The notes under the pieces: model-generated
Database searches by the model: none
The model's input: only the letters and a program-made list of their open reading frames with translations
What the model was told of the DNA's origin: nothing
From: a virus
Lineage: Duplodnaviria > Caudoviricetes
Reading direction: 5' to 3' (one strand)
IMG/VR virus record: IMGVR_UViG_3300028797_000004
DNA: 64,000 nucleotides
Made by a program: the position numbers and the translations under genes
In this document: positions 1 through 64,000 of the stretch, one piece after another
How positions within the stretch are numbered: the first letter of the stretch is position 1
Layout: each line of letters opens with the position of its first letter

Positions 1-782
1 GCCCAAGAAGTCTTGTGTGGAATCCAGATAGTACAAATCCTGGTTATTCTCAGATGCTTGCTCGTATCCAGATCCCAGATTCAATGCTTCTTTCAAGCAA
101 CGGAAACGCAGCACTGTATACAACACACTATGCACTGTTTGCGCCTTGGGGCCAGTATACTTATTCTGGTACATCTAAGATGGCAACAGCTTCACCTTCA
201 TTCCTGGCTCTTATGATTCAGAGAGCTCAGATCCTTAATCAGTCTTCACAGTATGAATGGCTGCTTCCTGAGAACAGAAAGCACAACCTCAAGATTGGTA
301 AGATGGATTATGAGGTACCTGATAAGCTTCGCAAGAAGTGGCAGAACCTTGAGGGTGCAAGCCTCAACATCATCACATATATTCCTGATTACAATATCAA
401 TATCTGGGGCAACTCAACTTGTTATGAAGTACCGCCAGCAACATATCAAGCTCTTGCAAATCTCTCAACTCGCTTCCTCTTCGGTGCGATAGAAAATCAG
501 GTTTACAAGATTGGTATCAGCATCACATGGCAGTACAATGTAGAAAGTGCTTATGCAAAGTTCTATGCAGGCGTTCGTCCTCTGCTTGATACTATGCGTC
601 AGCTCAATGCTATCACCGATTACAAGATCGAGATGAGCGCAGACATCAACGGAGTAGACCATGTAAATGCTAATACCGTGGTAGGCAAGATCTACATCTG
701 TGTCGCTGGTGTAATCAATGACATCGTAGTAGACCTCATCGCATTGCCTCAGGGTACTTCCCTTGCTGGATTCGGCGAGTAA
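1..782 (+). CDS. Contractile tail sheath protein, C-terminal part (5' truncated by window edge)
   Basis: Sheath C-terminal pattern: INIWGNST...NLSTRFL...VRPLLDTMRQLNAITDYKI...NTVVGKIYI...INDIVVDL; open from the window start. Confidence 0.75.
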   Translation, partial: PRSLVWNPDSTNPGYSQMLARIQIPDSMLLSSNGNAALYTTHYALFAPWGQYTYSGTSKMATASPSFLALMIQRAQILNQSSQYEWLLPENRKHNLKIGKMDYEVPDKLRKKWQNLEGASLNIITYIPDYNINIWGNSTCYEVPPATYQALANLSTRFLFGAIENQVYKIGISITWQYNVESAYAKFYAGVRPLLDTMRQLNAITDYKIEMSADINGVDHVNANTVVGKIYICVAGVINDIVVDLIALPQGTSLAGFGE

Positions 783-819
783 GATACACGCCTTAATAAT
801 ACAACATCCTTTCAAAGAG

Positions 820-853
820 AAACACCTGGTGTAGAGATACATCAGGTGTTTTT
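820..853 (+). terminator. Intrinsic terminator after sheath gene
   Basis: AAACACCTGGTGTA-GAGA-TACATCAGGTGTTT hairpin plus T run. Confidence 0.8.
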
Positions 854-884
854 CTGTGTGTGTGAACATACAGATATGATGCAG

Positions 885-1055
885 TTGGTGTGGTTTTACA
901 CCCGTGCGAACATAAACTTTTTCCTGGTGGTAGACTAAAATATATCAATCTCTGTGAACGTAGAATTGGCAAATGCAGTTCCTTTTCTTCGTTATTAGAA
1001 TAAACGAATTAATCATGCATTAATGAGTCAAAAATCTTGGTGTGGTTTCGCACCC
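885..1055 (+). repeat. Two copies of a 19-nt mini-hairpin (885-903 and 1037-1055)
   Basis: TTGGTGTGGTTTTACACCC / TTGGTGTGGTTTCGCACCC; both differences preserve pairing. Confidence 0.6.
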
Positions 1056-1110
1056 CTGTTCGCTCCGCCAGATTCATCAGAATTCTTGAGTTGATTAACA
1101 GATGATTAAC

Positions 1111-1175
1111 GAATCGTAAATAATTGATTAATTTTCTGAAAAACTATTGATTTCACCCCCAGAAGATGCTATAAT
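1111..1175 (+). promoter_or_regulatory. Early sigma-A promoter with conserved 44-bp upstream block (copy 1)
   Basis: TTGATT(1147-1152)-17 bp-TATAAT(1170-1175) with extended TG; 1111-1154 identical to 30303-30346. Confidence 0.85.
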
Positions 1176-1201
1176 ACATACAATAACACAAATCACCAAA
1201 G

Positions 1202-1292
1202 GTTACTAACAGCAGGCCGCTGCATCGCAGAGTAGAACACACTACCAACAGCCGAGCAGCAGCAATAGTTGCTGCATTACTGCTAAGGTAAC
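1202..1292 (+). ncRNA. Putative structured early RNA (multibranch)
   Basis: GTTACT/GGTAAC and AGCAG/CTGCT closing helices with three internal hairpins, directly after the early promoter. Confidence 0.45.
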
Positions 1293-1322
1293 ACATCGTT
1301 ATTCAGTGAAGGGAGAAGTATT

Positions 1323-1655
1323 ATGAAGAACACAAACAACAAGTCCGAGATGCTCAGAAATCATCTCGTGCGCGTAGCGCAGAAGAACATTCACCACGCA
1401 GCTAATGAGTACATCGGCGGTCTAGAGAATACGCTGTACGATTACGCAGAGACCGACCAAGAGTATATCAACGCTAAGGCGTCACTTGCCGCTCATGATT
1501 TACTTGTAGACATGATCTACGGCATGAGTGTATCAGGTACATTCGGCGACGGCTACTCCGGTCCTGCTAACAACTACACCAAGGCCATCAAGTTCCTCGG
1601 TACAAAGCAGCTTAGAGCGCTTGTCGAGCAGGAAGTCATCAAACAGGGTTATTAA
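1323..1655 (+). CDS. Hypothetical early protein
   Basis: ORF with SD (GAAGGGAG). Confidence 0.7.
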   Translation: MKNTNNKSEMLRNHLVRVAQKNIHHAANEYIGGLENTLYDYAETDQEYINAKASLAAHDLLVDMIYGMSVSGTFGDGYSGPANNYTKAIKFLGTKQLRALVEQEVIKQGY

Positions 1656-1723
1656 TCATATTACACATGGCGCTGCCACGTCAGCAGCGCCATTCTCGTT
1701 TAGATATCAAGGAGGTATCATTT

Positions 1724-2050
1724 ATGGAGATTAGAATAACAGCTACTGACCGCAGCGATTTTCTTGTGTTTACCAGCTCCGTCTTATTCGCTGCTAAGAC
1801 ATTAGTTACACTTCAGTGCGCTGAAGCATTTTTCAAGGGCGATCGCGAAGTGACGCCTAGCACCTCTTGCTTCAAGGTAGAGAAGTTTGAGACTATCACA
1901 GACAGATGGGTACCTTGGTACCACGAAGACTCCTGGGGTGAGGTGTATACAGACCTCATTCAGTATATGGAGAACTCGGCTGATGTGTCAGCTCATGACA
2001 GAGAGGACTTTCGTCAGCACCGTGGTAGCATACGCCCGAAAGCGTTGTAA
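1724..2050 (+). CDS. Hypothetical protein
   Basis: AAGGAGGT SD before ATG 1724. Confidence 0.7.
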   Translation: MEIRITATDRSDFLVFTSSVLFAAKTLVTLQCAEAFFKGDREVTPSTSCFKVEKFETITDRWVPWYHEDSWGEVYTDLIQYMENSADVSAHDREDFRQHRGSIRPKAL

Positions 2051-2081
2051 TCGTTATTAACTACAAAGGAGGAATTCTCTT

Positions 2082-3122
2082 ATGTTTGACATCAAGAATA
2101 TCAAGCCCAAGACCGAATTTACATTCTGGTTCACCCCCATACCGCACAGCATGCTTAATCTCAACTTAGAGTTACTTGTGCACTGCAGGGCTGCTGTAAC
2201 CGAGACAGATCCGCAGGGTGAGCCTGTCGGTAAGGTTGTCTTAGTTCGCAATTATGCTACATCGCTTATGGAGCGCGGAGCAATGATTGTTGAGTTTCGA
2301 CTTGACTACAGCGTCATTCACGAAGTGCATCCAGAGTTCAGCGAAGATTCAGCGATTGACGACTTGCTCAAATCTGATTTGAACGATTTCTTCAACCACA
2401 GACCAGAAAGCGCATTATTCTACAAGCCGATCAGCGAGCTGTTCTACTTCCACAACATAGAGCTTGTAGAGTTTCAGAAAGCTCCTACTGCTGAGCTCAT
2501 AGGTATCGATACATCGGCTACTGCTGACAGCGTATTCAATGAGCTGCTGGCAGGTGCAATGCTTTCGCTTACAAGTACTAATGGCGCAGACGAACACAAA
2601 GCTATCGCAAGAGTAGCGAAATGCATCACTTGGCTCAACAGCACAGATTTCTATACAGCTCCTGGCTCAACACAGTATCATGACGCACACCCAAAGGGCT
2701 TGCTGCTTCATACTCTTAGAGTCATTGAGTCAGCTCAGAAGCTTCTAGAGTCTTCAATGTTCAATCTTGTTCGTCTTGACCAAGCTATCATTTGTGCTGC
2801 TGCTCATGACTGGTGCAAGATTAACAAGTATGAGATGTATCTGAGAAACGTCAAAGATGAGACAACAGGTACCTGGACTAAGGTTCCTAGTTACAAGTAT
2901 CGAGATCAAGAGATACCGTTAGGCCACGGCGAAACGTCAATGTTTATTCTTCAGCGATTTGTACCTGTGTCAGTAGAAATGGCTTGCGCTATTAGATGGC
3001 ACATGGGAGCATGGCAAGTGCATCAGACAGCCTACAATGAGCTGCAGAAATCCAATGAGAAATATCCGCTGGTTCATCTGCTACAGTTTGCAGACCAGCT
3101 TTCTATCACAGATTACTTCTGA
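2082..3122 (+). CDS. HD-domain phosphohydrolase with N-terminal extension
   Basis: APGSTQYHDAH..GLLLHT, AAAHDWCKI, GHGETS, AIRWHMG, QFADQ motifs. Confidence 0.85.
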   Translation: MFDIKNIKPKTEFTFWFTPIPHSMLNLNLELLVHCRAAVTETDPQGEPVGKVVLVRNYATSLMERGAMIVEFRLDYSVIHEVHPEFSEDSAIDDLLKSDLNDFFNHRPESALFYKPISELFYFHNIELVEFQKAPTAELIGIDTSATADSVFNELLAGAMLSLTSTNGADEHKAIARVAKCITWLNSTDFYTAPGSTQYHDAHPKGLLLHTLRVIESAQKLLESSMFNLVRLDQAIICAAAHDWCKINKYEMYLRNVKDETTGTWTKVPSYKYRDQEIPLGHGETSMFILQRFVPVSVEMACAIRWHMGAWQVHQTAYNELQKSNEKYPLVHLLQFADQLSITDYF

Positions 3123-3152
3123 TGTTCGTTTCATATATACTTCTTTCTACTG

Positions 3153-3179
3153 ATAGCCCTACCGAAAGGTGGGGCTATT
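3153..3179 (+). terminator. Hairpin, probable terminator
   Basis: ATAGCCCTACC-GAAA-GGTGGGGCTAT. Confidence 0.6.
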
Positions 3180-3186
3180 GGTATAT

Positions 3187-3197
3187 ACCTTATATAT
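3187..3197 (+). promoter_or_regulatory. Putative phage late promoter motif ACCTTnnATAT (other copies at 20997, 28729, 32037, 35126, 38720, 43483, 57674)
   Basis: Recurrent intergenic motif, mostly before virion/lysis operons. Confidence 0.7.
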
Positions 3198-3231
3198 CTA
3201 TGAAACACAATACTATGGAGGTGTTCATACT

Positions 3232-3990
3232 ATGAGCGAAAAAGTTTCACAAGCAATGATTCCGCAGACTGTAAAGCAGTATGCTAAAGAAGATATCACA
3301 GAAGCTATCAAGAAGGCTAAGAAGCTTGGTACTGATCTTAAACTAGATACTATCAAGTTTGATGCATATCGTGCAGGTGATGATGAAAATAGCTTTTCTG
3401 TAGATGCGCAGTGCAGGATCAAGACTGCTGACGGTAAAACATTTGAATTTCCGATAGAGTATGTTATCGAAGGTGACGATGTTTACCTTGGTGCGGAAAG
3501 TATGGGCGATCTTGCTCAATCACTTGTTGATAGAAGCAAAGATTCGATCACGGCTGCTACTCGTCCTCGTAGGAAAAAGCGTATTGTCGCAGAAGAAGAA
3601 GTTCAGATTGCTGATACTCTTGGCGACATCGCTGATTCAGTTAATGATATGCAGGATTCTGTCGAGGATATCACAGAAGACGATCCTGATATCGAAGTTG
3701 AAAATGATATTACAAATCATTACATATGTCAATGTGACGTATGCAACGGCATCTTTGTTTCTGCTCTCATGGAGACTGATCAGGAAGTAGATTCAGTTTC
3801 TGGTATTTGTCCTAACTGCGGTAAAGAGTCAGAGCAGTTTATCAAGTGGATCGTCCGTGAACTTGACTATGTACCTAGTGTAGCTCCTAATCAAGTTTCT
3901 GATGAGGAACTTGAAGAGAAGGAAGAAGAAGCTTTTAAGCCTGAGGAAGAAGCTCCGAATAATGATTCAACCAATACTGAGTTTGATTGA
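3232..3990 (+). CDS. Acidic protein with CxxC...CxxC zinc ribbon; possible head-internal/scaffold-type protein
   Basis: SD GGAGGTG; CDVC/CPNC; internal SITA-ATRPRRKKRIVA junction. Confidence 0.6.
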   Translation: MSEKVSQAMIPQTVKQYAKEDITEAIKKAKKLGTDLKLDTIKFDAYRAGDDENSFSVDAQCRIKTADGKTFEFPIEYVIEGDDVYLGAESMGDLAQSLVDRSKDSITAATRPRRKKRIVAEEEVQIADTLGDIADSVNDMQDSVEDITEDDPDIEVENDITNHYICQCDVCNGIFVSALMETDQEVDSVSGICPNCGKESEQFIKWIVRELDYVPSVAPNQVSDEELEEKEEEAFKPEEEAPNNDSTNTEFD

Positions 3991-4005
3991 TCGGAGGTGA
4001 GCTCA

Positions 4006-4341
4006 ATGTCAGATACGCTCAAGACGATTCTCATCACAGTAATCACATCTTCAGGTATAATCGGTATCGGCACTAAATTCCTTCTCGCTAGAATCAAAAT
4101 GCTCAGAACTCGACAGCAAGCTTTAGAAAAAGGCATTCAAGCTCTGTTGCGTAATGCGCTGATTCAGCAGTATGATTTCTGGTCAACAAAACAGCATGCG
4201 CCTATACACATCAAGGACAACTTCAATAACATGTACCAACAATATCATTCGTTAGGCGCTAATGGCGTTATGGATAATATGTATCAAGCTTTCATGGAGC
4301 TCCCTGTAGCTCCCTCATCAGATAAGGAGGCGTCAGCATGA
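4006..4341 (+). CDS. Holin-like membrane protein
   Basis: N-terminal TM helix, then GIQALLR...MYQQYHSLGANG motif typical of Clostridia phage holin-associated proteins. Confidence 0.65.
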   Translation: MSDTLKTILITVITSSGIIGIGTKFLLARIKMLRTRQQALEKGIQALLRNALIQQYDFWSTKQHAPIHIKDNFNNMYQQYHSLGANGVMDNMYQAFMELPVAPSSDKEASA

Positions 4342-4748
4342 ACGTATCAACTATGATTCTGCAAGCGGTGATTACAATTGCCTCGGCAATAATCACCACC
4401 GTATTACTCCCGCTGCTTGCGCAATGGCTTACATCTAAAACAACTAACCAGAAGCTTCAAACTGCTATTCGTGATTTAACACAGACAGTAGCTACAGTTG
4501 TTGATTGCACTGAGCAGACAATGGTTTCACAACTCAAGGCTGATAACAGATGGAACTACGAAACACAATCTCAGGTGCTGAACTACGCAGTAGAGCACAT
4601 AATTGAGAACCTTTCAACATCAACTACAAAGTGGCTTGAAGATAATTCTACAAATATTACAGCAACTGTACAGCAGTATGTTGAAGCTTATATATTTTCA
4701 AAGAAACAGGAGGGTACATCTAATGAAGATAACTCGAAAAACACCTGA
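4338..4748 (+). CDS. Phage holin (LL-H-like)
   Basis: N-terminal TM, V..TEQ, VEAYI..KK pattern. Confidence 0.6.
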   Translation: MNVSTMILQAVITIASAIITTVLLPLLAQWLTSKTTNQKLQTAIRDLTQTVATVVDCTEQTMVSQLKADNRWNYETQSQVLNYAVEHIIENLSTSTTKWLEDNSTNITATVQQYVEAYIFSKKQEGTSNEDNSKNT

Positions 4749-5853
4749 GCAGCCGCTCGATCAGCAGTTTCCAGATTACGCAGAAGAAGAGCTTCTGGAC
4801 ACAATCATTTATCCGTTTGAGCTTATCGCTAATGTGAACGCTCGCGGAGATGTAACATATGAAACTAAGGGCTTTGGCTCCAATCTTGATGATGAGGAGT
4901 ATGGTAACTGGTACTGCGAGAAGTATCCTGGTTTAGAGATTGCTACTGCTGACGATGTTGCGGATGCAATTGACCAGCTTATCGTCAACACAGATTCATA
5001 CAATGAAATTTCAGGTACAGGTGAATATCAACTCACAGGTACTGCATACATAGTTATCAAGACTGACCTCGGTTTCTATGCTGACATAGAGGAGTCCGAT
5101 ATCACAAATTCTGAAGCAGAGGCAGATTCAGAAATTGACCTTGACGAATCTTACATCGAAGACTTCAAAGTAGTGAAGCTAGGTACTAGTGTAGAGTCTG
5201 CTAAGAAGCTAGATAATGTTGACTATGATGTGATATATGCAGCCGACGGTGCAGATGACGAATACGAACCTTATACAGGTGAGCATGACGAATACGAAGA
5301 TGTCTGGGACAGCATCGCTGATATAGATCAAGAATTCACATCAGCTAATACTTCAATCAACTCAAGCAAACTGCCAGCATTATTCAGCATGGTTGAATTT
5401 GATCCTGAAACCGTCAATGTAGACTATGGTGGAGGACGATTCGACAACGTAGCTGATTATCTCACTGATTTTGATGTAGTAAATTTAGTTATAGATCCAT
5501 TCAATCGTAACAAGAAACATAATCGTGATGCGATCAACCTTATTAGAGATCACGGCGGTGCGGACTCGGCTACGTGTTCTAATGTTCTGAATGTAATCAA
5601 GGAATCAGAAAATAGACGTCAAGTTCTTGAAAACATGAAGAAACTTGTCAAACCCGGTGGTAAGATTTACATCACAGTTTATGAAGGTGATGGTACAGGG
5701 GAAGAAGGTGTAACTTCTTCTGGTTATCAGCTTCGCAGAAAGACAAAAGAGTATCTTGATGAAATTCGTGAAGTATTTCCTGATGCTGAACGAAAAGGTA
5801 AGCTGATCTCAGCTACAAATTCTGGTAAGATACCTAACACACCTACATTATGA
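4723..5853 (+). CDS. Acidic N-terminal domain plus class I SAM-dependent methyltransferase domain
   Basis: VDYGGG, IDPFN, ADSATCSNVLNVI, KPGGKIYITVYEG motifs; SD GGAGGG before ATG 4723. Confidence 0.75.
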   Translation: MKITRKTPEQPLDQQFPDYAEEELLDTIIYPFELIANVNARGDVTYETKGFGSNLDDEEYGNWYCEKYPGLEIATADDVADAIDQLIVNTDSYNEISGTGEYQLTGTAYIVIKTDLGFYADIEESDITNSEAEADSEIDLDESYIEDFKVVKLGTSVESAKKLDNVDYDVIYAADGADDEYEPYTGEHDEYEDVWDSIADIDQEFTSANTSINSSKLPALFSMVEFDPETVNVDYGGGRFDNVADYLTDFDVVNLVIDPFNRNKKHNRDAINLIRDHGGADSATCSNVLNVIKESENRRQVLENMKKLVKPGGKIYITVYEGDGTGEEGVTSSGYQLRRKTKEYLDEIREVFPDAERKGKLISATNSGKIPNTPTL

Positions 5854-5859
5854 TAATTC

Positions 5860-5892
5860 AAACCCTGCGGCTCATTCAGTCGCAGGGCTTTT
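5860..5892 (+). terminator. Intrinsic terminator
   Basis: CCCTGCGGCT..AGTCGCAGGG plus T run. Confidence 0.75.
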
Positions 5893-5900
5893 GATTATAC

Positions 5901-5910
5901 GAATCGTTAT
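5901..5910 (+). promoter_or_regulatory. Putative phage middle promoter motif (GA)ATCGTTAT (copies at 1295, 2050, 6952, 11021, 13826, 16305, 17748 variant, 28956, 35776, 37947, 38445)
   Basis: Recurrent, almost always intergenic, + strand, often right after a terminator or stop codon. Confidence 0.75.
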
Positions 5911-6029
5911 AATTGTTGCATGAAAGGGGTGTTGACTTACTAAGTAATCTGGTCAGTAACCATATATTAACATAAGTACCAACCTGGTCTTAAGCACTTA
6001 GTCGACTTGACTAAAGGAGGAAAATTACA

Positions 6030-6212
6030 ATGGCAAAAAATCCTGCGCAGGAAACTATCACCCACAAGTTCATAGCTGACGGAAGCGCATATCCGAAATG
6101 CAAAACATGTGTCAACTATGAATTCAAAGACGGTCGCGAAAGGTGTACAAAGTTCGATGCATTCAAACCAACACTAGCATTCAGGTGCTATAAGCGCGAT
6201 CTCAGCAAGTAA
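6030..6212 (+). CDS. Small Cys-rich hypothetical protein
   Basis: AAGGAGG SD; CKTC...C...C. Confidence 0.65.
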   Translation: MAKNPAQETITHKFIADGSAYPKCKTCVNYEFKDGRERCTKFDAFKPTLAFRCYKRDLSK

Positions 6213-6237
6213 TAGGTAACTAAGGAGGAAAATACCA

Positions 6238-6948
6238 ATGAATTTTACAAACCGAAGTCCCCTCGCGGTAGGGGCATATATTATTTCAGTGCTTGCAATT
6301 ATTATCGTGTCTATTCTCGCAAGCGCACTCAACAGTAGACACGAAACAGAGCCTCAGGAGGAACAACCATGTACAACTTCGACGATCACTATCGTTTCCA
6401 GCTCAACAACATTATCTACGACCACAAGCACAAGAACGACGACGAAGACGACGAATACGACAACGACAACCAGCACAACCACTGTAGCGACGACGACTGT
6501 CTTGGAGAGTACAGCTCCGACTGAACCTCAGACAGAGCCCCCAGCTCCAGAACCAGTGTATGAGGAGCCTGCTCCGGAACCTGTATACGAAGAACCTGCT
6601 CCTGTTGAACCTGCAGCTACTTCAGGATCACCAATCACTGATTATGAAGTGATTTTACTTAGAAATGTAGTAGCTCGTGAATACGGCAGCGATTGGGTAT
6701 CTGTTCCAGAGAAAGCAAAAGTAGTGGCTGTAGTCATGAACCGAGTTAACAATCCTAAGTTCCCGAATACAATTGAGGGTGTGCTTACACAACCTTATCA
6801 GTTCAGCGGATACTGGGCTTGCAACTATGAGTGGTCTAATGTAACTCAGAGCGTTCGAGACGCTGTAGATTACTACTTTGCTCACACAGAGGAGTTCGGC
6901 GCTTGGACAGGTATGTGGGGCGATGGTACTTGGAATCACTTCTATTGA
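6238..6948 (+). CDS. Membrane-anchored SleB/Hydrolase_2-family cell wall hydrolase with Thr-rich and PEPVYEEPA linker
   Basis: TM helix; VVAREYG, VVMNRV...FPNTIEGVLTQPYQFS, GDG..NHFY. Confidence 0.85.
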   Translation: MNFTNRSPLAVGAYIISVLAIIIVSILASALNSRHETEPQEEQPCTTSTITIVSSSTTLSTTTSTRTTTKTTNTTTTTSTTTVATTTVLESTAPTEPQTEPPAPEPVYEEPAPEPVYEEPAPVEPAATSGSPITDYEVILLRNVVAREYGSDWVSVPEKAKVVAVVMNRVNNPKFPNTIEGVLTQPYQFSGYWACNYEWSNVTQSVRDAVDYYFAHTEEFGAWTGMWGDGTWNHFY

Positions 6949-7034
6949 TGTGAATCGTTATAAGCAATAAGAATATAAATCCTAAAACCTGAGAAACTTT
7001 CTTAGGTTTTATCTTTTTGTAGGAGGAAAGTAGT

Positions 7035-8645
7035 ATGGCTGAACTCAATGCTGAGCAGAAAGCTGCTGTAGAGTGCACAGATAGAAAAATAGTTTGTATT
7101 GCAGGCGCAGGCGCAGGCAAGACCAAAACATTAGTTTCTAGATTGATACATCAAGTAGTTGGTGGCGCTGATGCAACTCATATGTTAGTGCTCACATTTA
7201 CAAATGCTGCTGCACAAGAAATGAAAGCTCGATACATCGCTGCTGCACCTGAATTTGATGTACCAACCTTCGGAACATTCCATTCATTCTGTTATTCACT
7301 ACTTGTAAATCCTGACATACGCAACGCTCTTGGCTATACAGATGTGCCTACAGTAGCTACACCTGAAGACATTAAATTCTGTAACTCACAAGCTAAGCTG
7401 ATAACAAGACCTAAGCTTCTTGAATCTGAAATGTCTGGTGACGGAGAGAATCTACCTTCATCTAAGAAGCGAGATTACGAGACGTTCAAGCGTTGTAGAG
7501 ATAAGCTTCTGCGACAGAGAGGTCTTATCACATTTGATATGATGTGCTACGACATAGGTCAGCTGTTTATCAATGATGAAGCTTGTGTGCAGCCGATAAA
7601 GCGTAGATATGAGTATGTGGTGTGCGACGAGATGCAAGATTCAGACAAACGGCAGATGTCGTTTCTTAAGTCTTTTAAAGATGCAAACTTATTTGTGGTA
7701 GGTGATGCCAAACAGAATCTATATAGCTTCCGAGGTACAACTAACAGGATAATCAAATCGCTTGCTGAATCTGATGAGTGGACAACAATCAAGATGTATA
7801 AGAACTACAGATGCACAGAAGAAATATGCGAGTTTGCTAACAAGATTCATAAAAGTTGGGGAGATTCTCCTTACAACTTAGCAATACATAGTGATAAGCA
7901 TGATCCGGATTCTGTACATTTTATGCCCGCTTCCGAAGCTTATGAAGTAACCCCTTTGTATTTGTTAGAGATTACACAGAATTCTGATAAGGAGTCAATT
8001 GCATTCTTAGTTCGTACTAATGCAGAAGTAGCTTCGCTTGTAGATAAATGCAAGGCAGTTGGCGTGAAGTATCACACTAATAGTTCCGCTGACTGGCGAG
8101 CTTCCATGCTGCTGGCGTTACAAGATGAGCAGTATGCTATTACCTGGCTGCCGTCAGTACTTAATGCTACTAAGTATAACAATTATCTGCGGGCGTGCAT
8201 ACTTAATCCGGAATATAAAACTATCATAGGCTTACAGCATTTCACAAGTGAGGACGAAGTGTTTGCTGAGAGATACGGGACATATCTTACGCTTAAAACA
8301 CTACTTGACACAAATATATCTGTATTTCAGAAGTATAAGTCAATCACAGAGAAGCTTGACCTCCCATTTGACGTAGCTGACACACCCGATACTGTTGAAG
8401 GTATATTTGATCTCCTCAATACTAAACTTGGTAGCGCAACTACTGATGAAGGTGTTTACATCGGTACAATACATTCGTCAAAAGGACTTGAATACGATAC
8501 TGTGCACTTGTTCGGCGTAGGCGGATCCAGCTTCCAGATCTCCGACGAGGACTCAAAGAATGTCTTCTATGTAGGATGCACAAGAGCTAAGAATAATCTT
8601 TATATCTATTCGGATAAATATAGAAAGGATGATGAAGAATGCTAG
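7035..8645 (+). CDS. UvrD/PcrA-family SF1 DNA helicase
   Basis: AGAGAGKT, LTFTNAAA, TFHS, DEMQD, VGDAKQNLYSFRG, TIHSSKGLEY, YVGCTRAK. Confidence 0.95.
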   Translation: MAELNAEQKAAVECTDRKIVCIAGAGAGKTKTLVSRLIHQVVGGADATHMLVLTFTNAAAQEMKARYIAAAPEFDVPTFGTFHSFCYSLLVNPDIRNALGYTDVPTVATPEDIKFCNSQAKLITRPKLLESEMSGDGENLPSSKKRDYETFKRCRDKLLRQRGLITFDMMCYDIGQLFINDEACVQPIKRRYEYVVCDEMQDSDKRQMSFLKSFKDANLFVVGDAKQNLYSFRGTTNRIIKSLAESDEWTTIKMYKNYRCTEEICEFANKIHKSWGDSPYNLAIHSDKHDPDSVHFMPASEAYEVTPLYLLEITQNSDKESIAFLVRTNAEVASLVDKCKAVGVKYHTNSSADWRASMLLALQDEQYAITWLPSVLNATKYNNYLRACILNPEYKTIIGLQHFTSEDEVFAERYGTYLTLKTLLDTNISVFQKYKSITEKLDLPFDVADTPDTVEGIFDLLNTKLGSATTDEGVYIGTIHSSKGLEYDTVHLFGVGGSSFQISDEDSKNVFYVGCTRAKNNLYIYSDKYRKDDEEC

Positions 8646-9157
8646 TTCCAGCACAGCTGTATAGAGATGAAATCAGCCGTGAGCTAACTGCCCGCTGGTA
8701 CATACCTAGATTCAGTCATTATTTTTCAGGTAATAGGGAGGAGGTTCGGATAGCTGATAATGCTCATTGGCGCAGAGATTTTGCTTATGAGGACATGCAT
8801 CATAGACTTGGCGGATATTTCTCTTATGCATACAATGAATCAGCTAGATCCATGAGTAACTTCGGGCTGGTAGGCTTTCAGAAAAATAACATAGCATTTC
8901 TTCGAGAGGTCAAAGCCCATATACTGCATATGATAGTTACAGGACAGGCTCAGCGAATTGAGTTCTGGGCGTTCACAGATAATCCAGTCATGAAATTGTA
9001 TCGTAGGTGGGCAGAGCAATACGGTGGTGTAGAAATCGCTACATTGCATCGTGTAGCTTTCTACGAAGGGGCATATCATGATATGTCTGTGTTTGAGTTT
9101 CTGCGAGAGGATATACTGTCACATATCACAGTACTACCGGAGGTGTGTTATGAATAG
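8639..9157 (+). CDS. GNAT (RimJ/RimL-like) fold protein
   Basis: RIEFWAFTDNPVMKLYRR...GG...YEGAYHDMSVFE pattern. Confidence 0.6.
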   Translation: MLVPAQLYRDEISRELTARWYIPRFSHYFSGNREEVRIADNAHWRRDFAYEDMHHRLGGYFSYAYNESARSMSNFGLVGFQKNNIAFLREVKAHILHMIVTGQAQRIEFWAFTDNPVMKLYRRWAEQYGGVEIATLHRVAFYEGAYHDMSVFEFLREDILSHITVLPEVCYE

Positions 9158-9530
9158 GTCAGATTTCACTAGAGATATTGAACTTCGTGCAAGGAAGATG
9201 CTGAAGACAAAAGCATTTCTTTCAGAGTTTGCTAAGCATCTGTCAGGGCTGAAAGAGTTCAGCAAGGTGGAGTATGAAGTGACAATTGATGCTGCGGGCT
9301 ATGTGAAAGCAAATGTTGACAGATTAATCAGTGTTTCACACAATAGCCGAAACAAGACAAATCTTATAACTCATATTCTACTTCTGCACTGCTCTTCAGA
9401 AGATTCACAATTAGGGATACATGGTGACGGTAGCAGGTACCGATTAAACTTATCGCAGTATGTGATAGGTACATATAAGTATGAGCTGTCATCAACAGGT
9501 AAGACTCGGCATTGGAGGAAAATATCATGA
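9150..9530 (+). CDS. Hypothetical protein
   Basis: GGAGGTG SD before ATG 9150. Confidence 0.65.
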   Translation: MNRSDFTRDIELRARKMLKTKAFLSEFAKHLSGLKEFSKVEYEVTIDAAGYVKANVDRLISVSHNSRNKTNLITHILLLHCSSEDSQLGIHGDGSRYRLNLSQYVIGTYKYELSSTGKTRHWRKIS

Positions 9531-9895
9531 GAAAGCGATTTTCAAATACAGTGGTGTGCGGACGCTCAGTTCAAGTAGGTAACTTCTATCGAAGCTACAA
9601 TGGTACTTGTGTTGAAGTCATTGCTATCGCAGAGAATGTAGAAACTGGTCAAGAGATGGTCGTCTATCGTACTCGTCACGAACAGAAACGTGAAATTGAC
9701 GATATGATTCTCACTTGTACTGCCGAGGCATTCTTGAGTGATGTGCAAGTTGGTGGTGTAACCAAGACTCGATATCGTGAGGTACTGATAGGCGTAACAC
9801 GTTTTCACGATAAAGAGTGGGTAGAGCTTCTTGAATCGTCACCTATGCGATCACGTCACATGATAAGTTTTGAAACGCAGGAGGGGGCTCAGTAG
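9527..9895 (+). CDS. DUF1653-like protein
   Basis: [16 protein letters not shown]...ETGQEMVVY...F.S.V...RY pattern. Confidence 0.7.
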
Positions 9896-11019
9896 TGTTT
9901 AGATCATTTAGATTTCGATTGCATTTATCTACATTTCAGTCCGCACAAGTTCGACAAACATTCGGCTGTTGCCGATTTGTCTACAATTATTTTCTAGCGG
10001 ATTCTATCAAACAATACAAAGCTGACAAACAAAGCTTCAACTTATTTCAAAGTTTCAAGCAGCTTTCAGCAATGAGGAAGCTGTCAGAGTACAGCTGGTT
10101 ACAACAAGCTGATAGCGAAGCTTTGAGATATGCTTTGAAGCAGCTGAACTCAGCTTACCAAAATTTCTTCAGAAGTTTGGAGTCAGATAAACATATATGC
10201 TTTCCGAAGTTCAAATTTAAACGATTTGCAAAGCAAACATATACAACATCGGCTGTGAACGAAGCTACATTCCGTATTGAAAACAATAAGATTTTCATAC
10301 CTAAATTAGGGTTTGTTAAATTCCGAGGTCGTCAACATATGCAAGGCAAACCGATTCATGCTACAATCTCAAGGTCTGCAACTGGAAAATATTATATTTC
10401 TGTTGTTTGCAAAGATGTTCAAATTGATAAGTTACCTGAAACGCATCAAAGTGTAGGTATAGATTTAGGTCTGAAAGATTTTGCAATCACCTCAGACAGA
10501 GAAAAATTCTCAAATCCAAAATTCTTCGCAAAATACCAAAAACAGCTTGCAAAAGCTCAAAGAAAGCTGTCCCGAAAACCAAAGGGCAGCCATAACTTCG
10601 AGAAGCAAAAGCTGAGAGTTGCAAGAATTCACGAGAAAATTACAAACTGTCGAACAGATTTCTTGCAGAAGCTATCAACAAGTTTGATTCGCAGATATGA
10701 TATCCTCTGCATTGAAGACCTGTCAGTGCAAGGCATGATGCAGAATCATAAGCTTGCAAAATCAATTGCGGATGTTTCTTGGTCACGATTTGTATCAATG
10801 CTGAGCTACAAAGCTGAGTGGTATGGTAGAACTCTCCAGAAAATCAACAAGTTCTATCCAAGTTCACAATTGTGCAGCTGCTGCGGGCATCAGAATCCAG
10901 ATGTCAAAGACTTAGCAGTTCGCAGATGGATCTGCCCACAGTGCAACACAGAACACGACAGAGATACCAACGCAGCGAAAAACATTTTAGCTGAAGGTCT
11001 CAGATTACTTTCAGCTTAA
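9895..11019 (+). CDS. tnpB: RNA-guided endonuclease TnpB (IS200/IS605 OrfB), no recognisable transposon ends
   Basis: N-terminal HTH ([10 protein letters not shown]), RuvC GIDLG / IEDL / DRDTNAA, CSCCG..CPQC zinc finger; GTG start overlaps upstream TAG. Confidence 0.95.
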
Positions 11020-11031
11020 AATCGTTATGAT

Positions 11032-11155
11032 ACGGTGAGCCACACCGGAATTCACGCCTTTGGAGATCTGATAAGACTTGCGCGCAAGCGCAAGCAAGGT
11101 CGTCGAACAAGGAAGAAACAGATTGTTTCGTGGCGTTATAGAATACATACAAATC
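11032..11155 (+). ncRNA. Putative TnpB omegaRNA scaffold plus guide
   Basis: ACGGTGAGCCACACCGGAATTCACGCCTTTGGAGA...TAAGAC...GAACAAGGAA scaffold typical of IS605 right ends; GCCAC(11039-43) can pair with GTGGC(11130-34). Confidence 0.7.
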
Positions 11156-11185
11156 TACTGTTACTGAATGGAAGGAGTAACTACT

Positions 11186-13006
11186 ATGTATAAAATTCAA
11201 AGCATAGAAATTCAGGGTCTGCACAATGTGATGCATGAGAAATACGACCTTGATAATTTCAATTATTTCTACGGCAAGAATGGCGCAGGTAAATCGACTA
11301 TACTTAATGCGATCCAGCTTGCATTGCTTGGCTACATTCCTGGTACAGCTAAGACCAATGTAGCTATCATGAAGCATGCTAACGGCAACTTGCTTGACGT
11401 CAAAGCTACAATTACTGACGATTCTGATGCAACAATCGTAGTAGAACGTATGTGGGTGCAGAAGGGTGCGTCTGTTTCGTCCACTACTACAGTTACACCT
11501 GAAGTGGATCTGTCAACTATCTTAGGTGATCTGTCGGTTCCTGTTTTTGATTTCAATGAGTTTCTTAACCAGTCAGCTAATTCACTGAAAGCTTGGTTCA
11601 TTGATATACTTCCACCTGTTGAGTCTGAAGTAGATCTTGCTAGCGAGCTTGAGAAGTCTGGTGCTGATTATCGTGTAACTGCAGCTGCGTATTACCTTGC
11701 TGGTGTAGCGGATCGTATCTGCTCAAACAGCGGTGATCTTATATCTAAACTTCAGGCAGGCGTAGATATTGTCAAAGATGAAATTTCAGCTATGAAGGGG
11801 CAGATTGAAGCAAATCAGAAAACAATCAATACACTTATCTTCTATGATGAGACCTTACCTGGTAGCATAGATGCAGCAAAATCAGCTTATGAAGCAGCTA
11901 TCCTGAAGTCGAATGCGGCAAGAGATAGATTCACAGAAGTGAAATCAAAGCAAAATCTCCTTATACAGCTGGATTCGCTTAATGCTTCACTTGCAGAATC
12001 TATGGATGCTGATGAAGCTCTGAAGTCTGCTAGAACACGACGTATTGCAACAGCTGCAGCACTTCATGAGAACGAAAAGCTTCAGAATGAGCTTCGTACA
12101 GAAATTGATACGCTCAAGAATGATCTCACAACCCTTCAGCCGATTATCAATAGTCATGGTCAATGTCCGTTTACAAAGTCTGTATGTTTAACTATTGATG
12201 AGAAACGCGAATCGGCTCAGAAAGATTTTGATGAGAAGTATGCAAGAAAAGCAATGCTTGACTCTAAGTACAACGCAACTACAATGACTATCAATACAAA
12301 TCGAGCTGAGCTGCAAACGCTTGACAAAACTATTGCCAACATTGAAGCTCAGTACACCAAGCGAGATGAGCTTCGTCAGTTAGTAGGCAGTGCAGAGGTA
12401 GTGGATCTTTCTGTTTTGGAAGCAGATATTCAGGAAGCTTCACAAGAGATGCTTACAGCAAGGGAAGCTCTGTCTAAGGTAGAAGCTAATCACAAGTTCA
12501 CAGAACTTAGTGAGAAACTCACAATGGAGAAGGTTGTCTGCGAAGCAAATCTCAATGTGCTGAAAGCTTGGGAGAAGATCCTTGGGCCTAACGGTTTACA
12601 GACCACTGCTGCTAAAGCAACATTCAATCAGCTTGCATCAAAGATATCTGCATATCTTACAAAGCTGCTTGGCGAACCTTGTGAAGCTGGTTTTACACTT
12701 ACAGCTAAAGCAAACTCGTTTGACTTCGGCATCAAACGCGGAGATACATATGTGAACTTCACAACATTGTCTAGCGGAGAGCAGTGCATTTACACACTTG
12801 CGATGTTGCTTGCACTTACAGAGACTGCCGATACACAGATGCCCTTTATCATGATTGATGACCTTCTGGATCATCTTGACGTAGCAAAGGCGAGCGCCGT
12901 GTTCTCAACCTTGTATGATATAGCTGGTATACAAATATTACTTGCAGGTGTGCAGCCATGCGATCATCCTGCTGCTAACCAGTTTGTAAAAGTAATTGGA
13001 GGATAA
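11186..13006 (+). CDS. SbcC/Rad50-like SMC-family ATPase
   Basis: GKNGAGKS Walker A, long coiled coil with central CPF...C, LSSGEQ signature, IMIDD Walker B. Confidence 0.85.
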   Translation: MYKIQSIEIQGLHNVMHEKYDLDNFNYFYGKNGAGKSTILNAIQLALLGYIPGTAKTNVAIMKHANGNLLDVKATITDDSDATIVVERMWVQKGASVSSTTTVTPEVDLSTILGDLSVPVFDFNEFLNQSANSLKAWFIDILPPVESEVDLASELEKSGADYRVTAAAYYLAGVADRICSNSGDLISKLQAGVDIVKDEISAMKGQIEANQKTINTLIFYDETLPGSIDAAKSAYEAAILKSNAARDRFTEVKSKQNLLIQLDSLNASLAESMDADEALKSARTRRIATAAALHENEKLQNELRTEIDTLKNDLTTLQPIINSHGQCPFTKSVCLTIDEKRESAQKDFDEKYARKAMLDSKYNATTMTINTNRAELQTLDKTIANIEAQYTKRDELRQLVGSAEVVDLSVLEADIQEASQEMLTAREALSKVEANHKFTELSEKLTMEKVVCEANLNVLKAWEKILGPNGLQTTAAKATFNQLASKISAYLTKLLGEPCEAGFTLTAKANSFDFGIKRGDTYVNFTTLSSGEQCIYTLAMLLALTETADTQMPFIMIDDLLDHLDVAKASAVFSTLYDIAGIQILLAGVQPCDHPAANQFVKVIGG

Positions 13007-13011
13007 GAAAT

Positions 13012-13581
13012 ATGGAATTGGACTTTCAAGCTCAATATGCTGCAGCAAAGGTGTTTGGTCAGCCTTACATCTCTGAGCACATATATGACTGCGCGTTTAA
13101 AATATCACAGGCTATGAATCCGGACGGAAGCACGCTCTACTTGGGTGTGCTTCGCGGCGGCTACTGGTTTACAACGCACCTTACAGACTGTTTACCTGAT
13201 GGCCGAGTAGAATTCATCATAGCTCATAGCTATGAGAAAGATGGACACAGGTCCGAACTTACAATTGATTTCATGCCTACATTTGAGTCTGATGAAGTAT
13301 TTGATAACATTATCATCATTGATGATATTTGTGATTCTGGTCAAACTCTCAAGCAGCTTAAAGAAAAGATGCAAGAGTTGTATCCTGAAGCTAAAGTGCT
13401 TACTGCTGCTCTTGTGCAGAAGGTAGGTTCACCTAATCCTGCTGACTTCGCAGCCATTCAAGATACAACAAATACATTCTACTACGGGTGCGGTATGGAT
13501 AAGCCTGATGGCACAGCCCGAAACTGTGTTTCACTCTGTGCTGTAGATCCAACGGAGGTACCAGGTTATGAAGGTCACTAA
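13012..13581 (+). CDS. Purine (HGPRT-like) phosphoribosyltransferase
   Basis: GVLRGG, IIIIDDICDSGQTL PRPP motif, YGCGMD...RN. Confidence 0.85.
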   Translation: MELDFQAQYAAAKVFGQPYISEHIYDCAFKISQAMNPDGSTLYLGVLRGGYWFTTHLTDCLPDGRVEFIIAHSYEKDGHRSELTIDFMPTFESDEVFDNIIIIDDICDSGQTLKQLKEKMQELYPEAKVLTAALVQKVGSPNPADFAAIQDTTNTFYYGCGMDKPDGTARNCVSLCAVDPTEVPGYEGH

Positions 13582-14017
13582 GGGTACACTATACAATGTT
13601 CGAGTTCAGAAGGTCATAGAAAAAGGTGTGATTGTAGTCATGCCAGATAATACTACCGAATTCATTCATGTGTCTCGTCTTTCAGATAAGTACATTTCTT
13701 CACCAGAAGCTATCGCAGCCCCAGACATGGAATGGGAAGTAGCCGCAATATACAATGAGCGATTACAGAAAGTCGAGCTCTCACATCGTATGTCTGATAT
13801 TATCAAGTTGAAGCAATCTGATTCTGAATCGTTATTGAAAGCGAAGAAAAATTTCAGCCGTAAGCAACCGCACAAGGTTGATCCGAAAGAAACTTTCATT
13901 CCGAAGCAGCATGCACCTAAATCATTTGATGCTATGATAGCTGACGCTAACAAGGTGCTTGCTGATAAGCGCAAAGCTGTAGAGCATGATATGAAACGTA
14001 GACCGAGGAGGAAGTGA
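13568..14017 (+). CDS. S1-domain RNA-binding protein (YabR/YugI-like)
   Basis: S1 pattern (GVIV...FIHVSRLS...VELS) and SFDAM..D..K tail. Confidence 0.7.
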   Translation: MKVTKGTLYNVRVQKVIEKGVIVVMPDNTTEFIHVSRLSDKYISSPEAIAAPDMEWEVAAIYNERLQKVELSHRMSDIIKLKQSDSESLLKAKKNFSRKQPHKVDPKETFIPKQHAPKSFDAMIADANKVLADKRKAVEHDMKRRPRRK

Positions 14018-14021
14018 TCTT

Positions 14022-14408
14022 ATGTCCCCATATCGAGTTGTTGTCCGCGAGCACGATTGTTCATTGCAGATATATCAAGCGATGCACAGCCCTGACGAAG
14101 CTACCGAAAGGCGTAAGATCTACATACTTCGCAGAGTTCAAGGTGAATTGCTGAACCCTACTCTAGATGAGAAGATAGCCGATAGCTATATCATGGTAGA
14201 TAGAGTGAATTCCTTGATATGTGATTCCTATGATATTGTGGAGAATACAGCTTTACCTCAGAAGTATGCATGCGTGCACACTAGTAACATGAACGATTCA
14301 AAACAGTACGCACTTCCTGGCCGCTGTATGCTGATATCTGAGTGTCTGCGCTCTTGTATGCTTGACTATGCAAAGAAAAAGAATCTGACTATTACAGAAG
14401 TTATTTGA
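14022..14408 (+). CDS. Hypothetical protein
   Basis: ORF in operon with SD. Confidence 0.6.
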   Translation: MSPYRVVVREHDCSLQIYQAMHSPDEATERRKIYILRRVQGELLNPTLDEKIADSYIMVDRVNSLICDSYDIVENTALPQKYACVHTSNMNDSKQYALPGRCMLISECLRSCMLDYAKKKNLTITEVI

Positions 14409-14422
14409 GAGGATGAAAATGG

Positions 14423-14728
14423 ATGGCAGTAAAATACTACTCATCTGAGACTAAACAGTGCTATGATAGCTTTGTTGAGGCACAAGTAGCCGATATACAA
14501 GCGAAAGCAAATGCTCGTAAGTATGATGCACTTGCTATTGAAAGTTGTATCAAGAGCTTTGACAGCACTAAGCGGTCATACCTGAATGTGCTCAATGCTG
14601 CACAGAAAGATTATCGTAGAGCTAAACAGTCAGCTGTTAACTACCTGAAACGACATGGTGCATCAAAAGAAGCACTTAGTATCATCGAGAATGATGGAAT
14701 TACAGTTTCAGTGACTGTAGCTCACTAA
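14423..14728 (+). CDS. Hypothetical protein
   Basis: ORF in operon with SD. Confidence 0.65.
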   Translation: MAVKYYSSETKQCYDSFVEAQVADIQAKANARKYDALAIESCIKSFDSTKRSYLNVLNAAQKDYRRAKQSAVNYLKRHGASKEALSIIENDGITVSVTVAH

Positions 14729-14749
14729 TATGCAGGAGGTCAAGAAGAA

Positions 14750-15514
14750 ATGTTTGTGTCCGAGTCATTTTGCTCAATTGACGGTGAAGGCGTTAGAGCA
14801 GGACAAAAAGCCGTGTTCATACGTTTCGCAGGTTGTAACATTCGTTGCGAATACTGTGACACCAAATACTCGCTTGCTGAATCGCAAGCTAATGCAGCAT
14901 ACACATGCGCTGCTGATGTAGCTGAAGCAGTAACAAAATTCTGCGTAGAAGGTGTAGTGAATAACATCACAATCACAGGTGGTGAACCTTTGCTATATCC
15001 GGATGATATCTGCGCTATACTTGACCAGCTAGATCAAACACAATTTGCGTTCAGTATCAATATTGAAACAAATGGCACTATCAGCCCAGTTGAGTTCATT
15101 GAGAAGTACAAGAGGACAAGTTTCGCTCACTGCTTACTCAATGATTTGTTCTTCACTTTTGATATCAAAACTTATTCGGCAGGTGAAGATGCAAAGGCAG
15201 CTTGTATGCAGGGTGATAGTTTACTTCCTGTTATTGCAAGCTATTCACCTTACATAAACACTTTCACAAGAAAGTATAATGACGTAATCAAAGCTGTAGT
15301 TGGTTCTCGAGAGGATCTTGATTATATTCGCAAGATCTACACATCATGGATCACAAGACCTCATGAGTACCAATGGTACATCTCGCCAGTATTTGGCAAG
15401 ATAGAGCCTTGTGATTTAGTTGAGTATGTGCTCACACACAATGATTGTGCAGCATGGCGAGTTCAAATTCAGATGCATAAAATCATATGGAACAGTGATA
15501 AGCGAGGCGTATAA
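14750..15514 (+). CDS. queE: 7-carboxy-7-deazaguanine synthase-like radical SAM enzyme
   Basis: ESFCSIDGEG..AG...VFIRFAGCNIRCEYCDT, ITGGEPL, IETNG, QIQMHKIIW...RGV. Confidence 0.85.
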   Translation: MFVSESFCSIDGEGVRAGQKAVFIRFAGCNIRCEYCDTKYSLAESQANAAYTCAADVAEAVTKFCVEGVVNNITITGGEPLLYPDDICAILDQLDQTQFAFSINIETNGTISPVEFIEKYKRTSFAHCLLNDLFFTFDIKTYSAGEDAKAACMQGDSLLPVIASYSPYINTFTRKYNDVIKAVVGSREDLDYIRKIYTSWITRPHEYQWYISPVFGKIEPCDLVEYVLTHNDCAAWRVQIQMHKIIWNSDKRGV

Positions 15515-15515
15515 C

Positions 15516-15977
15516 ATGAAGTTCTATATTCATGCAATGTCTGATGCTAGGAGAAAAATTGAGTCAACTTTGCGTGACGCTACTCCGAAGATAATCGAAC
15601 ACATTGCAAAATTGATATTGATGCCTGATAGTGAGTCTCGCAATCATTGGGAGAAAGAAATTGTCACATTTATCAGCAAAGTTTCTACACTGAAAGGTAG
15701 CAATAAATGGCCAACTGCAAAGCAGATATTTAGCTGGACATATGGTATTGATCAAGATCTGATTCAACGACCAGCTTGGGTTAAGGTGTATATGCGTAAC
15801 ATTGCACGAGATGAGGGCTGCGAGTTTGATTCAAGTCGAGATTACTCTACCATATTAGATTATATTTGCTATCATTATTTTACGTGGCTGTCAGAGCAGC
15901 TGAGTCAACAAGGCATCATAGATCATCAGGAAGCTTATGTGCTTCTTGATGATTTGCTTGCAGATTATAGTTTATGA
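15516..15977 (+). CDS. DUF29-like helical protein with MKFYIHA leader (paralogue of 32485 and 37996)
   Basis: EHIAKLILMPDSESRNHWEKEI; KGSNKWPTAKQI. Confidence 0.65.
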   Translation: MKFYIHAMSDARRKIESTLRDATPKIIEHIAKLILMPDSESRNHWEKEIVTFISKVSTLKGSNKWPTAKQIFSWTYGIDQDLIQRPAWVKVYMRNIARDEGCEFDSSRDYSTILDYICYHYFTWLSEQLSQQGIIDHQEAYVLLDDLLADYSL

Positions 15978-15996
15978 GAAAGGGGTACGAATATCT

Positions 15997-16299
15997 ATGT
16001 ACACTGTAGACGATAAATACAAAATTCACAGAGAGCTTACTGAAAAGCTCAATCCACTGTATGTGGCTAAGAATACAGATTATGATGACAGCTTCGGCAA
16101 GAGCATTGATGATTCTGGCTATCTTGCAGCTATTACAAGAATGGAAGACAAGATGAGAAGAATCAAAGCTCTTCTGAGTAAAGTAGAGGGCAATCAGAAA
16201 GTTGCAAATGAATCTATTCAGGATACACTGATAGACCTTGCGAATTACTCTCTGATGCTTGCTACAGAGGTAGAGCTTAGAGCTAACAACATAGACTGA
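15997..16299 (+). CDS. Nucleotide-modification-associated domain 1 (DUF1599-like) protein
   Basis: KNTDYDDSF...RMEDKMRRI...ESIQDTLIDLANYS. Confidence 0.8.
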   Translation: MYTVDDKYKIHRELTEKLNPLYVAKNTDYDDSFGKSIDDSGYLAAITRMEDKMRRIKALLSKVEGNQKVANESIQDTLIDLANYSLMLATEVELRANNID

Positions 16300-16543
16300 T
16301 GCTTGAATCGTTATAATAATTGAAGGAAGAAAGCCAACTTCCTTTCGCAGTTATTCAGCCGAGGTTTTTGAAAGTATTTACTCGGTGAAGACCGCTCCTT
16401 ACATCAAAGTACTCCGCCTGGTGCTCACACCACTAGGCGGGCATGGGCTACTTGAGGTAGTGACTTGGGCAGCCCTTCCAAAATACATCCGTTCTATCTC
16501 CGTGACGCACTTGTCACCCCCTGACGTGCGTCACACTCTTTCT

Positions 16544-16623
16544 TGGGGTATCGTCAAGCGGTTCAAGACAGCAGATTTTGATTCTGCCATATGTCGGGAG
16601 TTCAAATCTCTCTACCCCAACCA
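16544..16623 (+). tRNA. tRNA-Gln(TTG)
   Basis: Cloverleaf TGGGGTA/TACCCCA, GCAGA-TTTTGAT-TCTGC, TTCAAAT T-loop, encoded CCA; 8-nt variable loop. Confidence 0.9.
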
Positions 16624-17115
16624 TCGTTCCAACAGGTAGGACGAATACAGTGATTCAGAGCAATAGTGTGTAAGTGGTGAGGAAGAAACGCAGACATGAT
16701 ATACTACACTAGTATAGCTTGTGAGACTGCTGACGACACCCATCTGAGCTCTGACACGATGCAGAATAGGTAAATTACTATGATGCATCTCCAATAGGTG
16801 AAGAGACTCCTTAGCTGTTTGCAAGCGGCTTAAACAAATCTCCGAGGGAGCGACACCCGGGAACCACAGGCGTTGAGTGGTGGGCACTAAAAAGCCGTGC
16901 TAGGTATTCCTTCGCACGTAAAACCTTTGGAATCATGTGAGTGGTCTATGACGCAAGGCGCACTCACACAGCTGATAGCGTCGAGGTAATGACTTGTCGC
17001 TGTCTCCGATAATCGAGATAAGTGCCCGTTCGCAGACGTGCTGATGAGGAATCAGGAATCAGTCGCGGAGCTGGTTTGTAGTGGAGTTTGAGGAACAGCT
17101 TATCTCGATAATAGC

Positions 17116-17200
17116 GCAGATGTGGTGAAACTGGAAGACACGCGAGATTTAGGTTCTCGTACCGAAAGGTGTGTAGGTTCAAATCCTATCATCTGCACCA
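17116..17200 (+). tRNA. tRNA-Leu(TAG)
   Basis: GCAGATG/CATCTGC, CGAGA-TTTAGGT-TCTCG, long variable arm, A73, CCA. Confidence 0.92.
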
Positions 17201-17433
17201 GTACACGAGGCTTCTGACCCATTGAGCCTAGTGTATGATTTTTCAGGCTTGTGGCGTTGTACATAAGCTACTTTCCTCATGTAGCTGCCGGTTTCCGCAC
17301 TTCCGGCAGCAAATGGTCAAGTTGAGGTAATGACTTGATTTGATCACCAATAGGGTTGCCTCCTACTTTAACCTCGGGAGTTGCTCCCGAACCCCTTTGC
17401 CATCAGAGCGGTGAGCACACACCGCTCTGGCAC

Positions 17434-17507
17434 GCAGATGTAGCACAACGGTAGTGCATCAGCTTCCCAAGCTGAGGACACGAGTTCGACACTCGTTATC
17501 TGCTCCA
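17434..17507 (+). tRNA. tRNA-Gly(CCC)
   Basis: GCAGATG/TATCTGC, TCAGC-TTCCCAA-GCTGA, U73, CCA. Confidence 0.92.
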
Positions 17508-17592
17508 GTAGTCTCTACCTGGCATGATAGATTCGACTACACTTTTTCAGCGTTTGAAAGGTTCTCTCAGAATTGCAGCTCTGAGAGGATCT

Positions 17593-17670
17593 CCTCACTT
17601 AGCTTAACAGCTAAAAGCAGTCAGTCTGCAGCTGACATATTACCGAGGGCAGCACCGGTAGTGAGGACCA
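17593..17670 (+). ncRNA. Non-canonical tRNA-like element (nominal anticodon TGC)
   Basis: Perfect acceptor CCTCACT/AGTGAGG+ACCA, D stem GCTT/AAGC, GTCAG/CTGAC arm; T-loop GGCAGCA, no U33, no G3:U70. Confidence 0.7.
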
Positions 17671-17709
17671 AGTGACGTTTCCATACAGTCACTCACAACC
17701 TTTCGGCAG

Positions 17710-17743
17710 AACCTCCAGCGAAATAAGCTGGAGGTTTTGTTTT
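17710..17743 (+). terminator. Intrinsic terminator closing the RNA operon
   Basis: AACCTCCAGC-GAAATAA-GCTGGAGGTT + TTGTTTT. Confidence 0.85.
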
Positions 17744-17804
17744 ATACGAATCGTTAATATTCTTGAGAACATTTATATGTTATTCACGAAAGGAGTAGTC
17801 AAAT

Positions 17805-18740
17805 ATGCAGAAATTTTATAGTAAATATAGACGAGGTGACGTCTGGTTCCTTAAATTCCACACAGAGCGTGGTGATGGCAATGATAATAGTTCAGTGCAG
17901 AAAAAGTCTAGACCATATGTCATCGTGTCTTGTGAGGAGAATAACAATAACGCACCTACATTCAATGTATGCCCGATCTCTTCAAGAGATAATGATCACC
18001 TTCCACCACATGTATACTTCAGATATGAAGATGGGACTGAGTCTGCTAGAAATCAGCTTGTGTTCTGTGAGCAGATAACTACTGTTTCCGTTCAAGATTT
18101 TCTGAGAAGCGGATCGTACTTCATGTATTCTTTCTCAGTGGAGTTCATGGATAAGATTGACACAGCTCTTGCAGCACAACTTGGTCTCCAGATTCGTGTA
18201 GCTGATATGCACGTTCTAGAGTCCCTCATAGATAAGCTTGCAGCGCAGAAGCTGGAAGACATTCAGAGGTTGAGAGAAAAGGCACTAGAGTCTCGTGTCA
18301 ATGATTTAGCTGCTAAGCTTGCACAGCAATTCCACATTGATCTAGATGCTCAAGATCTCCTCAATGGTCTCACATACACTGATAAGGCTGATACAATCTA
18401 CACGCCTAAAGATGTGCTTCAGCAGATGAAAGAAGCTGAGGTAGAGCGCACCAAAGCTCCTAAGGCAGAGAAATCATACCATAAGCTTACTGTTCCGAAA
18501 CTTACAAATAGATCCGAGCTTACTGCTCCACCAAAGATAAATGCTGTACCTTTAGCTTCTCCTCCTGCTGCTGAGCCCACCAAAGTTAAATATAAATCCT
18601 GGACACTTGATATGAAAAAGCAGTTCTTAGACGATTACAAGCGATTGTCACTCAAAGATATACAGCTCAAGTATGATATGAAGAAATCCACAATTCAAAC
18701 TAATGCTTGCAAATTCCGGAAGGAACTTGGTATCAGATGA
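17805..18740 (+). CDS. PemK/MazF-family endoribonuclease domain + coiled coil + C-terminal HTH-like domain
   Basis: RRGDVW...Q.KSRPYVIVS...N.NAP...VCPISS...CEQITTV; C-terminal WT...LSLKDIQLKYDMKKSTI. Confidence 0.8.
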   Translation: MQKFYSKYRRGDVWFLKFHTERGDGNDNSSVQKKSRPYVIVSCEENNNNAPTFNVCPISSRDNDHLPPHVYFRYEDGTESARNQLVFCEQITTVSVQDFLRSGSYFMYSFSVEFMDKIDTALAAQLGLQIRVADMHVLESLIDKLAAQKLEDIQRLREKALESRVNDLAAKLAQQFHIDLDAQDLLNGLTYTDKADTIYTPKDVLQQMKEAEVERTKAPKAEKSYHKLTVPKLTNRSELTAPPKINAVPLASPPAAEPTKVKYKSWTLDMKKQFLDDYKRLSLKDIQLKYDMKKSTIQTNACKFRKELGIR

Positions 18741-19312
18741 CACCTCAAGAGCTGTTTGAAGCAAATCAGAAGCTGGTGTACTGGTGTTTTCATAAACTTC
18801 GATGTCCGGAATCTATGAAGGAAGATATGCTGCAATCCGGATTCATGTATCTATGGAAAGCTTGCTTGACATTTGACCCAAAACTGGGCAATCAATTTAC
18901 TACATATGCAGTACCATATGTACTTGGTGGAATGAAACGAATATACCGGGATAATATGCACACAGTAAAGATACCAAGGTCCATGTGGGATGCAAATCAA
19001 GCTGGTCAAGTCTCGCAGCTATCGCTAGATCAGCCAATTGATGAAGCTTCTGATAATTCAGCGACATTAGGCGATTTGCTTCCCGGCTCACCTGATGATT
19101 ATTCTAATCTAACTGAAGATCTCATAGATGCGTTTCTTGAGACAATCGAGAAAGAGCCTGATCGAAGTATATTTGAGGAGTGGATATACAGTATAGTATA
19201 TGGTGATAAATTAACTCAAGAATATCTTGCAGCTAAATACAATAGAAGTCAGCCGCAAGTGATGCGAGTAATAGCTGCGTGTAAACAAAAATTCAAGAAA
19301 TTCATAGAGTAG
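18737..19312 (+). CDS. Phage RNA polymerase sigma-70-family factor 1 (SigF/G/B-like)
   Basis: NQKLVY, EDMLQSG..YLWKA..TFDP.LG.QFTTYA, SLDQPI, LTQEYLA...SQPQV.R. Confidence 0.9.
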   Translation: MTPQELFEANQKLVYWCFHKLRCPESMKEDMLQSGFMYLWKACLTFDPKLGNQFTTYAVPYVLGGMKRIYRDNMHTVKIPRSMWDANQAGQVSQLSLDQPIDEASDNSATLGDLLPGSPDDYSNLTEDLIDAFLETIEKEPDRSIFEEWIYSIVYGDKLTQEYLAAKYNRSQPQVMRVIAACKQKFKKFIE

Positions 19313-19315
19313 GCG

Positions 19316-19912
19316 GTGAATATTTTGAGCCCTGCAGAACTATTCAACAATAATCAAGCACTTGTGCATTCTGTATATCATAGATACTTCTACCAATATC
19401 CTTTGGAGCAAGAAGAATTAGTGCAGGAGGGGTTACTAGCCCTCTGGATAGCTGCTCAGAAGTATGATCCAACTGCAGCAAAGTTCTCCACTGTAGCTCA
19501 TACATACATATTCAATGCCATGCGTAGATACATACGAGATCAGACAACATGTATACACCTTTCAGCTCGTGAGTATGAAAAGAACAATCCTGAAACATAT
19601 CACAAAGCTCGTTATTATGTGTCCTTAGATCAAGACATAGACGCTGGCGGAGATTCTGATATCACCTTGCATGAATCGCTTGGTGGAGAAGAAGATGACT
19701 ATAAAGGCGCAACGCGCTCGCTCATATATCAATTTATCTCAACTGTTGATAGCCCTAGGGACAAACAGCTTCTAACAGATTATTATATTGCTCAAATCGA
19801 GAATATCAAATTACAACAAAAAGATCTAAGTAGAAAATATAAGCTTTCACAGAATCGAGTTAGTTCACTTATCAAAGATGCAAATAAGAAATTTCAGAAA
19901 TTTGTCTCATAA
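19316..19912 (+). CDS. Phage RNA polymerase sigma-70-family factor 2
   Basis: NQALVH, EELVQEGLLALWIAAQKYDP..AKFSTVA, SLDQDI, QQKDLS....SQNRVS. Confidence 0.9.
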   Translation: MNILSPAELFNNNQALVHSVYHRYFYQYPLEQEELVQEGLLALWIAAQKYDPTAAKFSTVAHTYIFNAMRRYIRDQTTCIHLSAREYEKNNPETYHKARYYVSLDQDIDAGGDSDITLHESLGGEEDDYKGATRSLIYQFISTVDSPRDKQLLTDYYIAQIENIKLQQKDLSRKYKLSQNRVSSLIKDANKKFQKFVS

Positions 19913-19925
19913 GGGGAGATGAAAT

Positions 19926-20261
19926 TTGAAGTCATTCAAGATTCTTAGGAACAGGTGTATAGAAGTCCTTGGACGACATGGCTATCATCTGTCAACTAAA
20001 CTCAACAATTCTGGTGTGATGTGCGACTCTCGAATATACATCAAGTCCGCGCAGGAAGGATGCATATTCAACGAATACATCAGCGATACACCTGTGTTAA
20101 CGATTGCATTCTACAAATCGTTCTTGACGTTCACACCTTCAGCTATGTTTGTAGCTAAATTTGATGCAGGTGTTGTTGACGTTATCACAATGCATCAGAA
20201 TTCAGAGTTAACTTGTATGCTGAAAGAATTAGAAGCTGTAGCAAAGGAGCAGAAGCGATGA
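19926..20261 (+). CDS. Hypothetical protein
   Basis: ORF with SD, TTG start. Confidence 0.55.
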   Translation: MKSFKILRNRCIEVLGRHGYHLSTKLNNSGVMCDSRIYIKSAQEGCIFNEYISDTPVLTIAFYKSFLTFTPSAMFVAKFDAGVVDVITMHQNSELTCMLKELEAVAKEQKR

Positions 20262-20965
20262 AGTTTATACGACAGTCTGTAGAAATCAGATCAAAAGAAT
20301 TTACTAATGAATACGTCCTTGAGCTTATTGAAGACGCGGCGAGAACGTGTTACAAATCAGAAGCGAATAAGAAACCTGGGTCAGCAGAACGCCTAGTGAA
20401 AAACCTTATTTCTCGTGGTCATGAAGCAATGCTTGAGCATGGGCCTGCATTATCTATGAGATTCATCACTGACCGAGGTATTACACACGAGATAGTTCGA
20501 CATCGACTTTTCTCATTTGCTCACGAATCCACAAGGTATGTGAAGTACGGACAAGCTGGTGAGGATATGGAATTTATCCTGCCCGAAGAGAAGGGGTACA
20601 TTACGCAACCTGATAAGCTGCTTGCTCGTAGCTGGCATCGCATTGTTGAAAGCGATGATGAAACCGCTGACTACTTTGCTTTGCCGCCGATTGAACAAGA
20701 AGTCATCGCTGCTTTCACAGGAGCCGAAGCTCACTATCGTGCATTGTTAGAACTTGGCTGCCAGCCTCAAGCTGCTCGTGATGTACTGCCTACTGATGTT
20801 AAAACAGAAATCGTAGTTACAGGTAATATTCGAGAGTGGCGTCATTTTTTCACATTGAGATGTGATAAGGCTGCACATCCTCGTATGCAGTTGCTTGCAA
20901 ATACAGCATTAGAGCTTGCGTATAACAGATGCCCGCTTGTATTTGCCGATATTGTGAACCAGTAA
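20258..20965 (+). CDS. thyX: FAD-dependent thymidylate synthase
   Basis: GHEAMLEH, RGITHEIVRHRLFSFAHESTRY, ARDVLP, NIREWRHFFTLRCDKAAHP. Confidence 0.95.
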   Translation: MKFIRQSVEIRSKEFTNEYVLELIEDAARTCYKSEANKKPGSAERLVKNLISRGHEAMLEHGPALSMRFITDRGITHEIVRHRLFSFAHESTRYVKYGQAGEDMEFILPEEKGYITQPDKLLARSWHRIVESDDETADYFALPPIEQEVIAAFTGAEAHYRALLELGCQPQAARDVLPTDVKTEIVVTGNIREWRHFFTLRCDKAAHPRMQLLANTALELAYNRCPLVFADIVNQ

Positions 20966-21032
20966 CAACTGAACATTAGGCTCGCCCACCCCCGTTACCT
21001 TTTATATAGGTAACTAGGAGGTGGGCATTTCT

Positions 21033-21263
21033 ATGGAGATATTTGATTATCTAACACTACCAAACACAGATGTGAAGATATATCCTGGATCACGTATACG
21101 CATACATAGATTTGATAACGAAATCTGGCTTGTTAGCGTAGGTTGGTATGCTTGGGGCGGTAATCGTGAAGTCTGCGGTTGGTATCTCACTTCTGAATCT
21201 ACAGGTAAGATAAAACCTTTGCAGCGTCCCGATCTTGAAGATGCATACGCTGTAATTAATTGA
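21033..21263 (+). CDS. Hypothetical late protein
   Basis: GGAGGTG SD, follows late motif at 20997. Confidence 0.65.
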   Translation: MEIFDYLTLPNTDVKIYPGSRIRIHRFDNEIWLVSVGWYAWGGNREVCGWYLTSESTGKIKPLQRPDLEDAYAVIN

Positions 21264-21274
21264 GAGGTGATCAT

Positions 21275-21511
21275 ATGCTTACAATACATAATGTAAAACA
21301 TAAAGGCTGGATCACAGGTACACAACAAGAAACTATATCAATCGACTTCTATGAGCTATTCGCTGATGAGGATACAGACCTCCCTTCTGATCCATATCAT
21401 TTCAGCACACCTACACAGAAGTATAAGATTGATACAGGTTCACTTGCATACATCATATCAACAGGTGATGTATACATGATGAAATCAGATGGTACTTGGG
21501 TACTGCAATGA
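21275..21511 (+). CDS. Small tail-fibre-associated protein
   Basis: D..DLP...GSLAYIISTGDVYMM.SDG.W motif typical of phage fibre adaptor domains. Confidence 0.6.
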   Translation: MLTIHNVKHKGWITGTQQETISIDFYELFADEDTDLPSDPYHFSTPTQKYKIDTGSLAYIISTGDVYMMKSDGTWVLQ

Positions 21512-21526
21512 TAGGAGGGAACCTGA

Positions 21527-21895
21527 ATGTTCAATACAACAAGTGATTTATTCGCCATTCTACTTGCAAGAGCTACTGGCGGTGGCGGAGGCGGTGGTGG
21601 AGGCGGTGACGGTAATTGTAGTATTATCGCAAAAACCACAGCTCAATGGAACGCTACACCGCGGTTAGTTTCCCATAAAGATACCATATATGTGTATACA
21701 GACTTCGACGAACAGAACGGAGTTGACATACCTGCGATAAAGATTGGTGATGGTACAACATTTGTAGTAGCTTTACCATTCCTTGCAGGGAGTGCTGTTA
21801 CGGTAACTCCACAACAAGTCGAGAGTTGGAATAATAAGGTAACAGCGTATCAAGATGAATCAGACGGTGAAAATTTAATTCTTTCAAAGATTTAA
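21527..21895 (+). CDS. Tail fibre adaptor with poly-Gly hinge
   Basis: G9 run; TTAQWNA...IKIGDG...LPF motif. Confidence 0.65.
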   Translation: MFNTTSDLFAILLARATGGGGGGGGGGDGNCSIIAKTTAQWNATPRLVSHKDTIYVYTDFDEQNGVDIPAIKIGDGTTFVVALPFLAGSAVTVTPQQVESWNNKVTAYQDESDGENLILSKI

Positions 21896-21948
21896 AGACA
21901 CTGTTTGTATATTAAATTAAAATTTATTTTTAAGGAGTGATTTTTGTT

Positions 21949-23220
21949 ATGGCAAATTTCAAGTATTTTTCTAAGGTGACATTACCTGACAGTACGGAAG
22001 CTGATATACGTGACCGTAGTTCTATGCACTGGCTTGGTAAGACAACTACAGAGCTTGTAGACCAAGCTACAACTTCATCTATCATAATCGGTAGTATCAC
22101 TTATTCTACTGCTACTACAACCGAGACTTCAACAGCTCAGAAGCTGAGAGCTAATGATTATGTTACCTATGGTAGCAATAATCAGAATTTCATTTTCGAT
22201 GGTACTAAGTGGCATATTCTTTCTGAGACAGCGGCTGCAATTCCTGTAACTGATGTACAGGTTGATGGTACTTCACTTGTTGGTTCTGGTGATACTGTAG
22301 CTGACCTCAGTACAACTGGTAGCTATGACGGTGATAGTACATCACAGACATACAACCCACTTGCTACAAAGACTTATGTTGATAATGCTATCGATGCTCT
22401 CCCTGAGCCTATGGTATTCAAGGGTACTCTCGGTGCTCAGGCTGACAATCCTACAATTACAGCTCTTCCTGTGGACGGTTCTGCTAATATCGGTGATACC
22501 TACAAGGTAATTACAGCAGGTACATATGATTCACAGGCTGCTAAGGTTGGTGACTTATTCATTTGCCTTACTAAGACTACAAATGCTAACACATGGTCAT
22601 ACGTTCCGTCAGGTGATGAGCCCTCTGGTACTGTAACTAATGTAGCCGCAGGTGTAGGTCTTACAACTGCTGACGGTAATCCTATCACATCTACAGGTAC
22701 TATCAAGGCAAAGCTTACTTCTGAGACAGCTCTCACAGGTGACGGTGTTGCTTCTGTTGGTGTTGATGGTAGCGGTAATCTTGCTGTTGATATCAGAGTA
22801 GTAGACGGTACTTATAACGCTTCTACTAACAAGGTAGCTACACAGTCTACAGTAACAAATGCTATCGAAGCTCTTGACGGTGGTACAATTGGTACTCCCG
22901 GAGCAGGTAAGACTGTTACAGCACTCTCACAGACAGACGGTAATGTAAGTGCTACATTCGGTGATATCTCTATCACAGTATCTCAGGTATCTGATGTAAC
23001 AGCTACAACTACAATTCATAATCCTACAGCTGCGACAGTTGTTACAGATGTTGGCGTAGCAAACGCAAGCTCTACAACAGCTACAGGTGCAATTGCATAC
23101 TATTCATACGATGCTTCTACCGAAGCTCTCACACTCAAGCAGATCACAGTTGCTACTGGTGATTCTATCTCTACAACAGATGTTGCAAATGTTGTTGTTG
23201 CAACAGCTTCACAAGGTTAA
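21949..23220 (+). CDS. Tail fibre shaft protein
   Basis: Thr/Gly-rich; ATKTYVD, MVFKGTL, IGDTYKV, GTVTNV motifs. Confidence 0.7.
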   Translation: MANFKYFSKVTLPDSTEADIRDRSSMHWLGKTTTELVDQATTSSIIIGSITYSTATTTETSTAQKLRANDYVTYGSNNQNFIFDGTKWHILSETAAAIPVTDVQVDGTSLVGSGDTVADLSTTGSYDGDSTSQTYNPLATKTYVDNAIDALPEPMVFKGTLGAQADNPTITALPVDGSANIGDTYKVITAGTYDSQAAKVGDLFICLTKTTNANTWSYVPSGDEPSGTVTNVAAGVGLTTADGNPITSTGTIKAKLTSETALTGDGVASVGVDGSGNLAVDIRVVDGTYNASTNKVATQSTVTNAIEALDGGTIGTPGAGKTVTALSQTDGNVSATFGDISITVSQVSDVTATTTIHNPTAATVVTDVGVANASSTTATGAIAYYSYDASTEALTLKQITVATGDSISTTDVANVVVATASQG

Positions 23221-23237
23221 TAAACAACACAGAGCAG

Positions 23238-23289
23238 AGCCTACGCACACTTAGCCCCAATAAAGTAAGTCTGCGTAGGCTTACTTTTT
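23238..23289 (+). terminator. Hairpin terminator/attenuator
   Basis: AGCCTACGCA...TGCGTAGGCT + TACTTTTT. Confidence 0.7.
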
Positions 23290-23313
23290 CACATATAAGG
23301 AAGTGAAGTTTAT

Positions 23314-25692
23314 ATGTCTAATGTATCGAAAATTACATTACCTAACGGTAGTGATATAAATATAAAGGACTCTACTGCGGTTCGTGGTTTGAGCTCTGGC
23401 ACTAATCAAAATAATCTTGTTAAGTGGGGTTCTGATGGTTATACTGTAGCTGATGCAGGAGTAGCTATACAGAGTGATACTATCTCTACACAAGATAATA
23501 CTAAAGTTCCTACTAATAAGGCTGTTGCTTCTTTTGTTAATAGTTCTGTGGCTACTAACACAGCTAATTTTGTAGGTACTTATAAATCATTAGCTGAATT
23601 ACAGGCAGTACAGAATCCTACTAATAATGACTATGGTTTTGTATCTACTGTTGATTCTGCTATCCTTACTACTTCTCAGCCTGCGGATTGGACTACTAAT
23701 TATACTGATTATTATACCTATAGTGGTGGTGTGTATACTCCTGTAACTGGTTCATCTGCTCCTACTTGGCAGGCTAATACTTACTACAAAGCTGATAACT
23801 TAATATTTAGCAGATATAAGTATGTAGCTTCTTCTTCTACTTGGACTTATGAATATGAACTTAATAATAGCTCTTTCACGGCAGCCGAGTGGGATACTAT
23901 TCAAAGTGGTCTGAGTGCTAATGATAAGGAAAAGCTTGATTCACTTGCAACTATTAAATATGTTGGAAGTGGATTAGGTCTTAATGGTACTACAGGTGAA
24001 CTTACAGCGGATGTTATTGGTGTTAAAGGCGATAGCGAAAGTAACTATAGAACAGGTAATGTAAATATTACTAAGTCTAATATTGGACTTGGTAATGTCA
24101 CCAATGATGCACAGGTCAAGAAGATCAGTTCATCTACTTCAGGTAATATTATGACATGGAGTGGAACTACTGGTGATACTCCTGCTGATAGTGGCGTATC
24201 TATTGAGACAAGTTCATCGGGAATCTCAGATAGTGATGCTAAGATTCCTACATCAAAAGATATTAGAAATAATGCAGCTGGAATTGCAAAGCTCACAGGG
24301 TATACTAAAGCTACAGGTGATGTAGCAGCGACTGATACTATTACGACTGCTATCGGTAAGCTTGAAACAAAGGCTGATAATAATACAACCAACATTGGTA
24401 AGGTTCAGACACAAGCTAACTGGAACACTAATAATGGTGTGAAGAATCTTGCAACTGAAAACAACTTTAGTAATACAGGTTATTATAAAGACGTTCCTGT
24501 TGACGGTTCACTTACAGGAAATGTTGCCGTTTACATTGGTAACATTATATCTACTGATACTGATGCTAACCAATGTGCAGTCTTATTTATTTATACTGAC
24601 TATACATCATCAGCAATCCATTTAGTGAATCGTGGTACGGCTTCTTCGTTTTCGGTGAACTTGGAAGAAAAAGTTCTTAAAAGTGTACGAATCTATTCCA
24701 GTGACAACTATGTTCATAGTTCTGGCGATACTGTTACAGTAACTAACCTTATGGTTTGTCCTAAATCCCTCTACGATGCAGACTCCACCTATGAACCATA
24801 CGCTCTCCCCAACACCAAGATAACCCCAGAGCTTATCGAGCTTGTTGATTCTGGGGCGAAGAATCTTGTAAATTCAACAAGTGGTAGTGGTACTCGTTGG
24901 ATTGATATTCCCGTTGATATTCCAGCAGGTGAATATGCAGTATCTTTTGCAACTTTATCAACAACATGGGAAGTTTCTGCTAACCAATTGCAGATTTCAT
25001 TCATGGACTCTAATTACGATATAGTTACTGATGGCTATACATATATTAATTATACAACCAAGAATGGGGTATATAAATTAAATGATACTTGTAAAATTAT
25101 TCGTCTGTATGCTTCTCCAACCTCGGTGTCTGGAAAGGTTGTAACCTATACAAACATGATGATATGCACCAAAGCCGCATGGGACGTATCACAGAAATTC
25201 GTACCCTACCGCCCAACTTACGCTGAGACTGTCGCACAGGTGGCAGAGAATGAAACCAATATTTCAACGAATGAGCGTCTGGGATATTTGAAGAATTATA
25301 ACCTTTCACCTATTATTGGCGGACACTTAGACAGTGCTGGCATTATTGACAGAAAAGAATGTTTTTTGTTAGCAGGTACATATTATGTATCATGGAAAAA
25401 CTCAGGAGCAGCAAACTCAGGCACAGCAACAATGACATTTTATGATTATAATGATACAAGCGTTGGTCAAGCTACAATTACTCATTCAAGAACAAGAACT
25501 GAGGTTTCAGTGACATTAACTGATGATTGTGAAGCAATTGAGCTTACAAATGATAGTAATGTATATGTTGGTATCATTCAAGTTATGATAACTACAATGG
25601 CTAATCAGTCATTTGTTCCGTATGCTCCATCAAACGCAGAATTATACGTAACTATTGGTAATATCAATACAGTTCTGGAAGGAGTGTTATAA
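23314..25692 (+). CDS. Tail fibre with three C-terminal carbohydrate-binding-like modules
   Basis: YRTGNVNITKSNIGLGNV shaft motif; three KN...(Y/F)xPY-bounded modules. Confidence 0.75.
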   Translation: MSNVSKITLPNGSDINIKDSTAVRGLSSGTNQNNLVKWGSDGYTVADAGVAIQSDTISTQDNTKVPTNKAVASFVNSSVATNTANFVGTYKSLAELQAVQNPTNNDYGFVSTVDSAILTTSQPADWTTNYTDYYTYSGGVYTPVTGSSAPTWQANTYYKADNLIFSRYKYVASSSTWTYEYELNNSSFTAAEWDTIQSGLSANDKEKLDSLATIKYVGSGLGLNGTTGELTADVIGVKGDSESNYRTGNVNITKSNIGLGNVTNDAQVKKISSSTSGNIMTWSGTTGDTPADSGVSIETSSSGISDSDAKIPTSKDIRNNAAGIAKLTGYTKATGDVAATDTITTAIGKLETKADNNTTNIGKVQTQANWNTNNGVKNLATENNFSNTGYYKDVPVDGSLTGNVAVYIGNIISTDTDANQCAVLFIYTDYTSSAIHLVNRGTASSFSVNLEEKVLKSVRIYSSDNYVHSSGDTVTVTNLMVCPKSLYDADSTYEPYALPNTKITPELIELVDSGAKNLVNSTSGSGTRWIDIPVDIPAGEYAVSFATLSTTWEVSANQLQISFMDSNYDIVTDGYTYINYTTKNGVYKLNDTCKIIRLYASPTSVSGKVVTYTNMMICTKAAWDVSQKFVPYRPTYAETVAQVAENETNISTNERLGYLKNYNLSPIIGGHLDSAGIIDRKECFLLAGTYYVSWKNSGAANSGTATMTFYDYNDTSVGQATITHSRTRTEVSVTLTDDCEAIELTNDSNVYVGIIQVMITTMANQSFVPYAPSNAELYVTIGNINTVLEGVL

Positions 25693-25695
25693 ATT

Positions 25696-27417
25696 ATGCC
25701 AGAACATACATTAGCTGAAAATTTAACACGACTTCAGAATGCTAAAACCGCTATCAGTGATGCTATCATATCAAAAGGTGGTACTGTCGGTAGCGGTGAT
25801 GGCTTCGAGGATTTCCCTGCTGATATCGATACTATTTCAGGCGGAACTCAGTTAATTGTATCTCCTAATGCTAAACCTCTGACTATGCATATTAGAGATG
25901 ATGCTTGGGAAACTAAGGGTGATTGGTCGGGTATATCCACAACGCTTTCTGGTAGTAATGTATGGACAGACGGAGAAAATATCTATTATTCATCTGATGC
26001 ATACCAATATGTTCTCGATAAATCTACATCAACTTGGTCAACAAAAACCTGGAATGGATTGACGAGTTTTTCTGGTCAATATATATGGACAGACGGAACA
26101 AACATCTATTATTCAAACGGTTCAACATATGTTCTCAACAAATCTACTTCAACTTGGACAACAAAAACCTGGAGTGGATTGACGAGTATTTATGGAATCT
26201 ATATTTGGAGAGTCGGAACAAACATCTATTATTCATATGGTTCAACCCAGAAAGTTCTCAACAAATCAACCTCAACATGGTCAACTAAAACCTGGAGTGG
26301 ATTGACGAATTTTAATAGTAACTATATCTGGACAGACGGTACTAATATCTATTATTCATACGGTTCAACTCAATATGTTCTCAACAATTCAACTTGGACA
26401 ACTAAAACCTGGAGTGGATTGACAACTTTTAATGGTAATAATATCTGGACAGATGGAGAGAATATTTATTATTCATATAATACAACTCAATATGTTCTTG
26501 ATAAATCTACATCAACTTGGAGTAGAAAAGATTGGGGCGTATTGTGGAGTTTTGATGGTAAAAATATCTGGATAGATGGTGAAACTATCTATTATTCGGA
26601 GAGTTCAGGTAATCAATATACTCTCAATAAATCTACATCAGCTTGGTCAACAAAAACTTGGAGTGGATTAACGGGTTTCTATAATGACAATCTCTGGACA
26701 GACGGAGAAAATATCTACTATTCGTACGCTACAGACCAATATGTTCTCGACAAATCCACATCAACTTGGAGTACAAAAACTTGGACTGGACTGGCGAGTT
26801 TCGATGGTACACAAGTGTGGACAGACGGAAAAAACATCTATTATTCAATTGGTTCAACCCACCGTGTTCTCGATAAATCTACCTCAACGTGGAGTACAAA
26901 GACATGGAGTGGTTTGACGAGTTTCGATGGTATATATATATGGACAGATGGAGAAAATATCTATTATTCAGCTGGCTCAAAGCACTATGTTCTCAATGAA
27001 TCAACTTCAACCTGGTCAACTAAAACCTGGAGTGGATTGACAAGTTTTTATGCCAATAATATCTGGACAGATGGCGAAAACATCTATTATTCAAGTAGTT
27101 CAAATCAATATGTTCTTGATAAATCAACTTCGACTTGGTCAACTAAAACATGGAGTGGTTGGACGAATTTTTATGGTCGATATATCTGGACAGACGGAGA
27201 AAACATCTATTATTCAGAGGGTTCAACCCAGAAAGTTCTCAATGAATCAACTTCAACCTGGTCAACTAAAACCTGGAGTGGATTGACAAGTTTTTATGCC
27301 AATAATATCTGGACAGATGGCGAAAACATCTATTATTCGCTTGGCTCAACTCAATATGTTATCTATGAACATGATACTACACTACCTGCTCCCAAAAGCA
27401 CTGTCCTCTATGATTAG
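25696..27417 (+). CDS. Putative receptor-binding protein with about 11 Trp-rich 44-aa repeats
   Basis: Repeat STWSTKTWSGLTSFxGxxIWTDGENIYYSxxxxQYVLxKST; N-terminal anchor shared with the next gene. Confidence 0.75.
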   Translation: MPEHTLAENLTRLQNAKTAISDAIISKGGTVGSGDGFEDFPADIDTISGGTQLIVSPNAKPLTMHIRDDAWETKGDWSGISTTLSGSNVWTDGENIYYSSDAYQYVLDKSTSTWSTKTWNGLTSFSGQYIWTDGTNIYYSNGSTYVLNKSTSTWTTKTWSGLTSIYGIYIWRVGTNIYYSYGSTQKVLNKSTSTWSTKTWSGLTNFNSNYIWTDGTNIYYSYGSTQYVLNNSTWTTKTWSGLTTFNGNNIWTDGENIYYSYNTTQYVLDKSTSTWSRKDWGVLWSFDGKNIWIDGETIYYSESSGNQYTLNKSTSAWSTKTWSGLTGFYNDNLWTDGENIYYSYATDQYVLDKSTSTWSTKTWTGLASFDGTQVWTDGKNIYYSIGSTHRVLDKSTSTWSTKTWSGLTSFDGIYIWTDGENIYYSAGSKHYVLNESTSTWSTKTWSGLTSFYANNIWTDGENIYYSSSSNQYVLDKSTSTWSTKTWSGWTNFYGRYIWTDGENIYYSEGSTQKVLNESTSTWSTKTWSGLTSFYANNIWTDGENIYYSLGSTQYVIYEHDTTLPAPKSTVLYD

Positions 27418-27437
27418 AAAGAAAGGAGTGATATATT

Positions 27438-28424
27438 ATGCCGACTCAGACTATAGCACAACAATTACAAAAGCTTATTACTGCTAAGAGTGATATAGCT
27501 GATGCTATCATAGCAAAAGGTGGTACTGTTAATAGCGGTGATGGTTTTGAAGAATTTCCTGCTGATATAGATAGTATTCCTATTAGTAGTGGTGGTCTAT
27601 TAACGTCTATCCACTGTAAACCTATGAGAGATAAGAGAACGAGTTGGGAGACTAAGGCATGGAGTGGATTAACGAGTTTCGGTGGTAACGGCATCTGGAC
27701 AGACGGAGAAAATATCTATTACTCGAATAATTCAACCCAATATGTTCTCGATGAGTCCACATCAACATGGACTACAAAAACTTGGACTGGATTAACGAGT
27801 TTTGATGGTTACAATGTGTGGACAGACGGAGAAAACATCTATTATTCAAATGCTGCATCTCAGTATGTTCTCAATAAATCCACATCAACATGGTCAACAA
27901 AAACTTGGACTGGATTGACGAGTTTTTATGGTAATTATATCTGGACAGATGGAGAAAATATCTATTATTCATACAGTTCAACTCAATATGTTCTTGATAA
28001 ATCTACTTCAACATGGAATAACAAGACATGGGGCGGATTAACGAGTTTTGATGGTTACTATATCTGGACAGATGGAGAAAATATCTATTATTCAAGTTTT
28101 TCAACTCAATATGTTCTCGATAAATCAACGTCAGCATGGACACAGAAAACTTGGTTTGGGTTGACTGATGCCATTGGTCAATATATCTGGACAGACGGAG
28201 AAAATATCTATTATTCAGAGGGTTCAGGTTATCAATATGTTCTCAATAAATCCACATCAACATGGTCAACAAAAACTTGGACTGGATTGACGAGTTTTTA
28301 TGGTCAAGGTATATGGACAGACGGAGAAAACATCTATTATTCAAATGGTTCAAACCAATATATCTTAGCCAAAACTCCCACAACATATTTATCCCCAGCA
28401 TTAACCCCGTCATTACCGGGTTAA
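27438..28424 (+). CDS. Second putative receptor-binding protein with about 6 of the same repeats
   Basis: Same anchor (DAIIxKGGTVxSGDGFExFPADID) and repeat unit. Confidence 0.75.
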   Translation: MPTQTIAQQLQKLITAKSDIADAIIAKGGTVNSGDGFEEFPADIDSIPISSGGLLTSIHCKPMRDKRTSWETKAWSGLTSFGGNGIWTDGENIYYSNNSTQYVLDESTSTWTTKTWTGLTSFDGYNVWTDGENIYYSNAASQYVLNKSTSTWSTKTWTGLTSFYGNYIWTDGENIYYSYSSTQYVLDKSTSTWNNKTWGGLTSFDGYYIWTDGENIYYSSFSTQYVLDKSTSAWTQKTWFGLTDAIGQYIWTDGENIYYSEGSGYQYVLNKSTSTWSTKTWTGLTSFYGQGIWTDGENIYYSNGSNQYILAKTPTTYLSPALTPSLPG

Positions 28425-28464
28425 TAATAAATAAAAATTCTAAATCAGAAAGGAAAATTTTACT

Positions 28465-28689
28465 ATGGAAAAGTATTATCTTGTTATCATTCAGAATGAT
28501 GAAGCACAGGCTATCTATAAATACGATAGCTATAATGCAGCACTTGCAGCATACCACAATGAATTAGCATATAGAGCCGAGGGAAGAACATCTACCCGTT
28601 GTGCAATTCTCAACTCAGAATTAGTTGTGGTTATGTATGAGAGTTATGTTGCAAATGCTACACCTAATGAGGAAACACAGTCTGAATAA
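28465..28689 (+). CDS. Small protein, possible tail fibre chaperone
   Basis: SD AAGGA; position at end of fibre operon. Confidence 0.55.
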   Translation: MEKYYLVIIQNDEAQAIYKYDSYNAALAAYHNELAYRAEGRTSTRCAILNSELVVVMYESYVANATPNEETQSE

Positions 28690-28734
28690 ACCAAGGACAT
28701 AGTTTGAAATGACGTTAAACTATTACAAACCTTA

Positions 28735-28780
28735 AATAGAGGTGAGCTATAAAAGAACTCACCTCTATTATTTTTTTTTT
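28735..28780 (+). terminator. Intrinsic terminator
   Basis: AATAGAGGTGAG...CTCACCTCTATT + long T run. Confidence 0.85.
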
Positions 28781-28989
28781 ATATGAAAGGTGTGTATCAG
28801 ACTGTGATACCAGACGATCTCGGAAAGAAAGCAGAAGCAAAGATAAAAGCATGGTTAGATAGACCTGCGGAAGGATATTGTATAGATAGAGTATACGACC
28901 AACTATCAGGATTCTACGGTTCAAAGAATCTGAATTTTAGCATTGGTCTTCATGTGAATCGTTATTAAATATGAAAGGGGTAAACTGCT

Positions 28990-29307
28990 ATGAAGTTATA
29001 TATTCGTGCAGCTACACTGACGCCTAAAGATGTGAAGCGCATGTACGATGCTGGTGAGTTAGAAAATCACAAAGGCTATGAAGTTGATGTGCTGAATAGA
29101 GCTGGTGGACTTCTTACTCACAATTATCTTGACTGCTTCACATATCAAGGTAAATATTATATCTACTGTGATTTACATGGCTGGACGTATGCTAGAGGTG
29201 GTGGCGAAGCTCGAAATAGGTTTCTGAAAGAGTTTGATAACAAGAATCAAGCTAATGCCTACTTCAAGAAGCTGGTTCAAGGTAGAAAGTACAGGAGGAT
29301 AGAATGA
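28990..29307 (+). CDS. Hypothetical protein with MKLYIRA leader
   Basis: SD AAGGGG; shared leader. Confidence 0.7.
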   Translation: MKLYIRAATLTPKDVKRMYDAGELENHKGYEVDVLNRAGGLLTHNYLDCFTYQGKYYIYCDLHGWTYARGGGEARNRFLKEFDNKNQANAYFKKLVQGRKYRRIE

Positions 29308-29861
29308 AACTATATATCAAAGCTGCAACAACTCCTGCAGAATACAACAATCGTCAAACAGAAGTGGGCTCTACTTTGAAGACATACAAAGGTTCACCTA
29401 TCAAGCGTAGCACTAAGTATGGTGTCGGTAAGGAGATCGGCGGAGACATATATGTACATAAGATGTATGCCGATGCTGTAGTGCCTGCAGATGTACTTGC
29501 TAGAGCGAAGTCAATCCTGCAGCAGAGCTATCCTGATTTTCAATATAACTGTATTCGCTATTCTCCGAAGACTGGAGCAGTATCGTTTCAAGAAGTTCCT
29601 GATTTTGACACAGCTCGTGAACCTAAAGTAGGTCACTATATTACAATACTTCCTGACGGCTCTGTAAAAACTGGATATTCACCTTATATCTTTCATCACA
29701 AGTGGCTCTGGGTGAAAAATGATTATTCAGGTTTCGATGTAGCTGAAAGCTGGAATTGGTCACGTCAGTGGCTAAACACATTGCAAGAGACATCAGACGG
29801 TAACGGTATTGGTCGCTGGAATGCCCAGCTAGATCGATACGGTCTACCGCATGATAATTAA
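29304..29861 (+). CDS. MKLYIKA-leader protein resembling the accessory domain of the DNA phosphorothioation-associated putative methyltransferase
   Basis: GK.IGGDIYVH, VSF..VPDFDT..EP, PYIFHHKWLWV..DY..F, IG.W..QL. Confidence 0.6.
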   Translation: MKLYIKAATTPAEYNNRQTEVGSTLKTYKGSPIKRSTKYGVGKEIGGDIYVHKMYADAVVPADVLARAKSILQQSYPDFQYNCIRYSPKTGAVSFQEVPDFDTAREPKVGHYITILPDGSVKTGYSPYIFHHKWLWVKNDYSGFDVAESWNWSRQWLNTLQETSDGNGIGRWNAQLDRYGLPHDN

Positions 29862-29934
29862 GCGTATAAGGGTATGAGGTTGAAAAATTCATATGCATAA
29901 ATCACATGATATAGGGACTGTTGAGGTGAATGTT

Positions 29935-30195
29935 ATGTCTGAAATTTTAGTTATCAGCCCATACCACTATGCGCTTGCACAGAAAGTAGACGACATTAAG
30001 CTGCGCAAATTCTGTGCACAAGACAATAACTACAACTTATACGCTATACAAGCTCTGCCTTATGAAGTTGCTGAGAAGATAAAAGGTCAATCCTTTGACT
30101 TCGCTTACATTGACAACCATTATATTGATGAAGAGATTGCAGAGATTCGCTCACATATCACTGGTGAGCAGTACAAGCGTATTAAATTCTTTTGA
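29935..30195 (+). CDS. Hypothetical protein
   Basis: GAGGTG SD before ATG 29935. Confidence 0.6.
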   Translation: MSEILVISPYHYALAQKVDDIKLRKFCAQDNNYNLYAIQALPYEVAEKIKGQSFDFAYIDNHYIDEEIAEIRSHITGEQYKRIKFF

Positions 30196-30233
30196 CATCT
30201 TCCTGTTCATATTTGAACAATCTCCTTATTACT

Positions 30234-30267
30234 GAGGTATCGCAACCCCTGCGGTACCTCTCTTTTT
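30234..30267 (+). terminator. Intrinsic terminator
   Basis: GAGGTATCGCA-ACCCC-TGCGGTACCTC + TCTTTTT. Confidence 0.8.
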
Positions 30268-30302
30268 GTAGTGGATCCGTCAAAGATTAATGAACGATTA
30301 AT

Positions 30303-30367
30303 GAATCGTAAATAATTGATTAATTTTCTGAAAAACTATTGATTTCTCGCCTATGCGATGCTATAAT
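30303..30367 (+). promoter_or_regulatory. Early sigma-A promoter with conserved 44-bp block (copy 2)
   Basis: TTGATT(30339-44)-17 bp-TATAAT(30362-67), extended TG. Confidence 0.85.
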
Positions 30368-30421
30368 ATACTTGTAAACAAATTCACCTCATATTCTACT
30401 TTTGAAAGGTTGGTAGATCTT

Positions 30422-30658
30422 ATGAAACGAACAATTGCATTTTCTTCTCCCGAGACCGGATATCTTTCGAGTATGCCTATACTCACTTCTGAAGAATTCC
30501 AGTCTGCTAAGCTCAAGTATGTCTGCACCAGTTGGAATGCAGACCCGAAAGCAAATATCCACATATACAAGAAGCTTGATAGCTCTAATGAATACGTCGG
30601 TGTCGAAGAAGCAGACATTGACGAAGCTATCGCAGCCATCAACATCTTGCTCAGCTAA
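30422..30658 (+). CDS. Small early protein
   Basis: First gene after early promoter. Confidence 0.65.
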   Translation: MKRTIAFSSPETGYLSSMPILTSEEFQSAKLKYVCTSWNADPKANIHIYKKLDSSNEYVGVEEADIDEAIAAINILLS

Positions 30659-30671
30659 GGAGGTAGGTCTT

Positions 30672-31034
30672 ATGTTAAAGAATTTAGTACCTAGAGAGAC
30701 TGTCGAGATCGTAGAGCACACAATCGAGTTCACAGAGAACGGCAGCGGATTTTCATTCAAGGCAACACCAACAGGCGAAGTCATTCTTGAGAACAAAGAC
30801 CAGGAAGCAAATTATCAGTTTGCTATCGCTCACCCAGAGCTGTTCACAGATGAGTACAACAAGTTCCGCACAAGACGTCGTCACTACACAGAAAATGCTC
30901 ACGGTACTTGCACCTGCGGAGCTCAGGTAGAACTCTACAATCAGTATCAGGGAGCTTGTCAGTGTCCAAGATGCGACAGATGGTACAACTTATTTGGGCA
31001 GGAACTTATATCCCCAGAGTACTGGGAGGACTAA
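30672..31034 (+). CDS. Early protein with CxC...CxxC zinc ribbon
   Basis: AAGGAGGT SD; CTCG...CQCPRC.RWYNLFGQEL. Confidence 0.7.
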   Translation: MLKNLVPRETVEIVEHTIEFTENGSGFSFKATPTGEVILENKDQEANYQFAIAHPELFTDEYNKFRTRRRHYTENAHGTCTCGAQVELYNQYQGACQCPRCDRWYNLFGQELISPEYWED

Positions 31035-31049
31035 TAGGAGGTAACAATC

Positions 31050-31517
31050 ATGAGGAGAGTAATGTTTTGGGACGACAATAGGTGCGTCAAGGTGGTCATG
31101 CTTGCAGGGTTCAACACTGATGAGTGTCTTAAGATGGCACATTTCTACTACGTGAATCTTCCTAACGACGAGCAGTTCAAGTATACAGACATTCAAGTAG
31201 ACCCTTTCGACTACGGTCGCATTGATGTATCTAAATCCTACAAGGAGTTCGGCAGTTCGCTGCTGAAAGCTATCAAGTGGCTCGACGACAATGATTTCGA
31301 GGCTACACTTACAACGTACAACACCGATAGGGCTGTCTTTCGTGTTTATCGCAACGGTACAGAAGACGAGCTCACGCTTACTAATGCAGTACTCAATCCT
31401 ACAAAGGTCAAAATCCTTGACTACATGGAGCAGTTCCTCAAGAGCTTCAAGATGAAGCAAGAGATTGAACGACTCAAAGCTGAGAAAGCTGCACGTGACG
31501 CTGCTAAGGAGGTCTGA
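31050..31517 (+). CDS. Early hypothetical protein
   Basis: GGAGGT SD. Confidence 0.7.
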   Translation: MRRVMFWDDNRCVKVVMLAGFNTDECLKMAHFYYVNLPNDEQFKYTDIQVDPFDYGRIDVSKSYKEFGSSLLKAIKWLDDNDFEATLTTYNTDRAVFRVYRNGTEDELTLTNAVLNPTKVKILDYMEQFLKSFKMKQEIERLKAEKAARDAAKEV

Positions 31518-31520
31518 CAT

Positions 31521-31757
31521 ATGAATATCAGAGAAGCTGAAGAAATGCTCGAGTACGAGCTCAGTGTCAAGCGCAGAGCGCTTGAATACATACAGGAGAA
31601 TGCAGATGACTTCGACGATGACGAAGAAATCGACATGGACGAACTCTGCAGATCTATCGCAGAGGAAGACGAATACAACTTCCAGCGTAACGAAGAAAAT
31701 TCACTTCGTAACGCTTGGCAGCAGGATCTTATCGACATGTACCGCTTCGAGAGATAG
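31521..31757 (+). CDS. Small very acidic early protein
   Basis: AAGGAGGT SD; D/E-rich core. Confidence 0.65.
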   Translation: MNIREAEEMLEYELSVKRRALEYIQENADDFDDDEEIDMDELCRSIAEEDEYNFQRNEENSLRNAWQQDLIDMYRFER

Positions 31758-31767
31758 GAGGCAGCAT

Positions 31768-32016
31768 ATGAAAACTACAGTATACGTGAGCTTGATCACA
31801 CCAAGCAGCAATCTTCGCATTGCTGAAATCGACAACGTGGAGCTCAAGTACGGCCAAGCTTTCTTCACCGAAGAGCAGTGGGCAGCAGTCAAGCAGGCGG
31901 AAGCAGCTAATACTCGCAACCTCAAAGGCTACTCTATCGAGTTTCACATTCCTGGCTGTACGCCACTCCAAGGTGTTCACTACCCGAGCATGCAAAGACG
32001 AGGACAGGTGCGCTGA
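31768..32016 (+). CDS. Early hypothetical protein
   Basis: GGAGG SD; followed by hairpin 32009-32035. Confidence 0.65.
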   Translation: MKTTVYVSLITPSSNLRIAEIDNVELKYGQAFFTEEQWAAVKQAEAANTRNLKGYSIEFHIPGCTPLQGVHYPSMQRRGQVR

Positions 32017-32089
32017 GGGGTCTACCTTCAGCGCTAACCTTTCATATTTACATACGAATCTCTAACAGAAAGTGAGGTATCACTCTAGT

Positions 32090-32470
32090 ATGAAAATGTA
32101 CGTGAAAGCTGCTACTGATGAGCAGAATAAGTATAAGTCAAACCTGAAGAGTGCAGGCCCAAAGCTTCGCGCTGATATCAAGAAGCTTGAAAAAACACTC
32201 AAGGATGTACAGAAGAAGAAGGACGAGCTCAAAGCTCTCCTTGATTCAGCTGACATCATATATCCTACAGAGGAATACGACATCAAGAACCCAGAAGATT
32301 TTGAGTGGTTCATGGACGAGAAGAGAACTTCTGATGACGAAGCAGACGAAATCTACAGCCAGTTTGACGAAGCAATGAAACTCGTTGACGAGTATGACGA
32401 ACTCGCAGACTATTTAGACAAGCTCAAAGATGCACTTGAGAAGCTCCCAAGTGATCTTGATCTTGATTAA
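32090..32470 (+). CDS. Coiled-coil protein with MKMYVKA leader
   Basis: After late motif 32037; GAGGT SD. Confidence 0.7.
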   Translation: MKMYVKAATDEQNKYKSNLKSAGPKLRADIKKLEKTLKDVQKKKDELKALLDSADIIYPTEEYDIKNPEDFEWFMDEKRTSDDEADEIYSQFDEAMKLVDEYDELADYLDKLKDALEKLPSDLDLD

Positions 32471-32484
32471 GAGGTGAGCCTTAC

Positions 32485-33489
32485 ATGAAATGGTACATAC
32501 AAGGTCAAGCTAAGAGCTCCAAAGATATTGAAAACACCCTCAAAGATCACATCACTGAGATAGAACTCAATTTCATAATGCTTGTGCTTGGTCCTGGTGT
32601 AAGTACTCGACATCACTGGAAGCAAGAAGTCTACGCACAGATACACGATGTACCAGTAACTAAGAAAAGTAAGCAATATCCTACAGAAGCTCAGCTTTAC
32701 AAATGGCTGTACACTGATAATATTCCTGATTTTCAGGAACCTAAAAAGTTCAGAAAGTTGCTCAAGGCAATTTCTGATAAAGAAAAACAGCTCCCGAAAC
32801 CTGGAGATGCTGAAGCGTTGCAAAAGCAAGTAATTGAGTACCTACATGAGTATTTCACTTGGCTTGCTGCTGCACTTTCAGAAGACGGCTACGTCACGCT
32901 TTCAGAAGTTGAGGAAGCACTTACACATATTTTAGAAAGTGGTGAAAACACAATGAAAAAATACATTAAATCTGATTCACTTGATGATCCTCGTGTATGG
33001 ACTAAAGCACAGAGGGCAAAACTTATAGATCTGATCGACAAGTACTACGACGATGACTCAAAGTATGAGTATGTAGAAGAGGTGCTTGAGGAAGTATCCG
33101 GTCTAGATTTCGATGAGCTTGATGACAACGACTACGGTACTGGTGAAGGCTTCTACAAGCACTTCACATCAGAGCAGCTGGCTGAAGCTTTCAAAAAGCT
33201 CAGATCTGCATACGGATCAATTGACGGCTGCTCTTCTGTAACAGCTGCTTCCGCAAGCAATGTTGAAGCTAGAGTTCAAGAGTATGTAGAAGGCGTGCTT
33301 CATGATGCACTTGAAAATCTTGAAAACACAGACCTAACAGCTAATGTAGTGCAGCAGAAGGTTGGCGGATACAACAGCGATTGGTGTAATGAAGAGGCTC
33401 TCCCATCAGGTACAATGGCTAAGTTTGACAAAGCTGTAAAAGCTCTTGCAAAGCTGTATGCAGAAACTTTATTCTGGAATGAACCTTGA
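32485..33489 (+). CDS. Multi-module protein: DUF29-like domain + internal MKKYIKS module (ATG 32953) + third module after SSVTA-AS
   Basis: RHHWKQEV / KKSKQYPTEAQL homology to 15516 and 37996; internal leader with SD-like GGTG. Confidence 0.65.
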   Translation: MKWYIQGQAKSSKDIENTLKDHITEIELNFIMLVLGPGVSTRHHWKQEVYAQIHDVPVTKKSKQYPTEAQLYKWLYTDNIPDFQEPKKFRKLLKAISDKEKQLPKPGDAEALQKQVIEYLHEYFTWLAAALSEDGYVTLSEVEEALTHILESGENTMKKYIKSDSLDDPRVWTKAQRAKLIDLIDKYYDDDSKYEYVEEVLEEVSGLDFDELDDNDYGTGEGFYKHFTSEQLAEAFKKLRSAYGSIDGCSSVTAASASNVEARVQEYVEGVLHDALENLENTDLTANVVQQKVGGYNSDWCNEEALPSGTMAKFDKAVKALAKLYAETLFWNEP

Positions 33490-33506
33490 CTGAGAGGTGA
33501 GCTTAT

Positions 33507-33842
33507 ATGAATATAAAGCGTAAACCTATAACTGCTGCAAGCCGCGGCGCATCAGGCGCTGCAGCCATAGCTAAGAAAGATGCAGAAATGGCAATATATC
33601 TTGCTCAGCAAGGTGAAACCGACTGCGAACTTGAAATAAACAGCAAGCTTGACAACGATCGTTATTGGGCAGTGTTCAACAGAATGCTTAAAGAGGCAGA
33701 TGTTTACTACACTATTGAAAGCAATGACGCAGAGTACCTTGAGGGTACAGGTTTAAATTACTATTACTTGCGCATTTGGACACGTGATTCAGCTGATGAG
33801 CTATTTGCTCCGAATGCAGAGAAATATGCCCCAAGGTGGTGA
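33507..33842 (+). CDS. Hypothetical protein with MNIKRKPITA-AS leader
   Basis: GAGGTG SD. Confidence 0.7.
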   Translation: MNIKRKPITAASRGASGAAAIAKKDAEMAIYLAQQGETDCELEINSKLDNDRYWAVFNRMLKEADVYYTIESNDAEYLEGTGLNYYYLRIWTRDSADELFAPNAEKYAPRW

Positions 33843-33848
33843 AAACAG

Positions 33849-34061
33849 ATGAAACTATACATTAAAGCTTCTGCAGATCCGAAGCAGAAGAAAAACAAAG
33901 CGCTCAGAGAGTTTGATCAGCAGCTTCTAGACGAAGCATTGTCAAAGCTGAATAAAGTATATGAGTACAACTATTCAGAGTCTTCACATGATAAGGTGTC
34001 ACGTCGCCTTGAAGTGATCATGAAGAAGATTAAAGAGCTCAAGGCTCTGGAAATCGATTAG
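33849..34061 (+). CDS. Small protein with MKLYIKA leader
   Basis: SD and shared leader. Confidence 0.7.
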   Translation: MKLYIKASADPKQKKNKALREFDQQLLDEALSKLNKVYEYNYSESSHDKVSRRLEVIMKKIKELKALEID

Positions 34062-34083
34062 ATCTAGATGGAGGTCAAGAGCT

Positions 34084-34614
34084 ATGAAACTTTCAGCTAA
34101 AGACAAGAAGACATTTGGGGCTATAACTGCTTCAACTGATGTATACTCACATGATATACTGAAGATGCAAGGCAACTGGGCAGCTCCTAAGAAAATTGAA
34201 CAAGCTCTCAGAGATGAAATCTCATCAGATGATACAGTAATTGAGGTCAAAGCTACATATACACCTGAGCGCGATACGACAATCATAGCATTCAAGTATA
34301 TTGACAAAAGTGCAACGAAAGACTTCGCAGCTGTGAAGTCTTCGACAACAATCAATGCTGCTTATGGGTCAATTACAGACCCTAACAACGTCACAATTTC
34401 TGAGCTCATGAGTCGTATTGACGTAGAGCAACCAGACCTCTGGGACGATGCTGTCAAGTATCTTGATAAATGGCTTGATAATCCTGAAGATGTATGGGCA
34501 GATGACTGCCCGGACTGGGAAATTGCTTCCTGGGGTATAGGCTCAGACAACATTATAACTACATTAAAATCTGCCCTTGAGACTGGTGTAGTTGAAGACA
34601 TGTATACATCCTGA
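34084..34614 (+). CDS. Two-module protein with ITA-S and INA-A junctions
   Basis: GGAGGT SD. Confidence 0.65.
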   Translation: MKLSAKDKKTFGAITASTDVYSHDILKMQGNWAAPKKIEQALRDEISSDDTVIEVKATYTPERDTTIIAFKYIDKSATKDFAAVKSSTTINAAYGSITDPNNVTISELMSRIDVEQPDLWDDAVKYLDKWLDNPEDVWADDCPDWEIASWGIGSDNIITTLKSALETGVVEDMYTS

Positions 34615-34657
34615 AGTCTTGGTGTAAGGGTATCAATTGAAGGGAGGAGCGATATAA

Positions 34658-35078
34658 GTGTTAAAAGGCTTCATTATTAAGCGTGCACGAGTTGAAATCA
34701 TATCTCGTGCAGAATACGACGGCGCAGATATTCGGTTACCTGACACCAGAGAGCTGTTTAAGTCCATAGACGAGGTCTTAGATTACATCGACTCTAGTGA
34801 AGAGCTATACGCTACTGGGTGGGGAATTCCTACTCGTCTATATGACTACCACATTGAAGAAAAAGTCAATCATGTAGTCCTGCGTACATCTTCTACTGAC
34901 GCTGATGTAACTGTATCATTTCAAATGGTCATGCCCTCATGTACTATAACTCTTGATGAGTTAAACAATATTCAATATTTATTTAAGTGACAAAGGCGAG
35001 CTTCGAGACGAACGAGCTAGAGTATACTTCAAAGGTCAAATCATCACAGGTCATCCGCAGACGTTACAAGTGCTGTAA
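34658..35078 (+). pseudogene. Hypothetical gene apparently truncated by a 4-nt duplication near 34976-34984
   Basis: Removing one TTTA from CAATATTTATTTAAGTGAC extends the ORF: QYLSDKGELRDERARVYFKGQIITGHPQTLQVL*. Confidence 0.45.
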
Positions 35079-35223
35079 TCACACACATACATGCCCTCAG
35101 CGTTGAAGTCTAACACTGAGGGCAAACCTATTATACATACATAGACGTGAAACACATCTTTGTGTGTTCTCACAACGTGATAAACACACTTACAAATACA
35201 GATCAATAAGGAGTGATAACAAT

Positions 35224-35769
35224 ATGTTCACACCACTTTCAATGGGTACAAATCATATGCTGGCTCAGGACAACATGGTTCCTATAACAACAAATAACTT
35301 TGAGGTTCGCTTGTTCAACCTAGACGGCAGCCAGCCTTCCGAATCAAACATCTTAACACTCTACACAGATGAAATCGGAGATGTCCAGGAAGAACAAGAC
35401 ATCATATCTGTTCACTATGGTAACGGTGTACAGAAGTTCCCTTCAAAGGTTACTTTCGCAGATGTAGACTGGACACTGAATTACTTCTGCTCACCTAATG
35501 TAGCTGATGCTATTCATGCATGGAGAGAGAAAGTATTCGAGTTCGAGTCACAGAAGATGGGCTTACCAAGCCAATATATGAAGAACGCATATTTTATCAG
35601 ATATGACGGTCAAGGTAACCCGCGTAGCATCATATATCTACCTTGTGTATGGCCTGGCGCAGTCCGTGAGACAGGTGGAAATCAGCAGGGCGGCGAAGTT
35701 GTAAAAATTTCATTCCCGCTGGTGGTTTCCAGAATGCAGTACATCAAGCCAGAGGACTACAGAGGTTGA
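35224..35769 (+). CDS. Tail tube protein (T4 gp19-like)
   Basis: NNFEV, VHYGN...KFPSKVTF.D..T, WRE.V, G.P.QYMKNA, WPG.V...G. Confidence 0.8.
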   Translation: MFTPLSMGTNHMLAQDNMVPITTNNFEVRLFNLDGSQPSESNILTLYTDEIGDVQEEQDIISVHYGNGVQKFPSKVTFADVDWTLNYFCSPNVADAIHAWREKVFEFESQKMGLPSQYMKNAYFIRYDGQGNPRSIIYLPCVWPGAVRETGGNQQGGEVVKISFPLVVSRMQYIKPEDYRG

Positions 35770-35800
35770 CCACATAATCGTTATTAAATTTGAAAACTAT

Positions 35801-35833
35801 AAAGCGCAGCTTTCAGGCTGCGCTTTTGTGTTT
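35801..35833 (+). terminator. Intrinsic terminator
   Basis: AAAGCGCAGC-TTTCAG-GCTGCGCTTT + TGTGTTT. Confidence 0.75.
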
Positions 35834-35871
35834 CACACAGCTATACACAATGTAAGGGAGTTGATCCAGAT

Positions 35872-36099
35872 ATGATCAAAGGTACAAACTATGATGTGCT
35901 CATGAAGAAAAACTTAGCCGATTTGCTAGAGAGCATGAATACAAACCTCATGGAACGACAAGAGGAAGAATATAGCTCACATAGAGTATGCATCATGGAC
36001 GCGCTCAATGTGAACTCACCTCTCTACTGTCATGAATTCAAAAGTTGCTTTGATTGTATCTGCAACTTCTTACATTCAGAAAGTAAGGGGAGATTATAA
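35872..36099 (+). CDS. Small Cys-containing hypothetical protein
   Basis: C..C..CI..FL.SE motif common in Clostridia phages. Confidence 0.6.
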   Translation: MIKGTNYDVLMKKNLADLLESMNTNLMERQEEEYSSHRVCIMDALNVNSPLYCHEFKSCFDCICNFLHSESKGRL

Positions 36100-36434
36100 T
36101 GAACGCAAGTATAGACCCAATGTGGCTCGAGCAACTCAAACAAGTAACAATCAAAGGCGAGAAGTTTCGCTCGCACATGATAAACCTTGATGCAGGACAA
36201 TTTGATAATCTGATATATGGAGGTACAAACAGTATACGTGTACCTAAGCAGGATTTCAAACTCGGAGATTCAGTGGTGCTAGTACGCACTAAGAATAACA
36301 GAACTACACCTCAGAGGTGCGTAGCACTCATAGAACAGATTACAGATGATGATTGCTTCAAACGATTACAACTTGAAATAGTATCTGTTTATACAGAGCT
36401 TGGGCAGAATACCTTCCCCCTCCCCCACTTCTAA
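36099..36434 (+). CDS. ASCH/DUF3850-like protein; C-terminus replaced by IS insertion
   Basis: F..LI.G....IR....DFKLGD.V.L; original end ...VYTELATYVS* reconstructed from the right flank. Confidence 0.55.
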   Translation: MNASIDPMWLEQLKQVTIKGEKFRSHMINLDAGQFDNLIYGGTNSIRVPKQDFKLGDSVVLVRTKNNRTTPQRCVALIEQITDDDCFKRLQLEIVSVYTELGQNTFPLPHF

Positions 36435-36485
36435 GCGAAGCGAAAGTGGGGGATGAATGCCGATTGTTTTTTTTACTGAAACTAT

Positions 36486-36514
36486 TGACAATCAGTAAAA
36501 TATATGCTATAATA
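36486..36514 (+). promoter_or_regulatory. Consensus sigma-A promoter of the IS, -35 flanked by TTACTGA/TCAGTAA inverted repeat
   Basis: TTGACA-17 bp-TATAAT with extended TG. Confidence 0.8.
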
Positions 36515-36558
36515 GATACATAGGGAATGTCCTAAATCTAAAAGGAAGGGGAAAAACC

Positions 36559-37809
36559 ATGTATCTAACAGTAAAGCAAAAAGTAAAGCATCTGTCAAAG
36601 GGAGAATACAGCATTTTGAGAGAATTGTGTCATACAGCAAAAAATCTTGCCAATGAAGCAATCTATAATGTCCGTCAGTATTACTTCACAGAGGGAGAAT
36701 ATCTGAAATACGAAAAGAATTACGCATTGCTGAAAGACAGTCCTAATTACAAAATACTCAACTCCAATATGGCACAGCAGATTTTGAAAGAAGTAGACGG
36801 TTCATTCAAAAGCTTTTTCGGACTTCTGAAACCTGCAAAGAAAGGCAAGTATTCTTTCAGAGACTGCAAATTACCGCATTATCTCCCAAAAGACGGATTT
36901 GTTACGCTTGTGATAGGATTTGTCAGGCTGAATGGAAATAAGCTGATTCTTCCATATTCCAATACATTCAAGAAAACGCACAAGCCTGTTGAAATCAAAA
37001 TACCGCCGATACTTGCTGACAAGCATATCAAAGAAATCAGAATCATTCCGAAATCAGGAGCAAGGTTCTTTGAAATTCAGTATACTTATGAAGCTGAATG
37101 TATTCAAAGAAATCTTAACAAAAACAATGCACTTGCTCTGGATTTAGGTGTGAATAATCTTGTGACTGCTGTATCAAGTGAGGGCAGAAGCTTCATCATT
37201 GACGGCAGAAAGCTGAAATCTGTCAATCAATGGTTTAACAAAGAAAATGCACGGCTGCAAGGTATCAAAGACAGGCAGGGTGATAAAAGAAGAACAACAA
37301 ACCGTCAGAAAATCTTAGCTGACAAAAGAAACAGACAAGTCAATGACTATATGAGTAAAACTGCAAGAAAAATCATCGATTACTGTATTGCTCATGATAT
37401 TGGAACGCTTGTAGTCGGATATAATGAAACATTTCAGCGAAATTCTGGCATGAACAAGCGTAACAATCAGAATTTTGTCAATATTCCGTATGGTAAACTG
37501 CGTTCCAAACTGGAATATCTTTGTGAACTGAACGGAATTGTTTTTGTCAAGCAGGAAGAAAGCTATACTTCACAAGCATCTTTCTGGGACAGGGATAATA
37601 TTCCTGTCTATAATGCAGACAATCCGCAGTCCTATAAATTCAGCGGAACACGCATACGAAGAGGATTGTACAAAACTGCTGACGGAATATTGCTTAACGC
37701 GGATGTCAATGGTGCATTGAATATTTTAAGAAAAAGTAGCGTTGTGGACTTAACAGTCCTATACGGTAGTGGCGAAGTGGATACGCCTGTAAGAATAAGG
37801 GTTGCCTGA
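36559..37809 (+). CDS. tnpB: RNA-guided endonuclease TnpB
   Basis: ALDLGVNN, QEESYTS, RRGLY, NADVNGALNI. Confidence 0.95.
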   Translation: MYLTVKQKVKHLSKGEYSILRELCHTAKNLANEAIYNVRQYYFTEGEYLKYEKNYALLKDSPNYKILNSNMAQQILKEVDGSFKSFFGLLKPAKKGKYSFRDCKLPHYLPKDGFVTLVIGFVRLNGNKLILPYSNTFKKTHKPVEIKIPPILADKHIKEIRIIPKSGARFFEIQYTYEAECIQRNLNKNNALALDLGVNNLVTAVSSEGRSFIIDGRKLKSVNQWFNKENARLQGIKDRQGDKRRTTNRQKILADKRNRQVNDYMSKTARKIIDYCIAHDIGTLVVGYNETFQRNSGMNKRNNQNFVNIPYGKLRSKLEYLCELNGIVFVKQEESYTSQASFWDRDNIPVYNADNPQSYKFSGTRIRRGLYKTADGILLNADVNGALNILRKSSVVDLTVLYGSGEVDTPVRIRVA

Positions 37810-37995
37810 TTTCAGGTGGAAACTTAAATACCAATCTTCTTACGAAGCCCCTGCCTCTTTAGGCGGGGGAGAGTTCACACAGAGCTTGCAACTTATGTGA
37901 GCTAATGCGAGATTAAACGAGATGAAATATTTCAATGTGTATCGGTATCGTTATATACTACGAGTATAATATTTCAAATAAAGGAGGTTTCTAAT

Positions 37996-38445
37996 ATGAA
38001 ACTTTACATTCGTGCAATGTCAGAGACAAAGCAGAAAGTCGAACAAGATTTTTACCATCGTGCTGACGTGACGTTAGAGCATATCATGAAATTAGTTCTT
38101 ATGCCTGATCATGAATCTCGGAATCATTGGCGTAAAGAGATCGCTACACAATTTTTCAAGCTCCCTAAATTCAAAGGCAGCAATAAGTATCCAACTGAGA
38201 AACAGATATTTGATTGGACTTACAATAAATGGGCAGATGAAATGCATGATCCTAGATGGATGCAGAATATGATGCTTCGTCTATGTAAAGACTATCGTGT
38301 TATTTCGCCTTACACTGTTAAAGAATTTGCAGTTAAGGTGAACCGTATTTGCAAATCATATTTTGCATATGCAGCGCAGCAGCTACATCTGAATCAAACA
38401 CTACCGTCTGCAGATACATATGCTTTTCTAGACGAGGTACTGTGA
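37996..38445 (+). CDS. DUF29-like helical protein with MKLYIRA leader
   Basis: EHIMKLVLMPDHESRNHWRKEI; KGSNKYPTEKQI. Confidence 0.65.
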   Translation: MKLYIRAMSETKQKVEQDFYHRADVTLEHIMKLVLMPDHESRNHWRKEIATQFFKLPKFKGSNKYPTEKQIFDWTYNKWADEMHDPRWMQNMMLRLCKDYRVISPYTVKEFAVKVNRICKSYFAYAAQQLHLNQTLPSADTYAFLDEVL

Positions 38446-38504
38446 TCGTTATTTATGTGTGTAGAACATAAATCATTTTTCATTGTTGAAAGGAGATATT
38501 TATC

Positions 38505-38720
38505 ATGTTGTATTGGGTGTTAGTAGCAATCTGCATAACTGCAAGCCTTTGTATGTTTGCTTGGTGTGGAAAAGAGGGCTGGAAGCTTTACAATCAGTCC
38601 TCACAAGAGAAGTCAGACAAGTATCGTGCTGAGCGTAGAGCCGAGAGAAAAGCACGTCAGGCGTTTGACGATATGATTGCTTCACACAGAGATGCACTTT
38701 GGCACGCTATTACAAAGTAA
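38505..38720 (+). CDS. Small membrane-anchored protein
   Basis: N-terminal hydrophobic helix; AAGGAG SD. Confidence 0.6.
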   Translation: MLYWVLVAICITASLCMFAWCGKEGWKLYNQSSQEKSDKYRAERRAERKARQAFDDMIASHRDALWHAITK

Positions 38721-38770
38721 CCTTGAATATAGTTACAATAACTTTGAAACCGTCAAAGGAGGAAAATTGA

Positions 38771-39589
38771 ATGTTAACAGAATCTGTTGATCTTCTGTGT
38801 AAAGGTATGTACGAAGGTAAGATACCTGATGTGCTTACACTCACAAGCTTACCTACAAGCTCTGAGCTTGATTATGTCGGCAGTGAGGACTTCGACAAGA
38901 TCATGTTAGAAGAAATCTTACCTCAAGCTGTTCAAGAGAAAGGCATTGATTTCTACAATCTTTACACAATAGATTACCACTGGGTGCTTCGCGCACTTCG
39001 TATCTTGAATTATGGTCCATACTTCACAACTAATTCATTGTATTGTTCTGAATGCGGCCCGTCTTACGGAGAATATCAAGTTCGTCTTGATGCTATTGAT
39101 TGTGTACCACCTCCAGAGGGTGCGACTGCTACTGTTGTAATTCCTAAAGAGGAGTTTTTCGACGTCAAAAGCGATGTAGAAATGCGGCTACTCACAATGC
39201 GCGAATCAATCAATGCAAATAAAGACCCATTATTCAAAGACAAGAAAGGTAAGCAGAACACAGAGTTTGCTCGTGTATGCTATATGATATCTAAGCTGAA
39301 TAACAATTCAAATATGAATGTCCTTGAGAAGAAGATGTACATAGAGAATAATTTCTCTAGTGCAGATTTCAAGATACTCAAAGATACAGCTTACAGCAAG
39401 ATGGACTACGGTCTGAGAGCTGCTGGTCATGCTACTTGCCCTAAGTGTAAACAGCTTAAAGCTTCTTTCCTTGCGCTTGATGACGATAGATTTTTTCGTC
39501 CAACCCTGGACGATCTACGGAGATGGCGAGACGATAGAAATTCAAGGGGAGAAAAAGACGTACTTACAGGTGCGTCAAAAAATGCATGA
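38771..39589 (+). CDS. Tail assembly chaperone (T4 gp26-like)
   Basis: D...LRALRILNYG, CSEC, DYG....TCPKC...RFFRP; position before tape measure. Confidence 0.7.
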   Translation: MLTESVDLLCKGMYEGKIPDVLTLTSLPTSSELDYVGSEDFDKIMLEEILPQAVQEKGIDFYNLYTIDYHWVLRALRILNYGPYFTTNSLYCSECGPSYGEYQVRLDAIDCVPPPEGATATVVIPKEEFFDVKSDVEMRLLTMRESINANKDPLFKDKKGKQNTEFARVCYMISKLNNNSNMNVLEKKMYIENNFSSADFKILKDTAYSKMDYGLRAAGHATCPKCKQLKASFLALDDDRFFRPTLDDLRRWRDDRNSRGEKDVLTGASKNA

Positions 39590-39752
39590 TAACATCATAG
39601 ATGAGATTATGTTTGTTTCAAGAGCTTCGGAAGGTGCAGTAACACCGGATTGGATGATGCAGCAGCCTATTTCAGTAAGAAAGAAATATGTTGATAATTT
39701 CATGAAGGAGCTCAAAGAAAGGGAACAGAGATTAGTGAAGAACAGGAAGTGA
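39582..39752 (+). CDS. Second chaperone module (T4 gp51-like), possibly reached by frameshift
   Basis: DWMMQQPISVRKKYV; frame open upstream to 39429. Confidence 0.6.
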   Translation: MHDNIIDEIMFVSRASEGAVTPDWMMQQPISVRKKYVDNFMKELKEREQRLVKNRK

Positions 39753-39759
39753 TCTTTCC

Positions 39760-40029
39760 ATGCAAGTTAATTGCAATATTGAGATTTCACCTGAGGAACA
39801 GCAAGCATATGTAGATTATGCTATGCAGAAGTACCCAGATAGAAAAATAACTGAGTTAAATATTACTATCGGTGACGACGATTTCGTTGACTTGAAAACA
39901 GTCTTTGAACCAGATAACTTCTGGCGAATAAGACGAATCACAGGTTACCTTGTAGGTACACTTGATAGATTCAATGATGGTAAACGAGCTGAAGAAGCCG
40001 ATAGAGTAAAACATACAATAACAGATTAA
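39760..40029 (+). CDS. Stand-alone NrdD-type glycyl-radical domain protein
   Basis: C-terminus RIRRITGYLVGTLDRFNDGKRAEEADRVKH. Confidence 0.8.
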   Translation: MQVNCNIEISPEEQQAYVDYAMQKYPDRKITELNITIGDDDFVDLKTVFEPDNFWRIRRITGYLVGTLDRFNDGKRAEEADRVKHTITD

Positions 40030-40036
40030 CAAACAG

Positions 40037-40068
40037 CGGGATGGGACACACGTCCTGTCCCGTTTTTG
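40037..40068 (+). terminator. Intrinsic terminator
   Basis: CGGGATGGGAC-ACAC-GTCCTGTCCCG + TTTTT. Confidence 0.75.
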
Positions 40069-40085
40069 AATGGTGGTGAATACAT

Positions 40086-43000
40086 ATGCCATTAGGTGAT
40101 ATAATCAATACGCTTCCAGGCGACGATAGCAACGCACAAGCTAATGCAGCTGAGCAAATTGCATTGCTGAAATCAATGGACGCTACACTGAAGCAGCTTG
40201 TTCGCAACGGTCAGAATATATCTCGAGATAATGCATCAACTCGTATGAACGACTATCGTCAAGCGAATACATTCAGGAGTATGTCCAGTCCTAGAAGCTC
40301 TGTTGGTACTTTTGAAGAAGCTTTCAGAAAAGAGCTCATGGATGCTTTCATCGGCTCAGATTTCAAGAAGCAAGTAAAAGGCATTTTTCAAACACTTGCT
40401 GATGACTTAGGTGTATCTCTTAGTGACTTACCGCAGACCCTTGGAAAGACCTTAGGTAAGCAAGCTGCTGATCTGCTGAAAGGGACATCATTAGGCCAAG
40501 CACTCAAGCAGAATGTTGGTGGTGCGCTACAGCGTGGTCTAGATTCTGTCAAAGCACGATATGAAGCTGGTAGAGAGCAATACTATAGAGATCACCCTAA
40601 CGCTGTTAGACCCACACCTGTGCGCAATGCTTTAACAACTTCACGCTCTAGTGCAGAAAGCAGCAATACAGGTAAGAATATTGTTGATAGCATCTTCGGC
40701 GGTAAGAAGTCTCCTGCTAACATGAGTGTAGAGTCGCTTACAGTCTATGCAGAATCTGTAGTTATTCAAAAAGGTAAGAATGGTTCAGGCATTACAGATG
40801 CTGCTCAAGAGCTGCTATCTAAAGGTATGGATGCAGGTGATATTGGCGAAGCTGCTGGAGAGCTTGGAGCAAATGCTGACGGCGCAAGCGCAATGCTTGC
40901 GGGGCTGAAAAGTGCAGCTGAACCAATTCTTGAAATGGCTCCTGAGATCCTGGCTGTGCTTGTTGCACTGAAAGTTGCTGAACTTGCTGTTAAAGCAGCT
41001 ATGTGGGCGCTTACACCAGCAATAGATGGTGCTAAAGAAGCTTTCAAGGAGTTTGCACGTGCAGCTAAACGTGAAAGCGAGAGTCGCAAGAAAGCAATTG
41101 AAGAAGGTCAGAAGCGTCTTGAAGCAGATGTTCATACAATGGTTGAAGCTCCATTCAAGATACTTGAAGAAGCTGCTCAAGCTCTGTATGATACTTGGGA
41201 TCAGAATCTCAGAACCATAGGTCAAACACAAGGTTATAACAAAGAGCAGTATCTAGGCTTGATGGGTGCATTCGCAGATAGGATTCGTAGCGAAGGTCTG
41301 GAGCGCGAAATTGCTGTATCTGATGTTACCAATAATCTTGCAAATGTTTTGAAGTCAGGCCTTACAGGTGCTATCGCAGAAGAGTTTGCATACCAGGCTA
41401 CAAAACTTAATGCTGCTGTACCGACTCAAGACTTCTTCGGTTATGCATCTACATATGGTGAGCTTGTAGCGAATGCTATACAGCGTCAAGGCATGACTCA
41501 AGAAGCTGCAATTGAGTATGCTACTAAAGAGCTCACTTCGTACGCAAGTGAACTCCTATATGCTTCTCGTGATTTATCACATGGCGTAACAACAGGCCTC
41601 CAGAATGCGTCAGATATTTTTGCTCAATCTGTTCACATTGCTCAAGCTGGTAGAGTAAGCGACGTATCCAGCATCTCAGGTGTAATGACTGCTGTGTCTG
41701 CTATCACAGGCGCAATTGCACCAGATCTTGCTTCTGCAATGACGGATGCAATCTATAAAGCAGCTACTGGTGGTAACAGCACCGAAATAGTTGCCCTTAG
41801 ATCTCTCGCAGGTATCAATGCTTCTAATACAGAGTTCTTGAAGCAATTAGCTCAAGATCCACAATCCGTATTCGCTAATCTGTTTGACACACTTGGTGCT
41901 CGACAGAAGATGTCAGAAGACGCATACATGGAAGTGGCTGAAGGGCTGTCTACTGTATTTGGCGTATCTATGGACGCATTCGCAAGAGTTGACTTCAATC
42001 AGCTTGCAGCTGCGATTCGCAACATGGATACAGGTAATGATGCAATCAATGAGAATCTGAGCTTGCTGATATCCGGCCAAACAACAACCAATAAGGAACA
42101 GCTGAAGTCTCAAGAGATAAATCAGTATATCTTAGAGAACGGCCTTTCATATGTAATTGATAGCGCAGAAGGCAGACTGATTCAGCAGCATATGTGGGAC
42201 GAGCAAATTGCATTGCAGATACAAGAAGCCACATATGGTGTTGAGCTACAAGGTAAAGCTCTCAACTTCCTCGAGGGTCTGCAAGAAACTGCTGATAGAA
42301 TCCTTACAATCATCAATCCACTACGTCTTGCTAATAAGGCATTCAATGCTATTGCATCTGTAGTTGAAACCAAAGCTCTTAAGACTGATGTAGGTAAGCT
42401 GCTTGAAGCAACTAGAGTTGGTTCAAGTAATGCTCAGTCTTATTACAACTTAACTACAAGAGGTAAGCAGCTTACTGTTGTAGAAGATCTGCTCACAATG
42501 CTCGGTAGTAGCTCAGCTTACACAGGTGTATCTACTGCTAGAAAAGCTGGATCGGCTAGAGCTAACTATATGCTTGGCGGTAACAGTGCTTCTGTCTGGG
42601 GTTGGCTGTCTACTTCAGCTGATATTAATAAGTATGGCAAAACATTTGATGCTGAAGCTTCGCAATTTGCTAGACCTACTTCGCTATACAATTGGGGCAA
42701 CATCAGTAAGAATACTGCACAAGCTGCTTTCTCTAAGAATTATGATGGTGTAGTAGCTACAAGCTTAACTCAAGAAACTATGCAGTCCGCATCTGATCAA
42801 GCAGCAATGGAAGCTGCAAAATCAGCAGAGAAGAAGATCAATGATGCGTTCAAGTACATGTCTGATTACATATCAGACAAAGGTGCCGACGCAACTTATG
42901 AGGGTTGGGCTAAGAAAGCTCGTTCGCTGTATGGTATATCTGACCTTGCGAAAACACTTGAAACTGTCGGCATGACAGAAGCACAAGCAATGAGCCAATT

Positions 43001-43481
43001 TGATTCAGCAATGACTCAAGTAGCTGCGGCTAAAGAGGCTGACAGAAAGACTCAAGAAGAGAACTTCTGGCGTGATTCACTTGAGAAGATGGATACACGC
43101 ACTGACGTGCTTACAACTATGAAAGAAATGCTTGAATCGAAGCTTGACAAAATGATTAACAAACTCGGAAGCTTCTACAAAGACTGGACAGACTACTACA
43201 TACATCACACTTATTATGATCAAGCTGGTATGAGCTACACTAAGGTGGCTGAAATTCAAGCTCAAGAAAAAGAAAGTTCTGATACAGCAATCTATGCGCT
43301 TGCTGATGCACTTACACAGAACAATGTTGATCTTAGAGACCCTGCAGTACAGACAAATGTATTACTTGCTCAAGTCCTTAAAGTGCTCAACGTTATCGCT
43401 CAGCAAGGTACTCTTGGTTCTGATGCTGGTACAGCTCTACCTGATTCCATTGCTGGTATGGCTCTCGGGATTACTATATAG
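40086..43481 (+). CDS. Tape measure protein
   Basis: 1131 aa, Ala-rich helical, hydrophobic segment, after chaperones. Confidence 0.75.
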   Translation: MPLGDIINTLPGDDSNAQANAAEQIALLKSMDATLKQLVRNGQNISRDNASTRMNDYRQANTFRSMSSPRSSVGTFEEAFRKELMDAFIGSDFKKQVKGIFQTLADDLGVSLSDLPQTLGKTLGKQAADLLKGTSLGQALKQNVGGALQRGLDSVKARYEAGREQYYRDHPNAVRPTPVRNALTTSRSSAESSNTGKNIVDSIFGGKKSPANMSVESLTVYAESVVIQKGKNGSGITDAAQELLSKGMDAGDIGEAAGELGANADGASAMLAGLKSAAEPILEMAPEILAVLVALKVAELAVKAAMWALTPAIDGAKEAFKEFARAAKRESESRKKAIEEGQKRLEADVHTMVEAPFKILEEAAQALYDTWDQNLRTIGQTQGYNKEQYLGLMGAFADRIRSEGLEREIAVSDVTNNLANVLKSGLTGAIAEEFAYQATKLNAAVPTQDFFGYASTYGELVANAIQRQGMTQEAAIEYATKELTSYASELLYASRDLSHGVTTGLQNASDIFAQSVHIAQAGRVSDVSSISGVMTAVSAITGAIAPDLASAMTDAIYKAATGGNSTEIVALRSLAGINASNTEFLKQLAQDPQSVFANLFDTLGARQKMSEDAYMEVAEGLSTVFGVSMDAFARVDFNQLAAAIRNMDTGNDAINENLSLLISGQTTTNKEQLKSQEINQYILENGLSYVIDSAEGRLIQQHMWDEQIALQIQEATYGVELQGKALNFLEGLQETADRILTIINPLRLANKAFNAIASVVETKALKTDVGKLLEATRVGSSNAQSYYNLTTRGKQLTVVEDLLTMLGSSSAYTGVSTARKAGSARANYMLGGNSASVWGWLSTSADINKYGKTFDAEASQFARPTSLYNWGNISKNTAQAAFSKNYDGVVATSLTQETMQSASDQAAMEAAKSAEKKINDAFKYMSDYISDKGADATYEGWAKKARSLYGISDLAKTLETVGMTEAQAMSQFDSAMTQVAAAKEADRKTQEENFWRDSLEKMDTRTDVLTTMKEMLESKLDKMINKLGSFYKDWTDYYIHHTYYDQAGMSYTKVAEIQAQEKESSDTAIYALADALTQNNVDLRDPAVQTNVLLAQVLKVLNVIAQQGTLGSDAGTALPDSIAGMALGITI

Positions 43482-43523
43482 GACCTTCTATATAAACAGT
43501 ACCTCAGAATGGAGGAGTAAATC

Positions 43524-46319
43524 GTGAATTTTAAAGTATTTTCTGTCGACACAATAAATGTCTTCCCTGCATCGAATTCTCATGCAGGTGGGCAGCTTAA
43601 CACAGAATACAATCTCAGAAGTGACTCATTTGTTGCTTCTGATGAAAGTATTCAATACCTATCAGGTCTTTCTTATGCTCACAGCGAGTCAGATTTCTAT
43701 GTATGGGGACCTACAGTACCGTCGTTCTTTCCTGATGATGCAACACCGCTCGGTAACTCTGAGCTAGGCATTAACAGCGGTTGGGCTATGGTCAATGGCT
43801 ATTTCATTCAGTCCTTAGCTCCAGTCATTCTTGATATGGCTGCTATCAATCAGCGACTTCAAGATGAATATGATCAATCGCTTCCAGAGAAACTTGCAGT
43901 AGGTCTAAGGATAATGTTTTCTACAGAGATGACTACAGCTGGTTCTATTCTCATAGAGAATGATCAGCACATCTTTGAGGGTGTACAAGTAGTTATCTTG
44001 CCTGCAGATGAGCTGAAAACTCCTGAAGATGTACCTGGAGAAGATCAAGAAGCGCTAGTTACTGCACATCTACGCCTTGCTACCTTCAACTATATCAATG
44101 GTGTAGTAACTAACATACAGAACTGCTATCCGGAAAAATGCCAAGCATATCCTGCTTCACGTATCAAGAATATTGAGTCTGTAGTATCTGAAACCTTTGT
44201 ATCTAAGAAAGGCTTACAAGCTAAGAAGATCTATACTCTTGCAGGTAAAGGTACTTCTGGTCAAGAAGCTCAGCCTGACACATGGTGTGACTCAACAGAT
44301 TCCCTTATGGTATGGGATACAAATCCAACGCTTATCAATGCTGCTCAGCTTGCTGAATATCAAGCTAAGCTTGGTGAGTTTGTGCCTACCAAGTCAACGC
44401 TTAGTGGTACACTTGAAGAGGCTACATTCGGCATACTGAATGGTACAGATACAGTATTGATGCTCCCTCATAAGCAAGTAGATTACAATATCACAAATCA
44501 GAGCGGTCAACCAGAATTATATGCACCTAGAGCATACGCCCTTCCGAGTGCAGATTACTACCAGGGTACACCTGGTGCTGTAACTCCAACTTATACAGCT
44601 GCTGTTAAAGACATTGATCGCAGACTCAGAAACATTTACCAACTTGCAAGCGGTAAGCAGATCTACTACATAGACGAACTCAATGATAAGAAGGAGCTAC
44701 CGCAGATCAGCAGAGATTGGACAGCAGGCGATTATGTTTTAGTCGGTAGAGACAACACTGTAGTATCCGCTTCTACTTCAGAGATGATAACAAGTCCTTC
44801 TACAATTTATGTATTAGCTCCAGGGCAAGTTACATCTATCAAGTTTGCTTCTATCACTCAGAATGATGCGAACCCTTATGTACCAACAGGCGCTGGCGTG
44901 ATGCTGAATCTTGTAGAGGAACTTAACCTTACATCTGAAGCTCAAGCAAGCATTACACCTGACACATACAATGATCCAGCTGTATACAACAGCGTATTTG
45001 CTGCAGACGGTGTCAGCAATTTCACAGAGCGTGGTGTTCCTGACGTAGATTATTATGTATACAGAGCAAAGATCATTTCAGAATCACAGCCTAGTACCGT
45101 AACTGGCTATCACATCATCTACAAAGTTCAGTCGTCTTCTGGGCTTGCTTATTCTGAACCACTATTCCTCACAGGAACAATTCCGCTTGCTACAACAGAA
45201 ATGGTAGGCGGGTTCATCAATACAGACCCAACAGTAAACACAGATCAGGGATATATCTATCTTGACGATACAGGACACTTGAGATTAACAGACTACGCTC
45301 TACTTCGTTCCGGCGTACTTGCTTATCAGCTTGGTGAAGACTTCACAATGCCTTCAAGTCTTGATATCACAGAGATTCAGGATTATCTCGACAATTATAT
45401 TAATGATCGTATTGCATTCCCTAATTCAAATCAGTTCAAGAATAGCCAGCTACCTTATGTGATCAATGTTAACATTGCGCTTCCCGATGCTGAAACAGCT
45501 ACTACATTGAAGATTTCTGGTATTGACTCTCGTTTCAACACAGCAGTTTACTTCCACTTCACAGGTACAGGCAAGAATGTTACGGTAGCAATTACAAATT
45601 GTGAAAAGATTCGTCTAGATACAACAGGTATGACCACGATCGCAGACAGCTCTGCTGTACCACCAAAATTTGGCATCGGTCAATGCTGTCTGTATTATGA
45701 CGCTGCAGAGCTTGAGCGACTTGCTTCTATCATAGGTCTCAGCTTGTGGTATCAGAAGTATAAGGATACTGATCCTGATATTGAAGTAAATGACATGACT
45801 GTACGTCAGATACCTAGTATGTTCTCTGCTGCTACAGCGATTGACATCTGGGATGCAGACGGACTACCGAATGATAATCACTTCCAAGTGAAAGTAGATT
45901 CTATTACATTTGATACATCAGGTATGATTGATGGTTGCAGCATTATGATTGCAAACCTTATGACATCGAACCTCAATACTGGTAAGTATATCATTTCAAC
46001 AGAATTTACGTTACCTCAGGCAGATAATCTCAAATACCCTCCAAGCTGTTTAAAGAAGCAACTTAAAGTAACTGGTGAGTTTGTAGCTGCTTACAATGTA
46101 ACAGGTACTAACAATTTCATTCTAAATGACACTAAGTTTACACTTATGTCGCAAGCAAACACAGAAGACAATACAACCATACCAGGTTCTATTGCAATCT
46201 ATGTTGATGCTGATACAGTAGCTTGCGTAACAGCTGTAACCGAACATGACGGTGTGAAATACATTGATGGTTGGGAGCCTAACTCCTATCATCTGTTTTC
46301 CGGCGGAGTAGTATCATAA
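43524..46319 (+). CDS. Large virion/baseplate protein
   Basis: After late motif 43483; beta-rich; G.AMVNGYFI motif. Confidence 0.55.
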   Translation: MNFKVFSVDTINVFPASNSHAGGQLNTEYNLRSDSFVASDESIQYLSGLSYAHSESDFYVWGPTVPSFFPDDATPLGNSELGINSGWAMVNGYFIQSLAPVILDMAAINQRLQDEYDQSLPEKLAVGLRIMFSTEMTTAGSILIENDQHIFEGVQVVILPADELKTPEDVPGEDQEALVTAHLRLATFNYINGVVTNIQNCYPEKCQAYPASRIKNIESVVSETFVSKKGLQAKKIYTLAGKGTSGQEAQPDTWCDSTDSLMVWDTNPTLINAAQLAEYQAKLGEFVPTKSTLSGTLEEATFGILNGTDTVLMLPHKQVDYNITNQSGQPELYAPRAYALPSADYYQGTPGAVTPTYTAAVKDIDRRLRNIYQLASGKQIYYIDELNDKKELPQISRDWTAGDYVLVGRDNTVVSASTSEMITSPSTIYVLAPGQVTSIKFASITQNDANPYVPTGAGVMLNLVEELNLTSEAQASITPDTYNDPAVYNSVFAADGVSNFTERGVPDVDYYVYRAKIISESQPSTVTGYHIIYKVQSSSGLAYSEPLFLTGTIPLATTEMVGGFINTDPTVNTDQGYIYLDDTGHLRLTDYALLRSGVLAYQLGEDFTMPSSLDITEIQDYLDNYINDRIAFPNSNQFKNSQLPYVINVNIALPDAETATTLKISGIDSRFNTAVYFHFTGTGKNVTVAITNCEKIRLDTTGMTTIADSSAVPPKFGIGQCCLYYDAAELERLASIIGLSLWYQKYKDTDPDIEVNDMTVRQIPSMFSAATAIDIWDADGLPNDNHFQVKVDSITFDTSGMIDGCSIMIANLMTSNLNTGKYIISTEFTLPQADNLKYPPSCLKKQLKVTGEFVAAYNVTGTNNFILNDTKFTLMSQANTEDNTTIPGSIAIYVDADTVACVTAVTEHDGVKYIDGWEPNSYHLFSGGVVS

Positions 46320-46333
46320 GGTGGTGACGGTAG

Positions 46334-46972
46334 ATGCTGATTCATGATATAGCTAAGATGAGAATGTCAAATCTCGGCTTCTTGCCAGATCTACCATATC
46401 ATCTTATTTCTGATAAAGAGCTTTTTGAAGGTTTTCTTCCTGAAATGTTTTATCCTGCAATATTCCCTACAGTTCAACCAGGATACGAAGCTGAAGCTGA
46501 AAAGTTATTCAGGAAGAAGCCTTGGCTGATTACAGGTGGATACTTCTACTATGCATATCCAGAAGTGCAAGTAATACCCGAAGGAGATACACAACTTACT
46601 ATTCAACCATATCTTACGCTCAAAGGAGCGATCATCTATCACATAGACAGATATCTCAACGAGGAGAAATATGAAATCCCAGCTTGGGTGTATTCATATC
46701 TCTTAGGTGAGGTAATTGGTCCTAAAAGTGATGTTCGAGACATACATGATTTGATATATCCGCTTGGTGTTGACAACATAGATGACGAGTATACACCTAA
46801 GTGCGCTCAGGCAGTATACAACGAAAGTATGAAATGGCTCAAGAAAACACGAGGCTACGTGACTGATGTAAACGAAGTTACAGAAGTTCGCAGACCTCCA
46901 ACAATGTATGGTGAGCCTCATGTAATCAAGAGTATCAGAATTAGTGCAGTTGCACCTATTACATCTGTTTGA
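46334..46972 (+). CDS. Hypothetical virion protein
   Basis: Within baseplate operon. Confidence 0.55.
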   Translation: MLIHDIAKMRMSNLGFLPDLPYHLISDKELFEGFLPEMFYPAIFPTVQPGYEAEAEKLFRKKPWLITGGYFYYAYPEVQVIPEGDTQLTIQPYLTLKGAIIYHIDRYLNEEKYEIPAWVYSYLLGEVIGPKSDVRDIHDLIYPLGVDNIDDEYTPKCAQAVYNESMKWLKKTRGYVTDVNEVTEVRRPPTMYGEPHVIKSIRISAVAPITSV

Positions 46973-46986
46973 AAGAGGGTGAACTG

Positions 46987-47994
46987 ATGAAATTCTTACA
47001 GATAGATTCAAACACAACACTTCAAAGTTTGATTTCACTTGTAGGTAACAAGAATCTGCCTTCGCTTCTTCAATTGAACTCGCTTACACGTAGGTCTGAT
47101 ATTGGACAAGCGTATACAGAGCTTGCGCAAACAGTGTATGAATCTGCTGCGGAAGTTAAGCGAGTTGCTAAGGTCAACCTGCTGAATACGCTTACAGCTG
47201 ATTCTGATGTATTTGAAACTGCTGCATTGATGGGAGATAACGGCTGGAAATTGCTCCAGAAAATAGGCACGCTTCCAGGTTACGTCAAAGTTCCCGATAC
47301 AGCAAACGTCCCAGATTCTGCATATACAATTGGTAACGGTACACAGGTACCTCAGAATATTTACAGCAAAGCGATTGATATGATGAGGATTGAAGGCATG
47401 GTAGACCCTGTTATCTTCAATCAATACAATACACATTCTTTTGCAGTATTAGGTCACCCTGAGTATACGCTCAACTCTGCTGAGGTATTCCATTTACCTT
47501 GGGGTAAGGTGTCCTTATACTCATCTATCATAGATTCTACAATTGATTTTCCTGTGTATCCTGAAGAGATTGATGATGAGACAGTTGCTAACTATGAGCA
47601 AATGCCAGATACTATATATCAATATGAGCCTTGGCAGACTTACAAGAGCTCAGGCCCCAGAACCAATAACTTTACATTCAAGATGCATCGAGATATGTGG
47701 ACAGGAGATCACAGAGACAGCAAGTGTCAACAGCTTGTACGATTCTGCCAAGCTAATTGCTATCCACGATATAGCGGGGCTGCTGTCATTCCTCCTACTG
47801 TTGCATTATACATTGGAGGCAAGAAATACATTCAAGGCATCATGACTTCTGTTAAACCTCATTGGCATGGGCCTATTGGTCTTGATGATTGGTATCTCTG
47901 TTGCGATCTTGAAATATCAATCACAGAAGTGTCACAAGTAGCACTTAACTATGATTCTGTAATGAAAGGTGGTCTTATTGGATGGGATACATAA
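46987..47994 (+). CDS. Tube initiator / baseplate protein
   Basis: FPVYPEEI.D...ANY...EP..TY.SSGPR...F, CYP.Y...PP...L.IG...GIMTSV. Confidence 0.65.
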   Translation: MKFLQIDSNTTLQSLISLVGNKNLPSLLQLNSLTRRSDIGQAYTELAQTVYESAAEVKRVAKVNLLNTLTADSDVFETAALMGDNGWKLLQKIGTLPGYVKVPDTANVPDSAYTIGNGTQVPQNIYSKAIDMMRIEGMVDPVIFNQYNTHSFAVLGHPEYTLNSAEVFHLPWGKVSLYSSIIDSTIDFPVYPEEIDDETVANYEQMPDTIYQYEPWQTYKSSGPRTNNFTFKMHRDMWTGDHRDSKCQQLVRFCQANCYPRYSGAAVIPPTVALYIGGKKYIQGIMTSVKPHWHGPIGLDDWYLCCDLEISITEVSQVALNYDSVMKGGLIGWDT

Positions 47995-48419
47995 AACCAA
48001 TCTATTACAACACCTTAGATCCATATAAAGAGCTGCCGCATGAAGGTATTCAATACACTGTGTGCTGCGACTATAAGCATATATCTCGTTACAAAGGTCT
48101 TCGACAAGTAATTCACTACCCTGAAGCTACAGACAGATTTGTTGTGCACGAAACAGCAAATGCAATTGCTTCTCGTGTTAAATTCATCATGTATGAAGTA
48201 CCTTTGACGGAAGAAAATCGACTTGACCTCATCGCTTATAAATTTTACGGATCTGCTCAATACAGCTGGCTGATCAGCTATTTCAATGATATTGAGGACG
48301 GATTCACAGTACAGCAGGGTCAGAAGATTAGAATCGTGAAAAACTTCAATGATTTATTTAACAACGGTGAAATTCTTGCACCAATTTCGCCATTCTCCCT
48401 AAATCTTGGCGAGGAGTGA
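47982..48419 (+). CDS. Baseplate wedge LysM-type protein (T4 gp53-like)
   Basis: RLDLIAYKFYGSAQYSWLISYFNDIED. Confidence 0.8.
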   Translation: MGYIKPIYYNTLDPYKELPHEGIQYTVCCDYKHISRYKGLRQVIHYPEATDRFVVHETANAIASRVKFIMYEVPLTEENRLDLIAYKFYGSAQYSWLISYFNDIEDGFTVQQGQKIRIVKNFNDLFNNGEILAPISPFSLNLGEE

Positions 48420-48425
48420 TGACGG

Positions 48426-49871
48426 ATGCTTAAACAGCCTTTTTGCAACTTCATGCTTGCAGGTATAAGCTTGTGTGATTTTGGTTTGAAAATACCAAGC
48501 CCTTTTACAAAGCTTACACTTACTGGTGCACAGATACTTACAGAGACATCTTGGTCCCTCAATTGTACTGTTACTGGTGATGCGCAGAAAAGTGTAAACA
48601 TAGCTGCATTTGAAGCACTTCTATACAGCGCAGCTCAGAATGCTGCAAAACAGCCGACAAACAAAGGTATTCCAGTATCTTTCTTGTTTGGCTGGCTTGA
48701 CACTAGAGGTAATGTAGACGAATACTTATCCTATCAAGGTTATCTATATAAGTATACAGTGAATACTTCTGGTAACTACATACAGTATACACTGACTGGT
48801 CTAGCATCTAGATCTCAGCAGTCACATATGCCAGTACTTCGTATTCCTGCTATATGCGGTATTGTTCAACCTTCTGCAGTAGTAGAAGCTGTAGCAAAAG
48901 CTGCTAAAGCAACTACATACTATATGCTGGATATAGATCACAATGACGTGCCTACATTGGTGAACCATGCACCGTTGACTACTAGCTTCAATAGCTATGT
49001 TAGAGGTGAAGTGTCTGCACGAGATGAATATGATAATTTTCCTGGTTTGCTTCGTCTCTCAAAATCTTATAATGCTACTAGAGTAGCTGGTGGGTTGAAA
49101 CGAGGCATCAAAAAGATCAGTACACTCGTGAATAATCTTGCACCTGCAGAAATAAAGAAGTACCTCAGGGTTGCCGAGGTAGATACTAGTCCTCAGTGCT
49201 TGCCATTTTCCTTCTGGGTTGACGAACCTACAATGACTCGACCTGGAATCATTCATTATAAATCTAATGCGAGTCGCCTTACAACTCATGCCCCTGATGT
49301 ATTACAGTTCGGTACTAGCACATCGAATATCATGTCGCTCTCGGGTAAATACGACGGTATCGCATATAATCTAACAGATATGAACTTCACTCAGTTGGGC
49401 TTCGCTGTAGACGCAAGTGGTAACACAATTGCTGAGGCTACACAAGTTGTTAACAGCTGGGCAGCAGATTTACCTGATGTATTTCAAACAGCTAACATCA
49501 TTAATGATATCAATGCTCTTGCGTCACAATTTGCTGAGGAGTTCACAGTAGTGATTGCAGGAGCTACAAGAGACTATGAACTTGCACAACCTGTGTCGTT
49601 AGTAGTTATGTCTGGTAATACTTTATCGCCAATTACCGGTGTATATAACATCATGGCTGTAACGCATGAGATTTCATCAACATTTCTGACTACACTTCGT
49701 ATTCAGCGATTGTCAATTAGTACAGCAAATCAGACAGCAGCAGCTCAAAACATATATGTTTCGGGTAGTTCACAATACAGAAACAATTCTTACACAAAGA
49801 CACCAAATATTATCACACCTTACAAGGTACAGCTTCCTGATCTATATCCGAACTACGAGAATATCGGCTGA
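48426..49871 (+). CDS. Baseplate hub-like protein
   Basis: FLFGW; TGVYNIMAVTHEIS..FLTTL C-terminal motif. Confidence 0.6.
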   Translation: MLKQPFCNFMLAGISLCDFGLKIPSPFTKLTLTGAQILTETSWSLNCTVTGDAQKSVNIAAFEALLYSAAQNAAKQPTNKGIPVSFLFGWLDTRGNVDEYLSYQGYLYKYTVNTSGNYIQYTLTGLASRSQQSHMPVLRIPAICGIVQPSAVVEAVAKAAKATTYYMLDIDHNDVPTLVNHAPLTTSFNSYVRGEVSARDEYDNFPGLLRLSKSYNATRVAGGLKRGIKKISTLVNNLAPAEIKKYLRVAEVDTSPQCLPFSFWVDEPTMTRPGIIHYKSNASRLTTHAPDVLQFGTSTSNIMSLSGKYDGIAYNLTDMNFTQLGFAVDASGNTIAEATQVVNSWAADLPDVFQTANIINDINALASQFAEEFTVVIAGATRDYELAQPVSLVVMSGNTLSPITGVYNIMAVTHEISSTFLTTLRIQRLSISTANQTAAAQNIYVSGSSQYRNNSYTKTPNIITPYKVQLPDLYPNYENIG

Positions 49872-49882
49872 GGTGAGTAATC

Positions 49883-50320
49883 ATGGTGTATACAACAATT
49901 GAACATTCATTATTAACTAAATCCGCTACAACCGTTGTGTCCAAACCCTATGTTGATTCTGTGAAGTCTGCGTGGTATGATGCATGTAAAGGGTTTCACA
50001 CAGGTGTAAGCATACAAGCTAAGCAGTTGTATACAGCTCTGCAAGGTACAGTCATTGGTATCAACCGAGAAAAACATATTACTGTAACTATTCAGTATGA
50101 TGCAAATCATGTAATGTCTTATGGAAATCTGATTACAACTGAATTGAAGCTTAACCAAGCTGTATCACAAGGTGTATATATCGGTGATGTAGATCGAGAG
50201 GCGCTTGTAGAGTATTGGGTGCGCTCTCGTCAATCAAATTTTGCAGTACGATTTGGTACTGAAACATACTATAAGATAGATCCGCTGCCCTTGCTCAAGC
50301 AGTGTGTATATCAGAAGTAG
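49883..50320 (+). CDS. Degenerate M23-peptidase-like protein
   Basis: FHTGVSI, GTVI, YGNL...V.QG.YIG, IDPLP; metal ligands incomplete. Confidence 0.5.
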   Translation: MVYTTIEHSLLTKSATTVVSKPYVDSVKSAWYDACKGFHTGVSIQAKQLYTALQGTVIGINREKHITVTIQYDANHVMSYGNLITTELKLNQAVSQGVYIGDVDREALVEYWVRSRQSNFAVRFGTETYYKIDPLPLLKQCVYQK

Positions 50321-50328
50321 GTGGGTAC

Positions 50329-52095
50329 ATGGCGTTAAAAGGTATAGATGTCAGTGTCTGGCAAGGTAACATAGACTGGTCTCGAACTAGTAAGGCTATA
50401 GATTTTGCTATACTTCGTGGCGGATATGGTAAGACAATTGATGCACAATTCCAGAACAATGTATCAGGCACCAGTAAGTACAACGTACCTATTGGTGTTT
50501 ATTGGTATTCTTACGCAAATTCTGTTTCAGATGCATATGTAGAAGCACAAGCTTGTATCGCAGCAATCAAAGGTAAGAAGCTCGCTTACCCTGTGTTCTA
50601 TGACATAGAAGAACAAAGTATCTATGCAAAAGGTTCAGTTTTCATAACACAGATATGCGAAGCGTTCTTCAATACATTGAAGCAGGCTGGTATCAAGAAA
50701 TTAGGTGTATATTCGTCAGCCAGTCCTCTGAGTACATATTTCGACAAACATTTACTGTCAAAATATGATGTATGGGTTGCTCACTATGGTGTATCTAAGC
50801 CATCTTATTCTGGTGAATATACTATGTGGCAATATACATCTACAGGCAGCATACCAGGTATTGACGGCAATGTAGACACAAACTATTGTTACAAGGATTA
50901 CACAGGTAACGGAACACAGAGTGCTGTAATGAGCTCTAGCGAGTTTCTGTCTAACGATACTGCTATGTTATCTTCTATCTCACCAGATATGATTGATGCA
51001 GAAAGTATCAAAGCTTATATCGCTACTGTGGACAGAAAGACTCAGAAATTTGTAGGTGAGTCACTTGTTGCTTCTCGAGTATCTGGTGTAATGATAGAAG
51101 CAGGATACTTGTACGATCAATCACATATGATGACAAAAGCATTTGCAAATCCGCTGTTAGATCGTCAAGTGAAAGAATGTCAAAGCGTAAATCTACCATA
51201 TGGCCTCTATATGATTGGTAGAGCCAAGAATGAGTCAGAAGCTCTTAGTGAAATGTGGTGGTTCTCTCGTTATATACAGAAGCATATACCTAAGTATGGT
51301 GCATGGATTCAGCTAGAGCTTAGTGCGTCTAAAACAATTAATGATAGAATTGTCGATACATACCGAGAATACCTTGAGAAACTAGGTCTAAGAAAGAAGA
51401 TAGGATTCTATACCACCAAGGATCAACTTTCAAAAATAACCTGGAAAGATAAGTGTAACGACTGGTACTTATGGCTCAATGCGCATGTGTCAGATCTCAG
51501 AGAGCTTGATGGACTGTTATATCCTGAATTCTTCATGCTAGATGCTGCCAATGCTAAGCCTAGGTCTGTGAACACAACATATGTGAACTCACTCAATCCT
51601 ACACCTTTAGCTCAACAAGATGTAGCTGGCGGTACAACAATTACTATTCCTGCTTCTGTCAGACAGTCTGGTATCACTGGTAACTATACTAATTATACAT
51701 ACATGTATGGTCGTTGGGCTAGATCCACTATTCAGTATCAGCTTGCTGAGATGTGGGCTAAACAAGGCAAACCTAGTAGCCGAAACATTGCTACAATTTC
51801 AGGATATTATCTTGCTGCTGTTGCACCTAAGTTTGGAACAACGGGCGATGTAATCTCTGTCTACCTAGAGAACGGTCAACAGTTTTCTTGTATACTTGCT
51901 GATGCTAAAGGCACTGATGCACAATCGCCTTATGGTCATGTATTCGGTGACGGTACAGTGGATATAATTGAGTGGGAGAAAGCTGGCACACCTTATAGTA
52001 ATGTCGATAACGCTACAAAGATTGACTTGACTAACTGGCAGGGTGTTAAAGTTTCAAAAATTTCAAATAGAGGAAGATTCAAGGGGTTGACGTAA
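50329..52095 (+). CDS. GH25 muramidase with second GH25-like domain and C-terminal domain
   Basis: GIDVSVWQG.IDW, GVYWYSYA, PVFYDIEE, MWQYTSTG...VD.N. Confidence 0.9.
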   Translation: MALKGIDVSVWQGNIDWSRTSKAIDFAILRGGYGKTIDAQFQNNVSGTSKYNVPIGVYWYSYANSVSDAYVEAQACIAAIKGKKLAYPVFYDIEEQSIYAKGSVFITQICEAFFNTLKQAGIKKLGVYSSASPLSTYFDKHLLSKYDVWVAHYGVSKPSYSGEYTMWQYTSTGSIPGIDGNVDTNYCYKDYTGNGTQSAVMSSSEFLSNDTAMLSSISPDMIDAESIKAYIATVDRKTQKFVGESLVASRVSGVMIEAGYLYDQSHMMTKAFANPLLDRQVKECQSVNLPYGLYMIGRAKNESEALSEMWWFSRYIQKHIPKYGAWIQLELSASKTINDRIVDTYREYLEKLGLRKKIGFYTTKDQLSKITWKDKCNDWYLWLNAHVSDLRELDGLLYPEFFMLDAANAKPRSVNTTYVNSLNPTPLAQQDVAGGTTITIPASVRQSGITGNYTNYTYMYGRWARSTIQYQLAEMWAKQGKPSSRNIATISGYYLAAVAPKFGTTGDVISVYLENGQQFSCILADAKGTDAQSPYGHVFGDGTVDIIEWEKAGTPYSNVDNATKIDLTNWQGVKVSKISNRGRFKGLT

Positions 52096-53744
52096 TGGCT
52101 ATTAGATCATCTAGACCTGGTGTAGAAAATCTTAAATGGTACAATGTAGCACCTAAAGGTATCAGCTACTGTCAAGTTCAGTCTGGTACTTGCACGTTAC
52201 CTAATTGTGTAGGCCAAGCTATTGGTAGGTTCATGGAGATGGCTGGTATTGATAAGTGTAATCTACCTAATTCTAATGGTGGTCAAATGTGGTATGATGT
52301 AGGTAACGCATACCCAAAAGGTCAAACTCCACAGGTTGGTGCGGTAGGCTGCTACAAAGACAACTATGGTGGTTATGGTCATGTACTCATCGTAGAGAAG
52401 GTGAATGCCGATGGTAGTATATACACATCGGAGAGTGCTTGGGGTCAGCCTGAGTTATTTTGGTTCAACCAAACACTGTATCCGCCATATTACACTTGGA
52501 GCTCACAATTTTCTTTACAAGGATTCATATACAATACACACCTGAAAACCAAATCCGGTAAACAAGTCCTGCAGGAATTTGTGAACCAAGCTAAAGCTCA
52601 AATCAACTCTATGCTGTCTTGGACGCAGAAAGAAACAGGTTGTGGTAATATCGCATGGAGCGGAGCTTACATACAAGCTTGCGCAAAGCGTGTAGGTGGT
52701 ATACTTGATGCTGTGATCCCAAACACACATGTAGTGCGTGATATGTTCAAACAAGGTGTGGAAAAAGAAATAGGCAAGTTTATTCGCGGTCCTCAGTTTA
52801 AAGCTGCGCCTAAACCTCAAATAGGTGACCTTGTTTCCTTCAGGACAATCAATCGTGTATTTCGAGATGAATATGATGCAGATGCAGTTGGGCTTGTAGT
52901 CGAAGTATTATCTAATACTTTTGTCTGTGTAATTGGTAATCAAGACAGCAATAACATACATCTTAGTGTAGTTGCTAAGAAGCAATACAAGCTTAGTACT
53001 AACACAATTTGCGGGTACTACAGACCTGATTGGGCAAAACTAAATTCACCTAATTTAGATTTGATGAACAACGGTGTTATCGCTGGTGGGCAGTTGTTCA
53101 ACACACAGAATACTGCTGAAGATGCAATCATTCGTGAAGTGGGATATCTTAGCGACAATTATGAACCTTCTATATCAACAAGCCAGATACGCCTATCAGT
53201 GGTGAATTATACTGATATGCTTAATGATATTGCAAGTAGCTTAGGTATGACATCTAGTATGCTTGATTCCGGCTCAGTGTACTCAAATGTTATTACAGAC
53301 GGTATGCAAGATACTACTGCACGAGCTATTGCCAACTACTTCCTTGGAAAAGGGCTGAATGCGGCCGCAGCCATTGCGATTGTAGCTAATATCTACCGAG
53401 AAAGCAGCTTCAATCTAGCAGCAGTCGGAGACGGAGGTACGTCATTTGGTCTATGTCAATGGCATTATGGTCGTGGTGATAACATGAAACGTATGGCGGG
53501 ACCTAATTGGTCAACTAATCTTACAGGTCAGTTGGACTATTTATGGTCCGAGCTTACAGGTGGTGCGTACAATCCTACACTCAATGCACTTAGAACATGT
53601 GATAACACGCTGAGCGGGTGTAAGGGTGCAGTGTCTACTTTCGTCATTGACTTTGAACGACCTCGAGATACTGCCGATGAAATTGCCATACGTCAAGGTT
53701 ATGCTGCAACATTCTGGCAGCAGATTGTAGTACAGAAGGTGTGA
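52095..53744 (+). CDS. Virion peptidoglycan hydrolase: CHAP + CHAP-like + phage tail lysozyme domain
   Basis: LPNCV...GYGHV..VE; ANIYRESSF...FGLCQW...QLDYLWSEL...FERP. Confidence 0.85.
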   Translation: MAIRSSRPGVENLKWYNVAPKGISYCQVQSGTCTLPNCVGQAIGRFMEMAGIDKCNLPNSNGGQMWYDVGNAYPKGQTPQVGAVGCYKDNYGGYGHVLIVEKVNADGSIYTSESAWGQPELFWFNQTLYPPYYTWSSQFSLQGFIYNTHLKTKSGKQVLQEFVNQAKAQINSMLSWTQKETGCGNIAWSGAYIQACAKRVGGILDAVIPNTHVVRDMFKQGVEKEIGKFIRGPQFKAAPKPQIGDLVSFRTINRVFRDEYDADAVGLVVEVLSNTFVCVIGNQDSNNIHLSVVAKKQYKLSTNTICGYYRPDWAKLNSPNLDLMNNGVIAGGQLFNTQNTAEDAIIREVGYLSDNYEPSISTSQIRLSVVNYTDMLNDIASSLGMTSSMLDSGSVYSNVITDGMQDTTARAIANYFLGKGLNAAAAIAIVANIYRESSFNLAAVGDGGTSFGLCQWHYGRGDNMKRMAGPNWSTNLTGQLDYLWSELTGGAYNPTLNALRTCDNTLSGCKGAVSTFVIDFERPRDTADEIAIRQGYAATFWQQIVVQKV

Positions 53745-53748
53745 TGCT

Positions 53749-54051
53749 ATGATTACATTCGGTTTTGCTAAATCATACAGGTACAATGCGCTAGGCGGGC
53801 TTGAAGTTCAGGTGCGTATTCCTTCTGTGCATGGTGCGTATCTGAAATCAGACTACAATGGTCAGCGTATTCGCAATTATGTTGAAGACAAAGATCTGCC
53901 GTGGTATGAATCTCTTCTGCTTCCACATCTGCCTAACGATGGTGATGTAGTAGCGTTAGCAGGTACTAGCGATGCAATGTCTACATTACTTGTAATCGGT
54001 CTAACTGGTGCTAATTATAATTCAGGCAAGACCAATGTCGATTTGAGGTGA
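53749..54051 (+). CDS. gp5/gpV-type OB-fold protein (short)
   Basis: VQVRIPSVHG...DLPW...P..GDVV...VIG. Confidence 0.7.
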   Translation: MITFGFAKSYRYNALGGLEVQVRIPSVHGAYLKSDYNGQRIRNYVEDKDLPWYESLLLPHLPNDGDVVALAGTSDAMSTLLVIGLTGANYNSGKTNVDLR

Positions 54052-54055
54052 TAAT

Positions 54056-54472
54056 ATGTATACAAGCTCAATAGCTTGGCCTAATCTATTTGACGTAGCT
54101 CGAAATCGTGTTGGTGTACTTACAGATAGTGCATCAGTTACTAACCGAACGAAGCTGCTGATGCTTACAAATCCAACTGAATTGTATAATGAGCCCACCT
54201 TCGGGGTAGGGCTTTCAAAATATCTATTTAAGTATAATACCGAAAATACTTATGCGATGATTCAAGATAAAATAAGAGAGCAACTATCCTGGTTTGAACC
54301 TTGTTCAGTTCCTGAACAGACTCAATTCGGTGATGGGCTCCTTTACACAGAACCAAATGGTTCGCGCACCGCTGTAGAATATAACACGTTGAAATTCACA
54401 TGCGGTGTGCAAACAACCTTTGGGGATGTAGCAATAACGGAGGTGGAAGAATCAGATGGCTACAGTAGATGA
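54056..54472 (+). CDS. Sheath initiator (T4 gp25-like)
   Basis: LLMLTNPTE...PTFGVGL.KYLF...I...L..FEP. Confidence 0.8.
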   Translation: MYTSSIAWPNLFDVARNRVGVLTDSASVTNRTKLLMLTNPTELYNEPTFGVGLSKYLFKYNTENTYAMIQDKIREQLSWFEPCSVPEQTQFGDGLLYTEPNGSRTAVEYNTLKFTCGVQTTFGDVAITEVEESDGYSR

Positions 54473-56441
54473 AAGCAGAGGTTTGCTTAAGTACACCTCT
54501 CGAGATTACAATAGTATTCTAGAAGATTTCTGGAAGCTTGTACCTACACTTACAGATCTTTGGGCACCTGAGGCAGACGCAGACCCAGGTGTTGTATTAG
54601 GTAAGTACTTAGCTTCAATTGCAGATATGCTTGGCGTAAACACGGATATGCTTGCAAATGAAGTATTCGCACCTACAGTAACTCAGAGAAAAGATGCAGA
54701 TAAGCTGTTTGGCCTTATCGGTTACAAGCTTGGCTGGTATACAGCTGGCCGCACAGAAGTAACATTCACAAATAATTCTGCAGCAGATAGTGGAACATCA
54801 GTATCTCTCAATTTCGGATATTCTGGTGAAAGCTTCGCTACTTTGAATGCTTATTCTGATATTACAGGAGAGGCGAGGACAATCACATACAATATACTCC
54901 CGCTTACTAATAAGATGGGTAGTACCGACTCAAGAGCAATACGCAAGACCACAACAGATTCTATTGATGTATTTGCAACAACAGATCCTGTAGTGCTGAA
55001 ACCTGGCGAAAGTGTAACTAGAGTTGCTATTGAGGGTGACCTCAGAAGCGTTACTCTTTCTGTTGAAGAAATCAAACAGAATAACTATCTTATACAGTTG
55101 CCTTCACAGCATGTAGATACCACAGCTGTTTGGATCAAAGCAAGATCGTCTTTGAATTCCACATTCCTTACTACTCAGTGGAAACAAGTTGAGTCTACTG
55201 TAGAGTTTGTCGAACCAGAACCTAGATTTGCTGTTGTCTATGATAACTACGGTAACGCTCAGGTTCAGATCTCTAATTATCTCAATGATCTTGAAAATTA
55301 TAGCGATAACTACCTAACAGTATTCTGGATTGACTGCTCGGGCGCGATCGGCTGCGTAGGCGCCGATACGTTAAGCGATTACACCCAGGCGGTAACAATG
55401 TCTGACGGGTCTGTTCCAGATCTTACAGCTATCGGTATTACAAACCTAGCTAATACTGTTGAGCTACCTCACACATATGCGGTATCAGGTAAAAGTCCAG
55501 AGACTGCTAAGGAAGCTTACATCAATAGTCGAAATCAAATCAATACTTGGAACAGTTTGATTACATTACCAGATTTTACTCGTTTCTTGAATCGTGAACC
55601 TGGTGTTGACTGTGGTGTAGTTCTTGATTGCCAGAAAGTATATGAGATCAATCGCGCAATTTATGAAAACGAGGATCTTACTGAAGCCCAGAAGATCAAA
55701 ATGTATATCACATCTGCTGATTTTCCGCTTAGCGATCACCCAATGTCTGACACAGCTTGGTCAGAAACATTGAAAACACAGTTCAATCTTGATTCAAAAG
55801 CTCTGCAGCACTTTCCACAATTTAAGCAGTACGCTGCAGTATGCTTCGCAGTACATAATAATTTTGAAGATAGTAACTTTGGCAGAACTCAGTATAGCTC
55901 AGATAGCGACACCACCAAAGTGCAGTACAAAGACGGTGTAGGTAGCTACAAGCAGTATAAACCGCCAGCAATGTACTGCGCAAAGGTAGTTGATGATTAT
56001 AGACCGTTGCAAGCGATGACTGTTGAGCTTACATTCGGTTGGGCTAGAATCTTCCCTTGGTTTGTAGTAGGTCAAATATATCCTGTAAACCCTGTATCAA
56101 CAGATACTGCTACTACAATTATTAACAATGTTAAAGAAGCATTGAAGCTGTATTTTGCTCCAGAGAATAGGAAGTTTGGTCAAAAGCCAACGGTCATGGA
56201 AGTAGTTACTGTCATTCAATCTGCTGATTCTCGCATTCGATATTTTGATGCAGGGTCACTTAGTAATCCTGTTATCAATTGGGGCTATACATCTTGGCGA
56301 AATGGTAAAGTTGTATTCACTAAAGTTGATACTGATGCTTTCAATCCTATATCTTTCGCAAGATATCAAGATGTAGAGAGTGACGGAACATCTGCAACAG
56401 CTAACATTCGTATTGCTCCTGAATATCTTATAAAGGATTAA
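54456..56441 (+). CDS. Baseplate wedge protein (T4 gp6 / P2 J-like)
   Basis: YTSRDY.SI, DPGVVL, D..ANE.F, IGYK, G..PET, LITL.DF. Confidence 0.8.
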   Translation: MATVDESRGLLKYTSRDYNSILEDFWKLVPTLTDLWAPEADADPGVVLGKYLASIADMLGVNTDMLANEVFAPTVTQRKDADKLFGLIGYKLGWYTAGRTEVTFTNNSAADSGTSVSLNFGYSGESFATLNAYSDITGEARTITYNILPLTNKMGSTDSRAIRKTTTDSIDVFATTDPVVLKPGESVTRVAIEGDLRSVTLSVEEIKQNNYLIQLPSQHVDTTAVWIKARSSLNSTFLTTQWKQVESTVEFVEPEPRFAVVYDNYGNAQVQISNYLNDLENYSDNYLTVFWIDCSGAIGCVGADTLSDYTQAVTMSDGSVPDLTAIGITNLANTVELPHTYAVSGKSPETAKEAYINSRNQINTWNSLITLPDFTRFLNREPGVDCGVVLDCQKVYEINRAIYENEDLTEAQKIKMYITSADFPLSDHPMSDTAWSETLKTQFNLDSKALQHFPQFKQYAAVCFAVHNNFEDSNFGRTQYSSDSDTTKVQYKDGVGSYKQYKPPAMYCAKVVDDYRPLQAMTVELTFGWARIFPWFVVGQIYPVNPVSTDTATTIINNVKEALKLYFAPENRKFGQKPTVMEVVTVIQSADSRIRYFDAGSLSNPVINWGYTSWRNGKVVFTKVDTDAFNPISFARYQDVESDGTSATANIRIAPEYLIKD

Positions 56442-56454
56442 GAGGTGATATCAC

Positions 56455-57642
56455 ATGAGAATGCTTGATATACCTGTACCGGAAATATACAAATCGTCAT
56501 CAGATTTCCGCTTCTTCATGAAGTGGTTCGCTACAGCTCTAGAGAAAACTCAATATGATATTGAGAATTTTCTAGATCTGTATGACCCAGAACGCTGCCC
56601 AAAAGATCTGCTCTGGGCACTCGCAGATACAATGGGCTTCAAATATGACGATAGACTTCCTACATCTTTCAATCGTCTTGTATTGCTGTACTTCATGTCG
56701 ATGATATACAACCGAGGTAGTAGAATGGGCATGATGCTTGCAAGCGAAGTCAACTTAGCTCAGTTGAAGATCCTGATGCTTGCTCAAGGGTATACAGACG
56801 AAAATGGTGAAGTACATGAAGCTGAACCAATTCTATATGATAGACTTGAAGATACTTCAGTACCTGCAAATTCAGTATTTGTTTCATCTAATGTAGCCGA
56901 AGGGTACATAGATGTAGTCTATTTCTCAACAAAGAAGCCGCTTGATGCGTGTATTGAATATGTACGCCCTGTAGGTATGTATGTGTTTCAAAATGCAGGT
57001 GTGCGATTCGACAGCAGAACCAAGATTTCTGTTGATCCAAGACTCACGAATGATTCTGATAGAGCGCTTGACTACAGCCCGACATTTGTTGGTCATTATC
57101 GCAGAAGTGATTATGCTTCATTACAACCTGTGAAGCTTGTAGATGATCCATTACATCCTGGTAACAAGATCCAAGAGCCTACCACTAAGCGACAAAATGT
57201 TTGGTACCGCAACAGTAAGGTAGAAGGGCAAATACCTACAGAGGAGTATGCAGGCTGGAGATCTTTGTACTCACTTCAGCTTTCAAATAATGAACAGATC
57301 GTCAAAGCACTCATTGATCCTATATTCTCATTGGGTCATTCACCATTTGAAGGAGCTCCTGCAACTGTACCAGACGATTACCTCAACACTCCAGATACGC
57401 CTGAGTATAACCTTAGATATGACATTACAACAGATGAGCAGCACACTCGTAAGCCCACAGCTAATGAGTACGCATTCTCTGTCATTGATAAAGATAGAAG
57501 TCCTAGAGAGCTAAGTAAACCTACTCCTGTTCCTGCTATCAATCCACCAATGGGTAAAGTCGGAGATGCTATATCTAAAGATGAATCTAATTCAGAATAT
57601 TATCCTAACCCTGCAGATAGTGATGAACCGAATAACGGTTGA
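56455..57642 (+). CDS. Baseplate wedge protein (P2 I / gp7-like)
   Basis: LYDPERCP..LL..LA..MG, IY..RGS..G, YVRPVG. Confidence 0.75.
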   Translation: MRMLDIPVPEIYKSSSDFRFFMKWFATALEKTQYDIENFLDLYDPERCPKDLLWALADTMGFKYDDRLPTSFNRLVLLYFMSMIYNRGSRMGMMLASEVNLAQLKILMLAQGYTDENGEVHEAEPILYDRLEDTSVPANSVFVSSNVAEGYIDVVYFSTKKPLDACIEYVRPVGMYVFQNAGVRFDSRTKISVDPRLTNDSDRALDYSPTFVGHYRRSDYASLQPVKLVDDPLHPGNKIQEPTTKRQNVWYRNSKVEGQIPTEEYAGWRSLYSLQLSNNEQIVKALIDPIFSLGHSPFEGAPATVPDDYLNTPDTPEYNLRYDITTDEQHTRKPTANEYAFSVIDKDRSPRELSKPTPVPAINPPMGKVGDAISKDESNSEYYPNPADSDEPNNG

Positions 57643-57724
57643 TAATGAAAGGTTGCTGATAAAGCTGTCAGCAACCTTCTATATTTTGTGATAGTAGGCA
57701 TATTAAGACGGAGGTGAGTAATGT

Positions 57725-59473
57725 ATGAATCCGAATCCTGATATATGGGGAAGTCCCGAAAGTTGGTTATATTCACCACATACAACTTACGGTTTAACTT
57801 CACAGTTGGCGCAGACACTAAATGCTGATCGCCCTAAGATTGCAAATTTTGGTACAGGAACTACAGCTGATTATGAGGGAAGCCTTCTGAGGGCTATTAA
57901 GGTATCTCAAAAGATGGTACTTAATGAGTATGTTGATGAAACAGTATGTCCTTGTGGTCAAGATGCTAAAGTCAGCCCGTTTGCGAAAGTAGCAATTTTT
58001 AATGAAAATGATGATTTGTCTACAACACCTCGGGTGGTTACAATTGCAGATACTATCAATTGGTTCTTTGCCGATAGAGCTGCAAGTACACCCGATAATA
58101 GTGCTTTCACTTACATGAAGCAATATACAAAATCTGGGAGTACAAGTGAAGGTTTGAAGTTTCAGCAATTTGCACCTAAAGCAAATAGCCCAGCTAATAG
58201 TACAAATGTAGATATGCAATTATGTCCGTATACATACTATGGATTACGTTCATTATTTTTATCGATAGAAGTACATTGTATGTCTAAGACCGCTACAAAT
58301 CCAATATTGAATACCAATTGGCGTACTCTTAGAGCATGGGAGACACAGTACGCAGAAACGGAAGATATAATAGGTCTGCGTTTGTATGTACGCACTTGTC
58401 AAGCAATTGATCCTGCTACTCATGCATTGACTTACAGTAATGATAAGGCGATATCATATGGTCAGCAATCATTTCTATGTATAACTAATCCATATGATAT
58501 AGTCAATGATGGGGCTGTTACGCCTACACAATTATTGTCTCGATTCAATAGTGGACAACGAAGCATATACATATTTGATAGAACTGATACAATATATGCT
58601 TGGGATCATGGAGCTGATGGTCGTACTAACAGAGCAATACTGCCATGTTGGGATTATTTTGACGGACAAACTGTTCATACTTGGTGGGGCATTACAAGTG
58701 ATCCAGAAAGATACTATTTCTATAGAATACCATACACTGAAAGCAATTATAGTAAGATAATGTCAATAGCCGCTCTGTTCGGTTGCTTTTTTACGGACCG
58801 TAATGTTTATTCATTTGATTATGATATGCTTAGTGAGTATGTCTATTTACCTATCATAGATAGTGACGGAATAGCTCATGGTCAGTATACTAATGGGGCT
58901 GATAATGCTAATAACCCACTGTATTCTAAGAGAAGCATTAGAGATATGAACTATGATCCATATGCTAAACATTATGGAACATATTGTAAAGTCTGCGGTT
59001 ATGGTGGTGAATATAAGTCTATCTGTCCAAGATGTCATGCAACAGGGGATAATCTGTTGAATATCCCCGCAATGACACAAGGCCCTATGTGGAAACTTGA
59101 TCCTGACGATCCTGAATACGGAAGCCTATATGCTATAGATGTTGAAAGAGATCAAACAACAGGGTTCACAAACCCTAATCTTCACAGACGAGTTTCAGAT
59201 GCATTAGAAGAACTACCTAATGGATACTTACACCTTCCTGGTACGCATGAAACAATTGATTACCCAGATAGTGAATACTGCTCAGTTAAGAATTTCGACA
59301 CAGACATAATACTTGATGTGCCAACAATTACAAAATACAATGGATCGCAAAAATACATTGAAATGTCCGAAGTCTTTGTAGAAAAAGGATATACAACCAT
59401 AGGAACAGGTTGTTTCACAGATACAGATGTAGTTTATGTTGAGATACCCGAAGGTATTACTACTATTGAGTGA
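57725..59473 (+). CDS. Putative adhesin/fibre protein with zinc ribbon and C-terminal BspA-type LRR fragment
   Basis: CKVC..CPRC; GYTTIGTGCF...VEIPEGITTIE; after late motif 57674. Confidence 0.55.
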   Translation: MNPNPDIWGSPESWLYSPHTTYGLTSQLAQTLNADRPKIANFGTGTTADYEGSLLRAIKVSQKMVLNEYVDETVCPCGQDAKVSPFAKVAIFNENDDLSTTPRVVTIADTINWFFADRAASTPDNSAFTYMKQYTKSGSTSEGLKFQQFAPKANSPANSTNVDMQLCPYTYYGLRSLFLSIEVHCMSKTATNPILNTNWRTLRAWETQYAETEDIIGLRLYVRTCQAIDPATHALTYSNDKAISYGQQSFLCITNPYDIVNDGAVTPTQLLSRFNSGQRSIYIFDRTDTIYAWDHGADGRTNRAILPCWDYFDGQTVHTWWGITSDPERYYFYRIPYTESNYSKIMSIAALFGCFFTDRNVYSFDYDMLSEYVYLPIIDSDGIAHGQYTNGADNANNPLYSKRSIRDMNYDPYAKHYGTYCKVCGYGGEYKSICPRCHATGDNLLNIPAMTQGPMWKLDPDDPEYGSLYAIDVERDQTTGFTNPNLHRRVSDALEELPNGYLHLPGTHETIDYPDSEYCSVKNFDTDIILDVPTITKYNGSQKYIEMSEVFVEKGYTTIGTGCFTDTDVVYVEIPEGITTIE

Positions 59474-59482
59474 GGTGAGAGT

Positions 59483-60418
59483 ATGCTAACTTATGAAGTT
59501 TCTACTTGGCAGCATTTAGTTAATATAGCAACACAAAGTCAAGCTGATGCATTCCGTGATAGCGTTACAATGAAACTTACAGCGGACATAGACTGCAATG
59601 GCGAAATACCCGAAGGTGTTGAAACAGTGCTGTATTTTAAGGTGAGTGGTTCGGGTTCGACTATAACTATAGATGGTGACTATGAAGAAGATGGTGTACA
59701 TAAACGTCATATTATCCGTAATCTTCGTACTCATATTGTAACTCCTGTGCAGATATTCAATACAAATCAAAATTCATTCATATTACGAAATATAGATTTT
59801 AAGAATCTTATATTGGATAATCTATTAGTTGGTGGCGGTAACAATGGTCCTACGATTATTTCAAATTGTAGGTTTATTGGTAGACGGTCAGTAGTAGTAT
59901 TCAAAGGTAGCAATGGCGGTATTCGTCTTACATCATGTTTCTTCAATCTTCCGTATGAATCAGATGCCCCAACTAATGCTAAGATACCGCTTGCAAGTGT
60001 TCCAAGTTCTGGAACTACAAAAACAGCTAATTTCTGTTGGTTCAGAGAAAAATATAGTGGTTGGATTCCATCTACAAGCTACCCTATGACTTCTTTCGGA
60101 AATCTTATACTTAGTGGGTGTTATGCTGACGGAGAAGTTGTATGCGGAGAGAGCTGTGTCTTTACAGCTCAGTACGCAACTGATAGCATAATCCAAAATG
60201 CTATGAATGTTGATATAAAAACACAAGCTGCTACAGGTGCAACTATAGCTGTAAGCGCACCTAAAGGTATATGGAAGAATGATATACAATCTGCAAGTGG
60301 GGCAAGTGAAACATATGCCTATACTAATGTTAATGAAGCTTATGCTATCCCAGAATCCCCTGCTGATATGAAGAACGCACAAGAACTTTGGGCTGATGGA
60401 TTTGATATTGTTCATTAA
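59483..60418 (+). CDS. Beta-helix-like adhesin paralogue B1
   Basis: T.EVSTW, KL.ADIDCN.EIPEGV, H.IRNLRTH, NIDF.NLILD, LSGC, APKGIW, PESP.DM, DGFD. Confidence 0.65.
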   Translation: MLTYEVSTWQHLVNIATQSQADAFRDSVTMKLTADIDCNGEIPEGVETVLYFKVSGSGSTITIDGDYEEDGVHKRHIIRNLRTHIVTPVQIFNTNQNSFILRNIDFKNLILDNLLVGGGNNGPTIISNCRFIGRRSVVVFKGSNGGIRLTSCFFNLPYESDAPTNAKIPLASVPSSGTTKTANFCWFREKYSGWIPSTSYPMTSFGNLILSGCYADGEVVCGESCVFTAQYATDSIIQNAMNVDIKTQAATGATIAVSAPKGIWKNDIQSASGASETYAYTNVNEAYAIPESPADMKNAQELWADGFDIVH

Positions 60419-60433
60419 GGTAGGTGATAGTTC

Positions 60434-61420
60434 ATGATTACAGTAGATGTGAGTACATGGACGGAACTTGTGGAAGCTTTCAATAATGGCGGAACAAAGT
60501 ATACTGATGATGTTACTATAAAACTTATATCGGATATAGACTGTAATGCCGAAATACCTGAAGGTGTTGAAGCAACAATATCCCCTAATACTGGTAACTA
60601 CTATTTCATTCTTGATGGCGGATATGGGGATAATCAAAATCATGTTATTCGTAATCTGCGCACTCATGTTGTGTCTCCTGTTGGTATATTCCGTGCTACT
60701 TCGTATGGCTTAACATTGAAAAATATTGATTTCATAAATTTAATATTAGATAGCCAGTTGCTTACTATAGGAGGGAATAGCAGTACTGTAGCTTGCACAT
60801 TTAATAACTGCCGATTTGTTGGCAGAAGAACTTATAATCTGTGGGATAATATATATAAGACAACCGCAGGCATAAAAACCACGGGTGTTGGCGTAAAACT
60901 TTATTCTTGCTTCTTTAATATCCCATATATTAAATCTCCATATGTAGCGGCTGATGTACCATTGGAACGTAATGATGCCACAGGTAGTTATCTTAAATAT
61001 AATTCTTATGCATATTTCTGTAGATTTGTTGAATCCCATAATGCTGACACAGGTATTATTTCGTGCGACAATTTAAAATTGTCTGGTTGTTATGTGCAGG
61101 GTGAATTAACATCAAGTTCTCCTATCACTATAATTTCTCAGTATGAGTATGATAGTGCAGTACAGAATGTTGTGAACCTTACATTAAAGACCACAGAAGA
61201 ACAAGGCACTATAGTAGTAGTCAACGCACCAAAAGGAATATGGAAAGATGCTATATATTCTACAGATAGTACAATTCTTACACCATATCAGTATACTAAT
61301 ACTAATCCTTTAGCTATACCAGAATCGCCAACGGACATGATGAATGCGTCTGAATTATATTCTGACGGATTTGATGTACAGCGACCTAATCTTAATTCGG
61401 TAGGTGGTAATAATGGTTGA
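60434..61420 (+). CDS. Beta-helix-like adhesin paralogue B2
   Basis: Same conserved blocks as B1. Confidence 0.65.
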   Translation: MITVDVSTWTELVEAFNNGGTKYTDDVTIKLISDIDCNAEIPEGVEATISPNTGNYYFILDGGYGDNQNHVIRNLRTHVVSPVGIFRATSYGLTLKNIDFINLILDSQLLTIGGNSSTVACTFNNCRFVGRRTYNLWDNIYKTTAGIKTTGVGVKLYSCFFNIPYIKSPYVAADVPLERNDATGSYLKYNSYAYFCRFVESHNADTGIISCDNLKLSGCYVQGELTSSSPITIISQYEYDSAVQNVVNLTLKTTEEQGTIVVVNAPKGIWKDAIYSTDSTILTPYQYTNTNPLAIPESPTDMMNASELYSDGFDVQRPNLNSVGGNNG

Positions 61421-62858
61421 GGTCATTCTTAATCTTGGTTCGTTAGAGCAAGGAACGCTTAGTGAAACAGGTACGGAATCCAGTGCCGATGACCAAGTTA
61501 GGTCATATGCTTATGTTGCAAATGATTATTCGTTCTTCAAAGGTGTCGCTGATATTCGAGCAGCTGTCTTAAAGCCAGTAGAAGGAAGTATGGAAGGAAT
61601 ACCCAAAAGTTCTCCGTCAACTTATGACGCAGTACCTGGTGTTCCAAGTCAATATACCGCAACAAATGGCGAACTTAACAACCCTAACTATAAGATAGTA
61701 TACTATTGGTGGCATAGTGGTTCTGAAGCTGATCATAATTATAAAAGAGGTTGCGTAACTCTTAAAATTCCTATATATAATTATTCCGGAAAACCCCATG
61801 CTTATGGATTTAGAGATATATCTTCATCCGCTTACGCCAGTTTTAATATTGCTTATGATTCTGTTGACGTAATTGGTAATAGTATAACATATACAAGCGA
61901 TGGTGAGACTATTACTAAATCTATCACCCAACTTTTAAGTGCTTCGTCAGACAATTATTATGGCGAAGAAAGAGGTGTTAGAGATTCTGGGGATAAGCCT
62001 TGTGACGTAGCTTATCTCGGTTATGATAGCAGGAATCGTGTGAGATACAGTAAACGTTGGGTACAATCACGCGAAGATAACATTATAGACTTTAGCGAAG
62101 GATTAGCCATAGCCAAATGGAAATTTGTGCTTAAAGTAGAAGGTGTATCTTCGTTAAGTCCGGAACATATTCTCAATGACCATAAAAAGTTCACACTTCA
62201 AATGGATTCATGGGAAATGTTACAAGACCACAGCCTTATTAATTCAGGAATGTGTCATGAAATAGATAGTGCATTATTTGTAGCCCCGTTTCCTGCTTCT
62301 TTTTGGAGACTCAATTCGGTTGATATACCTACGCTTAATAGTGAACATTGGTCCCCTTTACTTGAACCTGATGACGATTTTCTGTTTACAGAACCTTATC
62401 CAACAAGTTTTTGGTTTGTTGACGAAGTACCAGAAGTATCATTTTTTAAATTGCCTGAATCTGATGACGGACCAACATTCCAATATCCCTATCCTGCTTC
62501 ACTATGGTGGTATGACGAAGTTGTTGACAGAGTAAGGAATATAATGATTCCTGATGAATTATTTGCTGATCCGACAGGCGGAGCTTTCTATCATGCTGAA
62601 AACTTAGAGTATGTTAAGATACCAAGAAGTGTTACATCAATAGGTCAAACTGCTTTTGAGGGTACACAAGTAAAAGAAGTATGTATATCAAGAACTTGCA
62701 AATATTCTAAATCGTCATTCCCGAAAGATTGTAAAGTAATCTTCTACGAAGATATGTATGACGAGAATTATAGAATAGTAGTCTCAGGTAAGCATTCTTA
62801 CCGATATATTGAGACTGTTGCTCATTCTGAGGATTCTACTACTGATGAGATTCCATAA
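61413..62858 (+). CDS. Putative adhesin with PYPxSFW repeats and BspA-type LRRs (paralogue C1)
   Basis: AFYHAENLEYVKIPRSVTSIGQTAF; three P(Y/F)PxSxW repeats. Confidence 0.65.
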   Translation: MVEVILNLGSLEQGTLSETGTESSADDQVRSYAYVANDYSFFKGVADIRAAVLKPVEGSMEGIPKSSPSTYDAVPGVPSQYTATNGELNNPNYKIVYYWWHSGSEADHNYKRGCVTLKIPIYNYSGKPHAYGFRDISSSAYASFNIAYDSVDVIGNSITYTSDGETITKSITQLLSASSDNYYGEERGVRDSGDKPCDVAYLGYDSRNRVRYSKRWVQSREDNIIDFSEGLAIAKWKFVLKVEGVSSLSPEHILNDHKKFTLQMDSWEMLQDHSLINSGMCHEIDSALFVAPFPASFWRLNSVDIPTLNSEHWSPLLEPDDDFLFTEPYPTSFWFVDEVPEVSFFKLPESDDGPTFQYPYPASLWWYDEVVDRVRNIMIPDELFADPTGGAFYHAENLEYVKIPRSVTSIGQTAFEGTQVKEVCISRTCKYSKSSFPKDCKVIFYEDMYDENYRIVVSGKHSYRYIETVAHSEDSTTDEIP

Positions 62859-62880
62859 TTATATTGAGAGGTGATGTTGT

Positions 62881-63861
62881 ATGATTACATTTGAAGTTTC
62901 TACTTGGGCACAAATTGTTAATATAGCAACACAAAGTCAAGCCGATGCATTTACTGATGATGTTACAATAAAACTCATTGCTGATATTGATTGTAATGAT
63001 TCAATTCCAGAGGGTGTGGCGTCTACATTAAATTTTAAATTTCTAAAAAATGCATCTATGTCTATAACTATTGATGGAGGTTATGATGACGTATACACTA
63101 ACCGCCATGTGATTAGAAATTTAAGAACTCATATTCTAAACCCTGTCTATATATTTAGAGGTACAAATGCCAGTACTGGAAGTTCCGCAACCTGTCACTT
63201 CACTCTAAGAAATATAGATTTCATTAATCTTATACTGGATAAAGAATTGCTATTTTTAAGTTATGTGTGGGATCCAATCGATATAGTTAATTGTAGATTT
63301 GCAGGTGAGCGTTCTTGTAGTGTGTTTGCTGGATACTTTAATAATAATTACACCCACAATATAATACGAAGTTATTTCAATATGGAGTATTCAGACATAT
63401 CTCCTACTCTCAATAAACTGTTGATTTTTAGAGCTAGCGGAGGTACTGCTACGCTTAGTAGTTTGAAGATGGCTTTTTGCCGCATTGTTGAATCGTATAA
63501 TGGCTGGCAACCTGATGACACAAAGCATTGTACATCTTTTGGTAATGCTATTTTGAGTGGGTGTCGCATCAGTGGTGAGATAGTGGGTGGTAGTGTTTTA
63601 ACTTTAACCACAAAGTACGACCAAGATAGTAGCGTTCAAAATGTCATTGATGCAGATTTAAAAACAACAGCAGAGCAGGGCACTACAATCACTGTTAATG
63701 CACCAGAAGGAGTATGGCGTAATGATATACATTCTACTGATGCCAGTATCACTACTACTTATGCATATACAAATACCAATCAATCTGCGTTGCCAGAAAC
63801 ACCATCGGACATGGTTAATACCAGGAAACTTCGTGATGACGGTTTTGATGTAGTAGTTTAA
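62881..63861 (+). CDS. Beta-helix-like adhesin paralogue B3
   Basis: Same conserved blocks; 5' end nearly identical in DNA to B1. Confidence 0.65.
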   Translation: MITFEVSTWAQIVNIATQSQADAFTDDVTIKLIADIDCNDSIPEGVASTLNFKFLKNASMSITIDGGYDDVYTNRHVIRNLRTHILNPVYIFRGTNASTGSSATCHFTLRNIDFINLILDKELLFLSYVWDPIDIVNCRFAGERSCSVFAGYFNNNYTHNIIRSYFNMEYSDISPTLNKLLIFRASGGTATLSSLKMAFCRIVESYNGWQPDDTKHCTSFGNAILSGCRISGEIVGGSVLTLTTKYDQDSSVQNVIDADLKTTAEQGTTITVNAPEGVWRNDIHSTDASITTTYAYTNTNQSALPETPSDMVNTRKLRDDGFDVVV

Positions 63862-63874
63862 GGTAGGGAGTTCA

Positions 63875-64000
63875 ATGACTGATAAGACTATTTATATAAG
63901 AGAGTCTAATCTTGAAAAAGGCTCATATGATGAAACTGGTACGAAGATAACAACTAATCAGTATGTTCGCACTGTAAGTAAAGTAAGTAGTGATGTAGCT
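63875..64000 (+). CDS. Partial gene, probable paralogue of 61413 (C2)
   Basis: NLEKGSYDETGT...YVRT vs SLEQGTLSETGT...QVRS; runs off the window. Confidence 0.5.
   Translation, partial: MTDKTIYIRESNLEKGSYDETGTKITTNQYVRTVSKVSSDVA

Follow-up and report, generated by a model that had tools for sequence, protein, structure and literature searches.

T-even phages carry free-standing homing endonuclease genes of the Seg and Mob types, which spread by intronless homing, and tnpB genes borne by phages in most cases receive the annotation “transposase” and no explanation. The latter are described as functionally unassigned (10.64898/2026.02.14.705889). TldR is a phage-encoded, nuclease-dead, domesticated TnpB that is guided to a host promoter (PMC10705468). 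Homing of transposons in the “non-restorative” sense, including the TnpB-driven spread of IS605 elements among plasmids, has been reviewed, with TnpB homing between co-infecting phages treated as a theoretical case (PMC13565253).

Here we analysed a stretch of 64,000 nt (the window), which corresponds to positions 41793-105792 of a 148,711-bp IMG/VR phage genome with direct terminal repeats, and in which the plus strand holds all long open reading frames. Between a DUF1653 gene and an SMC/SbcC-like ATPase gene there is a discrete insertion of ~1.28 kb, running from ~9859 to 11133-11137. We consider it likely that this cassette (~9859-11136) is a tnpA-less, phage-adapted derivative of an ISDra2-like IS200/IS605 element that spreads by RNA-guided homing, the cleavage and homing steps being predicted from sequence. 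What leads us to this reading is an insertion polymorphism, a guide that is the flank of the insertion, three occupied sites, purifying selection, a conserved RNA structure and the absence of tnpA. The locus is made up as follows.

9527-9895, plus strand: upstream DUF1653 gene; native codons 1-111 stop at 9859, codons 112-122 and the TAG are element-derived
9859-9894, plus strand: left end of the element, ~36 nt, with the Shine-Dalgarno (SD) sequence GGAGGGGG at 9880-9887 and no hairpin matching the right end
9895-11019, plus strand: tnpB, 374 aa, predicted ISDra2-like RNA-guided nuclease with D190/E274/D357 and the zinc finger intact
11021-11028, plus strand: ATCGTTAT, a copy of a phage-wide motif, 3' of the tnpB stop and ahead of the scaffold
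11032-11136, plus strand: omegaRNA scaffold, identified by a covariance-model match and a covarying consensus structure
11033-11047, plus strand: scaffold stem 1, loop AGCCA
11057-11061 with ~11108-11112, plus strand: long-range stem of the consensus structure
11115-11129, plus strand: terminal hairpin of the scaffold, 6 bp in the window
11130-11136, plus strand: scaffold tail GTGGCGT, in which TGGC (11131-11134) pairs with the loop GCCA (11039-11042)
11137-11156, plus strand: guide region, the native right flank of the insertion, matching the L010 empty allele at 20/20 positions
11186-13006, plus strand: downstream SMC/SbcC-like ATPase gene, SD at 11170-11177

The start of the ATPase gene at 11186 agrees with that of its 606-aa relatives. 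Among GenBank phages, megablast and tblastn found no close relatives of the locus (TnpB at most 49%, ATPase no match), and scans of IMG/VR with TnpB and with the ATPase gave no matches.

The tnpB product is intact, RuvC D/E/D included, as the earlier note had claimed. It contains the Pfam domains HTH_OrfB_IS605, OrfB_IS605 and Cas12f1-like_TNB and matches the ISDra2 TnpB structures (8bf8/8exa) over its full length with E=3e-99, and D190, E274 and D357 are invariant in an alignment of 30 sequences, as are C327, C330, C347 and C350 of the CxxC...CxxC zinc finger. These domains and catalytic residues, and a scaffold 3' of the gene, place it in the ISDra2-like clade, and we infer that it is an RNA-guided nuclease of that type, for which TAM-dependent cleavage is predicted. 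K76, F77 and Q80, which we take from the published structures to be the TAM-contacting residues of ISDra2 TnpB, are not conserved in the window's protein. The tight coupling to the upstream gene that had been described is also there: the GTG start codon (9895-9897) shares its G with the TAG at 9893-9895, behind GGAGGGGG at 9880-9887.

The limits of the element follow from at least 12 sister-phage contigs (L010-L014, L017-L023) in which the DUF1653 stop codon, 54 nt and the ATPase ATG succeed one another, that is, in which the site is empty. Aligned with these alleles, the window loses homology at 9858 and regains it at 11134. The element had been thought to have no left end; the comparison corrects this, in that ~36 nt of inserted DNA (9859/9860-9894) precede the GTG and supply both the tnpB SD and the final 11 codons and stop of the DUF1653 gene. 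The same polymorphism is visible in the 90% cluster of the DUF1653 protein, which consists of 111-aa members of the empty type, ending in SRH, and 122-aa members of the occupied type (P0125, P0128), the latter being the 111-aa protein plus the very 11-residue tail seen in the window; ~24 contigs encode the shorter protein and ~3 the longer one. Because the occupied allele lacks six nucleotides, TTGATT, that the empty alleles possess, the empty alleles are ancestral and not products of excision. TTGAT is the TAM of ISDra2, and a clean insertion 3' of the TTGAT present in the empty allele was considered and rejected, since the occupied left junction differs and the six nucleotides are missing.

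Two further sites are occupied in sister phages. One copy (P0002, in L004; 78% aa identity) lies between a clamp-loader gene and a gene for a 165-aa protein, a site that is empty in the window's phage, where the two genes directly adjoin each other and the 165-aa product is 100% identical. The other (P0133, in L015 and L016; 89% aa identity) lies ahead of a gene for a 346-aa protein, and this site is empty at ~2062 of the window. L018 and L004 share a sample of origin, and in L018 the window's site is empty. The three copies have the orientation of the phage genes, and each begins between a few and ~40 nt from the upstream stop codon. They represent old lineages rather than fresh hops from one another, since the tnpB copies differ by dS 0.4-0.6 and the phage backbones by only 0.12-0.24. 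The L004 tnpB (7884-9124, compared with 9895-11136 of the window) is moreover a mosaic, with a middle part of ~850 nt that is ~95% identical to the window and a first ~380 nt and last 22 nt of the element that are unrelated or highly diverged; in the protein, the first ~125 residues are ~40% identical and the remainder ~94%. In this mosaic, the protein region with the TAM-reading role in ISDra2 changes together with the outermost stretch of the right end.

At the window's own site, the left junction and left end of contig L024 are identical to those of the window, whereas over the adjacent 773 nt L024 shows only 89.8% identity with the window, as against 96.0% with the empty L010 and 94.4% with the empty L017-L021. 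In addition, two DUF1653 haplotypes are each found both filled and empty. The shared junction in divergent backbones and the two haplotypes indicate that one insertion event has been moved into diverged genomes by recombination. Homing predicts an insertion present in several backbones; general recombination alone could also bring this about.

A scaffold beginning at about 11032 had been proposed, and it was recovered by a covariance model built from 20 bacterial relatives with phage sequences excluded. The sole match of this model in the window is 11032-11131 (36.7 bits, E=3e-6), and it finds the scaffolds of L015 and L004 at equivalent places. The RNAalifold consensus of the 20 relatives has 19 pairs, and compensatory changes are seen at 11 of these. 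Bacterial relatives (n=80; 42-52% aa identity, mostly Clostridia and Bacilli) have, after the tnpB stop, an AT-rich spacer, stem 1, a long-range stem, a variable stem and a GC-rich hairpin, with eight nucleotides after the latter that end in GTTCAC, GTTCAA or GTCAA at the boundary. In agreement with the remodelled right end described earlier, the GC-rich hairpin and the terminal GTTCAC/GTCAA are replaced in the window by the short hairpin at 11115-11129 and GTGGCGT; the substitute hairpin has 6 bp in the window and 5 bp in L015, where both arms are changed, and L004 has no right-end hairpin (0 kcal/mol). As a transcription terminator the 11115-11129 hairpin was rejected, since it has no T-run and covaries with L015 and is thus part of the element. 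The suspected pseudoknot, GCCA(C) with (G)TGGC, is real in the sense that covariation supports it: loop and tail pair as GAC/GTC or GAAC/GTTC in the bacterial relatives, and as GCCA with TGGC or GCCG with CGGC or TGGC in the phage copies, so that the stem-1 loop and the 3' tail have changed together and the pairing has been kept. No Rfam family matches the scaffold, even at E up to 10, and an exact 25-mer from it is absent from the viral-contig and metagenome-contig collections.

Both the protein and the RNA appear to be maintained. Pairwise comparison of the window tnpB with its sister copies (Nei-Gojobori) gives dN/dS 0.06-0.10 at dS 0.4-0.6, from which we conclude that tnpB is under strong purifying selection; the neutral evolution that the earlier note had named as evidence against its own proposal is thus not seen. 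The 95-nt scaffold core differs between copies at 2-8 positions (8/95 in the case of L015), compared with 37% at synonymous sites. These values bear on the possibility that the cassette is a non-functional remnant of an old insertion, stranded in the phage genome and carried along with it. Its degenerate ends, the lack of a transposase and its rarity in the population would fit such a relic. However, selection of this strength over a dS of ~0.5, a scaffold much better conserved than synonymous sites, compensatory changes that preserve the hairpin and the pseudoknot, and the identical insertion in diverged backbones would not, and we consider this explanation extremely unlikely.

By what means, then, could such a cassette move? 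No Y1 transposase (PF01797) was found in the whole 148.7-kb genome in a search whose positive controls worked, and tblastn with the TnpA of a relative gave no match; in 31 of the 80 bacterial relatives, a Y1 transposase gene or its remnant lies just upstream of tnpB. The window copy does not display the marks of an autonomous IS200/IS605 element: no Y1 TnpA, no paired subterminal hairpins and no TCAA/TCAC-type right end. Since the transposase, the hairpins and the TCAA/TCAC end are all missing, TnpA-type mobilisation of the window copy is unlikely. The immobility that the earlier note had assumed is not supported: the missing tnpA, the lost left hairpin and the absence of a canonical TnpA cleavage motif would fit it, but the sister copies at two other loci speak against it. 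The contrast that had been drawn with an ordinary IS at 36393 holds, in that the element at 36416-37880 has canonical GC hairpins and a TTCAC end.

This second element of the window is also tnpB-only, with a 416-aa ORF (36559-37809), GC-rich left and right hairpins, a sigma-70-like TTGACA/TATAAT promoter and the canonical end GAGTTCAC; in its protein the RuvC glutamate is not aligned (V there) and the zinc finger is missing. A copy of ATCGTTAT follows it at 37947. A third TnpB of this phage, 40% identical, lies outside the window (G000:139887-140963; L002 1495-2580), with one weak match to the omegaRNA model that ends in the canonical GTCAC and a second weak match just upstream of the gene.

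Ordinary IS605-type peel-and-paste by a host TnpA acting in trans, with TnpB serving only for restorative retention, would offer a way around the missing transposase. The L015 copy gives it some substance: it has a pair of 5-bp hairpins that match each other, the left one 19 nt and the right one 7-8 nt from the respective tip, a geometry that we take to resemble that of IS608. That three different sites are occupied and that the close bacterial relatives are tnpA-tnpB elements would fit as well. On the other hand, the window copy has no left-end hairpin matching that of the right end, L004 has no right hairpin, and the TCAA/TCAC end is missing in all three phage copies. The left flanks do not share a target motif either, one having been sought across the three occupied sites and none found; at two of them the left junction shows a 4-nt overlap with the left-end tip (GTCA, GTGTG-type), and at the third (L015 936-960, 2224-2245) the insertion is flanked by a 7-nt direct target duplication, or 11 nt with one mismatch. 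Target duplications are not a usual product of IS200/IS605 transposition. As, in addition, the empty alleles cannot be excision products, peel-and-paste by a host enzyme is in our view unlikely.

The motif ahead of the scaffold, ATCGTTAT at 11021-11028, lies between the stop at 11019 and the scaffold just as had been described. The window contains 12 copies, all on the plus strand, against 2.1 expected, and the whole genome 18 on the plus strand and one on the minus strand; 13 of the 18 are intergenic. Its usual form, TGA-ATCGTTAT-WA at 20-80 nt ahead of a start codon, probably acts as the promoter of a single temporal class of genes. Sites of this form in the window include 1295, 2050, 5903, 6954, 16307, 28958, 35777, 37947 and 38445, and in the genome they are concentrated at 43-80 kb. 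The element's own copy is conserved in all three phage copies (window, L015, L004) despite a dS of ~0.5 and is absent from the 80 bacterial relatives and from L005, which supports an acquisition that is specific to the phage copies and is under constraint. Within the empty site there is a copy of the motif with one mismatch, which the element has split, and such a motif is likewise present at the third site (L015). Putative promoter activity of the element's copy could serve the omegaRNA, the downstream gene with the split signal, or both.

As to the guide, a start at about 11135-11139 had been proposed, and this is about right: by homology the scaffold tail consists of the pseudoknot tetramer plus 2 nt and ends at 11136, which puts the first guide nucleotide at 11137, with an uncertainty of 11134-11138 that is due to the four bases CGTT common to the empty allele. 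The 20-nt guide overlaps the remnant of the promoter-like motif native to the ATPase gene. In the empty allele of L010 all of its positions are identical (20/20) and TTCGT precedes them; in the occupied allele, GGCGT stands in this place. The match to L011-L014 is 16/20 (mismatches at positions 9, 10, 12 and 14), and L017-L023 have three mismatches in the first 12 positions and ACCGT upstream. No other match to the guide with at most two mismatches after TCGT exists in the phage's own genome, and the 20-mer is absent from the viral-contig and metagenome-contig collections. Among the targets that the earlier note had suggested, the tnpB-less allele is a valid one. Among the empty alleles, variation within the 54-nt intergenic region is greatest in the 20-nt target, and the variants in it (L010 6336-6360, L011 3336-3360, L017 3336-3360) may be escape variants.

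These observations also bear on the proposal made in the earlier note, namely that this is a domesticated, immobile TnpB retained for the phage's benefit, with a fixed guide directed at the host or an unrelated competitor. One can perceive why it was made: the phage has no tnpA, the left-end hairpin has been lost and the right end is non-canonical, tnpB is tied to the operon upstream of it, the scaffold has a phage motif ahead of it, and purifying selection is strong. However, most sister alleles are without the gene, and the guide is not fixed but local flank, different at each of the three sites, with each sister copy at another locus having its own flank in this position. A domesticated TnpB should sit at a fixed locus with a guide to some other locus; here the site is empty in 12 sister loci, the guide is the flank of the insertion, and the empty allele is the sole guide match found among the sister alleles, the phage's own genome and the viral-contig and metagenome-contig collections, which is the very outcome that the note had said would speak against it. 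We therefore regard domestication as very unlikely. A presence/absence polymorphism at a precise site, with the empty allele as the predicted target of the nuclease, is what a homing element displays, and the cassette is probably a selfish homing element that passes between co-infecting phages rather than a domesticated phage gene.

Homing of the cassette could perceivably proceed as follows. Translation of tnpB would depend on read-through from the upstream operon together with the SD in the short left end, and the omegaRNA (11032-11136 plus the guide from ~11137) would derive from the same transcript or from the element's ATCGTTAT motif. Upon co-infection with a sister phage whose site is empty, the TnpB-omegaRNA complex would cut the sequence that follows TTCGT in the empty allele, and recombinational repair off the occupied genome would copy the cassette in, as in the “non-restorative” homing of transposons. 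Self-cleavage would be avoided because GGCGT, and not TTCGT, precedes the guide sequence in the occupied allele. Interference against the rival phage that is cut would be a side effect.

Such homing would account for spread at the same site but not for the colonisation of new ones. The register of the TAM (TTCGT, TCGTT or ATTCG) is not fixed, since it was deduced from two sites only, both of which share one promoter-like motif. With some hesitation, we suggest a further and rather doubtful possibility, in which the TAM lies inside the promoter-like core (A-TCGT-TAT), so that every such promoter would be a potential landing or cutting site for a TnpA-free, phage-resident lineage tuned to phage transcription signals. 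GGCGT plus the flank would then partly rebuild the split motif, the element's own copy would drive the omegaRNA and the downstream gene, and new sites would be reached by off-target cleavage at promoters followed by microhomology-based repair.

The population also contains other differences between sister phages. Comparison of L004 (167-2758, 6422-7879) with G000:20374-21378 reveals an intein with an HNH domain in the family-A DNA polymerase of L004, and the L004 clamp-loader gene contains an insert of ~147 residues, intein-like by its position, that is missing in the window's phage. In L010 (2137-5119) and L011 (64-2138) a UvrD-like helicase gene is split by an opposite-strand 325-aa ORF with weak LAGLIDADG matches; the window's UvrD-like helicase gene (7035-8645) is intact. 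As the sister phages differ by inteins and a LAGLIDADG-type ORF, homing-type elements circulate in this population.

Taken together, we argue that the locus does not show TnpB domestication but provides a small natural set for testing: one cassette occupies three sites in phages that are nearly identical, each site has filled and empty alleles, one empty allele matches the guide perfectly and others look resistant, and compensatory change has remodelled the right end and the pseudoknot. It also reveals what an IS605 end can dispense with in the absence of TnpA.

With respect to known systems, the window element resembles ISDra2 (PDB 8bf8/8exa/8h1j) in its domains, its D/E/D residues and zinc finger, in a scaffold directly 3' of tnpB and in a guide that is the flank, and it shares with the bacterial relatives the layout of stem, long-range stem, hairpin and pseudoknot. 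Unlike ISDra2, it has no tnpA and only a left end of ~36 nt without a hairpin; its right end reads GTGGCGT instead of GTTCAC/GTCAA, with the stem-1 loop changed to match; a phage motif has been inserted ahead of the scaffold; and its probable TAM is not TTGAT in the expected register. As a TnpB relative borne by a phage and lacking a transposase it is like TldR, but it has retained D/E/D and has its own flank as guide. The likeness to the T-even Seg and Mob genes lies in an intergenic, same-strand, operon-coupled selfish nuclease gene with a patchy distribution in sister phages and variable targets; the predicted recognition, however, is by an RNA guide and a TAM, and self-sparing would come about because the insertion parts the TAM from the target and not, as with Seg and Mob, through substitutions in a nearby gene. 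As in non-restorative homing (PMC13565253), the nuclease would tell filled from empty alleles and have the element copied without TnpA, and what is a theoretical case in that review has here a candidate natural counterpart in a filled/empty polymorphism within a phage population.

Follow-up and report, generated by a model that had tools for sequence, protein, structure and literature searches.

Why should proteins that are otherwise unlike each other begin with the same seven residues? The question is raised by a stretch of 64,000 nucleotides (the window; genome positions 41793-105792) in the genome of an uncultured phage with a T4-type head (149-kb; 148,711 bp). The original prediction had listed a leader MKxYIxA on several ORFs and read it as a packaging address. 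The leader itself was borne out more strongly than noted. A six-frame scan of the whole genome returned ten copies of M-K-x-Y-[IV]-x-[AGS], nine of them at ORF starts and one internal (window 32953); an eleventh has a GTG start (genome 128341), which makes 11 copies, all on the plus strand and 10 at ORF starts. The tagged starts in the window are 15516, 28990, 29304, 32090, 32485, 33849 and 37996; genome positions 9578 and 10056 lie outside it. At called starts the tag is observed 8 times versus 0.22 times expected under a conservative column-permutation null. It is real, far above chance and kept at the protein level. Its codons differ among the copies (Leu TTG/TTA/CTA/CTT, Tyr TAT/TAC, Ile ATA/ATT/ATC, Ala GCT/GCA), and their only common upstream element is a ribosome-binding site; since codons and upstream DNA vary, the conservation concerns amino acids. 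Conservation of nucleotides only, which had been named at the outset as a result that would speak against the tag, is thus ruled out, and so is a common 5' cassette. A literature search for the tag strings yielded no match.

The ORF at 28990..29307 (plus strand, like all those below; 105 aa) starts MKLYIRA-AT, belongs to no known family and is unrelated to the other tagged ORFs. The next one, 29304..29861 (185 aa, MKLYIKA-AT), has a body domain, aa 13-158, that is also found in KVP40-like Vibrio phages without the leader (phrog_16075). The KVP40 homologue, considered as a carrier of a T4-like capsid-targeting sequence (CTS), starts MSIIFE and proves nothing. The product of 32090..32470 (126 aa, MKMYVKA-AT) is acidic and coiled-coil-like; that of 33849..34061 has 70 aa and starts MKLYIKA-SA. 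ORF 32485..33489 (334 aa) is composite. A domain of the paralog family described below (aa 1-156, MKWYIQG-QA) is followed by the internal tag MKKYIKS-DS at 32953, which is preceded by a ribosome-binding-like GGTGAAAAC, and by SVTA-AS at aa 252. Either two tagged genes are fused here or the second tag is an internal start; viral and metagenome contigs contained no close relatives of this ORF that might show it split. Two neighbours have another type of leader, in which [IV]-T-A-[AS] comes after a run of basic residues. One is 33507..33842 (111 aa, MNIKRKP-ITA-AS), whose leader resembles the N-terminus of the phage's own capsid protein. The other is 34084..34614 (176 aa, MKLSAKDKKTFGA-ITA-ST, with ..GAITA-ST at the leader's end), which has an internal TINA-AY at aa 89. 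These leaders may represent a second, longer class of propeptide, M-x-I-K plus a basic run plus [IV]-[TS]-A. Both variants had been predicted and are present, as are the internal sites SVTA-AS, TINA-AY, SITA-AT, SVES-AK and VIYA-AD. The accompanying idea of polyproteins draws on the one fused ORF and on internal sites that match the motif loosely. The tail tube gene (35164..35769) lies directly downstream; the tagged cluster therefore sits among structural genes. A late promoter motif, said to precede the cluster, was looked for in front of 32090 and not found: the recurrent TGAATCGTTAT motif stands 33 nt upstream of 28990, not directly before 32090.

The tagged ORFs were supposed to be unrelated. 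This holds for 28990, 29304, 32090, 33849 and genome 128341, which have no mutual relationship. Paralogy rules it out for the other five of the ten: 15516..15977 (153 aa, MKFYIHA-MS), 37996..38445 (149 aa, MKLYIRA-MS), the N-terminal half of 32485 and the ORFs at genome 9578 and 10056 belong to one family of ~150 aa with 25-40% identity. Throughout the ~750 clusters of this family the N-terminus is conserved, and helix 1 is predicted to begin there, as in the modelled all-helical 37996 protein; for these reasons the tag may be structural in the paralogs. In some members (P0088, P0120, P0149) the tag is an extra piece before the protein's own N-terminus. A member in one relative with Ala-type sites starts MRLFVTE, which breaks the covariation for this family. 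As to function, neither a sequence match in the PDB nor a fold match was obtained, and Pfam DUF29 was hit by two relatives below threshold only (16.8 and 14.4 bits, cut-off 22.5).

The tag is a clade-wide trait that is separable from any single protein family, as a comparison of sequences reveals. Three genomes, pooled with 73 metagenome loci whose capsid genes are related, contain 53 tagged ORFs in 46 families that are unrelated by BLAST. In a 200-kb relative (G003), which lacks the paralog family altogether, 20 ORFs in 19 families bear the tag; this rules out that the tag is merely the N-terminus of that family. At positions left free by the search pattern residues are also preferred: K or R at position 6 (38/46) and S, A or N at position 8 (40/46), and the capsid propeptides favour the same residues after their motif as the tag does at position 8. 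When 2.9 million viral contigs were scanned with a DNA pattern of the tag, nine stretches were returned, and both source contigs complete enough for testing encode a capsid protein 59% identical to the phage's own. Within ortholog groups [IV]-x-[AS] is constant at the boundary between leader and body, the leader itself being variable: MKRYIKHRAVTA-A in the present phage corresponds to MYRYIKA-A in G001 and ..GIKA-S in G003, and ..KVMA-ADSDY to MKRKYIQS-AESDY. Most tagged genes are small orphans, and the set differs from one genome to the next. No recognisable housekeeping or structural function was seen among the tagged proteins, and 17 of 19 tagged G003 proteins lack a Pfam family. Two tagged G003 proteins are of the BspA-type leucine-rich-repeat kind; elsewhere such proteins are surface proteins. 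If the tagged fraction is 5-7% of all genes, it would be a large cargo list. Both points count against a packaging tag.

The phage has the head genes of the T4 type. Its capsid protein belongs to the Gp23 family (Pfam PF07068, E 1.9e-16, 60.9 bits versus a cut-off of 24.4). The protease matches phrog_207 at 2.1e-18 and Pfam S77 with 20.4 bits, which is under the cut-off of 27. Its AF2 model resembles T4 gp21 (5JBL) with a probability of 1.0, a target TM-score of 0.68 and an rmsd of 2.0 A over 141 residues, and its motifs G-I-S-I-R-G and G-H-P align to G-V-S-S-R-G and N-H-P of T4. Herpesvirus proteases are the next fold matches (E 8e-3 and weaker, TM 0.32-0.47); ranking behind T4 gp21, they do not place the enzyme in family S21, by sequence or by fold.

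The original prediction had suggested a look for the motif in capsid and scaffold proteins, and it is there, in the capsid propeptide as well as at the joint of protease and scaffold and in the linkers of the scaffold. A set of 26 distinct capsid propeptides from the clade contains 108 copies of [IV]-x-[AS]-[small], versus 25.4 +/- 4.5 in shuffled sequences (four-fold); the density is 5.5 per 100 aa, versus 1.5 in the mature part. Every one of these propeptides closes with [IV]-M-[AG], and the next residues are ATNT. They are very basic and almost free of Glu (13/26 have none; the whole set contains one [LI]-x-E). Alternatively, the capsid propeptide could remain uncut and bind DNA via its basic residues. 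The joint between protease and scaffold reads [EA]-[IV]-A-A-S-[TS]-D in 39/39 sequences, and a second scaffold site, [VI]-T-A-S-T, lies ~50 aa from the C-end in 31/39. Sites 163, 189, 224 and 413 of the modelled protease-scaffold protein fall in low-confidence linkers. The IAA-S of the clade can be aligned with ITE-S near the C-terminus of T4 gp21, in a poorly conserved stretch.

The leaders of relatives with Glu-type sites provide a counterpart. T4, which cleaves at I/L-x-E (PMC12991175, PMC5694885), has MKTYQEFIAE at the start of IPII and IPIII. The capsid propeptide of the cultured Streptococcus phage vB_SagM-GXN1 contains the sites LIE, LLE and LLE, and MRL[VI][RK]L-x-E opens five ORFs of this phage that are unrelated to each other; Bacillus phage HSE3, likewise cultured, is also of the Glu type. 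Leader ends thus appear to track the site type of the lineage. In the leaders of the present clade, Glu is absent altogether, and with it I/L-x-E.

Most likely, the tag is a T4-style load-then-cut signal, because its end is the motif of the capsid propeptide and of the protease-scaffold joint. The short leader M-K-x-Y-[IV]-[KR]-[AS], followed by a small residue, would be an N-terminal propeptide. By binding to the scaffold core, its M-K-x-Y part would bring about the protein's incorporation into the prohead. The final triplet of residues, [IV]-x-[AS], would be recognised by the phage's own gp21-fold head protease, which in this clade seems to cleave behind Ala, Ser or Gly, not Glu, and which would remove the tag inside the prohead, presumably at that position. 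The tagged orphans would then be a swappable virion-internal set, possibly delivered with the DNA. That the tag is a T4-like capsid-targeting propeptide, with a head protease shifted to herpesvirus-like Ala/Ser sites, is given a probability of about 0.5. Such an address tag ending in an Ala/Ser-type site, as originally predicted, is consistent with every comparative test run; the fact that half of the examples are paralogs weakens the case.

The tag might also be read by another partner, such as a chaperone, a modifying enzyme or an unfoldase/protease of host or phage, for which it would be an N-terminal degron that limits the protein's lifetime. The pattern M-basic-hydrophobic-hydrophobic-hydrophobic seems similar to one class of N-terminal ClpX recognition signals. 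Moreover, the tagged genes are dispersed, with no enrichment near the capsid gene: 24/1219 ORFs are tagged within 10 kb of the capsid gene versus 20/297 genome-wide in G003. This explanation leaves open why the tag's end copies the motif of the capsid propeptide and the protease/scaffold joint and why Glu-type relatives have leaders ending in Glu; nor has a candidate partner enzyme been seen. We consider it rather unlikely. The propeptide of the ribosomal protein L27 type is cleaved by host Prp after F-A; since the tag has no Phe pair, this enzyme was dismissed.

Quite improbable, in our view, is a common start with no role in targeting or cleavage, i.e., a favoured gene beginning in which AT-rich early codons aid translation or a first helix or strand is preferred; the abundant paralog family may have been its source, with recombination as the means of spread. 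The codons of K, Y and I are AT-rich indeed, Tyr is common at position 4 in the clade (180/1669 ORFs), and the segment is the predicted start of helix 1 in the paralogs. Yet the residues stay constant under free variation of their synonymous codons, Ala and Ser at positions 7 and 8 have GC-rich codons, and the genes for capsid, sheath and tube, which are highly expressed, do without the tag. Neither G003, with its tagged ORFs all outside the paralog family, nor the paralogs with the tag as an added piece fit such an origin. Even less probable appears a cut in the cytoplasm, by which the head protease would activate late proteins as a timing device and leave them unpackaged. A 2026 preprint (PMC12991175) reports that a cytosolic protein of the host can be a target of T4 gp21, and the tagged set is large and of mixed charge (pI 4.3 to 9.4). 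The same kind of leader, however, is a packaging signal in T4 (PMC9026906), and the loss of seven residues is unlikely to activate many unrelated folds.

If the T4-like propeptide is the correct reading, it may extend to a whole gut/rumen-type clade, in which a gp21-fold protease would cut after Ala, Ser or Gly with an assemblin-like layout of release and maturation sites, and the seven-residue tag would be a general capsid ticket for dozens of swappable orphans. This wider proposal is more tentative. A lineage that cuts after small residues, with sites placed as in herpesviruses, would bear on the divergence of phage and herpesvirus maturation; the clade would be a living intermediate between the two systems. 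As a packaging signal of seven residues, the tag would be a very compact means of bringing foreign proteins into capsids. It would also offer a simple criterion by which to recognise, in uncultured phages, the proteins delivered by the virion, among which anti-defence functions (such as that of T4 IPI) are expected.

How does the clade compare with known systems? To our knowledge, herpesviruses have no N-terminally tagged cargo set, which distinguishes them from the clade. The similarity concerns assemblin (UL26-type), a protease fused to its scaffold, with a release site Y-L/V-x-A then S/T and a maturation site V-x-A then S (PMC4498786). The clade protease, too, is fused N-terminally to its scaffold and, as modelled, belongs to the same fold clan. 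The invariant [IV]-A-A-S at the joint and the conserved [VI]-T-A-S near the scaffold's C-end, in predicted linkers, correspond to the two sites as motifs only, and the tag's Y-[IV]-[KR]-A then A/S resembles the release site. Unlike assemblin, the clade enzyme is nearer to T4 gp21, in sequence as well as in fold.

The T4 CTS is carried by the internal proteins IPI-III and Alt and is removed by the prohead protease gp21 (Mullaney and Black 1996, reviewed in PMC9026906). As in T4, a Gp23-family capsid protein and a gp21-fold protease coexist with a short N-terminal leader on otherwise unrelated, fast-evolving small proteins, and this leader begins M-K-x-Y and ends aliphatic-x-P1. What makes this short tag resemble the T4 CTS is M-K-x-Y. 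In contrast to T4, the leader has 7 instead of 10-19 residues, its last residue is Ala or Ser instead of Glu, and the tagged families of the clade number 46 instead of a handful. In the giant phages phiKZ, 201phi2-1 and SPN3US, a gp21-related protease cuts the propeptides of head and ejection proteins (PMC5694885). Short motifs, several redundant sites per propeptide and many virion-internal proteins processed there are the common features; the giant-phage enzymes, however, all cut after Glu (S/A/G-x-E), and their propeptides often exceed 100 residues and have no single common short tag. A similar case is vB_SagM-GXN1, where one leader on many unrelated ORFs also ends in the lineage's predicted protease motif. 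There it is aliphatic-x-Glu; here it is aliphatic-x-Ala/Ser, with capsid propeptides that are strongly basic and almost devoid of Glu. Cleavage after Glu is the rule for every gp21-related head protease of phages characterised to date (PMC5694885, PMC9026906); the novelty of the present clade would be the predicted non-Glu specificity of leader and site.

The tag M-K-x-Y-[IV]-x-[AGS] occurs ten times, always on the + strand, in a six-frame scan of the whole genome, a 148,711-bp viral record whose ends overlap by 127 bp and which is, therefore, circular; the window spans 41793-105792 of that genome. Nine copies stand at ORF starts (window 15516, 28990, 29304, 32090, 32485, 33849 and 37996; genome 9578 and 10056), and one, at window 32953, is internal to ORF 32485. 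An eleventh copy, at genome 128341, begins with a GTG start. When each N-terminal column is shuffled among the ORFs, a null that retains the composition derived from the tag, 0.22 matches are expected at called starts against 8 observed. The copies vary in synonymous codons, and the only common element upstream is a ribosome-binding site. The objection that the original prediction had raised against itself, conservation at the nucleotide level only, is thereby removed.

Tail-fibre genes on one side and the tail tube gene (window 35164) on the other flank the tagged cluster (window 28990-34614). In the relative G001, a sheath-like gene adjoins the tube gene; in the phage, the sheath-like gene (genome 40409) and the tube are separated by some 34 kb of accessory genes, among them TnpB and fibre genes, the tRNA operon and the tagged cluster itself. 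The genome has about 18 intergenic copies of a motif, (T)GAATCGTTAT, which often stands 30-130 nt upstream of a gene (window 28957, 2049, 5902, 6953, 16306, 17749, 35776 and others) and is a candidate promoter element of the phage. The repeat GATTAA[TC]GAATCGTAAATAATTGATTAATTTTC.GAAAA, about 40 nt long, has four copies, each intergenic (window 1112 and 30304; genome 128879 and 147200). By eye, some N-termini resemble QueE, QueC and QueD of the 7-deazaguanine pathway (window 14750-15514; genome 27678 and 11227), which would suggest modified DNA.

The tagged ORFs had been described as otherwise unrelated. This holds for five of them, which yield zero BLAST matches, even mutually, once the first nine residues are removed. 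The same procedure, however, joins the five other copies (genome 9578 and 10056; window 15516 and 37996; the first 156 aa of 32485) at 25-40% identity. They belong to a paralog family of 750 clusters at 50% identity, for which no solved relative was found and a likeness to DUF29 is sub-threshold only. Its N-terminus is conserved throughout the family as MK-x-YI-x-AMS or MKLFVTEFAE, and in an all-helical model (pLDDT 95.7) the tag is predicted to start helix 1, which suggests that here it may be structural. In the members P0088, P0120, P0142 and P0149, an extra MK-x-YIKS precedes the protein's own 'IYAMSK' start, which shows the tag to be a separable element. Two TnpB-like ORFs (window 36559-37809 and 9895-11019) were seen, one of them immediately upstream of the paralog gene at window 37996; a similar ORF is found at 171831 in G003, another relative. 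In ORF 32485, the paralog domain is followed by the second tag, which is preceded by a ribosome-binding-like sequence. The proposal that some tagged proteins are polyproteins has its main support in this one ORF, where the second tag could equally be an internal start.

The tag is not confined to this phage. Two viral contigs encode a capsid protein 63% identical to that of the phage. One of them, G001 (126 kb), has tagged ORFs of its own (MKRYIKSG.., MKIYVKSS.., MKRYIKCS.., MYRYIKAA..). A DNA-pattern scan of IMG/VR for the tag returned nine stretches, of which seven are real ORF starts on diverse proteins; both tag-carrying source contigs that are complete enough to judge encode a capsid protein 59% identical to the phage's. 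G003 is one of these latter two; in its 200 kb, rated complete, 20 tagged ORFs in 19 unrelated families were counted, with no member of the paralog family. A metagenome scan with capsid-protein alignment contributed 73 further loci. Pooled over the clade, the 53 tagged ORFs represent 46 unrelated families. Of these 46, 38 have K/R at tag position 6 and 40 have S/A/N at position 8, neither of which was specified in the search pattern; with the other motif positions held fixed, Tyr at position 4 and Lys at position 2 are each found in 31 of 39. For the phage's non-paralog tagged genes, orthologs are absent from G001 and nearly absent from the rest of the clade, so the tagged set turns over quickly. 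Two paralogous tagged proteins of G003 (560 and 426 aa; L077:4406-7384, a stretch of that genome) contain BspA-type leucine-rich repeats (Pfam LRR_5, E 1e-48).

Where orthologs of tagged proteins do exist, the leader varies and [IV]-x-[AS] is retained at the boundary between leader and body. The protein at genome 119853 begins MKRYIKHRAVTA-AT in the phage, MYRYIKA-AE in G001 and ..GIKA-SE in G003. The corresponding leaders are ..RRKVMA-ADSDYIKIG and, in G003, MKRKYIQS-AESDYVRVG for genome 121318 (not found in G001); ..KKRPVTA-AT, ..KQTISA-SK and ..SEVTA-SK for genome 31782; and ..TKAIKA-DDE, ..RRVMA-DTD and ..RVIRS-DEE for genome 113804. Short and long leader forms thus interchange on one protein. 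Basic leaders ending in [IV]-x-A are found on three strongly acidic proteins (net charge -32 to -48; L004:15077-18143, i.e., genome 120077-123143), which are encoded near the head genes between a helicase gene and the RecU gene and are candidate prohead-core or internal proteins. The 61-aa ORF at window 28783-28968 is a shortened copy of the RecU-like gene (Pfam RecU) that stands complete at L004:18156-18647, and the N-terminal module MP..L..AK.AI.DAI..KGGTV is common to tail-fibre genes at window 25696, window 27438 and L004:19124; the RecU and fibre block looks segmentally duplicated.

Two head genes follow shortly after the window on its 3' side (genome 109523-112388). They encode a protease-scaffold fusion of 466 aa (genome 109523-110920) and a Gp23-family capsid protein. 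By sequence, the fusion hits phrog_207 (2e-18); by fold, its AF2 model is closest to T4 gp21 (5JBL; probability 1.0, TM 0.68), herpesvirus proteases being the next matches. The motif [IV]-T-A-[AS]-[ST] occurs 9 times in the phage proteome against 0.8 expected. It follows N-terminal basic runs in six proteins, including those at window 33507 and 34084, and is also present in the capsid propeptide and, with three to four copies, in the scaffold. The short tag ends in this motif too, [IV]-[KR]-[AS] followed by [SA], its middle position being taken by a basic residue.

Across the clade, 26 distinct capsid propeptides contain 108 [IV]-x-[AS]-[small] motifs versus 25.4 ± 4.5 when shuffled, a density of 5.5 per 100 aa as compared to 1.5 in the mature part. 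Each propeptide has 10-20 Lys/Arg; Glu is absent from 13 of the 26, and a single [LI]-x-E occurs in all of them together. Every one ends with [IV]-M-[AG], then ATNT, and by eye the ATNT..NIAA stretch resembles the start of mature T4 gp23. The joint between protease and scaffold reads [EA]-[IV]-A-A-S-[TS]-D in 39/39 sequences, and 31/39 have [VI]-T-A-S-T as a second site some 50 residues short of the scaffold C-end. The scaffold contains 3.4 sites per 100 aa, the protease domain 0.8. Placed on the model, sites 163, 189, 224 and 413 fall into low-confidence linkers and two unconserved ones within a long helix.

These sequence patterns would be explained most economically by a capsid-targeting propeptide of the T4 kind, the head protease of this lineage having a preference for small residues at its cleavage site; we give this account a probability of about one half. 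Since gp21-type enzymes act inside the prohead, cleavage by the head protease would itself imply packaging. The targeting account has its weak points: the basic capsid N-terminus might simply remain uncut, half of the genome's tag copies belong to the one family where the tag may be structural, one G001 member of that family has a start that ends in Glu, tagged proteins are numerous, and the BspA-type repeats on two of those in G003 are unexpected for proteins destined for the capsid interior.

The T4 internal proteins IPII and IPIII begin with MKTYQEFIAE. In the T4 capsid targeting sequence, residues 4 and 7 are the main determinants of targeting, and residues 8 and 10 those of processing (PMC9026906). 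The cleavage site of gp21 is I/L-x-E (PMC12991175), and all studied relatives of this protease cleave after Glu (PMC5694885). The nearest cultured relatives of the phage, with capsid proteins about 26% identical, are likewise of the Glu type. In the Streptococcus phage vB_SagM-GXN1 (PQ819873.1), the capsid propeptide has the sites LIE-S, LLE-N and LLE-S, and MRL[VI][RK]L-x-E starts five mutually unrelated ORFs (98803, 122094, 132585, 132841 and 134401; zero in controls), three of which adjoin the capsid gene; GXN1 is a cultured phage in which the leader idea could readily be tested. The protease-scaffold of Bacillus phage HSE3 has 24 [LI]-x-E versus 3 Ala-type motifs, and its capsid propeptide is rich in E. 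Leader ends thus agree with the type of site in each lineage. MAFFT sets the C-terminal ..KEITE-SQT of gp21 opposite ..[EA]-I-A-A-STD of the clade, a suggestive correspondence of ITE-S with IAA-S within a weakly conserved region.

Herpesvirus proteases share the fold clan of the clade protease and are likewise fused to the scaffold. That of pseudorabies virus has the sites Y-L-Q-A then T (release) and V-Q-A then S (maturation) (PMC4498786). These release and maturation sites match the predicted cleavage sites of the clade in residues and placement. A literature search for the tag strings retrieved no paper; what is new is the non-Glu, herpesvirus-like site type and the size of the tagged repertoire.
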